A program made the translations under genes and the position numbers. The notes below the pieces were generated by a model that saw nothing but the letters and a program-made list of their open reading frames with translations, ran no database searches and was not told where the DNA came from. This document shows positions 1 through 64,000 of a stretch of 64,000 nucleotides of DNA, piece by piece. The stretch is from the NCBI GenBank assembly GCA_964016885.1, contig OZ024757.1, forward strand, positions 2,294,001-2,358,000. The letters are read 5' to 3'. This DNA is from Eledone cirrhosa (lineage: Eukaryota). How positions within the stretch are numbered: position 1 is the first letter of the stretch; every line of letters starts with the position of its first letter.

Positions 1-282
1 CGAAACGAAATTAAATTTCGTTTCGTTTGTAACTCACTTTTGTATGACTGACGCTTAAACAATTAAGTTAAAGATGTACATCCATATATGTATACTGAAA
101 TACTAGTATGTATATGAATACACACACGTATACATATGTAGATGTACCAAGTTTTTTCACTGGTCACTTTACTGTGAGTGGCCAGCTATTCTGTATGTAA
201 ACACACAGACAAACCGGTTTTTAGAGTCATACTGGTTTTTGAGGAAACACCTTTCCTCTATTCTCCAGAAAGCCAGACAAGG

Positions 283-327
283 AATATTGGACTAGTTTCG
301 TTGTTGTTACAACTCATCAGCAATATT
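283..327 (-). ncRNA. Minimal type I hammerhead ribozyme (representative; 12 copies in the left arm)
   Basis: The minus strand reads AATATTG-CTGATGA-GTTGT-AACA-ACAAC-GAAA-CTAG-TC-CAATATT: 7-bp helix I, canonical core, 5-bp helix II, palindromic CUAG helix III and a GUC cleavage triplet. Confidence 0.9.
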
Positions 328-386
328 TACCTATCTTCCGGCCTCTCTAGAGAAACGTAAAAGCACATATCGTTATATGCTTTTTC

Positions 387-421
387 TATGAAAATTAGTA
401 GTGGGCAGACTAATTTGCATA
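387..421. promoter_or_regulatory. Octamer dyad (ATGAAAAT...ATTTGCAT) upstream of the HHR in each 467-bp unit
   Basis: tatgaaaatta-gtagtgggcaga-ctaatttgcata, with a perfect octamer ATTTGCAT at 413-420. It is conserved in the diverged copy at 10539-10574. Function is inferred only. Confidence 0.45.
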
Positions 422-3400
422 GAGTGTGAGTAAGTACCGGTTCAACGGAGACGATAAAAACAAATAACGAAACGAAATTAAATTTCGTTTCGTTTGTAAC
501 TCACTTTTGTATGACTGACGCTTAAACAATTAAGTTAAAGATGTACATCCATATATGTATACTGAAATACTAGTATGTATATGAATACACACACGTATAC
601 ATATGTAGATGTACCAAGTTTTTTCACTGGTCACTTTACTGTGAGTGGCCAGCTATTCTGTATGTAAACACACAGACAAACCGGTTTTTAGAGTCATACT
701 GGTTTTTGAGGAAACACCTTTCCTCTATTCTCCAGAAAGCCAGACAAGGAATATTGGACTAGTTTCGTTGTTGTTACAACTCATCAGCAATATTTACCTA
801 TCTTCCGCCTCTCTAGAGAATCGTAAAAGCACATATCGTTATATGCTTTTTCTATGAAAATTAGTAGTGGGCAGACTAATTTGCATAGAGTGTGAGTAAG
901 TACCGGTTCAACGGAGACGATAAAAACAAATAACGAAACGAAATTAAATTTCGTTTCGTTTGTAACTCACTTTTGTATGACTGACGCTTAAACAATTAAG
1001 TTAAAGATGTACATCCATATATGTATACTGAAATACTAGTATGTATATGAATACACACACGTATACATATGTAGATGTACCAAGTTTTTTCACTGGTCAC
1101 TTTACTGTGAGTGGCCAGCTATTCTGTATGTAAACACACAGACAAACCGGTTTTTAGAGTCATACTGGTTTTTGAGGAAACACCTTTCCTCTATTCTCCA
1201 GAAAGCCAGACAAGGAATATTGGACTAGTTTCGTTGTTGTTACAACTCATCAGCAATATTTACCTATCTTCCGGCCTCTCTAGAGAATCGTAAAAGCACA
1301 TATCGTTATATGCTTTTTCTATGAAAATTAGTAGTGGGCAGACTAATTTGCATAGAGTGTGAGTAAGTACCGGTTCAACGGAGACGATAAAAACAAATAA
1401 CGAAACGAAATTAAATTTCGTTTCGTTTGTAACTCACTTTTGTATGACTGACGCTTAAACAATTAAGTTAAAGATGTACATCCATATATGTATACTGAAA
1501 TACTAGTATGTATATGAATACACACACGTATACATATGTAGATGTACCAAGTTTTTTCACTGGTCACTTTACTGTGAGTGGCCAGCTATTCTGTATGTAA
1601 ACACACAGACAAACCGGTTTTTAGAGTCATACTGGTTTTTGAGGAAACACCTTTCCTCTATTCTCCAGAAAGCCAGACAAGGAATATTGGACTAGTTTCG
1701 TTGTTGTTACAACTCATCAGCAATATTTACCTATCTTCCGGCCTCTCTAGAGAAACGTAAAAGCACATATCGTTATATGCTTTTTCTATGAAAATTAGTA
1801 GTGGGCAGACTAATTTGCATAGAGTGTGAGTAAGTACCGGTTCAACGGAGACGATAAAAACAAATAACGAAACGAAATTAAATTTCGTTTCGTTTGTAAC
1901 TCACTTTTGTATGACTGACGCTTAAACAATTAAGTTAAAGATGTACATCCATATATGTATACTGAAATACTAGTATGTATATGAATACACACACGTATAC
2001 ATATGTAGATGTACCAAGTTTTTTCACTGGTCACTTTACTGTGAGTGGCCAGCTATTCTGTATGTAAACACACAGACAAACCGGTTTTTAGAGTCATACT
2101 GGTTTTTGAGGAAACACCTTTCCTCTATTCTCCAGAAAGCCAGACAAGGAATATTGGACTAGTTTCGTTGTTGTTACAACTCATCAGCAATATTTACCTA
2201 TCTTCCGGCCTCTCTAGAGAATCGTAAAAGCACATATCGTTATATGCTTTTTCTATGAAAATTAGTAGTGGGCAGACTAATTTGCATAGAGTGTGAGTAA
2301 GTACCGGTTCAACGGAGACGATAAAAACAAATAACGAAACGAAATTAAATTTCGTTTCGTTTGTAACTCACTTTTGTATGACTGACGCTTAAACAATTAA
2401 GTTAAAGATGTACATCCATATATGTATACTGAAATACTAGTATGTATATGAATACACACACGTATACATATGTAGATGTACCAAGTTTTTTCACTGGTCA
2501 CTTTACTGTGAGTGGCCAGCTATTCTGTATGTAAACACACAGACAAACCGGTTTTTAGAGTCATACTGGTTTTTGAGGAAACACCTTTCCTCTATTCTCC
2601 AGAAAGCCAGACAAGGAATATTGGACTAGTTTCGTTGTTGTTACAACTCATCAGCAATATTTACCTATCTTCCGGCCTCTCTAGAGAATCGTAAAAGCAC
2701 ATATCGTTATATGCTTTTTCTATGAAAATTAGTAGTGGGCAGACTAATTTGCATAGAGTGTGAGTAAGTACCGGTTCAACGGAGACGATAAAAACAAATA
2801 ACGAAACGAAATTAAATTTCGTTTCGTTTGTAACTCACTTTTGTATGACTGACGCTTAAACAATTAAGTTAAAGATGTACATCCATATATGTATACTGAA
2901 ATACTAGTATGTATATGAATACACACACGTATACATATGTAGATGTACCAAGTTTTTTCACTGGTCACTTTACTGTGAGTGGCCAGCTATTCTGTATGTA
3001 AACACACAGACAAATCGGTTTTTAGAGTCATACTGGTTTTTGAGGAAACACCTTTCCTCTATTCTCTAGAAAGCCAGACAAGGAATATTGGACTAGTTTC
3101 GTTGTTGTTACAACTCATCAGCAATATTTACCTATCTTCCGGCCTCTCTAGAGAATCGTAAAAGCACATATCGTTATATGCTTTTTCTATGAAAATTAGT
3201 AGTGGGCAGACTAATTTGCATAGAGTGTGAGTAAGTACCGGTTCAACGGAGACGATAAAAACAAATAACGAAACGAAATTAAATTTCGTTTCGTTTGTAA
3301 CTCACTTTTGTATGACTGACGCTTAAACAATTAAGTTAAAGATGTACATCCATATATGTATACTGAAATACTAGTATGTATATGAATACACACACGTATA

Positions 3401-5511
3401 CATATGTAGATGTACCAAGTTTTTTCACTGGTCACTTTACTGTGAGTGGCCAGCTATTCTGTATGTAAACACACAGACAAACCGGTTTTTAGAGTCATAC
3501 TGGTTTTTGAGGAAACACCTTTCCTCTATTCTCCAGAAAGCCAGACAAGGAATATTGGACTAGTTTCGTTGTTGTTACAACTCATCAGCAATATTTACCT
3601 ATCTTCCGGCCTCTCTAGAGAATCGTAAAAGCACATATCGTTATATGCTTTTTCTATGAAAATTAGTAGTGGGCAGACTAATTTGCATAGAGTGTGAGTA
3701 AGTAGCGGTTCAACGGAGACGATAAAAACAAATAACGAAACGAAATTAAATTTCGTTTCGTTTGTAACTCACTTTTGTATGACTGACGCTTAAACAATTA
3801 AGTTAAAGATGTACATCCATATATGTATACTGAAATACTAGTATGTATATGAATACACACACGTATACATATGTAGATGTACCAAGTTTTTTCACTGGTC
3901 ACTTTACTGTGAGTGGCCAGCTATTCTGTATGTAAACACACAGACAAACCGGTTTTTAGAGTCATACTGGTTTTTGAGGAAACACCTTTCCTCTATTCTC
4001 CAGAAAGCCAGACAAGGAATATTGGACTAGTTTCGTTGTTGTTACAACTCATCAGCAATATTTACCTATCTTCCGGCCTCTCTAGAGAATCGTAAAAGCA
4101 CATATCGTTATATGCTTTTTCTATGAAAATTAGTAGTGGGCAGACTAATTTGCATAGAGTGTGAGTAAGTACCGGTTCAACGGAGACGATAAAAACAAAT
4201 AACGAAACGAAATTAAATTTCGTTTCGTTTGTAACTCACTTTTGTATGACTGACGCTTAAACAATTAAGTTAAAGATGTACATCCATATATGTATACTGA
4301 AATACTAGTATGTATATGAATACACACACGTATACATATGTAGATGTACCAAGTTTTTTCACTGGTCACTTTACTGTGAGTGGCCAGCTATTCTGTATGT
4401 AAACACACAGACAAATCGGTTTTTAGAGTCATACTGGTTTTTGAGGAAACACCTTTCCTCTATTCTCTAGAAAGCCAGACAAGGAATATTGGACTAGTTT
4501 CGTTGTTGTTACAACTCATCAGCAATATTTACCTATCTTCCGGCCTCTCTAGAGAATCGTAAAAGCACATATCGTTATATGCTTTTTCTATGAAAATTAG
4601 TAGTGGGCAGACTAATTTGCATAGAGTGTGAGTAAGTACCGGTTCAACGGAGACGATAAAAACAAATAACGAAACGAAATTAAATTTCGTTTCGTTTGTA
4701 ACTCACTTTTGTATGACTGACGCTTAAACAATTAAGTTAAAGATGTACATCCATATATGTATACTGAAATACTAGTATGTATATGAATACACACACGTAT
4801 ACATATGTAGATGTACCAAGTTTTTTCACTGGTCACTTTACTGTGAGTGGCCAGCTATTCTGTATGTAAACACACAGACAAACCGGTTTTTAGAGTCATA
4901 CTGGTTTTTGAGGAAACACCTTTCCTCTATTCTCCAGAAAGCCAGACAAGGAATATTGGACTAGTTTCGTTGTTGTTACAACTCATCAGCAATATTTACC
5001 TATCTTCCGGCCTCTCTAGAGAATCGTAAAAGCACATATCGTTATATGCTTTTTCTATGAAAATTAGTAGTGGGCAGACTAATTTGCATAGAGTGTGAGT
5101 AAGTAGCGGTTCAACGGAGACGATAAAAACAAATAACGAAACGAAATTAAATTTCGTTTCGTTTGTAACTCACTTTTGTATGACTGACGCTTAAACAATT
5201 AAGTTAAAGATGTACATCCATATATGTATACTGAAATACTAGTATGTATATGAATACACACACGTATACATATGTAGATGTACCAAGTTTTTTCACTGGT
5301 CACTTTACTGTGAGTGGCCAGCTATTCTGTATGTAAACACACAGACAAACCGGTTTTTAGAGTCATACTGGTTTTTGAGGAAACACCTTTCCTCTATTCT
5401 CCAGAAAGCCAGACAAGGAATATTGGACTAGTTTTGTTGTTGTTACAACTCATCAGCAATATTTACCTATCTTCCGGCCTCTCTAGAGAATCGTAAAAGC
5501 ACATATCGTTA

Positions 5512-9233
<3,722 letters not shown>

Positions 9234-9450
9234 ACAGCGATTATGAATAAACGAAGTGAATTAACTCGTCGACTTGTACATCAAGATTATATATATATAT
9301 ATATATATATGTATATGTGTGTGTGTGTGTGTTGGTGTGTCGGTGTGTTGGTGGGTGGGTGGAAAATGTGACTTTTATAGTATGCTTAACAGATGTACTT
9401 ACTACTGTATATGGTCAACTATTATTAGCATTGAGCTATATATATATGCC

Positions 9451-9560
9451 AGATAGACCAGAACGCACCAGAGTACTCGATACTAGGGGCAGTAGAATAG
9501 GTAATATTAGTTCGGATCTTGTTGTCGAAACGGCCGGGGCTCAGCCGTCGGGGTTCTGAA
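9451..9560 (+). mobile_element. Diverged family A copy
   Basis: gaccagaacgcaccagagtactcgatact...gtcgaaacggccggggctcagccgtcgggg matches the other copies. Confidence 0.6.
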
Positions 9561-9569
9561 TCTCTTCAC

Positions 9570-9652
<83 letters not shown>

Positions 9653-9783
9653 GTGAGGTTTTTTTTACAAAATGAAAAATAACCGAGGTGTCCTACACGA
9701 GTGAAAGTATAAAGAAAAAGAGATGAAATCGAAAATGCAACTGGAGTCTTATTTTAAAAAAAAATATATATATTTATTTGGTT

Positions 9784-9821
9784 CCTTTACCGGTTTCGCA
9801 GTTCTTCTGCTTTTCAAAAGG
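9784..9821 (-). ncRNA. Mirror copy of the U3-A8 hammerhead
   Basis: Exact reverse complement of 9900-9937. Confidence 0.65.
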
Positions 9822-9899
9822 TGAGTTGAGATGGAGGGTCTGTGGTTTTTCTCACATCAAGATTATATATATAAACCACAGACCCTCCATCTCAACTCA

Positions 9900-9937
9900 C
9901 CTTTTGAAAAGCAGAAGAACTGCGAAACCGGTAAAGG
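9900..9937 (+). ncRNA. Minimal hammerhead ribozyme, U3-A8 variant
   Basis: CCTT-TTGAAAA-GCAG-AAGAA-CTGC-GAAA-CCGG-TA-AAGG, followed by AATAAA. Confidence 0.65.
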
Positions 9938-10044
9938 AACCAAATAAATATATATATTTTTTTAAAAAATAAGACTCCAGTTGCATTTTCGATTTCATCT
10001 CTTTTTCTTTATATATATATATATATATTATATATATATATGTA

Positions 10045-10103
<59 letters not shown>

Positions 10104-10218
10104 TTGTAATAAAATGAAAACGAAATTTCATTTCTCACTCTTAGTACGGCACTTACTTAAATGTAAGTATGTATGTATACGTACATACATATATGTATAC
10201 AGACGTACAGTAGCATGC

Positions 10219-10315
<97 letters not shown>

Positions 10316-10448
10316 CAGGTACACATACATATATGTACGTATCAGTTTAGCGGACGCTTATTATAAACAAACAAACTGAACAGCCTGAATTTATGTCGTA
10401 CGGTGTTAAGGCAACCATGTCACCTTTTTGTTCAACACTGACACAGGA

Positions 10449-10491
10449 ACGATGTACTAGTTTCAAGCTTGTTAGCTATCATCAGCACCGT
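10449..10491 (-). ncRNA. Minimal hammerhead ribozyme in a diverged relative of the 467-bp unit
   Basis: The minus strand reads ACGGTG-CTGATGA-T-AGCT-AACA-AGCT-T-GAAA-CTAG-TA-CATCGT. It has the same AACA loop II and CUAG helix III as the array HHR. Confidence 0.75.
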
Positions 10492-10576
10492 ATACCCTTC
10501 TGCCAGATGGTTGAACGTTCGAAAGTATATACTTTCCTTATGAAAATTAACGGCTGAGCAGCCTAATTTGCATATC

Positions 10577-11516
<940 letters not shown>

Positions 11517-12069
11517 ATTAATGCGTCGAAACATCAGGGACCCACAGCAGACAACCGAAGAGGGGAATTGTCTTATGTTCGTATTTCTCTTACATTTCTA
11601 AACAATATTTTAGTAAGCACACAGTACCCTCTGTCCCTTTTAATATGTATGTACCCACTTAAAAAACCTTCAAAACACAGGCATTGCTTGTTCAGGTTAT
11701 GTTACAGGTTCGTGTGGCTGGCCGTAGCCTAAAAGTGCACCATTTTCTGTAATCTGACAAGTGATTACAATACGTTTAGTAGACTTTGCAGCCATCAATA
11801 TACTGATATTATACTCCACAAAAACTTGTCGAGTGCTTCGAATCAGTTATAAACATATATATTTGTTGAATTACCAACACATTATATATCCCTTTTGCTT
11901 ATAAATAGCTCCTTCAATGTTAAGCACTTTAAACTATAACTGACTGCAAAAGTTAATAATGGAATTCTTTAGGATCTGATGAGGGCGTACCAAAGTTTTG
12001 GTACCCTTGAAATATATATAATAGAATAAATGTAGTCTTATAAATATAGTTTCCATTTATTAATATCAT

Positions 12070-12119
<50 letters not shown>

Positions 12120-12164
12120 TGATATATATATATATATATATCATGATATATATATATATATCAT

Positions 12165-12492
<328 letters not shown>

Positions 12493-12795
12493 TTAAATGG
12501 CTCCTACTGGACTAGAACTGTTTTATTCGTATGTATAATATATACACGTATATACATATATATACAACATACATATACACATATATACACATACAGATAC
12601 ACACAGATATATACATAGATATATACACATACAGATATATACACATATATACACACATATATACACATATATATATAGATATACACACGGGTATAAAGGT
12701 GTGTTTGGTGTTCAGAGATATATAGTACTGTGTATATTTATGGATATTTGTAGCTATGTTAATCATGTCATGCTAGGCCCAGCGTGACCAGCAGA

Positions 12796-12975
12796 TGGTG
12801 GGATGGGGTAGGGCCTATGGTGGGGATGTGGTGGGGTAGGGCCTATGGTGGGGAGGTGGTGGGGTAGGGCCTTTGGTGGGGCGGCATAGGGTTTGGTGGT
12901 GTTCGGAGGTGGGGTAGGTCCTATGGTGGGGCTCAGGGGTTGGAGTAGGGCCTATGGCAGGGCCCGGGGGTGGGG
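12796..12975 (+). repeat. G-rich minisatellite (gtggggtagggcctatg-like), G-quadruplex-prone
   Basis: ggggtagggcctatggtgggg units recur. Confidence 0.75.
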
Positions 12976-13065
12976 TCTGTTGTTGGGAGAATGGATACCT
13001 GAATTACTCTATCATAACAACACACTTATTATTTTACCTTGTGATAACAGAAGCATTATCTCATA

Positions 13066-13723
13066 TGTATTTATATACATACATCTATATACATACATCT
13101 ATATACATACATATATACATACATCTATATACATACATCTATATACATCTATATACATACATATATACATACATCTATATACATCTACATACATACATAT
13201 ATACATCTATATACATACATCTATATACATCTACATACATACATATATATATACATCTATATACATACATATTATACATCTATATACATCTATATATATC
13301 TATATACATCTGTATACATCTATATATATCTATATACATCTATATACATCTATATACATCTATATACATCTATATACATCTACATACATCTACATACATC
13401 TACATATATATATATATACATCTATATACATCTACATACATCTACACACACACACACATATATCTATATATATATATATATACACGCACACATTTGTACA
13501 TACACACAGAAAGACAGGGAGACATATACACACGCATGCAGACATTGTTATTTCTCGACCAACCAAACGTTGATTGACACACGGATAGGTAATAATTAGA
13601 GAGAGTGAGAGTGTGAGGGAGAGTGGGGCCGGGAGACAGAGTGTGAGGGAGAGAGAGAGAGAGAGTGGCGCAGAAAGAGTGGGGGAGAGAGAGTGAGAGA
13701 TGTGATATGGAGATATGGAGATA

Positions 13724-13775
<52 letters not shown>

Positions 13776-13860
13776 CGAGAGACAGACAGAGAGGGATGAG
13801 ATAGATAAATAGATAGATAGAGAGGGAGTGAGAGAGAAGGAGATAGATAGAGAGAGGAGA
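13066..13860. repeat. Compound microsatellites (TATACATC)n, (CA)n, (GA)n, (TA)n
   Basis: Direct inspection. Confidence 0.9.
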
Positions 13861-14146
13861 TCGTCTGCATGAGTGAGTGTATCGTCTGTATATCTAACAG
13901 TGTATTAAGACCTGCTCCACCCCACCGCTCCGCCAGTCCCTATTTCAGTTCACACTTGAACTTGAAGAAAAAACACTGAAATTGTTGCAATGTTTATCTT
14001 CCCAGCAGCGGAATCTCGCTTCATCCTCCAGAATCTTCGCCATTTTACAATAATATCAACATCTCACTTTAACATGGCACTGACATAACCCGCCATATTG
14101 TCAGATTGTCGGAGTGGAACACATATTTATTATTGAAATATATTTG

Positions 14147-14770
14147 TATATGTGTGTGTGTGTATGGTTGATGTGTGTGTGTGGTGTGTACTGTGCGTGT
14201 GTGTGTATATATATATGTGCGTGGTTGTGGTGTATGTGTGCTGTGTGCTGTGTGTGTGATGTGTGCTGTGTGTGTGTGTGTATATATATATATATGTGTG
14301 TGGTTGTGGTGTGTGTGTGTATGTGTGTGTGTGTATTGTTGTGGCGTGCGTGGTGTGTGTGTGGTGTGTGCTGTGTGTGTGTGTGTATATATATATGTGC
14401 GTGGTTGTGGTGTGTTGTGTGCTGTGTGCTGTGTGTGTGCTGTGTGCTGTGTGCTGTGTGTGTGTATATATATATATATATGTGTGTGTGGTTGTATGTG
14501 TGTGTGTGCGCGCTTATATATATATGTGTATGTGTATGTTTGTGGTTGTGTCTGTTCATATATGGATGTGGTTGTGGTGTGTATGTGTGGTTGTGTATAT
14601 ATATGTGTGTATGTGTGTGTGGTTGTGTATATATATGTGTGTATGTGTGTGTGGTTGTGTATGTATATGTGTATATGTGTGTTTGTATCTATATGTATGT
14701 ATGCATATATGTGTATGTGAATGTCTGTGTATGTATATGTGTATGTGTATATGTATGTATGTATGTGTGT
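14147..14770. repeat. Degenerate (TG)n/(TA)n compound microsatellite
   Basis: Direct inspection. Confidence 0.9.
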
Positions 14771-14990
14771 TCTGGTTTTATAATTTCATAAAGTTTTACC
14801 AATAGAGAGAGAGTCAGTTTCTAACATAGACACAAAACTCTCTCATTGGAATTTACACAACATCAACTAGGTAGATATGTATGTATGCATGTGTAGATAT
14901 GGATGTTATTGTATGTGTGGATGTGTATGTTTTGAGTTGTATGTGTGCATGTGAATATGCTTTGTATCTGTACATGTGTATATGCAGTTA

Positions 14991-17900
14991 TTAGATGCTA
15001 AATTTTTGGAATGTTTTCCATATTTTTACTGTTCCATTAATGGATTGTACTTGTAATTTCCTAACTAGTTGTGTTCTTTCTGTTCCTGTGAAGCCTAGTT
15101 TCTCAAGATTTGTATTGAGGCAGTTACTAACATACCCCAGTGCCCCAATAATCGCAGGCATAAATCTGAAGGTGTAATCAGGGTGGAGTATCAGCAGATT
15201 TCTCATCAGTTCTGCATAAATATTCTCCTTTTCACTAATCTTTGATATTATATTGGCATCTGCTGGGTAGCTAATTTCCACTACTGTGCATACTTTTTTC
15301 TCCTTGTCCCATATCATAATATCTGCTCTGTTATGCCTGCATTTTATTGGGGTTTTTACTGGAACATTCCACAAGTACTCTTTCATATTATGTATATGGA
15401 TGTCTTCCACATTGGTGTAGCTTTTAATGTGTTTATTATCGGGGCTACTTTTTTTCGGATTGCATTGTACAGTGTTTTGGCCACTACATCATGCCTCATA
15501 GGTAGATAGTATCGTGATGACATCTTTGGACAGCTGCTGATGACATGGGTGACATCTTAGATGTTAATTCTGCAGAGTCTGCACTTGTTATCACATCTAG
15601 GTGTTTTGCCTGCATCCCTATCTCTTTTGTGAATCAGGTATTTCGTGTTAATCTCCTGTTCTTGGTTTGCAAAAGCGTATCCTTCAAAGTGGGAGCCAAT
15701 ATAGCGGTTATTTGTCCAATATAGACTACTTTCCTTATCTATATTACTCTCACTCTGGAGCATCCTGGCAACATATCCATGTATGTTTTTTTTGCTGATA
15801 AGCATGCAGTTTTTCATCCATGGATTCACTGCGATACTGCTGAGCGACTTCCCAGGGTGTGAGTTTTTGATTATCACACAGGGAATATCTCTCGAGGAGT
15901 TCCTTCCCAACTCTCATGATCTTATCTGTTTCATGCAGATAGATTGCTCGAGAGACGGGCTCCTACGCTTCGAGGTTCGTAGATGTTGTCGGAGAGATAT
16001 GATGCGACATTCACGTGTTGTCTGGACTAATGTTAGGCCTCTGCCTCCCTGATTACGTTTCAAGTAAAGGCGGTCTATGTCACTGTTGATGTGGAAGTTT
16101 CCGGTGTTGTTTAGTATTTTTCGAGTTCTAACATCAACTGCTCGGATTTCGTTTATCGTCCAATTGAGTATTCCAAACGTTGATGTTAGGACAGGCACAG
16201 CAAACACATTGTGAGCCACTGTTTTGTTTTGCGCAGAGTGTTCCGATGACCAAATCTTTCTTAATCGGGTGTAGTATTCCCTGGTTACGCGTTCCTTATT
16301 ACAGATACCATTATAGGATATGTTCTCATCTATCCCCAGGTAACTGTAGCAGTCCTCATCAGATATCGGTGAAACAGTTAGGCCATTGATGACAATGTTG
16401 CTAGATTAGGTTGTTGTTTTATCTCGCTTTACAGTCATATATGAGCATTTATCTTGGCCAAACTCCATTCCTATATCCTTTGAGAACGTTGTAACCAGGT
16501 TAAGATTTTTCTTCATCCCATCCATGTTCTTAGTATAGAGTTTCAGATCATCCACAAAGAAATTATGGGTTTATGTTCGTATTTCTGTCCTCCTTTGAGC
16601 CAATAATGTATCCTTCACATTTCTTGAGCAGAAAGGACAAGGGTTTAATGACAGGATGAATAATATCACAGAGAGACTGTCTCCCTGAAATATACCCCTG
16701 CGATATTTTATTTTATCAGTGAAAATAGAGTCCTCCTTCTCTGTATTTAACTTTAGGATAGTAGCCCAAGAAGAAGACAGCTTCTCTATGGCTCTGATAA
16801 TAATGTCTGGGACTTTAGCAAGTTGGAGGGCCTCTATCATCCAAGAGTGGGGAACAGAATCGAAAGCTTTCCTGTAGTTCAGCCAGACTGTAGCCATATT
16901 CCTCCTAAGCTGTCGCACCTCCGACATCGCAGTTTTGTTGATTAGGAGTTGGTCAGCACATCCCCAAACCACTTTCTTTCCAGCTGCTTGTTCATCTGTG
17001 ATGATGTTATTATTTTCACAGTGATCTTGGAGGAATAATTTCAGGCAGGCTGTATATATCTTATACATCAGGTTCTGGCATGCAATGGGTCGGTAGTTTT
17101 TTGCCAAGTGGGTGTCTGTCTTCTTGGGGACCAATAATGTTTGTGCTAATGTCAACCATTCTGGTATAAGTGTATCTCCCTTAAGAACTTGTTGGTAGAG
17201 GTCAGTAAGATACCCCCGATAGAATATCAGTGGAGTTTTCCTATCACAGTCTCAAGGGTACCCTCACTTATTTCGTATGTTTTTGTTGTAGTGTAGGAGC
17301 AATAGTTCTTTCGGATTTCTCTTAGCCACACTGCATCTTGGTTGAAATTCTTCTTTTCACCCCATATTTTTCTCCAAAAGGAATCTATGTCTTTGTGGGA
17401 TGGGGCCTCAGTGACACTTATTATTTTGCCCTTCATATCTCTATAGACTGATGGTTGGTTTCTTCTGAATCTTTTATTAAGCACTTTTCTCTCATCTACC
17501 TTCTTTAGGTATCAGCGTTTTTCGCTAACAGCTCTCAATTGTTGTTTGAGGGTGATCAGCTTATATTGGAGAGTTCTGGTTTTACTGTTACCAAACATCG
17601 TCTCTATTTTATTTTTCACTCTTTGTTGGTGAGGAGTGAGGTGTTTTTGTGTTTGTTTGAATGTAAGGAGCATTGTCACATATCCTATGTTTTTTCGTAG
17701 GCCAGCAATCTTTATAATAATTCGAGGTAGACTTAAATGGTACACGTGGTGTCAAGTTTCTTACAGGCATAGTTGTTTCAAGGCGCTGTTCGACCTAGCT
17801 GCTAGGAAGTCTAGTAGCACGGCGACCTGTAGCACGTGTTGTTGATAACATGTTTGTTGTGGGGGACTTACAATTAATAATATTTATCTTATTTTTACGT

Positions 17901-18188
17901 TCAACAAACGTCGCTTGTTGGCGTAATTGTTTCGCTGTGAAGTGATTTAGCTCTGGGTGCATTTCGTCCCAGTGTAGCTTCATTCTGTTCATATAGCCAA
18001 TGGAGGGATTGTTTTTTTGCTATTTTATAACAATTAAATAAATCATTATTAAGTTCGCAACTGCAAGATAAATGCGATTTATAGTTTCGGTTTCTTCTGT
18101 AGCTAAAACTAAATAAAGTCTGTTTACCTTTCTTGTTGTTTGTCTTCGATACTTCCTTAATTTTGTTTTTGATGTTGTGTTCAGCCAT
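14991..18188 (-). mobile_element. Near-full-length decayed RLE-type non-LTR retrotransposon, R4/Dong-like
   Basis: RT motifs NYRPIACQNLMYKIYT, WLNYRKAFDSVPHSW, RGIFQGDSLS and FVDDLKLY (~16537-16562). Zn-knuckle CRLC...H...C, then RHD. RLE-like HNRADIMIWDKEKKVCTVVEISYP. Many frameshifts and stops. Confidence 0.88.
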
Positions 18189-18571
18189 GCTGTTTGTAGC
18201 GAATCCTTGTAAAATAAATTATGTAATTAGTCGGATATCTCAACGAATTCGAATAAAAGGTGTCTTCAGAAGATATAGTTAGAAGAATAACCAGTTATTC
18301 AACATGACTGTAGTTGTGGCATTACTGTCGGAGATAGTATTCATCTTAAATTTAATAAATAGTCTCCCACGCCAAAATATGCGACTGATCGCGTTGACTG
18401 ACTGACACATGTATGTGTGTGTGTATGTATGTATGTGGGTGTGTATGTATGCATATATGTGTGAGTGTGTGTCTGTGTGTATATATATGTATGTGGGTGT
18501 GTATGTGCGTACGTGTGTGTGTATGTATGTGTGTTTATGCGTGTGTGTATGTATGTATGTATGCGTGTGTG

Positions 18572-18611
<40 letters not shown>

Positions 18612-18633
18612 TGTGTGTTTCAGCATCCGGTAA

Positions 18634-20122
18634 TGTCTGTCGGAAAGGTGCGAAACGTGTCCTCCGCTGTTCGTTGTTTTGATTATCTGAGGTATTCAGC
18701 AGAGCGCGCGTGCGCGTGAAACAGGGTCGGTCAGGCAGAGGTCAGCGGCCGAAGTAGTTCTTTCAATTGTGGGAGTGGGGTGGCTCTCTACACCTCGGTC
18801 CCGGTACTCCCGGCCGTCAATATACTGATGGAACGCGTCTAATCCACCGACCTACACTGCTTCGGGCTCACCACCACTGACATCCACCAACTCCTATCCA
18901 TCGTCGTCGACAACACCTATTTCGGATTCCCTGACCAAACATACCAACGAACCTCGGGATTGCCCATGGGATCAAGCCTGTCGGGTGTGCTAGCGATCTC
19001 TTACATGGACAGCCTCGAGCGCAAGGCACTCCACGCCTACCCCCCCCCCCCCCAACGCCGTCGCCTTTTTCTCAAGGTACGTGGACGATATCCTCATTCT
19101 CACATCTTCCCAAGACATGGCGAACAGAATCTATGAGACGTTGAACAACACGGACGAGAACATTGACTTCAGTGTTGAACACCCCAACGACTTCCGAATC
19201 AACATCACGGAACAGGGAGGGATCCACTGAAACTTCTACTGAAAGGCAGCCTGCAGGGACCTGTTCGTCCACTACAAGTCCGCTCTCCCTAACAGTGCCA
19301 AAAGAGGATACGAACGAGATCGCGCGAATCAAAAACAGATGCAGCGATCCCGCGAGTGGTGGCACTCATACCAAGCGATTCCTCGAGGTGCTGGAGACGA
19401 ACGGGTACCCTACCTCGCTCATAGACAGAGTAGGAGACACCAGACACAAGAGACAGAGAGGCACCCAAGGCAAGTGCTTCCTTAAAATGCCACACCTGGG
19501 CGAGAATACCACCAACGCTATCCGCAAGGCTAGGAGGGAGGGCCTCGACATCCACCTGGCCCACTCGGGCCCCTCCCTGCGAAGATGCCTTTCCAGGAAA
19601 CCCGGGAAATCAACTGACGTGTGCTCCCTCAGAGACTGCTCGATGCGCCATGCGAACTGTTGCCTACGCACATACGTCGTGTATCAGATAGAATGTAACA
19701 AGTGCAACCAATACTATATAGGTAGCACAATCCGGCCGTTGCACATCCGGATCAAGGAACACACTAAAACCAGGGCCTCGTCTTTCCGGAAACACATAGC
19801 CAAATGCGGAAACAAAGACGGAAGGTCCATTGTCACAATTCTAGCGACAGAAAGAAACGTCGGCACGTTACGTATGAAGGAAGCACTTTGGATCAAACGC
19901 CTAGGGCCACAATTAAACAACCGATCCGAGAGAAGTGAAATGAGGTGGTTGGTTTAAGTTAACAAACGATGCAGCAACACACGCACACACACACACAAGC
20001 AAGACAGCAACATACGCACACACACACAGTAGCATTCCACCATACGAACATACTACACTGCCAATACAGAGGAACAAGGCAACAACACACCCACACACAC
20101 ACACACACTCAAGCGAGACAAC

Positions 20123-20176
<54 letters not shown>

Positions 20177-20365
20177 CATTCACCAATCAGGCAGAGAATG
20201 GACTGACAGCTAGCGCCACTCCACTCCCACAATTGAAAGAACTACTTCGGCCGCTGACCTCTGCCTGACCGACCCCATTTCACGCGCACGCGCGCTCTGC
20301 TGAATACCTCAGATTTTCAAAACAACGAACAGCGGAGGACACGTTTCGCACCTTTCCGACAGACA
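18634..20365 (+). mobile_element. 5'-truncated Penelope-like element with an inverted pLTR copy at its 5' end
   Basis: RT remnant from 18780: VALYTSVP...GLPMGSSLSGVLA...YVDDIL. A GIY-YIG domain follows. 18634-18784 is the reverse complement of 20215-20365. Confidence 0.9.
18780..19957 (+). pseudogene. Penelope RT + GIY-YIG endonuclease pseudogene
   Basis: The C-terminal part of ORF 19163..19957 reads VVYQIECNKCNQYYIGSTIRPLHIRIKEH...EALWIKRLGPQLN. The upstream RT has a stop and frameshifts. Confidence 0.88.
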
Positions 20366-20681
20366 ACCTCCCCCCCCCCGGAAAAAACCCCAGTTGATGG
20401 ATGTGAATCCGAAATATATAGGGACAATTAAATCTCTCCCAAGGTAACTCTTTCTCGTGTTGTTATTTTTATTTTTGTCCTTTACACTCTTTCCTTCATT
20501 CCTCTACACGTTACAGTCTTATACACGCCACGCATTTCAACGTACACCCACTTACATCTCTCTCTCCACCACCGGATCTTGTTACCCGTAGATTTACCCA
20601 TCTGCATTGTCGAGGCTTCCAAACGACTTAAAGAAATTTACCTTATTATTCCACAATGCTTCAAGCAAACTTCAATACTCT

Positions 20682-20735
<54 letters not shown>

Positions 20736-20740
20736 GAAAG

Positions 20741-20914
20741 TGAACAACACAAAATATAACTACTCCATTACCAAAGGTTTCTGGATCATAGACAATAACA
20801 ATATACATCTGGATCGTTCGTCAGATAGGGATGTTATCTAACATTAGAGATAACATCTCTGTCTGACAAACGATCCACCTTTGGTAATGGAGTAGTTATA
20901 TTTTGTGCTGTTCA
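20741..20914. repeat. Imperfect fold-back palindrome between (TA)n and (CA)n tracts
   Basis: Outer arms: tgaacaacacaaaatataactactccattaccaaaggt / acctttggtaatggagtagttatattttgtgctgttca. Inner arms: tggatcgttcgtcagatagggatgttatct / agataacatctctgtctgacaaacgatcca. Confidence 0.85.
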
Positions 20915-20975
20915 ATTTCCAATTAAATAGCTCTGTTCTATACATAGAGCACTCTTTTTTTCCTTTGGAATTACC

Positions 20976-21059
<84 letters not shown>

Positions 21060-21068
21060 GAAAAAAGT

Positions 21069-21190
21069 CAGGACCACGACGGCTGAGCTCTGGCCGCTTC
21101 TACAGCTAGATCCAAACTGTACTACCTTAAGTATTGAGTACTCTGGTGCGTTATGGTCCACCTGGTTCCTTACCACACCCTCTTTGTTAT
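21069..21190 (-). mobile_element. Family A copy, reverse orientation, without fold-back
   Basis: gtattgagtactctggtgcgttatggtccacctggttccttaccac is the reverse complement of the family A core. Confidence 0.7.
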
Positions 21191-21328
21191 ATATATATAT
21201 GTGTGTGTGTCTGTATGTATATGTGTGAGTATGTGTGGGGAGGATGTGGTGGGGGTTATATACCTTTATTTACATTCATACCACTTATCAACCGGTGCTG
21301 TTCAGTAACGAAGTTGTTAAAAAAATAG

Positions 21329-21450
21329 AGATCGATAAAATTACTAGTAGATACAAAAAAGAATGAAGTACTGAAGTTGATTTGTTCGATTAAGGTGGTG
21401 CCCCAGCATGGCCGCAGTCCTATGACAGCAACCAATAAAACAATAAAGAA
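21329..21450 (+). mobile_element. SINE 3' fragment
   Basis: gatcgataaaattactag...aagtactg...ggtgccccagcatggccgcagtc...aataaaacaataaa. It is related to the SINE body at 24137-24630. Confidence 0.55.
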
Positions 21451-21585
21451 ATCGCGACAATTATTTGACGTAATCAGTCACGTGAGACAGAGTTTTGGGG
21501 TCTGGTTTTTTTTCCTCCATTTCTCTGAGAATGATTGAAAAGGTTATGAAACCATGGAAACCAAGCTTTAGATACCCCACCCCTG

Positions 21586-21835
21586 TCACCCCCCTCCGCC
21601 ATATACACCCTCCTCACCCCTGTACACTACTCCCCTATCTCTCTCCCCGATACACCCCCTCCGCCATATAACCCCCTCCCCCGTACACCTCCTCCGCCCA
21701 TCCATCTCTCTCCACCTACACCCCCTCCGCCATACAACCCCCTCCCCCGTACACCTCCTCTGCCCACCCATCTCTCTCCACTTACAACTCCTCCGCCATA
21801 TAACCCCCTCCACCTACACCCCCTCCGCCATATCT
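21586..21835. repeat. C-rich minisatellite (ccccctccgccatata...)
   Basis: ctccgccata recurs about 5 times, and there are internal ~67-bp repeats. Confidence 0.75.
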
Positions 21836-21959
21836 CACAATATCCAATTCTTGAATCATCTCTCACTTTACTAAAACGGAACTAGGTCAATGATGAAATC
21901 TTACTTCACCCATTACAATAAATAAATAGTCATTATATATATACATATACATACATATA

Positions 21960-21990
<31 letters not shown>

Positions 21991-21996
<6 letters not shown>

Positions 21997-22090
21997 GTCC
22001 CCCAAAACTGTATACACACTTCAATAGATTTCTAATAACTATTGTCTGTACAGGTAATCAAAGTATGTATACATTTTTTGAGACACCCTG
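21991..22090. mobile_element. Tc1/mariner-type MITE (~100 bp)
   Basis: Terminal inverted repeats agggtgtcccccaaaactgtataca / tgtatacattttttgagacaccct(g), inserted next to TA. Confidence 0.7.
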
Positions 22091-22104
22091 TGTGTGCCTG
22101 TGTG

Positions 22105-22180
<76 letters not shown>

Positions 22181-22182
<2 letters not shown>

Positions 22183-23072
22183 ATATAATTTAGAGTTTTC
22201 ACTCAGGAGTCAAATACAATTATTTAGCTCTAAGAAATATTTCTGAGCAGTACAATACAAGTTAATATAAAAAAATATGATCAACACTAATGTGTTTTTA
22301 TTGCAAATTGACAATAATTTAGCCAGATAGAAATACCTTAATTCAAATACATATAGTCTGCCAGTATCGATCTAAAAAATAATAAATCTATACTCACCGA
22401 CGTATATCGGCAACTGCCCTGGTGCCTATACAAGTTTAAATTCCCAAATTCAAACCTTTTCAGCAGATCAGTCCGAACTTCAAAAAATAAACCTGTTTCA
22501 CAAAGGATGGTATACTATTGAAATAATTAATTAATTGTGGAATAACTATTTATGAAATAATTATTAGTGAAATAATCAATTTTCTGTGATTCTCAATAGG
22601 CACCCAGAAAAATTAGAGTTACTTCACCTAAGAGAAATATCTAAGGACTGGTTTGTCGTATGCCAAATACATGTGCTTTTGCACACGATTTTTCCCCAGC
22701 AATCTGGCTCATACTCATGGCGCTAGAAATAACAGCCGTTTATATGGGATTACGAATTCAGCTCGACCGAAGGAGCAGATATAATATAATTTAGAGTTTT
22801 CACTCAGGAGTCAAATACAATTATTTAGCTCTAAGAAATATTTCTGAGCAGTACAATACAAGTTAATATAAAAAAATATGATCAACACTAATGTGTTTTT
22901 ATTGCTAATTGACAATAATTTAGCCAGATAGAAATACCTTAATTCAAATACATATAGTCTGCCTGTATCGATCTAAAAAATAATAAATCTATACTCACAG
23001 ACGTATATCGGCAATTATTGTCAATTTGCAATAAAAACACATCAGTGTTGATCATATTTTTTTATATTAACT

Positions 23073-23075
<3 letters not shown>
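22181..23075. repeat. 1.4 copies of a 601-bp unit plus an inverted terminal segment, flanked by (TA)n on both sides
   Basis: 22181-22413 is repeated at 22782-23014. 23013-23075 is the reverse complement of ~22256-22319. Confidence 0.85.
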
Positions 23076-23130
<55 letters not shown>

Positions 23131-23134
<4 letters not shown>

Positions 23135-23170
23135 AAGTCCCCGACTTACGAACTTCCGCAGATACGAACA
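23131..23170 (+). mobile_element. Possible pogo/Tigger-like TIR end
   Basis: TA|caataagtccccgacttacgaac resembles CAG-type pogo termini. No partner end is seen. Confidence 0.3.
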
Positions 23171-23607
23171 GTCTCACGAAGAAAAAAAATTGTCTGAGTT
23201 TGAAATCCGCGTTTTTGTGGCCTTTTCTGGTCTAGGTCCCTTCTTTGGCACCATAAAAAAACAAGCTGAAATCATACCTACAGGGCCGCAACTCTTTGCT
23301 GCAAAGCATGGCGTCCGACCCTCTGCCGATACTGCCAATCCATCGCCTGTGTATATATGATAATATGAAACAGTCGGGACTCCGACTGCTGAGCTCTTGC
23401 CGTTTTAACAGCTTGTTCCGGACTGAATCTGCAAATGGTAAAGAAAATTGAAGGGAGGTAATTTGGTGGTTAAAATAGTCTGTTGGAGTGTTTATACAGA
23501 AAACAAAGAAGGGAAATATTAATGAGTTTGTAGTGGATGTAAAATATTGGTGGTCATTGAGTGAGATCCATGGTGTTAGGGGTGTTTTAATCTAGCAAAG
23601 GAGTTTT

Positions 23608-24030
23608 TCAGTTTTTTATCATAAATTTGAGGACGTGAGGGCAGAGTTTGAAGAAATATATTCTGGTGTTGAGACAGTTGTGGGAGTTGTGTAGCTCTTT
23701 TAGAATGTTCCATTTTCCCACCGTACACAATTGACACGTCCTCGGGCCATTTGAATAGGTTTGGGATCTTTCAAGAACCTTCCATTTGATGGAAAGATTA
23801 ATGCCACTGTCTTTAAATGTCCACACGTAACTTGCGAGTTTTGGGCTCGATCTTTATCCTGGATATTTGAAGGTTATCACGCGGTTTAAGAAGCCGTTTT
23901 AAATCGGCCTTCCGGCATTCCCACGTAGATTCTGGCCTGTTGTTGGTTTGACTAGGCCGAGATGACCCCAACCTCATCACGGATACCACCTTACAAGCTT
24001 GGTATAGACGCGTGCCTCTGGTCTTCTGCG
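23608..24030 (-). pseudogene. Degenerate Penelope-like GIY-YIG C-terminal fragment (a second PLE lineage)
   Basis: LYQA ... RIYVGMPEGRFKT ... WTFKDSGINLSIKWKVLERSQTYSNGPRTCQLC...LNTR...CPH, read across frameshifts. Confidence 0.65.
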
Positions 24031-24112
24031 TGGGCAACCTCACGTGTGGCAACTCATGGGTTTGTTGGTGATATAAGTTCTAGCGTTTCTGGAATTTCCG
24101 ATTCTAATGGTA

Positions 24113-24640
24113 TATCTGTTAATAATTGTTTCTACTTTTGGCACAAGACCAGCAATTACCCAGTACATTACTGGTACTTTATTTTATCGACCCCGTAAGG
24201 ATGAAAGGCAAAGTTAACCTCGGTGGGATTTGAACTCAGACCGTAAAGGGACGTAACTATGCTGGGAAGCATGGTGTCCGACTCTCTACCGATACTGCCA
24301 ATCCACCGCCGTATATCTGTTAATAATTGTTTCTACTTTAGGCACAAGGCCAGCAATTATCCAGTACATTACTGGTACTTTATTTTATCGACCCCGTATG
24401 GATGAAAGGCAAACTTAACCTCGGCGGTTAATATCTGTTAATAATTGTTTCTACTTTAGGCACAAGGCCAGCAATTACCCAGTGCATTACTGGTACTTTA
24501 TTTTATCGACCCCGTAAGGATGAAAGGCAAAGTTAACCTCGGCGGGATTTGAACTCAGATCGTAAAGGGACGTAGCTATGCTGGAAAGCATGGCGTCCGA
24601 CCCTCTACCGATACTGCCAATCCACCGCCCTATCTGTTAA
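24113..24640 (-). mobile_element. Three tandem copies (the middle one truncated) of a tRNA-derived SINE 5' part
   Basis: Minus-strand A-box-like tggcagtatcggtagag and B-box gagttcaaatccc. The body tactggtactttattttatcgaccccgtaaggatgaaaggc is repeated 3 times, each copy preceded by atatctgttaataattgtttctactt. Confidence 0.8.
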
Positions 24641-24754
24641 TAATGTCAGTATTTGTGGCTTAGAGTGAAATGTTTATCTATAACAGCTAAGAATCTCTTT
24701 TCTATATTAGTCTATTTCTCTTATCTCTAGTTCTAGTGGAAATGATGGACACTA

Positions 24755-25272
24755 GCTCTAGTGGTAAGGAGTTGAACTTACGATCATAATGTCGTAGGTT
24801 CCATTCCTGGACTGGGTTGTGTATTGTGTTCTTGAGCGAAACACTTCATTTCACGTTGCTCCAGTATACTCAGTTGAAAATGTGTACCAACAATAGCTGA
24901 CAATGGCTGATTCAGTTTGGCACCAGTAACGGCACAACTCATTTCTACAGCTGAGTAAACTGGAGCAACGTGAAACAAAGTGTCTTGCTCAAGGACACAA
25001 CACATATTCATGGTTTTGTGAAAGACCAGCAGTATACCAGTCTCTACTCCCCACTGATGAACGGTACAGCCTGGCACCAGAAGCATTACAACTCATTTAT
25101 ACGCCATATATACACCGTGTACAATATATACACACTATATGACCGATGCAGTTTGGCACCAGCTGAGTGAAATAAAGTGTCTTGCTCAAGGACACAAAAC
25201 ATTACCCGGTCTTAGAATTGAACTCACAACTCCCCGATTACATGCCCAACGCTCTAACCACTCAACCATGCA
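24755..25272. mobile_element. Cluster of a second tRNA-SINE family: + copy 24755-24885, - copies ~24940-25003 and ~25160-25272
   Basis: tRNA-like head gctctagtggtaaggag...ggttccattcc, then gtgttcttgagcgaaacactt...gttgctccagtatactcag. Reverse complements (aagtgtcttgctcaaggacac) occur twice downstream. Confidence 0.75.
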
Positions 25273-25614
25273 CATCCACTAATATTTTGCTATAAATAAA
25301 TATAGATAAGTATATAAGACGGGTTAATTATAGAGGCTGGCGTCTCGGTGTAATTAGCTTCAGTGATTTCATTAATTTATTTATGTTTCTATAAAACATA
25401 TGTTGGCCACAGTCTTCGACATCTAACGTCTGGGAGGAACAAGATGGCGGCGACTTTGACTTGGTTGAGGTGGGAAGTAACCACGTGGAAGACTGAGCCT
25501 GAGTCACGTGTCACACTGATGAATGACGAGGAGGGGGAGGAGGGTGGTGGTGGAGGTCAGTCAAGTACAGAAGCTTTCTAAACACAACAGACTATCGCTT
25601 CTTTTGTTGCTTCT

Positions 25615-25748
25615 ACACACATATACACTTACACACACATATACACATGCATTCACACACACACATATATGTGTATATATACATATTAACACACATACAC
25701 ACACACACACACATATGTGTATATATACATGTATACACACACACACAC

Positions 25749-25785
<37 letters not shown>

Positions 25786-25895
25786 TATATAAATGTACAC
25801 CCACACACGCACACACACATGTATATACACACATATATATACATATATATATATATATACACATATATATATATATACACACATATACAGTATAT
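25615..25895. repeat. (CA)/(TA) compound microsatellite
   Basis: Direct inspection. Confidence 0.9.
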
Positions 25896-26001
25896 ATTCT
25901 AGTCAAACATTATATATAACCTGGTTAAACTTCAGGTGAACATGAAGCGGGCCAGGTTTCAAGTCGAGGTAAACAGAAACAAGAACAACACACCTGAGTT
26001 T

Positions 26002-26410
26002 GGACGCTACCGGTGGCATTATAAACAGGTGTTCAAAGTGATAGGTCAACATATAGTCAGGTGTTAAATATGAGAGGTCAACATACAGTCATCTTAACTC
26101 ATCACTGGCCTTGGAGTCTCCTCCCTCTACGACTCCAATGTTTGGTCAAGGGAAAATACAAAGTCGGACACAGCTTGACACGAAGAAGGCGAAAGAAAGT
26201 GTCTCGTTGAAGGAGAGAAGACAACGGCCAGGCCAGAACTCTGGACCTTACGATGGAGAGAAACTCTGTCAACTTCAAATAAGGACAAACCTCCTGTACA
26301 CATCACCTGACTAACACTCTACCAACATCGCTCCAACAACAGACCATGCTGGAGCTTACAGTGTCACTGGAAGAAGGCATAATGAGAGGAAATAATAAGG
26401 TAACAAGGCA
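26002..26410 (+). pseudogene. Highly decayed RLE-endonuclease fragment of a HERO/NeSL-like LINE
   Basis: GRYRWHYKQVFKVI resembles GRYxWRHDQVL. ...SPD... and MLELTVSLEEGI resemble ELTVPWEE. Confidence 0.55.
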
Positions 26411-26592
26411 GAGACTGAAAGGTACACTGTGAGTAGGATCAGATTAAGACCTTTAGATGGTCAAACCACTGAAAAGGTTTGTAGGGCCCTGGCTCTGCTG
26501 TAGCATTGTAAATCCAGTACGAGTAAGAAAAATCTCTATTAGTCCCTTCTTTCACCGAGGCCCGTAGCACCTGCATATTTTGCTTAAGCAAA

Positions 26593-29500
26593 GAGTCACT
26601 CCAGGTAGAGCCGCTACTTCTCTGAATTGACAGATCACAGCTCTGATGCTATAGACATGTGGTTAGAATGTCTCAGGAAAGAATCACTGGTGAGTCACTC
26701 CAGGTAGAGCTGCTACTTCTCTGAATTGACAGATCACAGCTCTGATGCTATAGACATGTGGTTAGAATGTCTCAGGAAAGAATCACTGGTGAGTCACTCC
26801 AGGTAGAGCTGCTACTTCTCTGAATTGACAGATCACAGCTCTGATCCTATGGACATGTGGTTAGAATGTCTCAGGAAAGAATCACTGGAGAGTCACTCCA
26901 GGTAGAGCTGTTACTTCTCAGAATTGACAGATCACAGCTCTGATACTATGGACATGTGGTTAGAATGTCTCAGGTAAGAATCACTGGAGAGTCACTCCAG
27001 GTAGAGCTGCTACATCTCTGAATTGACAGATCACAGCTCTGATGCTCTGGACATGTGGTTAGAATGTCACAGGAAAGAATCACCGGAGAGACACTCCAGG
27101 TAGAGCTGCTACTTCTCTGAATTGACAGATCACAGCTCTGATGCTATGGACATGTGGTTAGAATGTCTCAGGAAAGAATCACTGGAGAGTCACTCCAGGT
27201 AGAGCTCCAACTTCTCTGAATTGACAGATCACAGCTCTGATACTATGGACATGTGGTTAGAATGTTCCAGGAAAGAATCACTGGAGAGTCACTCCAGGTA
27301 GAGCTGTTACTTCTCTGAATTGACAGATCACAGCTCTGATACTATGGACATGTGGTTAGAATGTCTCAGGTAAGAATCACTGAAGTTTCACTCCAGGTAG
27401 AGCTACTACTTCTCTGAATTGACAGATCACAGCTCTGATACTATGGACATGTGGTTAGAATTTGTCAGGAAAGAATCACTGGAGAGTCACTCCAGGTAGA
27501 GCTGTTACTTCTCTGAATTGACAGATCGCAGCTCTGATACTATGGACATGTGGTTAGAATGTCTCAGGTAAGAATCACTGGAGAGTCACTCCAGGTAGAG
27601 CTGTTACTTCTCAGAATTGACAGATCACAGCTCTGATACTATGGACATGTGGTTAGAATGTCTCAGGAAAGAATGACTGGAGAGTCACTCCAGGTAGAGC
27701 TGTTACTTCTCTGAATTGACAGATCACAGCTCTGATACTATCGACATGTGGTTAGAATGTCTCAGGAAAGAATGACTGGAGAGTCACTCCAGGTAGAGCT
27801 GCTACTTCTCTGAATTGACAGATCACAGCTCTGATCCTATGGACATGTGGTTAGAATGTCTCAGGAAAGAATCACTGGAGAGTCACTCCAGGTAGAGCTG
27901 TTACTTCTCTGAATTGACAGATCGCAGCTCTGATACTATGGACATGTGGTTAGAATGTCTCAGGTAAGAATCACTGGAGAGTCACTCCAGGTAGAGCTGT
28001 TACTTCTCTGAATTGACAGATCACAGCTCTGATACTATGGACATGTGGTTAGAATGTCTCAGGAAAGAATGACTGGAGAGTCACTCCAGGTAGAGCTGCT
28101 ACTTCTCTGAATTGACAGATCACAGCTCTGATCCTATGGACATGTGGTTAGAATGTCTCAGGAAAGAATGACTGGAGAGTCACTCCAGGTAGAGCTGCTA
28201 CTTCTCTGAATTGACAGATCACAGCTCTGATCCTATGGACATGTGGTTAGAATGTCTCAGGAAAGAATCACTGGAGAGTCACTCCAGGTAGAGCTGTTAC
28301 TTCTCTGAATTGAGAGATCGCAGCTCTGATACTATGGATATGTGGTTAGAATGTCTCAGGTAAGAATCACTGGAGAGTCACTCCAGGTAGAGCTGTTACT
28401 TCTCTGAATTGACAGATCGCAGCTCTGATACTATGGACATGTGGTTAGAATGTCTCAGGTAAGAATCACTGGTGAGTCACTCCAGGTAGAGCTGTTACTT
28501 CTCTGAATTGACAGATCGCAGCTCTGATACTATGGACATGTGGTTAGAATGTCTCAGGTAAGAATCACTGGTGAGTCACTCCAGGTAGAGCTGTTACTTC
28601 TCTGAATTGACAGATCGCAGCTCTGATACTATGGACATGTGGTTAGAATGTCTCAGGTAAGAATCACTGGAGAGTCACTCCAGGTAGAGCTGTTACTTCT
28701 CTGAATTGAGAGATCACAGCTCTGATACTATGGACATGTGGTTAGAATGTCTCAGGAAAGAATAACTGGAGAGTCACTCCAGGTAGAGCTGTTACTTCTC
28801 TGAATTGACAGATCACAGCTCTGATACTATGGACATGTGGTTAGAATGTCTCAGGTAAGAATCACTGAAGTCTCACTCCAGGTAGAGCTGCTACTTCTCT
28901 GAATTGACAGATCACAGCTCTGATACTATGGACATGTGGTTAGAATTTGTCAGGAAAGAATCACTGGAGAGTCACTCCAGGTAGAGCTGTTACTTCTCTG
29001 AATTGAGAGATCACAGCTCTGATACTATGGACATGTGGTTAGAATGTCTCAGGTAAGAATCACTGGAGAGTCACTCCAGGTAGAGCTGTTACTTCTCTGA
29101 ATTGACAGATCACAGCTCTGATACTATGGACATGTGGTTAGAATGTCTCAGGTAAGAATCACTGAAGTCTCACTCCAGGTAGAGCTGCTACTTCTCTGAA
29201 TTGACAGATCACAGCTCTGATACTATGGACATGTGGTTAGAATTTGTCAGGAAAGAATCACTGGAGAGTCACTCCAGGTAGAGCTGTTACTTCTCTGAAT
29301 TGACAGATCGCAGCTCTGATACTATGGACATGTGGTTACAATGTCTCAGGTAAGAATCACTGGAGAGTCACTCCAGGTAGAGCTGTTACTTCTCAGAATT
29401 GACAGATCACAGCTCTGATACTATGGACATGTGGTTAGAATGTCTCAGGAAAGAATGACTGGAGAGTCACTCCAGGTAGAGCTGTTACTTCTCTGAATTG

Positions 29501-32500
29501 ACAGATCACAGCTCTGATACTATGGACATGTGGTTAGAATGTCTCAGGAAAGAATGACTGGAGAGTCACTCCAGGTAGAGCTGTTACTTCTCTGAATTGA
29601 CAGATCACAGCTCTGATACTATGGACATGTGGTTAGAATGTCTCAGGTAAGAATCACTGAAGTTTCACTCCAGGTAGAGCTACTACTTCTCTGAATTGAC
29701 AGATCACAGCTCTGATACTATGGACATGTGGTTAGAATTTGTCAGGAAAGAATCACTGGAGAGTCACTTCAGGTAGAGCTGTTACTTCTCTGAATTGACA
29801 GATCGCAGCTCTGATACTATGGACATGTGGTTAGAATGTCTCAGGTAAGAATCACTGGAGAGTCACTCCAGGTAGAGCTGTTACTTCTCAGAATTGACAG
29901 ATCACAGCTCTGATACTATGGACATGTGGTTAGAATGTCTCAGGAAAGAATGACTGGAGAGTCACTCCAGGTAGAGCTGTTACTTCTCTGAATTGACAGA
30001 TCACAGCTCTGATACTATGGACATGTGGTTAGAATGTCTCAGGAAAGAATGACTGGAGAGTCACTCCAGGTAGAGCTGCTACTTCTCTGAATTGACAGAT
30101 CACAGCTCTGATCCTATGGACATGTGGTTAGAATGTCTCAGGAAAGAATCACTGGAGAGTCACTCCAGGTAGAGCAGTTACTTCTCTGAATTGACAGATC
30201 GCAGCTCTGATACTATGGACATGTGGTTAGAATGTCTCAGGTAAGAATCACTGGAGAGTCACTCCAGGTAGAGCTGTTACTTCTCTGAATTGACAGATCA
30301 CAGCTCTGATACTATGGACATGTGGTTAGAATGTCTCAGGAAAGAATGACTGGAGAGTCACTCCAGGTAGAGCTGCTACTTCTCTGAATTGACAGATCAC
30401 AGCTCTGATACTATGGACATGTGGTTAGAATGTCTCAGGAAAGAATCACTGGAGAGTCACTCCAGGTAGAGCTGTTACTTCTCTGAATTGACAGATCGCA
30501 GCTCTGATACTATGGACATGTGGTTAGAATGTCTCAGGTAAGAATCACTGGAGAGTCACTCCAGGTAGAGCTGTTACTTATCTGAATTGACAGATCGCAG
30601 CTCTGATACTATGGACATGTGGTTAGAATGTCTCAGGAAAGAATGACTGGAGAGTCACTCCAGGTAGAGCTGTTACTTCTCTGAATTGACAGATCACAGC
30701 TCTGATACTATGGACATGTGGTTAGAATGTCTCAGGAAAGAATGACTGGAGAGTCACTCCAGGTAGAGCTGCTACTTCTCTGAATTGACAGATCACAGCT
30801 CTGATCCTATGGACATGTGGTTAGAATGTCTCAGGAAAGAATCACTAGAGAGTCACTCCAGGTAGAGCTGTTACTTCTCTGAATTGACAGATCGCAGCTC
30901 TGATACTATGGACATGTGGTTAGAATGTCTCAGGTAAGAATCACTGGAGAGTCACTCCAGGTAGAGCTGTTACTTCTCTGAATTGACAGATCGCAGCTCT
31001 GATACTATGGACATGTGGTTAGAATGTCTCAGGTAAGAATCACTGGTGAGTCACTCCAGGGAGAGCTGTTACTTCTCTGAATTGACAGATCGCAGCTCTG
31101 ATACTATGGACATGTGGTTAGAATGTCTCAGGTAAGAATCACTGGTGAGTCACTCCAGGTAGAGCTGTTACTTCTCTGAATTGATAGATCGCAGCTCTGA
31201 TACTATGGACATGTGGTTAGAATGTCTCAGGTAAGAATCACTGGAGAGTCACTCCAGGTAGAGCTGTTACTTCTCTGAATTGACAGATCGCAGCTCTGAA
31301 ACTATGGACATGTGGTTAGAATGTCTCAGGTAAGAATCACTGGAGAGTCACTCCAGGTAGAGCTGTTACTTCTCTGAATTGAGAGATCACAGCTCTGATA
31401 CTATGGACATGTGGTTAGAATGTCTCAGGAAAGAATAACTGGAGAGTCACTCCAGGTAGAGCTGTTACTTCTCTGAATTGACAGATCACAGCTCTGATAC
31501 TATGGACATGTGGTTAGAATGTCTCAGGTAAGAATCACTGAAGTCTCACTCCAGGTAGAGCTGCTACTTCTCTGAATTGACAGATCACAGCTCTGATACT
31601 ATGGACATGTGGTTAGAATTTGTCAGGAAAGAATCACTGGAGAGTCACTCCAGGTAGAGCTGTTACTTCTCTGAATTGACAGATCGCAGCTCTGATACTA
31701 TGGACATGTGGTTAGAATGTCTCAGGTAAGAATCACTGGAGAGTCACTCCAGGTAGAGCTGTTACTTCTCAGAATTGACAGATCACAGCTCTGATACTAT
31801 GGACATGTGGTTAGAATGTCTCAGGAAAGAATGACTGGAGAGTCACTCCAGGTAGAGCTGTTACTTCTCTGAATTGACAGATCACAGCTCTGATACTATG
31901 GACATGTGGTTAGAATGTCTCAGGAAAGAATGACTGGAGAGTCACTCCAGGTAGAGCTGCTACTTCTCTGAATTGACAGATCACAGCTCTGATCCTATGG
32001 ACATGTGGTTAGAATGTCTCAGGAAAGAATCACTGGAGAGTCACTCCAGGTAGAGCTGTTACTTCTCTGAATTGACAGATCGCAGCTCTGATACTATGGA
32101 CATGTGGTTAGAATGTCTCAGGTAAGAATCACTGGAGAGTCACTCCAGGTAGAGCTGTTACTTATCTGAATTGACAGATCGCAGCTCTGATACTATGGAC
32201 ATGTGGTTAGAATGTCTCAGGAAAGAATGACTGGAGAGTCACTCCAGGTAGAGCTGTTACTTCTCTGAATTGACAGATCACAGCTCTGATACTTTGGACA
32301 TGTGGTTAGAATGTCTCAGGAAAGAATGACTGGAGAGTCACTCCAGGTAGAGCTGCTACTTCTCTGAATTGACAGATCACAGCTCTGATCCTATGGACAT
32401 GTGGTTAGAATGTCTCAGGAAAGAATCACTGGAGAGTAACTCCAGGTAGAGCTGTTACTTCTCTGAATTGACAGATCGCAGCTCTGATACTATGGACATG

Positions 32501-35500
32501 TGGTTAGAATGTCTCAGGTAAGAATCACTGGAGAGTCACTCCAGGTAGAGCTGTTACTTCTCTGAATTGACAGATCGCAGCTCTGATACTATGGACATGT
32601 GGTTAGAATGTCTCAGGAAAGAATGACTGGAGAGTCACTCCAGGTAGTGCTGCTACTTCTCTGAATTGACAGATCACAGCTCTGATCCAATGGACATGTG
32701 GTTAGAATGTCTCAGGAAAGAATCACTGGAGAGTCACTCCAGGTAGAGCTGTTACTTCTCTGAATTGACAGATCGCAGCTCTGATACTATGGACATGTGG
32801 TTAGAATGTCTCAGGTAAGAATCACTGGAGAGTCACTCCAGGTAGAGCTGTTACTTCTCTGAATTGACAGATCACAGCTCTGATACTATGGACATGTGGT
32901 TAGAATGTCTCAGGAAAGAATGACTGGAGAGTCACTCCAGGTAGAGCTGCTACTTCTCAGAATTGACAGATCACAGCTCTGATCCTATGGACATGTGGTT
33001 AGAATGTCTCAGGAAAGAATCACTGGAGAGTCACTCCAGGTAGAGCTGTTACTTCTCTGAATGGACAGATCGCAGCTCTGATACTATGGACATGTGGTTA
33101 GAATGTCTCAGGTAAGAATCACTGGAGAGTCACTCCAGGTAGAGCTGTTACTTATCTGAATTGACAGATCGCAGCTCTGATACTATGGACATGTGGTTAG
33201 AATGTCTCAGGAAAGAATGACTGGAGAGTCACTCCAGGTAGAGCTGTTACTTCTCTGAATTGACAGATCACAGCTCTGATACTATGGACATGTGGTTAGA
33301 ATGTCTCAGGAAAGAATAATTGGAGAGTCACTCCAGGTAGAGCTGTTACTTCTCTGAATTGACAGATCACAGCTCTGATACTATGGACATGTGGTTAGAA
33401 TGTCTCAGGTAAGAATCACTGAAGTCTCACTCCAGGTAGAGCTGCTACTTCTCTGAATTGACAGATCACAGCTCTGATACTATGGACATGTGGTTAGAAT
33501 TTGTCAGGAAAGAATCACTGGAGAGTCACTCCAGGTAGAGCTGTTACTTCTCTGAATTGACAGATCGCAGCTCTGATACTATGGACATGTGGTTAGAATG
33601 TCTCAGGTAAGAATCACTGGAGAGTCACTCCAGGTAGAGCTGTTACTTATCTGAATTGACAGATCGCAGCTCTGATACTATGGACATGTGGTTAGAATGT
33701 CTCAGGAAAGAATGACTGGAGAGTCACTCCAGGTAGAGCTGTTACTACTCTGAATTGACAGATCACAGCTCTGATACTATGGACATGTGGTTAGAATGTC
33801 TCAGGAAAGAATGACTGGAGAGTCACTCCAGGTAGAGCTGCTACTTCTCTGAATTGACAGATCACAGCTCTGATCCAATGGACATGTGGTTAGAATGTCT
33901 CAGGAAAGAATCACTGGAGAGTCACTCCAGGTAGAGCTGTTACTTCTCTGAATTGACAGATCGCAGCTCTGATACTATGGACATGTGGTTAGAATGTCTC
34001 AGGTAAGAATCACTGGAGGGTCACTCCAGGTAGAGCTGTTACTTCTCTGAATTGACAGATCACAGCTCTGATACTATGGACATGTGGTTAGAATGTCTCA
34101 GACAAGAATGACTGGAGAGTCACTCCAGGTAGAGCTGCTACTTCTCTGAATTGACAGATCACAGCTCTGATCCTATGGACATGTGGTTAGAATGTCTCAG
34201 GAAAGAATCACTGGAGAGTCACTCCAGGTAGAGCTGTTACTTCTCTGAATTGACAGATCGCAGCTCTGATACTATGGACATGTGGTTAGAATGTCTCAGG
34301 TAAGAATCACTGGAGAGTCACTCCAGGTAGAGCTGTTACTTATCTGAATTGACAGATCGCAGCTCTGATACTATGGACATGTGGTTAGAATGTCTCAGGA
34401 AAGAATGACTGGAGAGTCACTCCAGGTATAGCTGTTACTTCTCTGAATTGACAGATCACAGCTCTGATACTTTGGACATGTGGTTAGAATGTCTCAGGAA
34501 AGAATGACTGGAGAGTCACTCCAGGTAGAGCTGCTACTTCTCTGAATTGACAGATCACAGCTCTGATCCTATGGACATGTGGTTAGAATGTCTCAGGAAA
34601 GAATCACTGGAGAGTCACTCCAGGTAGAGCTGTTACTTCTCTGAATTGACAGATCGCAGCTCTGATACTATGGACATGTGGTTAGAATGTCTCAGGTAAG
34701 AATCACTGGAGAGTCACTCCAGGTAGAGCTGTTACTTCTCTAAATTGACAGATCGCAGCTCTGATACTATGGACATGTGGTTAGAATGTCTCAGGTAAGA
34801 ATCACTGGTGAGTCACTCCAGGTAGAGCTGTTACTTCTCTGAATTGACAGATCGCAGCTCTGATACTATGGACATGTGGTTAGAATGTCTCAGGTAAGAA
34901 TGACAGGTGAGTCACTCCAGGTAGAGCTGTTACTTCTCTGAATTGACAGATCGCAGCTCTGATACTATGGACATGTGGTTAGAATGTCTCAGGTAAGAAT
35001 CACTGGAGAGTCACTTCAGGTAGAGCTGTTACTTCTCTGAATTGACAGATCGCAGCTCTGATACTATGGACATGTGGTTAGAATGTCTCAGGTAAGAATC
35101 ACTGGAGAGTCACTCCAGGTAGAGCTGTTACTTCTCTGAATTGACAGATCACAGCTCTGATACTATGGGCATGTGGTTAGAATGTCTCAGGAAAGAATAA
35201 CTGGAGAGTCACTCCAGGTAGAGCTGTTACTTCTCTGAATTGACAGATCACAGCTCTGATACTATGGACATGTGGTTAGAATGTCTCAGGAAAGAATGAC
35301 TGGAGAGTCACTCCAGGTAGTGCTGCTACTTCTCTGAATTGACAGATCACAGCTCTGATCCAATGGACATGTGGTTAGAATGTCTCAGGAAAGAATCACT
35401 GGAGAGTCACTCCAGGTAGAGCTGTTACTTCTCTGAATTGACAGATCGCAGCTCTGATACTATGGACATGTGGTTAGAATGTCTCATGTAAGAATCACTG

Positions 35501-38500
35501 GAGAGTCACTCCAGGTAGAGCTGTTACTTCTCTGAATTGACAGATCACAGCTCTGATACTATGGACATGTGGTTAGAATGTCTCAGGAAAGAATGACTGG
35601 AGAGTCACTCCAGGTAGAGCTGCTACTTCTCAGAATTGACAGATCACAGCTCTGATCCTATGGACATGTGGTTAGAATGTCTCAGGAAAGAATCACTGGA
35701 GAGTCACTCCAGGTAGAGCTGTTACTTCTCTGAATGGACAGATCGCAGCTCTGATACTATGGACATGTGGTTAGAATGTCTCAGGTAAGAATCACTGGAG
35801 AGTCACTCCAGGTAGAGCTGTTACTTATCTGAATTGACAGATCGCAGCTCTGATACTATGGACATGTGGTTAGAATGTCTCAGGAAAGAATGACTGGAAA
35901 GTCACTCCAGGTAGAGCTGTTACTTCTCTGAATTGACAGATCACAGCTCTGATACTATGGACATGTGGTTAGAATGTCTCAGGAAAGAATAACTGGAGAG
36001 TCACTCCAGGTAGAGCTGTTACTTCTCTGAATTGACAGATCACAGCTCTCATACTATGGACATGTGGTTAGAATGTCTCAGGTAAGAATCACTGAAGTCT
36101 CACTGCAGGTAGAGCTGCTACTTCTCTGAATTGACAGATCACAGCTCTGATACTATGGACATGTGGTTAGAATGTCTCAGGTAAGAATCACTGGAGAGTC
36201 ACTCCAGGTAGAGCTGTTACTTATCTGAATTGACAGATCGCAGCTCTGATACTATGGACATGTGGTTAGAATGTCTCAGGTAAGAATCACTGGAGAGTCA
36301 CTCCAGGTAGAGCTGTTACTTATCTGAATTGACAGATCGCAGCTCTGATACTATGGACATGTGGTTAGAATGTCTCAGGAAAGAATGACTGGAGAGTCAC
36401 TCCAGGTAGAGCTGTTACTTCTCTGAATTGACAGATCACAGCTCTGAGACTATGGACATGTGGTTAGAATGTCTCAGGAAAGAATGACTGGAGAGTCACT
36501 CCAGGTAGAGCTGTTACTTATCTGAATTGACAGATCACAGCTCTGATACTATGGACATGTGGTTAGAATGTCTCAGGTAAGAATCACTGGAGAGTCACTC
36601 CAGGTAGAGCTGCTACTTCTCTGAATTGACAGATCACAGCTCTGATCCTATGGACATGTGGTTAGAATGTCTCAGGAAAGAATCACTGGAGAGTCACTCC
36701 AGGTAGAGCTGTTACTTCTCTGAATTGACAGATCGCAGCTCTGATACTATGGACATGTGGTTAGAATGTCTCAGGTAAGAATCACTGGAGAGTCACTCCA
36801 GGTAGAGCTGTTACTTCTCTGAATTGACAGATCGCAGCTCTGATACTATGGACATGTGGTTAGAATGTCTCAGGTAAGAATCACTGGTGAGTCACTCCAG
36901 GTAGAGCTGTTACTTCTCTGAATTGATAGATCGCAGCTCTGATACTATGGACATGTGGTTAGAATGTCTCAGGAAAGAATGACTGGAGAGTCACTCCAGG
37001 TAGAGCTGTTACTTCTCTGAATTGACAGATCACAGCTCTGATACTATGGACATGTGGTTAGAATGTCTCAGGAAAGAATGACTGGAGAGTCACTCCAGGT
37101 AGAGCTGCTACTTCTCTGAATTGACAGATCACAGCTCTGATCCTATGGACATGTGGTTAGAATGTCTCAGGAAAGAATCACTGGAGAGTCACTCCAGGTA
37201 GAGCTGTTACTTCTCTGAATTGACAGATCGCAGCTCTGATACTATGGACATGTGGTTAGAATGTCTCAGGTAAGAATCACTGGAGAGTCACTCCAGGTAG
37301 AGCTGTTACTTATCTGAATTGACAGATCGCAGCTCTGATACTATGGACATGTGGTTAGAATGTCTCAGGAAAGAATGACTGGAGAGTCACTCCAGGTAGA
37401 GCTGTTACTTCTCTGAATTGACAGATCACAGCTCTGATACTTTGGACATGTGGTTAGAATGTCTCAGGAAAGAATGACTGGAGAGTCACTCCAGGTAGAG
37501 CTGCTACTTCTCTGAATTGACAGATCACAGCTCTGATCCTATGGACATGTGGTTAGAATGTCTCAGGAAAGAATCACTGGAGAGTAACTCCAGGTAGAGC
37601 TGTTACTTCTCTGAATTGACAGATCGCAGCTCTGATACTATGGACATGTGGTTAGAATGTCTCAGGTAAGAATCACTGGAGAGTCACTCCAGGTAGAGCT
37701 GTTACTTCTCTGAATTGACAGATCGCAGCTCTGATACTATGGACATGTGGTTAGAATGTCTCAGGTAAGAATCACTGGTGAGTCACTCCAGGTAGAGCTG
37801 TTACTTCTCTGAATTGACAGATCGCAGCTCTGATACTATGGACATGTGGTTAGAATGTCTCAGGTAAGAATGACAGGTGAGTCACTCCAGGTAGAGCTGT
37901 TACTTCTCTGAATTGACAGATCGCAGCTCTGATACTATGGACATGTGGTTAGAATGTCTCAGGTAAGAATCACTGGAGAGTCACTCCAGGTAGAGCTGTT
38001 ACTTCTCTGAATTGACAGATCGCAGCTCTGATACTATGGACATGTGGTTAGAATGTCTCAGGTAAGAATCACTGGAGAGTCACTCCAGGTAGAGCTGTTA
38101 CTTCTCTGAATTGACAGATCACAGCTCTGATACTATGGGCATGTGGTTAGAATGTCTCAGGAAAGAATAACTGGAGAGTCACTCCAGGTAGAGCTGTTAC
38201 TTCTCTGAATTGACAGATCACAGCTCTGATACTATGGACATGTGGTTAGAATGTCTCAGGAAAGAATGACTGGAGAGTCACTCCAGGTAGTGCTGCTACT
38301 TCTCTGAATTGACAGATCACAGCTCTGATCCAATGGACATGTGGTTAGAATGTCTCAGGAAAGAATCACTGGAGAGTCACTCCAGGTAGAGCTGTTACTT
38401 CTCTGAATTGACAGATCGCAGCTCTGATACTATGGACATGTGGTTAGAATGTCTCAGGTAAGAATCACTGGAGAGTCACTCCAGGTAGAGCTGTTACTTC

Positions 38501-41500
38501 TCTGAATTGACAGATCACAGCTCTGATACTATGGACATGTGGTTAGAATGTCTCAGGAAAGAATGACTGGAGAGTCACTCCAGGTAGAGCTGCTACTTCT
38601 CAGAATTGACAGATCACAGCTCTGATCCTATGGACATGTGGTTAGAATGTCTCAGGAAAGAATCACTGGAGAGTCACTCCAGGTAGAGCTGTTACTTCTC
38701 TGAATGGACAGATCGCAGCTCTGATACTATGGACATGTGGTTAGAATGTCTCAGGTAAGAATCACTGGAGAGTCACTCCAGGTAGAGCTGTTACTTATCT
38801 GAATTGACAGATCGCAGCTCTGATACTATGGACATGTGGTTAGAATGTCTCAGGAAAGAATGACTGGAAAGTCACTCCAGGTAGAGCTGTTACTTCTCTG
38901 AATTGACAGATCACAGCTCTGATACTATGGACATGTGGTTAGAATGTCTCAGGAAAGAATAACTGGAGAGTCACTCCAGGTAGAGCTGTTACTTCTCTGA
39001 ATTGACAGATCACAGCTCTCATACTATGGACATGTGGTTAGAATGTCTCAGGTAAGAATCACTGAAGTCTCACTGCAGGTAGAGCTGCTACTTCTCTGAA
39101 TTGACAGATCACAGCTCTGATACTATGGACATGTGGTTAGAATGTCTCAGGTAAGAATCACTGGAGAGTCACTCCAGGTAGAGCTGTTACTTATCTGAAT
39201 TGACAGATCGCAGCTCTGATACTATGGACATGTGGTTAGAATGTCTCAGGTAAGAATCACTGGAGAGTCACTCCAGGTAGAGCTGTTACTTATCTGAATT
39301 GACAGATCGCAGCTCTGATACTATGGACATGTGGTTAGAATGTCTCAGGAAAGAATGACTGGAGAGTCACTCCAGGTAGAGCTGTTACTTCTCTGAATTG
39401 ACAGATCACAGCTCTGAGACTATGGACATGTGGTTAGAATGTCTCAGGAAAGAATGACTGGAGAGTCACTCCAGGTAGAGCTGTTACTTATCTGAATTGA
39501 CAGATCACAGCTCTGATACTATGGACATGTGGTTAGAATGTCTCAGGTAAGAATCACTGGAGAGTCACTCCAGGTAGAGCTGCTACTTCTCTGAATTGAC
39601 AGATCACAGCTCTGATCCTATGGACATGTGGTTAGAATGTCTCAGGAAAGAATCACTGGAGAGTCACTCCAGGTAGAGCTGTTACTTCTCTGAATTGACA
39701 GATCGCAGCTCTGATACTATGGACATGTGGTTAGAATGTCTCAGGTAAGAATCACTGGAGAGTCACTCCAGGTAGAGCTGTTACTTCTCTGAATTGACAG
39801 ATCGCAGCTCTGATACTATGGACATGTGGTTAGAATGTCTCAGGTAAGAATCACTGGTGAGTCACTCCAGGTAGAGCTGTTACTTCTCTGAATTGATAGA
39901 TCGCAGCTCTGATACTATGGACATGTGGTTAGAATGTCTCAGGAAAGAATGACTGGAGAGTCACTCCAGGTAGAGCTGTTACTTCTCTGAATTGACAGAT
40001 CACAGCTCTGATACTATGGACATGTGGTTAGAATGTCTCAGGAAAGAATGACTGGAGAGTCACTCCAGGTAGAGCTGCTACTTCTCTGAATTGACAGATC
40101 ACAGCTCTGATCCTATGGACATGTGGTTAGAATGTCTCAGGAAAGAATCACTGGAGAGTCACTCCAGGTAGAGCTGTTACTTCTCTGAATTGACAGATCG
40201 CAGCTCTGATACTATGGACATGTGGTTAGAATGTCTCAGGTAAGAATCACTGGAGAGTCACTCCAGGTAGAGCTGTTACTTATCTGAATTGACAGATCGC
40301 AGCTCTGATACTATGGACATGTGGTTAGAATGTCTCAGGAAAGAATGACTGGAGAGTCACTCCAGGTAGAGCTGTTACTTCTCTGAATTGACAGATCACA
40401 GCTCTGATACTTTGGACATGTGGTTAGAATGTCTCAGGAAAGAATGACTGGAGAGTCACTCCAGGTAGAGCTGCTACTTCTCTGAATTGACAGATCACAG
40501 CTCTGATCCTATGGACATGTGGTTAGAATGTCTCAGGAAAGAATCACTGGAGAGTAACTCCAGGTAGAGCTGTTACTTCTCTGAATTGACAGATCGCAGC
40601 TCTGATACTATGGACATGTGGTTAGAATGTCTCAGGTAAGAATCACTGGAGAGTCACTCCAGGTAGAGCTGTTACTTCTCTGAATTGACAGATCGCAGCT
40701 CTGATACTATGGACATGTGGTTAGAATGTCTCAGGTAAGAATCACTGGTGAGTCACTCCAGGTAGAGCTGTTACTTCTCTGAATTGACAGATCGCAGCTC
40801 TGATACTATGGACATGTGGTTAGAATGTCTCAGGTAAGAATGACAGGTGAGTCACTCCAGGTAGAGCTGTTACTTCTCTGAATTGACAGATCGCAGCTCT
40901 GATACTATGGACATGTGGTTAGAATGTCTCAGGTAAGAATCACTGGAGAGTCACTCCAGGTAGAGCTGTTACTTCTCTGAATTGACAGATCGCAGCTCTG
41001 ATACTATGGACATGTGGTTAGAATGTCTCAGGTAAGAATCACTGGAGAGTCACTCCAGGTAGAGCTGTTACTTCTCTGAATTGACAGATCACAGCTCTGA
41101 TACTATGGGCATGTGGTTAGAATGTCTCAGGAAAGAATAACTGGAGAGTCACTCCAGGTAGAGCTGTTACTTCTCTGAATTGACAGATCACAGCTCTGAT
41201 ACTATGGACATGTGGTTAGAATGTCTCAGGAAAGAATGACTGGAGAGTCACTCCAGGTAGTGCTGCTACTTCTCTGAATTGACAGATCACAGCTCTGATC
41301 CAATGGACATGTGGTTAGAATGTCTCAGGAAAGAATCACTGGAGAGTCACTCCAGGTAGAGCTGTTACTTCTCTGAATTGACAGATCGCAGCTCTGATAC
41401 TATGGACATGTGGTTAGAATGTCTCAGGTAAGAATCACTGGAGAGTCACTCCAGGTAGAGCTGTTACTTCTCTGAATTGACAGATCACAGCTCTGATACT

Positions 41501-44500
41501 ATGGACATGTGGTTAGAATGTCTCAGGAAAGAATGACTGGAGAGTCACTCCAGGTAGAGCTGCTACTTCTCAGAATTGACAGATCACAGCTCTGATCCTA
41601 TGGACATGTGGTTAGAATGTCTCAGGAAAGAATCACTGGAGAGTCACTCCAGGTAGAGCTGTTACTTCTCTGAATGGACAGATCGCAGCTCTGATACTAT
41701 GGACATGTGGTTAGAATGTCTCAGGTAAGAATCACTGGAGAGTCACTCCAGGTAGAGCTGTTACTTATCTGAATTGACAGATCGCAGCTCTGATACTATG
41801 GACATGTGGTTAGAATGTCTCAGGAAAGAATGACTGGAGAGTCACTCCAGGTAGAGCTGTTACTTCTCTGAATTGACAGATCACAGCTCTGATACTATGG
41901 ACATGTGGTTAGAATGTCTCAGGAAAGAATAATTGGAGAGTCACTCCAGGTAGAGCTGTTACTTCTCTGAATTGACAGATCACAGCTCTGATACTATGGA
42001 CATGTGGTTAGAATGTCTCAGGTAAGAATCACTGAAGTCTCACTCCAGGTAGAGCTGCTACTTCTCTGAATTGACAGATCACAGCTCTGATACTATGGAC
42101 ATGTGGTTAGAATTTGTCAGGAAAGAATCACTGGAGAGTCACTCCAGGTAGAGCTGTTACTTCTCTGAATTGACAGATCGCAGCTCTGATACTATGGACA
42201 AGTGGTTAGAATGTCTCAGGTAAGAATCACTGGAGAGTCACTCCAGGTAGAGCTGTTACTTATCTGAATTGACAGATCGCAGCTCTGATACTATGGACAT
42301 GTGGTTAGAATGTCTCAGGAAAGAATGACTGGAGAGTCACTCCAGGTAGAGCTGTTACTTCTCTGAATTGACAGATCACAGCTCTGATACTATGGACATG
42401 TGGTTAGAATGTCTCAGGAAAGAATGACTGGAGAGTCACTCCAGGTAGAGCTGCTACTTCTCTGAATTGACAGATCACAGCTCTGATCCAATGGACATGT
42501 GGTTAGAATGTCTCAGGAAAGAATCACTGGAGAGTCACTCCAGGTAGAGCTGTTACTTCTCTGAATTGACAGATCGCAGCTCTGATACTATGGACATGTG
42601 GTTAGAATGTCTCAGGTAAGAATCACTGGAGGGTCACTCCAGGTAGAGCTGTTACTTCTCTGAATTGACAGATCACAGCTCTGATACTATGGACATGTGG
42701 TTAGAATGTCTCAGACAAGAATGACTGGAGAGTCACTCCAGGTAGAGCTGCTACTTCTCTGAATTGACAGATCACAGCTCTGATCCTATGGACATGTGGT
42801 TAGAATGTCTCAGGAAAGAATCACTGGAGAGTCACTCCAGGTAGAGCTGTTACTTCTCTGAATTGACAGATCGCAGCTCTGATACTATGGACATGTGGTT
42901 AGAATGTCTCAGGTAAGAATCACTGGAGAGTCACTCCAGGTAGAGCTGTTACTTATCTGAATTGACAGATCGCAGCTCTGATACTATGGACATGTGGTTA
43001 GAATGTCTCAGGAAAGAATGACTGGAGAGTCACTCCAGGTAGAGCTGTTACTTCTCTGAATTGACAGATCACAGCTCTGATACTTTGGACATGTGGTTAG
43101 AATGTCTCAGGAAAGAATGACTGGAGAGTCACTCCAGGTAGAGCTGCTACTTCTCTGAATTGACAGATCACAGCTCTGATCCTATGGACATGTGGTTAGA
43201 ATGTCTCAGGAAAGAATCACTGGAGAGTCACTCCAGGTAGAGCTGTTACTTCTCTGAATTGACAGATCGCAGCTCTGATACTATGGACATGTGGTTAGAA
43301 TGTCTCAGGTAAGAATCACTGGAGAGTCACTCCAGGTAGAGCTGTTACTTCTCTAAATTGACAGATCGCAGCTCTGATACTATGGACATGTGGTTAGAAT
43401 GTCTCAGGTAAGAATCACTGGTGAGTCACTCCAGGTAGAGCTGTTACTTCTCTGAATTGACAGATCGCAGCTCTGATACTATGGACATGTGGTTAGAATG
43501 TCTCAGGTAAGAATGACAGGTGAGTCACTCCAGGTAGAGCTGTTACTTCTCTGAATTGACAGATCGCAGCTCTGATACTATGGACATGTGGTTAGAATGT
43601 CCCAGGTAAGAATCACTGGAGAGTCACTTCAGGTAGAGCTGTTACTTCTCTGAATTGACAGATCGCAGCTCTGATACTATGGACATGTGGTTAGAATGTC
43701 TCAGGTAAGAATCACTGGAGAGTCACTCCAGGTAGAGCTGTTACTTCTCTGAATTGACAGATCACAGCTCTGATACTATGGGCATGTGGTTAGAATGTCT
43801 CAGGAAAGAATCACTGGAGAGTCACTCCAGGTAGAGCTGTTACTTCTCTGAATTGACAGATCGCAGCTCTGATACTATGGACATGTGGTTAGAATGTCTC
43901 AGGTAAGAATCACTGGAGAGTCACTCCAGGTAGAGCTGTTACTTCTCTAAATTGACAGATCGCAGCTCTGATACTATGGACATGTGGTTAGAATGTCTCA
44001 GGTAAGAATCACTGGTGAGTCACTCCAGGTAGAGCTGTTACTTCTCTGAATTGACAGATCGCAGCTCTGATACTATGGACATGTGGTTAGAATGTCTCAG
44101 GTAAGAATGACAGGTGAGTCACTCCAGGTAGAGCTGTTACTTCTCTGAATTGACAGATCGCAGCTCTGATACTATGGACATGTGGTTAGAATGTCCCAGG
44201 TAAGAATCACTGGAGAGTCACTTCAGGTAGAGCTGTTACTTCTCTGAATTGACAGATCGCAGCTCTGATACTATGGACATGTGGTTAGAATGTCTCAGGT
44301 AAGAATCACTGGAGAGTCACTCCAGGTAGAGCTGTTACTTCTCTGAATTGACAGATCACAGCTCTGATACTATGGGCATGTGGTTAGAATGTCTCAGGAA
44401 AGAATCACTGGAGAGTCACTCCAGGTAGAGCTGTTACTTCTCTGAATTGACAGATCGCAGCTCTGATACTATGGACATGTGGTTAGAATGTCTCAGGTAA

Positions 44501-47500
44501 GAATCACTGGAGAGTCACTCCAGGTAGAGCTGTTACTTCTCTAAATTGACAGATCGCAGCTCTGATACTATGGACATGTGGTTAGAATGTCTCAGGTAAG
44601 AATCACTGGTGAGTCACTCCAGGTAGAGCTGTTACTTCTCTGAATTGACAGATCGCAGCTCTGATACTATGGACATGTGGTTAGAATGTCTCAGGTAAGA
44701 ATGACAGGTGAGTCACTCCAGGTAGAGCTGTTACTTCTCTGAATTGACAGATCGCAGCTCTGATACTATGGACATGTGGTTAGAATGTCTCAGGTAAGAA
44801 TCACTGGAGAGTCACTTCAGGTAGAGCTGTTACTTCTCTGAATTGACAGATCGCAGCTCTGATACTATGGACATGTGGTTAGAATGTCTCAGGTAAGAAT
44901 CACTGGAGAGTCACTCCAGGTAGAGCTGTTACTTCTCTGAATTGACAGATCACAGCTCTGATACTATGGGCATGTGGTTAGAATGTCTCAGGAAAGAATA
45001 ACTGGAGAGTCACTCCAGGTAGAGCTGTTACTTCTCTGAATTGACAGATCACAGCTCTGATACTATGGACATGTGGTTAGAATGTCTCAGGAAAGAATGA
45101 CTGGAGAGTCACTCCAGGTAGTGCTGCTACTTCTCTGAATTGACAGATCACAGCTCTGATCCAATGGACATGTGGTTAGAATGTCTCAGGAAAGAATCAC
45201 TGGAGAGTCACTCCAGGTAGAGCTGTTACTTCTCTGAATTGACAGATCGCAGCTCTGATACTATGGACATGTGGTTAGAATGTCTCAGGTAAGAATCACT
45301 GGAGAGTCACTCCAGGTAGAGCTGTTACTTCTCTGAATTGACAGATCACAGCTCTGATACTATGGACATGTGGTTAGAATGTCTCAGGAAAGAATGACTG
45401 GAGAGTCACTCCAGGTAGAGCTGCTACTTCTCAGAATTGACAGATCACAGCTCTGATCCTATGGACATGTGGTTAGAATGTCTCAGGAAAGAATCACTGG
45501 AGAGTCACTCCAGGTAGAGCTGTTACTTCTCTGAATGGACAGATCGCAGCTCTGATACTATGGACATGTGGTTAGAATGTCTCAGGTAAGAATCACTGGA
45601 GAGTCACTCCAGGTAGAGCTGTTACTTATCTGAATTGACAGATCGCAGCTCTGATACTATGGACATGTGGTTAGAATGTCTCAGGTAAGAATGACTGGAA
45701 AGTCACTCCAGGTAGAGCTGTTACTTCTCTGAATTGACAGATCACAGCTCTGATACTATGGACATGTGGTTAGAATGTCTCAGGAAAGAATAACTGGAGA
45801 GTCACTCCAGGTAGAGCTGTTACTTCTCTGAATTGACAGATCACAGCTCTGATACTATGGACATGTGGTTAGAATGTCTCAGGTAAGAATCACTGAAGTC
45901 TCACTGCAGGTAGAGCTGCTACTTCTCTGAATTGACAGATCACAGCTCTGATACTATGGACATGTGGTTAGAATGTCTCAGGTAAGAATCACTGGAGAGT
46001 CACTCCAGGTAGAGCTGTTACTTATCTGAATTGACAGATCGCAGCTCTGATACTATGGACATGTGGTTAGAATGTCTCAGGTAAGAATCACTGGAGAGTC
46101 ACTCCAGGTAGAGCTGTTACTTATCTGAATTGACAGATCGCAGCTCTGATACTATGGACATGTGGTTAGAATGTCTCAGGAAAGAATGACTGGAGAGTCA
46201 CTCCAGGTAGAGCTGTTACTTCTCTGAATTGACAGATCACAGCTCTGAGACTATGGACATGTGGTTAGAATGTCTCAGGAAAGAATGACTGGAGAGTCAC
46301 TCCAGGTAGAGCTGTTACTTATCTGAATTGACAGATCACAGCTCTGATACTATGGACATGTGGTTAGAATGTCTCAGGTAAGAATCACTGGAGAGTCACT
46401 CCAGGTAGAGCTGCTACTTCTCTGAATTGACAGATCACAGCTCTGATCCTATGGACATGTGGTTAGAATGTCTCAGGAAAGAATCACTGGAGAGTCACTC
46501 CAGGTAGAGCTGTTACTTCTCTGAATTGACAGATCGCAGCTCTGATACTATGGACATGTGGTTAGAATGTCTCAGGTAAGAATCACTGGAGAGTCACTCC
46601 AGGTAGAGCTGTTACTTCTCTGAATTGACAGATCACAGCTCTGATACTATGGGCATGTGGTTAGAATGTCTCAGGAAAGAATCACTGGAGAGTCACTCCA
46701 GGTAGAGCTGTTACTTCTCTGAATTGACAGATCGCAGCTCTGATACTATGGACATGTGGTTAGAATGTCTCAGGTAAGAATCACTGGAGAGTCACTCCAG
46801 GTAGAGCTGTTACTTCTCTAAATTGACAGATCGCAGCTCTGATACTATGGACATGTGGTTAGAATGTCTCAGGTAAGAATCACTGGTGAGTCACTCCAGG
46901 TAGAGCTGTTACTTCTCTGAATTGACAGATCGCAGCTCTGATACTATGGACATGTGGTTAGAATGTCTCAGGTAAGAATGACAGGTGAGTCACTCCAGGT
47001 AGAGCTGTTACTTCTCTGAATTGACAGATCGCAGCTCTGATACTATGGACATGTGGTTAGAATGTCTCAGGTAAGAATCACTGGAGAGTCACTTCAGGTA
47101 GAGCTGTTACTTCTCTGAATTGACAGATCGCAGCTCTGATACTATGGACATGTGGTTAGAATGTCTCAGGTAAGAATCACTGGAGAGTCACTCCAGGTAG
47201 AGCTGTTACTTCTCTGAATTGACAGATCACAGCTCTGATACTATGGGCATGTGGTTAGAATGTCTCAGGAAAGAATAACTGGAGAGTCACTCCAGGTAGA
47301 GCTGTTACTTCTCTGAATTGACAGATCACAGCTCTGATACTATGGACATGTGGTTAGAATGTCTCAGGAAAGAATGACTGGAGAGTCACTCCAGGTAGTG
47401 CTGCTACTTCTCTGAATTGACAGATCACAGCTCTGATCCAATGGACATGTGGTTAGAATGTCTCAGGAAAGAATCACTGGAGAGTCACTCCAGGTAGAGC

Positions 47501-50500
47501 TGTTACTTCTCTGAATTGACAGATCGCAGCTCTGATACTATGGACATGTGGTTAGAATGTCTCAGGTAAGAATCACTGGAGAGTCACTCCAGGTAGAGCT
47601 GTTACTTCTCTGAATTGACAGATCACAGCTCTGATACTATGGACATGTGGTTAGAATGTCTCAGGAAAGAATGACTGGAGAGTCACTCCAGGTAGAGCTG
47701 CTACTTCTCAGAATTGACAGATCACAGCTCTGATCCTATGGACATGTGGTTAGAATGTCTCAGGAAAGAATCACTGGAGAGTCACTCCAGGTAGAGCTGT
47801 TACTTCTCTGAATGGACAGATCGCAGCTCTGATACTATGGACATGTGGTTAGAATGTCTCAGGTAAGAATCACTGGAGAGTCACTCCAGGTAGAGCTGTT
47901 ACTTATCTGAATTGACAGATCGCAGCTCTGATACTATGGACATGTGGTTAGAATGTCTCAGGTAAGAATGACTGGAAAGTCACTCCAGGTAGAGCTGTTA
48001 CTTCTCTGAATTGACAGATCACAGCTCTGATACTATGGACATGTGGTTAGAATGTCTCAGGAAAGAATAACTGGAGAGTCACTCCAGGTAGAGCTGTTAC
48101 TTCTCTGAATTGACAGATCACAGCTCTGATACTATGGACATGTGGTTAGAATGTCTCAGGTAAGAATCACTGAAGTCTCACTGCAGGTAGAGCTGCTACT
48201 TCTCTGAATTGACAGATCACAGCTCTGATACTATGGACATGTGGTTAGAATGTCTCAGGTAAGAATCACTGGAGAGTCACTCCAGGTAGAGCTGTTACTT
48301 ATCTGAATTGACAGATCGCAGCTCTGATACTATGGACATGTGGTTAGAATGTCTCAGGTAAGAATCACTGGAGAGTCACTCCAGGTAGAGCTGTTACTTA
48401 TCTGAATTGACAGATCGCAGCTCTGATACTATGGACATGTGGTTAGAATGTCTCAGGAAAGAATGACTGGAGAGTCACTCCAGGTAGAGCTGTTACTTCT
48501 CTGAATTGACAGATCACAGCTCTGAGACTATGGACATGTGGTTAGAATGTCTCAGGAAAGAATGACTGGAGAGTCACTCCAGGTAGAGCTGTTACTTATC
48601 TGAATTGACAGATCACAGCTCTGATACTATGGACATGTGGTTAGAATGTCTCAGGTAAGAATCACTGGAGAGTCACTCCAGGTAGAGCTGCTACTTCTCT
48701 GAATTGACAGATCACAGCTCTGATCCTATGGACATGTGGTTAGAATGTCTCAGGAAAGAATCACTGGAGAGTCACTCCAGGTAGAGCTGTTACTTCTCTG
48801 AATTGACAGATCGCAGCTCTGATACTATGGACATGTGGTTAGAATGTCTCAGGTAAGAATCACTGGAGAGTCACTCCAGGTAGAGCTGTTACTTCTCTGA
48901 ATTGACAGATCGCAGCTCTGATACTATGGACATGTGGTTAGAATGTCTCAGGTAAGAATCACTGGTGAGTCACTCCAGGTAGAGCTGTTACTTCTCTGAA
49001 TTGATAGATCGCAGCTCTGATACTATGGACATGTGGTTAGAATGTCTCAGGTAAGAATCACTGGAGAGTCACTCCAGGTAGAGCTGTTACTTCTCTGAAT
49101 TGACAGATCGCAGCTCTGATACTATGGACATGTGGTTAGAATGTCTCAGGTAAGAATCACTGGAGAGTCACTCCAGGTAGAGCTGTTACTTCTCTGAATT
49201 GACAGATCACAGCTCTGATACTATGGACATGTGGTTAGAATGTCTCAGGTAAGAATCACTGAAGTCTCACTCCAGGTAGAGCTGCTACTTCTCTGAATTG
49301 ACAGATCACAGCTCTGATACTATGGACATGTGGTTAGAATTTGTCAGGAAAGAATCACTGGTGAGTCACTCCAGGTAGAGCTGTTACTTCTCTGAATTGA
49401 CAGATCGCAGCTCTGATACTATGGACATGTGGTTAGAATGTCTCAGGTAAGAATCACTGGAGAGTCACTCCAGGTAGAGCTGTTACTTCTCAGAATTGAC
49501 AGATCACAGCTCTGATACTATGGACATGTGGTTAGAATGTCTCAGGAAAGAATGACTGGAGAGTCACTCCAGGTAGAGCTGTTACTTCTCTGAATTGACA
49601 GATCACAGCTCTGATACTATGGACATGTGGTTAGAATGTCTCAGGAAAGAATGACTGGAGAGTCACTCCAGGTAGAGCTGCTACTTCTCTGTATTGACAG
49701 ATCACAGCTCTGATCCAATGGACATGTGGTTAGAATGTCTCAGGAAAGAATCACTGGAGAGTCACTCCAGGTAGAGCTGTTACTTCTCTGAATTGACAGA
49801 TCGCAGCTCTGATACTATGGACATGTGGTTAGAATGTCTCAGGTAAGAATCACTGGAGGGTCACTCCAGGTAGAGCTGTTACTTCTCTGAATTGACAGAT
49901 CGCAGCTCTGATACTATGGACATGTGGTTAGAATGTCTCAGGTAAGAATCACTGGAGAGTCACTCCAGGTAGAGCTGTTACTTCTCTGAATTGACAGATC
50001 GCAGCTCTGATACTATGGACATGTGGTTAGAATGTCTCAGGTAAGAATCACTGGTGAGTCACTCCAGGTAGAGCTGTTACTTCTCTGAATTGACAGATCG
50101 CAGCTCTGATACTATGGACATGTGGTTAGAATGTCTCAGGTAAGAATCACTGGTGAGTCACTCCAGGTAGAGCTGTTACTTCTCTGAATTGATAGATCGC
50201 AGCTCTGATACTATGGACATGTGGTTAGAATGTCTCAGGTAAGAATCACTGGAGAGTCACTCCAGGTAGAGCTGTTACTTCTCTGAATTGACAGATCGCA
50301 GCTCTGATACTATGGACATGTGGTTAGAATGTCTCAGGTAAGAATCACTGGAGAGTCACTCCAGGTAGAGCTGTTACTTCTCTGAATTGACAGATCGCAG
50401 CTCTGATACTATGGACATGTGGTTAGAATGTCTCAGGAAAGAATCACTGGAGAGTCACTCCAGGTAGAGCTGTTACTTCTCTGAATTGAGAGATCACAGC

Positions 50501-53500
50501 TTTGATACTATGGACATGTGGTTAGAATGTCTCAGGAAAGAATAACTGGAGAGTCACTCCAGGTAGAGCTGTTACTTCTCTGAATTGACAGATCACAGCT
50601 CTGATACTATGGACATGTGGTTAGAATGTCTCAGGTAAGAATCACTGAAGTCTCACTCCAGGTAGAGCTGCTACTTCTCTGAATTGACAGATCACAGCTC
50701 TGATACTATGGACATGTGGTTAGAATTTGTCAGGAAAGAATCACTGGAGAGTCACTCCAGGTAGAGCTGTTACTTCTCTGAATTGACAGATCACAGCTCT
50801 GATACTATGGACATGTGGTTAGAATGTCTCAGGAAAGAATGACTGGAGAGTCACTCCAGGTAGAGCTGCTACTTCTCTGAATTGACAGATCACAGCTCTG
50901 ATCCAATGGACATGTGGTTAGAATGTCTCAGGAAAGAATCACTGGAGAGTCACTCCAGGTAGAGCTGTTACTTATCTGAATTGACAGATCGCAGCTCTGA
51001 TACTATGGACATGTGGTTAGAATGTCTCAGGAAAGAATGACTGGAGAGTCACTCCAGGTAGAGCTGTTACTTCTCTGAATTGACAGATCACAGCTCTGAT
51101 ACTATGGACATGTGGTTAGAATGTCTCAGGTAAGAATCACTGGAGAGTCACTCCAGGTAGAGCTGTTACTTCTCTAAATTGACAGATCGCAGCTCTGATA
51201 CTATGGACATGTGGTTAGAATGTCTCAGGTAAGAATCACTGGTGAGTCACTCCAGGTAGAGCTGTTACTTCTCTGAATTGACAGATCGCAGCTCTGATAC
51301 TATGGACATGTGGTTAGAATGTCTCAGGTAAGAATGACAGGTGAGTCACTCCAGGTAGAGCTGTTACTTCTCTGAATTGACAGATCGCAGCTCTGATACT
51401 ATGGACATGTGGTTAGAATGTCTCAGGTAAGAATCACTGGAGAGTCACTTCAGGTAGAGCTGTTACTTCTCTGAATTGACAGATCGCAGCTCTGATACTA
51501 TGGACATGTGGTTAGAATGTCTCAGGTAAGAATCACTGGAGAGTCACTCCAGGTAGAGCTGTTACTTCTCTGAATTGACAGATCACAGCTCTGATACTAT
51601 GGGCATGTGGTTAGAATGTCTCAGGAAAGAATAACTGGAGAGTCACTCCAGGTAGAGCTGTTACTTCTCTGAATTGACAGATCACAGCTCTGATACTATG
51701 GACATGTGGTTAGAATGTCTCAGGAAAGAATGACTGGAGAGTCACTCCAGGTAGTGCTGCTACTTCTCTGAATTGACAGATCACAGCTCTGATCCAATGG
51801 ACATGTGGTTAGAATGTCTCAGGAAAGAATCACTGGAGAGTCACTCCAGGTAGAGCTGTTACTTCTCTGAATTGACAGATCGCAGCTCTGATACTATGGA
51901 CATGTGGTTAGAATGTCTCAGGTAAGAATCACTGGAGAGTCACTCCAGGTAGAGCTGTTACTTCTCTGAATTGACAGATCACAGCTCTGATACTATGGAC
52001 ATGTGGTTAGAATGTCTCAGGAAAGAATGACTGGAGAGTCACTCCAGGTAGAGCTGCTACTTCTCAGAATTGACAGATCACAGCTCTGATCCTATGGACA
52101 TGTGGTTAGAATGTCTCAGGAAAGAATCACTGGAGAGTCACTCCAGGTAGAGCTGTTACTTCTCTGAATGGACAGATCGCAGCTCTGATACTATGGACAT
52201 GTGGTTAGAATGTCTCAGGTAAGAATCACTGGAGAGTCACTCCAGGTAGAGCTGTTACTTATCTGAATTGACAGATCGCAGCTCTGATACTATGGACATG
52301 TGGTTAGAATGTCTCAGGTAAGAATGACTGGAAAGTCACTCCAGGTAGAGCTGTTACTTCTCTGAATTGACAGATCACAGCTCTGATACTATGGACATGT
52401 GGTTAGAATGTCTCAGGAAAGAATAACTGGAGAGTCACTCCAGGTAGAGCTGTTACTTCTCTGAATTGACAGATCACAGCTCTGATACTATGGACATGTG
52501 GTTAGAATGTCTCAGGTAAGAATCACTGAAGTCTCACTGCAGGTAGAGCTGCTACTTCTCTGAATTGACAGATCACAGCTCTGATACTATGGACATGTGG
52601 TTAGAATGTCTCAGGTAAGAATCACTGGAGAGTCACTCCAGGTAGAGCTGTTACTTATCTGAATTGACAGATCGCAGCTCTGATACTATGGACATGTGGT
52701 TAGAATGTCTCAGGTAAGAATCACTGGAGAGTCACTCCAGGTAGAGCTGTTACTTCTCTGAATTGACAGATCGCAGCTCTGATACTATGGACATGTGGTT
52801 AGAATGTCTCAGGTAAGAATCACTGGAGAGTCACTCCAGGTAGAGCTGTTACTTCTCTGAATTGACAGATCGCAGCTCTGATACTATGGACATGTGGTTA
52901 GAATGTCTCAGGAAAGAATCACTGGAGAGTCACTCCAGGTAGAGCTGTTACTTCTCTGAATTGAGAGATCACAGCTTTGATACTATGGACATGTGGTTAG
53001 AATGTCTCAGGAAAGAATAACTGGAGAGTCACTCCAGGTAGAGCTGTTACTTCTCTGAATTGACAGATCACAGCTCTGATACTATGGACATGTGGTTAGA
53101 ATGTCTCAGGTAAGAATCATTGAAGTCTCACTCCAGGTAGAGCTGCTACTTCTCTGAATTGACAGATCACAGCTCTGATACTATGGACATGTGGTTAGAA
53201 TTTGTCAGGAAAGAATCACTGGAGAGCCACTCCAGGTAGAGCTGTTACTTCTCTGAATTGACAGATCACAGCTCTGATACTATGGACATGTGGTTAGAAT
53301 GTCTCAGGAAAGAATGACTGGAGAGTCACTCCAGGTAGAGCTGCTACTTCTCTGAATTGACAGATCACAGCTCTGATCCAATGGACATGTGGTTAGAATG
53401 TCTCAGGAAAGAATCACTGGAGAGTCACTCCAGGTAGAGCTGTTACTTATCTGAATTGACAGATCGCAGCTCTGATACTATGGACATGTGGTTAGAATGT

Positions 53501-56500
53501 CTCAGGAAAGAATGACTGGAGAGTCACTCCAGGTAGAGCTGTTACTTCTCTGAATTGACAGATCACAGCTCTGATACTATGGACATGTGGTTAGAATGTC
53601 TCAGGTAAGAATCACTGGAGAGTCACTCCAGGTAGAGCTGTTACTTCTCTAAATTGACAGATCGCAGCTCTGATACTATGGACATGTGGTTAGAATGTCT
53701 CAGGTAAGAATCACTGGTGAGTCACTCCAGGTAGAGCTGTTACTTCTCTGAATTGACAGATCGCAGCTCTGATACTATGGACATGTGGTTAGAATGTCTC
53801 AGGTAAGAATGACAGGTGAGTCACTCCAGGTAGAGCTGTTACTTCTCTGAATTGACAGATCGCAGCTCTGATACTATGGACATGTGGTTAGAATGTCTCA
53901 GGTAAGAATCACTGGAGAGTCACTTCAGGTAGAGCTGTTACTTCTCTGAATTGACAGATCGCAGCTCTGATACTATGGACATGTGGTTAGAATGTCTCAG
54001 GTAAGAATCACTGGAGAGTCACTCCAGGTAGAGCTGTTACTTCTCTGAATTGACAGATCACAGCTCTGATACTATGGGCATGTGGTTAGAATGTCTCAGG
54101 AAAGAATAACTGGAGAGTCACTCCAGGTAGAGCTGTTACTTCTCTGAATTGACAGATCACAGCTCTGATACTATGGACATGTGGTTAGAATGTCTCAGGA
54201 AAGAATGACTGGAGAGTCACTCCAGGTAGTGCTGCTACTTCTCTGAATTGACAGATCACAGCTCTGATCCAATGGACATGTGGTTAGAATGTCTCAGGAA
54301 AGAATCACTGGAGAGTCACTCCAGGTAGAGCTGTTACTTCTCTGAATTGACAGATCGCAGCTCTGATACTATGGACATGTGGTTAGAATGTCTCAGGTAA
54401 GAATCACTGGAGAGTCACTCCAGGTAGAGCTGTTACTTCTCTGAATTGACAGATCACAGCTCTGATACTATGGACATGTGGTTAGAATGTCTCAGGAAAG
54501 AATGACTGGAGAGTCACTCCAGGTAGAGCTGCTACTTCTCAGAATTGACAGATCACAGCTCTGATCCTATGGACATGTGGTTAGAATGTCTCAGGAAAGA
54601 ATCACTGGAGAGTCACTCCAGGTAGAGCTGTTACTTCTCTGAATGGACAGATCGCAGCTCTGATACTATGGACATGTGGTTAGAATGTCTCAGGTAAGAA
54701 TCACTGGAGAGTCACTCCAGGTAGAGCTGTTACTTATCTGAATTGACAGATCGCAGCTCTGATACTATGGACATGTGGTTAGAATGTCTCAGGTAAGAAT
54801 GACTGGAAAGTCACTCCAGGTAGAGCTGTTACTTCTCTGAATTGACAGATCACAGCTCTGATACTATGGACATGTGGTTAGAATGTCTCAGGAAAGAATA
54901 ACTGGAGAGTCACTCCAGGTAGAGCTGTTACTTCTCTGAATTGACAGATCACAGCTCTGATACTATGGACATGTGGTTAGAATGTCTCAGGTAAGAATCA
55001 CTGAAGTCTCACTGCAGGTAGAGCTGCTACTTCTCTGAATTGACAGATCACAGCTCTGATACTATGGACATGTGGTTAGAATGTCTCAGGTAAGAATCAC
55101 TGGAGAGTCACTCCAGGTAGAGCTGTTACTTATCTGAATTGACAGATCGCAGCTCTGATACTATGGACATGTGGTTAGAATGTCTCAGGTAAGAATCACT
55201 GGAGAGTCACTCCAGGTAGAGCTGTTACTTATCTGAATTGACAGATCGCAGCTCTGATACTATGGACATGTGGTTAGAATGTCTCAGGAAAGAATGACTG
55301 GAGAGTCACTCCAGGTAGAGCTGTTACTTCTCTGAATTGACAGATCACAGCTCTGAGACTATGGACATGTGGTTAGAATGTCTCAGGAAAGAATGACTGG
55401 AGAGTCACTCCAGGTAGAGCTGTTACTTATCTGAATTGACAGATCACAGCTCTGATACTATGGACATGTGGTTAGAATGTCTCAGGTAAGAATCACTGGA
55501 GAGTCACTCCAGGTAGAGCTGCTACTTCTCTGAATTGACAGATCACAGCTCTGATCCTATGGACATGTGGTTAGAATGTCTCAGGAAAGAATCACTGGAG
55601 AGTCACTCCAGGTAGAGCTGTTACTTCTCTGAATTGACAGATCGCAGCTCTGATACTATGGACATGTGGTTAGAATGTCTCAGGTAAGAATCACTGGAGA
55701 GTCACTCCAGGTAGAGCTGTTACTTCTCTGAATTGACAGATCGCAGCTCTGATACTATGGACATGTGGTTAGAATGTCTCAGGTAAGAATCACTGGTGAG
55801 TCACTCCAGGTAGAGCTGTTACTTCTCTGAATTGATAGATCGCAGCTCTGATACTATGGACATGTGGTTAGAATGTCTCAGGTAAGAATCACTGGAGAGT
55901 CACTCCAGGTAGAGCTGTTACTTCTCTGAATTGACAGATCGCAGCTCTGATACTATGGACATGTGGTTAGAATGTCTCAGGTAAGAATCACTGGAGAGTC
56001 ACTCCAGGTAGAGCTGTTACTTCTCTGAATTGACAGATCACAGCTCTGATACTATGGACATGTGGTTAGAATGTCTCAGGTAAGAATCACTGAAGTCTCA
56101 CTCCAGGTAGAGCTGCTACTTCTCTGAATTGACAGATCACAGCTCTGATACTATGGACATGTGGTTAGAATTTGTCAGGAAAGAATCACTGGTGAGTCAC
56201 TCCAGGTAGAGCTGTTACTTCTCTGAATTGACAGATCGCAGCTCTGATACTATGGACATGTGGTTAGAATGTCTCAGGTAAGAATCACTGGAGAGTCACT
56301 CCAGGTAGAGCTGTTACTTCTCAGAATTGACAGATCACAGCTCTGATACTATGGACATGTGGTTAGAATGTCTCAGGAAAGAATGACTGGAGAGTCACTC
56401 CAGGTAGAGCTGTTACTTCTCTGAATTGACAGATCACAGCTCTGATACTATGGACATGTGGTTAGAATGTCTCAGGAAAGAATGACTGGAGAGTCACTCC

Positions 56501-59500
56501 AGGTAGAGCTGCTACTTCTCTGTATTGACAGATCACAGCTCTGATCCAATGGACATGTGGTTAGAATGTCTCAGGAAAGAATCACTGGAGAGTCACTCCA
56601 GGTAGAGCTGTTACTTCTCTGAATTGACAGATCGCAGCTCTGATACTATGGACATGTGGTTAGAATGTCTCAGGTAAGAATCACTGGAGGGTCACTCCAG
56701 GTAGAGCTGTTACTTCTCTGAATTGACAGATCGCAGCTCTGATACTATGGACATGTGGTTAGAATGTCTCAGGTAAGAATCACTGGAGAGTCACTCCAGG
56801 TAGAGCTGTTACTTCTCTGAATTGACAGATCGCAGCTCTGATACTATGGACATGTGGTTAGAATGTCTCAGGTAAGAATCACTGGTGAGTCACTCCAGGT
56901 AGAGCTGTTACTTCTCTGAATTGACAGATCGCAGCTCTGATACTATGGACATGTGGTTAGAATGTCTCAGGTAAGAATCACTGGTGAGTCACTCCAGGTA
57001 GAGCTGTTACTTCTCTGAATTGATAGATCGCAGCTCTGATACTATGGACATGTGGTTAGAATGTCTCAGGTAAGAATCACTGGAGAGTCACTCCAGGTAG
57101 AGCTGTTACTTCTCTGAATTGACAGATCGCAGCTCTGATACTATGGACATGTGGTTAGAATGTCTCAGGTAAGAATCACTGGAGAGTCACTCCAGGTAGA
57201 GCTGTTACTTCTCTGAATTGACAGATCGCAGCTCTGATACTATGGACATGTGGTTAGAATGTCTCAGGAAAGAATCACTGGAGAGTCACTCCAGGTAGAG
57301 CTGTTACTTCTCTGAATTGAGAGATCACAGCTTTGATACTATGGACATGTGGTTAGAATGTCTCAGGAAAGAATAACTGGAGAGTCACTCCAGGTAGAGC
57401 TGTTACTTCTCTGAATTGACAGATCACAGCTCTGATACTATGGACATGTGGTTAGAATGTCTCAGGTAAGAATCACTGAAGTCTCACTCCAGGTAGAGCT
57501 GCTACTTCTCTGAATTGACAGATCACAGCTCTGATACTATGGACATGTGGTTAGAATTTGTCAGGAAAGAATCACTGGAGAGCCACTCCAGGTAGAGCTG
57601 TTACTTCTCTGAATTGACAGATCACAGCTCTGATACTATGGACATGTGGTTAGAATGTCTCAGGAAAGAATGACTGGAGAGTCACTCCAGGTAGAGCTGC
57701 TACTTCTCTGAATTGACAGATCACAGCTCTGATCCAATGGACATGTGGTTAGAATGTCTCAGGAAAGAATCACTGGAGAGTCACTCCAGGTAGAGCTGTT
57801 ACTTATCTGAATTGACAGATCGCAGCTCTGATACTATGGACATGTGGTTAGAATGTCTCAGGAAAGAATGACTGGAGAGTCACTCCAGGTAGAGCTGTTA
57901 CTTCTCTGAATTGACAGATCACAGCTCTGATACTATGGACATGTGGTTAGAATGTCTCAGGAAAGAATGACTGGAGAGTCACTCCAGGTAGAGCTGTTAC
58001 TTCTCTGAATTGACAGATCGCAGCTCTGATACTATGGACATGTGGTTAGAATGTCTCAGGTAAGAATCACTGGAGAGTCACTCCAGGTAGAGCTGTTACT
58101 TCTCTGAATTGACAGATCCCAGCTCTGATACTATGGGCATGTGGTTAGAATGTCTCAGGAAAGAATAACTGGAGAGTCACTCCAGGTAGAGCTGTTACTT
58201 CTCTGAATTGACAGATCACAGCTCTGATACTATGGACATGTGGTTAGAATGTCTCAGGTAAGAATCACTGAAGTCTCACTCCAGGTAGAGCTGCTACTTC
58301 TCTGAATTGACAGATCACAGCTCTGATACTATGGACATGTGGTTAGAATTTGTCAGGAAAGAATCACTGGAGAGTCACTCCAGGTAGAGCTGTTACTTCT
58401 CTGAATTGACAGATCGCAGCTCTGATACTATGGACATGTGGTTAGAATGTCTCAGGTAAGAATCACTGGAGAGTCACTCCAGGTAGAGCTGTTACTTCTC
58501 AGAATTGACAGATCACAGCTCTGATACTATGGATATGTGGTTAGAATGTCTCAGGAAAGAATGACTGGAGAGTCACTCCAGGTAGAGCTGCTACTTCTCT
58601 GAATTGACAGATCACAGCTCTGATCCAATGGACATGTGGTTAGAATGTCTCAGGAAAGAATCACTGGAGAGTCACTCCAGGTAGAGCTGTTACTTCTCTG
58701 AATTGACAGATCGCAGCTCTGATACTATGGACATGTGGTTAGAATGTCTCAGGTAAGAATCACTGGAGAGTCACTCCAGGTAGAGCTGTTACTTCTCTGA
58801 ATTGACAGATCACAGCTCTGATACTATGGACATGTGGTTAGAATGTCTCAGGAAAGAATGACTGGAGAGTCACTCCAGGTAGAGCTGCTACTTCTCTGAA
58901 TTGACAGATCACAGCTCTGATCCTATGGACATGTGGTTAGAATTTGTCAGGAAAGAATCACTGGAGAGTCACTCCAGGTAGAGCTGTTACTTCTCTGAAT
59001 TGACAGATCGCAGCTCTGATACTATGGACATGTGGTTAGAATGTCTCAGGTAAGAATCACTGGAGAGTCACTCCAGGTAGAGCTGTTACTTATCTGAATT
59101 GACAGATCGCAGCTCTGATACTATGGACATGTGGTTAGAATGTCTCAGGAAAGAATGACTGGAGAGTCACTCCAGGTAGAGCTGTTACTTCTCTGAATTG
59201 ACAGATCACAGCTCTGATACTATGGACATGTGGTTAGAATGTCTCAGGAAAGAATGACTGGAGAGTCACTCCAGGTAGAGCTGCTACTTCTCTGAATTGA
59301 CAGATCACATCTCTGATCCTATGGACATGTGGTTAGAATGTCTCAGGAAAGAATCACTGGAGAGTCACTCCAGGTAGAGCTGTTACTTCTCTGAATTGAC
59401 AGATCGCAGCTCTGATACTATGGACATGTGGTTAGAATGTCTCAGGTAAGAATCACTGGAGAGTCACTCCAGGTAGAGCTGTTACTTCTCTGAATTGACA

Positions 59501-62500
59501 GATCGCAGCTCTGATACTATGGACATGTGGTTAGAATGTCTCAGGTAAGAATCACTGGTGAGTCACTCCAGGTAGAGCTGTTACTTCTCTGAATTGACAG
59601 ATCGCAGCTCTGATACTATGGACATGTGGTTAGAATGTCTCAGGTAAGAATCACTGGAGAGTCACTCCAGGTAGAGCTGTTACTTCTCTGAATTGACAGA
59701 TCGCAGCTCTGATACTATGGACATGTGGTTAGAATGTCTCAGGTAAGAATCACTGGAGAGTCACTCCAGGTAGAGCTGTTACTTCTCTGAATTGAGAGAT
59801 CACAGCTCTGATACTATGGACATGTGGTTAGAATGTCTCAGGAAAGAATAACTGGAGAGTCACTCCAGGTAGAGCTGTTACTTCTCTGAATTGACAGATC
59901 ACAGCTCTGATACTATGGACATGTGGTTAGAATGTCTCAGGTAAGAATCACTGAAGTCTCACTCCAGGTAGAGCTGCTACTTCTCTGAATTGACAGATCA
60001 CAGCTCTGATACTATGGACATGTGGTTAGAATTTGTCAGGAAAGAATCACTGGAGAGTCACTCCAGGTAGAGCTGTTACTTCTCTGAATTGACAGATCGC
60101 AGCTCTGATACTATGGACATGTGGTTAGAATGTCTCAGGTAAGAATCACTGGAGAGTCACTCCAGGTAGAGCTGTTACTTCTCTGAATTGACAGATCACA
60201 GCTCTGATACTATGGACATGTGGTTAGAATGTCTCAGGAAAGAATGACTGGAGAGTCACTCCAGGTAGAGCTGCTACTTCTCTGAATTGACAGATCACAG
60301 CTCTGCTCCAATGGACATGTGGTTAGAATGTCTCAGGAAAGAATCACTGGAGAGTCACTCCAGGTAGAGCTGTTACTTCTCTGAATTGACAGATCGCAGC
60401 TCTGATACTATGGACATGTGGTTAGAATGTCTCAGGTAAGAATCACTGGAGGGTCACTCCAGGTAGAGCTGTTACTTCTCTGAATTGACAGATCACAGCT
60501 CTGATACTATGGACATGTGGTTAGAATGTCTCAGGAAAGAATGACTGGAGAGTCACTCCAGGTAGAGCTGCTACTTCTCTGAATTGACAGATCACAGCTC
60601 TGATCCTATGGACATGTGGTTAGAATGTCTCAGGAAAGAATCACTGGAGAGTCACTCCAGGTAGAGCTGTTACTTCTCTGAATTGACAGATCGCAGCTCT
60701 GATACTATGGACATGTGGTTAGAATGTCTCAGGTAAGAATGACTGGAGAGTCACTCCAGGTAGAGCTGCTACTTCTCTGAATTGACAGATCACAGCTCTG
60801 ATCCTATGGACATGTGGTTAGAATGTCTCAGGAAAGAATCACTGGAGAGTCACTCCAGGTAGAGCTGTTACTTCTCTGAATTGACAGATCGCAGCTCTGA
60901 TACTATGGACATGTGGTTAGAATGTCTCAGGTAAGAATCACTGGAGAGTCACTCCAGGTAGAGCTGTTACTTCTCTGAATTGACAGATCACAGCTCTGAT
61001 ACTATGGACATGTGGTTAGAATGTCTCAGGAAAGAATAACTGGAGAGTCACTCCAGGTAGAGATGTTACTTCTCTGAATTGACAGATCACAGCTCTGATA
61101 CTATGGACATGTGGTTAGAATGTCTCAGGTAAGAATCACTGAAGTCTCACTCCAGGTAGAGCTGCTACTTCTCTGAATTGACAGATCACAGCTCTGATAC
61201 TATGGACATGTGGTTAGAATTTGTCAGGAAAGAATCACTGGAGAGTCACTCCAGGTAGAGCTGTTACTTCTCTGAATTGACAGATCGCAGCTCTGATACT
61301 ATGGACATGTGGTTAGAATGTCTCAGGTAAGAATCACTGGAGAGTCACTCCAGGTAGAGCTGTTACTTCTCAGAATTGACAGATCACAGCTCTGATACTA
61401 TGGACATGTGGTTAGAATGTCTCAGGAAAGAATGACTGGAGAGTCACTCCAGGTAGAGCTGTTACTTCTCTGAATTGACAGATCACAGCTCTGATACTAT
61501 GGACATGTGGTTAGAATGTCTCAGGAAAGAATGACTGGAGAGTCACTCCAGGTAGAGCTGCTACTTCTCTGAATTGACAGATCACAGCTCTGATCCAATG
61601 GACATGTGGTTAGAATGTCTCAGGAAAGAATCACTGGAGAGTCACTCCAGGTAGAGCTGTTACTTCTCTGAATTGACAGATCGCAGCTCTGATACTATGG
61701 ACATGTGGTTAGAATGTCTCAGGTAAGAATCACTGGAGAGTCACTCCAGGTAGAGCTGTTACTTATCTGAATTGACAGATCGCAGCTCTGATACTATGGA
61801 CATGTGGTTAGAATGTCTCAGGTAAGAATTACTGGAGAGTCACTCCGGGTAGAGCTGTTACTTCTCTGAATTGACAGATCGCAGCTCTGATACTATGGAC
61901 ATGTGGTTAGAATGTCTCAGGTAAGAATCACTGGTGAGTCACTCCAGGTAGAGCTGTTACTTCTCTGAATTGACAGATCGCAGCTCTGATACTATGGACA
62001 TGTGGTTAGAATGTCTCAGGTAAGAATGACTGGTGAGTCACTCCAGGTAGAGCTGTTACTTCTCTGAATTGACAGATCGCAGCTCTGATACTATGGACAT
62101 GTGGTTAGAATGTCTCAGGTAAGAATCACTGGAGAGTCACTCCAGGTAGAGCTGTTACTTCTCTGAATTGACAGATCGCAGCTCTGATACTATGGACATG
62201 TGGTTAGAATGTCTCAGGTAAGAATCACTGAAGTCTCACTCCAGGTAGAGCTGCTACTTCTCTGAATTGACAGATCACAGCTCTGATACTATGGACATGT
62301 GGTTAGAATTTGTCAGGAAAGAATCACTGGAGAGTCACTCCAGGTAGAGCTGTTACTTCTCTGAATTGACAGATCGCAGCTCTGATACTATGGACATGTG
62401 GTTAGAATGTCTCAGGTAAGAATCACTGGAGAGTCACTCCAGGTAGAGCTGTTACTTCTCAGAATTGACAGATCACAGCTCTGATACTATGGATATGTGG

Positions 62501-64000
62501 TTAGAATGTCTCAGGAAAGAATGACTGGAGAGTCACTCCAGGTAGAGCTGCTACTTCTCTGAATTGACAGATCACAGCTCTGATCCAATGGACATGTGGT
62601 TAGAATGTCTCAGGAAAGAATCACTGGAGAGTCACTCCAGGTAGAGCTGTTACTTCTCTGAATTGACAGATCGCAGCTCTGATACTATGGACATGTGGTT
62701 AGAATGTCTCAGGTAAGAATCACTGGAGAGTCACTCCAGGTAGAGCTGTTACTTCTCTGAATTGACAGATCACAGCTCTGATACTATGGACATGTGGTTA
62801 GAATGTCTCAGGAAAGAATGACTGGAGAGTCACTCCAGGTAGAGCTGCTACTTCTCTGAATTGACAGATCACAGCTCTGATCCTATGGACATGTGGTTAG
62901 AATTTGTCAGGAAAGAATCACTGGAGAGTCACTCCAGGTAGAGCTGTTACTTCTCTGAATTGACAGATCGCAGCTCTGATACTATGGACATGTGGTTAGA
63001 ATGTCTCAGGTAAGAATCACTGGAGAGTCACTCCAGGTAGAGCTGTTACTTATCTGAATTGACAGATCGCAGCTCTGATACTATGGACATGTGGTTAGAA
63101 TGTCTCAGGAAAGAATGACTGGAGAGTCACTCCAGGTAGAGCTGTTACTTCTCTGAATTGACAGATCACAGCTCTGATACTATGGACATGTGGTTAGAAT
63201 GTCTCAGGAAAGAATGACTGGAGAGTCACTCCAGGTAGAGCTGCTACTTCTCTGAATTGACAGATCACATCTCTGATCCTATGGACATGTGGTTAGAATG
63301 TCTCAGGAAAGAATCACTGGAGAGTCACTCCAGGTAGAGCTGTTACTTCTCTGAATTGACAGATCGCAGCTCTGATACTATGGACATGTGGTTAGAATGT
63401 CTCAGGTAAGAATCACTGGAGAGTCACTCCAGGTAGAGCTGTTACTTCTCTGAATTGACAGATCGCAGCTCTGATACTATGGACATGTGGTTAGAATGTC
63501 TCAGGTAAGAATCACTGGTGAGTCACTCCAGGTAGAGCTGTTACTTCTCTGAATTGACAGATCGCAGCTCTGATACTATGGACATGTGGTTAGAATGTCT
63601 CAGGTAAGAATCACTGGAGAGTCACTCCAGGTAGAGCTGTTACTTCTCTGAATTGACAGATCGCAGCTCTGATACTATGGACATGTGGTTAGAATGTCTC
63701 AGGTAAGAATCACTGGAGAGTCACTCCAGGTAGAGCTGTTACTTCTCTGAATTGAGAGATCACAGCTCTGATACTATGGACATGTGGTTAGAATGTCTCA
63801 GGAAAGAATAACTGGAGAGTCACTCCAGGTAGAGCTGTTACTTCTCTGAATTGACAGATCACAGCTCTGATACTATGGACATGTGGTTAGAATGTCTCAG
63901 GTAAGAATCACTGAAGTCTCACTCCAGGTAGAGCTGCTACTTCTCTGAATTGACAGATCACAGCTCTGATACTATGGACATGTGGTTAGAATTTGTCAGG
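26593..64000. repeat. 99-bp satellite array, 377 full monomers plus a partial one, continuing past the window end
   Basis: Consensus gagtcactccaggtagagctgttacttctctgaattgacagatcacagctctgatactatggacatgtggttagaatgtctcaggaaagaatcactgga. Monomer starts at 26593 and 63916 differ by 37323 = 377 x 99. Confidence 0.99.

Follow-up and report, generated by a model that had tools for sequence, protein, structure and literature searches.

A young hammerhead retrozyme copy in Eledone cirrhosa with a candidate U6-type promoter element and Penelope-like insertion geometry

The single repeat unit at positions 10102-10577 of the window (the whole stretch of 64,000 nucleotides of Eledone cirrhosa contig OZ024757.1 that was analyzed) is probably a young, 5'-truncated subfamily B copy of a non-LTR hammerhead retrozyme, in which a U6-type promoter element and a TATA box likely drive transcription, and which was likely inserted into (TA)n by a Neptune-like Penelope reverse transcriptase (RT) and endonuclease. 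The features to which this reading refers are listed below, numbered from the first letter of the window.

1..8534, no strand: subfamily A insertion, two head-to-head tandem arms of a 467-bp unit meeting at 5512
9646..10010, no strand: 3' end of an autonomous, putatively Neptune-like Penelope family, inverted and (TA)n-flanked, with a one-arm tail of ~63-65 nt
10010..10101, no strand: (TA)n target tract on the 3' side of the solo copy
10102..10577, minus strand: near-full-length single unit of retrozyme subfamily B, assigned by near-identity to other copies
10102..10134, minus strand: terminal hairpin and "long" 3' end, running into (TA)n
10156..10170, minus strand: position of the "short" 3' end (tail start) as used by other B insertions
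10219..10312, no strand: internal (TA)n tract belonging to the B unit, its length differing from copy to copy
10449..10491, minus strand: type I hammerhead with a 6-bp helix I, a 4-bp helix II on a U.U base, a palindromic minimal helix III and a GUA triplet
10486-10491 and 10449-10454, minus strand: helix I strands ACGGUG and CAUCGU
10479-10485, minus strand: CUGAUGA core
10455-10464, minus strand: GAAA-CUAG-UA
10496..10501, minus strand: predicted transcription start, placed by host geometry (element at -78 or TATA at -30)
10525..10531, minus strand: TATA-like box within a short palindrome, 43 nt after the element start
10539..10549, minus strand: second dyad arm, predicted RNA partner of the first arm (mean pairing probability 0.88)
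10557..10574, minus strand: first dyad arm, a U6/MRP/U6atac-type proximal promoter element (TATGCAAATTAG plus 6 nt; 20.1 bits on the host matrix)
10579..10623, no strand: (TA)n tract on the 5' side of the solo copy

The solo copy and its repeat family

The initial annotation presented the unit as a diverged solo relative of the 467-bp unit of the nearby array. Homology to that unit was confirmed, with an alignment score of 138 against a mean of 41.3 (sd 5.7, maximum 66) for 500 dinucleotide shuffles, and all of its statements on the sequence itself (minus-strand hammerhead at 10449-10491, core, AACA loop, CUAG and dyad) were verified. The divergence is, however, between source lineages and not within the solo copy. 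A DNA search with the solo returned 539 candidates, and the best 40 of these 539 include the solo itself and copies 89-98% identical to it. The closest of the 29 top loci (L004) is identical in 400 of 404 aligned columns, a count that leaves aside an internal deletion of ~18 nt in the solo and for which TA tracts were shortened. The solo's hammerhead is among the commonest haplotypes of subfamily B, which has its own tandem and inverted arrays and an internal (TA)n tract of variable length. We conclude that the solo is an ordinary young copy of a very abundant retrozyme repeat, truncated at its 5' side ~3 nt before the promoter-like element. With its single hammerhead it could not free a monomer and is likely a dead end.

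A natural B unit is 68% identical to the array (A) unit over 433 aligned columns, which span the whole unit length, and subfamilies A and C are 70% identical. Exact A/B dyads number 17,713 genome-wide (reversed control 0) and C dyads, which have a different second arm, 13,164 (control 4), giving ~30,900 exact dyads in all. The expected co-occurrence of dyad and hammerhead was borne out across the genome: with the spacer range narrowed to 13-14, 17,101 of the 17,713 exact dyads have CTGANGA 52-69 nt downstream (control 0). An older, homologous subfamily F gave 2,283 candidates, of which the best 40 are mostly 87-91% identical to the query. Family units measure 430-510 bp at a GC content of 0.35-0.36 and contain one hammerhead each, and the longest ATG frames in unit dimers are 30 (A), 87 (B) and 68 (C) aa. 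The family has the sequence characters of a non-LTR retrozyme, namely a type I hammerhead, short low-GC tandem units, no apparent protein-coding capacity and a monomer predicted to be highly self-paired.

Within the dyad arms, rare variants show no clear deficit relative to the remainder of the unit (B, 11/779 versus 269/18,391; C, 5/416 versus 236/8,660), and these similar counts give no firm sign of selection on inserted copies. In a test for RNA-editing scars, A>G changes were above T>C in all three subfamilies, not significantly in any (p = 0.21, 0.18, 0.29). Elsewhere in the window, a 99-bp satellite occupies 26592-64000 (~378 copies, 96% matches). A subfamily A unit (L086:181) also lies ~1.3 kb upstream of the first U1 gene examined in a tandem U1 cluster, and is absent at five other U1 loci checked.

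Hammerhead ribozyme and upstream promoter-like element

The solo's hammerhead is predicted to be cut between 10455 and 10454, at its GUA triplet. Helices I and II had been described as largely replaced yet still pairing; the pairs hold, but that description missed the U.U mismatch on which helix II closes, and the GUA triplet. Rfam matches the hammerheads of the A array, one per unit, weakly to HH9 (40 bits, below the 52-bit cut-off) and does not list the solo hammerhead at E<=1. In ten representatives of A, B, C and F, 7 of 16 stem pairs change on both sides and 95.6% of cells pair, in agreement with the claimed covariation. The covariation score is 0.481, compared with 0.189 +/- 0.033 for shuffles and at most 0.104 when the stems are slid; drawn from only four lineages, it should not be read as a probability.

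A palindromic hexamer forms helix III in all four lineages (ACUAGU in A-C, ACAUGU in F), which suggests that cleavage may be dimeric, as described for amphibians in the available part of PMC7229834. In the same source, an axolotl monomer with a U.U helix II base is reported as 22% cleaved within 1 h, and cleavage was reported for 1 of 9 Xenopus elements tested in the accessible text of a 2026 preprint (10.64898/2026.07.22.740005). By analogy, the U.U base would be a weak variant, and it counts against an active predicted ribozyme. A genome search for hammerheads with a G/C-rich helix II yielded one match. A one-sided tail and a compact hammerhead, whose helix II likewise closes on U.U, occur in another TA-targeted element (L154, L157, L161, L168).

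Upstream of the hammerhead, the first arm of the solo's dyad (whole dyad 10539-10574, minus strand) matches a host promoter element. This element, TATGC(A/T)AAT(T/G)AG, is found with at most one mismatch in three distinct U6 promoters (at -77, -78 and -79), in the MRP promoter (-78) and at the best U6atac locus (-78), with TATA at -30 in all five, and the repeat's first arm equals one host U6 promoter at 12/12 positions. A matrix built solely from these five promoters, a small set chosen for carrying the element (leave-one-out host scores 12.5-22.5), ranks the first arm as the top site in A, B, C and the solo, at 20.1-21.0 bits (0/1000 shuffles each); 14 host U1/U2/U5 promoters score at most 8.5 bits on this U6/MRP/U6atac matrix. 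Among six non-redundant top U6 loci the element is in place in three, displaced in two and missing in one. It is missing from twelve weaker U6 matches (whose start positions are uncertain) and seven weaker U6atac matches, all treated as pseudogenes, and is not present upstream of host RNase P.

An snRNA-type promoter had at first been rejected on the octamer-free U1 and U2 promoters, a decision reversed by the element in U6, MRP and U6atac. Mimicry of histone H2B promoters was also rejected, there being no exact octamer upstream of 10 host H2B genes. The host snRNA promoters (L061-L090, L232-L287, L300, L308, L309) form two classes: U1/U2/U5, with AATTA near -90, TCAGT near -57 and TATA near -30, and U6/MRP/U6atac, in which the octamer lies within the element at -78. 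Both classes share a distal TTACCTCCCTT-like motif near -260, and the RNase P promoter has the U1-type layout, which hints at Pol II transcription. By eye and unscored, subfamilies B and C have TCAG at a distance from TATA similar to that of the U1/U2/U5 class, and A has none.

The element was also followed independently of the ribozyme. A promoter-only pattern with no ribozyme term, designed after both host and repeat sequences were known, has 305 genome matches (control 0). At 24 loci (25 sites, one A-derived) picked by eye as non-A/B/C-like among 100 of the 305 matches, a hammerhead core lies 78-107 nt downstream in 16 of 25 sites, compared with 11/422 control windows and 189/12,500 shuffles. 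The older families D, E and F were defined from promoter-pattern sites, and subfamily F sites keep the TATA box in 19/19 and the hammerhead core in 18/19 cases. Over the genome, CTGANGA follows 24,667 of 27,279 element sites, with the young families making up most of this count. No tRNA or other Rfam genes were found behind the other promoter-pattern matches. From the element match and the TATA box, the retrozyme unit likely carries its own promoter. The old, diverged hammerhead families D and E (L311, L314, L324, L325, L329, L335, L337, L341-L351, L354, L355) sit behind the U6-type element as well, and family E keeps the host spacing of 47-49 and has a T run shortly after the core.

Which polymerase would use this promoter is less clear. 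The offset from element to TATA is 42-45 in A, B, C, D and F (43 in B and C, 42-43 in A, 44 in F) versus 47-49 in all five host promoters, a value that among the repeat families is seen solely in E; in insects this spacing is reported to be closely conserved (PMC1761439, in part). Host terminators are T5-T10, and tandem units contain T runs through which the polymerase would have to read: T4 in 31/40 B units, with T7-T8 in 8 units at 2 loci, T5 in 43/45 A units and T6 in 4/5 C units. Runs of T4-T8 lie near the long end of the unit, but insertions extend beyond them. Subfamilies A, B and C have no sense-strand match to the host distal element that most U1/U2/U6 promoters contain, and host MRP and U6atac are likewise without it. 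Human type 3 promoters also recruit Pol II, according to the accessible part of PMC6023835. The short spacing, the T runs and this Pol II recruitment leave the polymerase open between Pol III and Pol II: we lean, if only a little, towards Pol III with leaky read-through, and give Pol II acting from the U6-type element somewhat less than even weight.

Insertion ends and Penelope-like elements

Ends were surveyed in 104 clusters at 92 loci (top matches or first matches on one contig, with two overlapping locus pairs retained). In 50 closed two-armed insertions, with 3' ends outward on both sides, 36 combine a long with a short end, none combines two long or two short ends, and the remaining 14 involve another end, often the internal TA tract. 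Paired long and short ends are 60-70 nt apart, 111 of the 123 long or short ends run into (TA)n, and 46 5' ends are scattered. The subfamily A insertion of the window (arrays 1-5512 and 5512-8534) fits the long-plus-short rule: its right arm finishes at the long end (8534) and its left arm at a short end 1.8 kb left of the window (in L118), both in (TA)n. The solo insertion combines a long end with the 5' truncation.

For Penelope elements, the tail was identified in vitro as the stretch between two internal RT start sites and called unique to these elements (PMC11167929), and an inverted partner arm and (TA)n targeting are described in PMC8557442 (both sources in part). The end geometry thus suggests that the retrozyme is likely copied by Penelope-type retrotransposons. 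The genome contains 10,596 GIY-YIG candidates, the best 150 of which were scored; long ORFs encode an RT followed by GIY-YIG, with a cysteine linker. We read these ORFs as Neptune-like, a clade assignment taken from the linker motif described in the available part of PMC8557442 and not from a tree. The inverted 3' end at 9646-10010 is 89-98% identical to 3' ends beside RT/GIY-YIG ORFs in L152, L153, L157, L160, L161 and L163, and the putatively Neptune-like elements share the retrozyme's insertion geometry of inverted arms, one-sided tail and (TA)n. Their 3' UTR motifs are labelled here, presumptively, as CCAAT-, E2F- and TATA-like. Among the matches listed for 50 Penelope loci (of the 10,596 candidates), no autonomous element was found to share the retrozyme's terminal sequence.

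Other mobile-element remains lie close to the solo. Short pieces at 8682-8810, 9420-9570 and 12270-12460 are TA-flanked inverted ends of a further Penelope-like family, which has half a hammerhead (GAAAC...GUC) and a long tail on one side; the spacer of the B dyad resembles the stem-loop of this second family, probably by chance. A degenerate LINE-like reverse transcriptase 3' fragment with broken frames, which we take to be RTE-like, occupies 10625-11410 (minus strand); its end, a small hairpin and (TA)n, immediately adjoins the 5' side of the solo.

Alternative readings and a proposed cycle

The dyad might be a mere RNA hairpin of a self-paired circular RNA, with transcription by host-gene read-through and the promoter match an unused relic. 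In circular folds of A, B and C, most dyad positions do pair with a probability exceeding 0.9, and the monomers give z = -7.6 to -9.8 (30 shuffles each), partly from TA-rich palindromes; the TATA spacing is ~5 nt short, and retrozymes seem to lack promoters in the accessible part of PMC7761336. Under a hairpin constraint, however, both arms would be free to change. What is observed is that the first arm is fixed in A-F, with a TATA box at a near-fixed distance, while the second is TAATTTTCAT in A/B, TAATATGCAT in C and unmatched in 19/19 F sites (one-mismatch test). The first arm pairs at ~0.9 in A-C and at 0.04-0.60 in six F copies, there in part with another partner that is rich in G.U pairs; in six of the seven D/E copies its pairing is ~0. 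The second arm of unit A scores 4.3 bits on the host promoter matrix. Around the TATA box, subfamilies A, B, C1 and F retain the short palindrome despite sequence changes, and in C2 it is broken. Because the first arm is fixed while its partner changes or vanishes, we regard the second arm as a replaceable RNA partner that selection most likely maintains solely for pairing with the promoter sequence in the RNA, and a hairpin without promoter function appears unlikely. The initial annotation had proposed an old, diversified family under selection for two modules. The family is indeed old and diversified, with compensatory stem changes in the hammerhead and an upstream element that is kept; the solo is not a diverged relic of it, and the conserved module is not the octamer dyad but its first arm together with the TATA box.

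A DNA-level function of both arms is more improbable still. The dyad would then be a two-site target of a POU/Oct dimer, acting as an enhancer or as a Pol II promoter unrelated to the snRNA machinery. POU proteins bind octamer-type sites, the first arm holds a perfect octamer and both second-arm variants are one change away from it. Yet the second arm is unmatched in F (0/19) and not seen in D/E sites, the host promoter match extends past the octamer, and no exact octamer was found in the upstream regions of host U1/U2/U5 or in H2B promoters. The factor binding the single host element could nevertheless be a POU protein. Least probable of all, the units would be pseudo-LTRs (pLTRs) that became detached from an autonomous Penelope family yet to be found and multiplied as satellite DNA through recombination, without passing through an RNA of their own. 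Xenopus retrozymes are reported as homologous to pLTRs in the available text of the 2026 preprint (10.64898/2026.07.22.740005), and the negative editing-scar test (A>G vs T>C, p = 0.18-0.29) points the same way. Recombination does not explain thousands of dispersed insertions with fixed paired 3' ends and scattered 5' ends, and terminal homology is lacking among the matches listed for the 50 Penelope loci.

The reading as a retrozyme with its own promoter was compared with known systems. As in host type 3 (gene-external) Pol III promoters, a proximal element and then TATA stand on the same strand directly before the RNA module; the retrozyme differs in its spacing (43 vs 47-49), in the position of the promoter inside the repeat unit and in having no hard terminator in most tandem units. 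The promoter of newt satellite 2 reportedly includes an octamer. Satellite 2 (Coats, Zhang and Epstein 1994, as cited in PMC2220036, in part) is likewise a hammerhead tandem repeat with an internal snRNA-type promoter, which is reported as Pol II, whereas the element here belongs to the U6/MRP/U6atac class and not to U1/U2/U5. With metazoan non-LTR retrozymes, as far as the excerpts go (PMC7229834; 10.64898/2026.07.22.740005), the family shares one type I hammerhead per low-GC tandem unit, monomers and multimers, strong predicted self-pairing and co-occurrence with Penelope elements, and with axolotl HHR_Amex2 (PMC7229834) the U.U at the helix II base. Units of 430-510 bp are at the upper end of the metazoan range, and cleavage and circles, demonstrated for those retrozymes, are predictions for the Eledone family. 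In the same excerpts, Cervera and de la Pena (2020) and Li, Clavereau and Pollet (2026) argue for Penelope mobilisation from co-occurrence and pLTR homology, with no junction geometry. Penelope-like elements (Frangieh et al. 2024, PMC11167929; Craig et al. 2021, PMC8557442; both in part) have a comparable inverted 5'-truncated arm, one-end tail and AT-rich/(TA)n targets. Unlike them, the retrozyme is without a long ORF, has a canonical rather than minimal hammerhead and, among the matches listed for 50 loci, no shared terminal sequence; its tail is 60-70 nt, versus 30-40 nt in Penelope-like elements and ~63-65 nt in the putatively Neptune-like elements here.

Copy number, near-identity, stem covariation, the host promoter match and insertion geometry are observed, and we infer from them every RNA step of the following cycle. 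Within a tandem source array, the transcript would begin immediately 5' of hammerhead helix I and, by running on into the following unit, would come to include that unit's promoter, which otherwise lies outside the RNA. Cleavage at two hammerheads would free a unit-length RNA, probably circularised. On a nicked (TA)n tract, a Penelope enzyme would then use each of the two strands as a primer, at a pair of internal sites separated by 60-70 nt, and this two-sided priming would give head-to-head arms and rebuild the order of promoter before ribozyme. Tandem copying that returns an external promoter to the front of the ribozyme would explain why both modules are kept together.

More tentatively, and with somewhat more doubt than confidence, at least six hammerhead lineages, from young to very old, may be self-transcribing genes that captured a host gene-external U6-type promoter and kept it via read-through, cutting, circles and Penelope copying; the shortened spacing (43-45 vs 47-49) would then be an adaptation to read-through, for example a switch of polymerase. 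The retrozyme class is already known, a Penelope origin has been argued (2026 preprint, in excerpt), and newt satellite 2 is a precedent for an internal snRNA-type promoter. The present analysis adds three points: the dyad separates into one arm fixed as promoter sequence and another that is free to change as a pairing partner, a search by promoter pattern without the ribozyme leads to older families, and the element-to-TATA spacing differs from that of the host. A literature search limited to openly accessible texts found no published U6-type promoter in a retrozyme and no cephalopod retrozyme; in the parts of the literature examined, neither a U6-class element nor the tail geometry of retrozymes was found.

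The literature examined leaves open both the mode of transcription of animal retrozymes and the identity of the enzyme that copies them. Here the two questions are tied to defined coordinates, namely one site where transcription is predicted to start, one promoter element that has a counterpart in the host and two candidate RT start sites; the analysis also supplies a candidate U6-type promoter element for this animal group.
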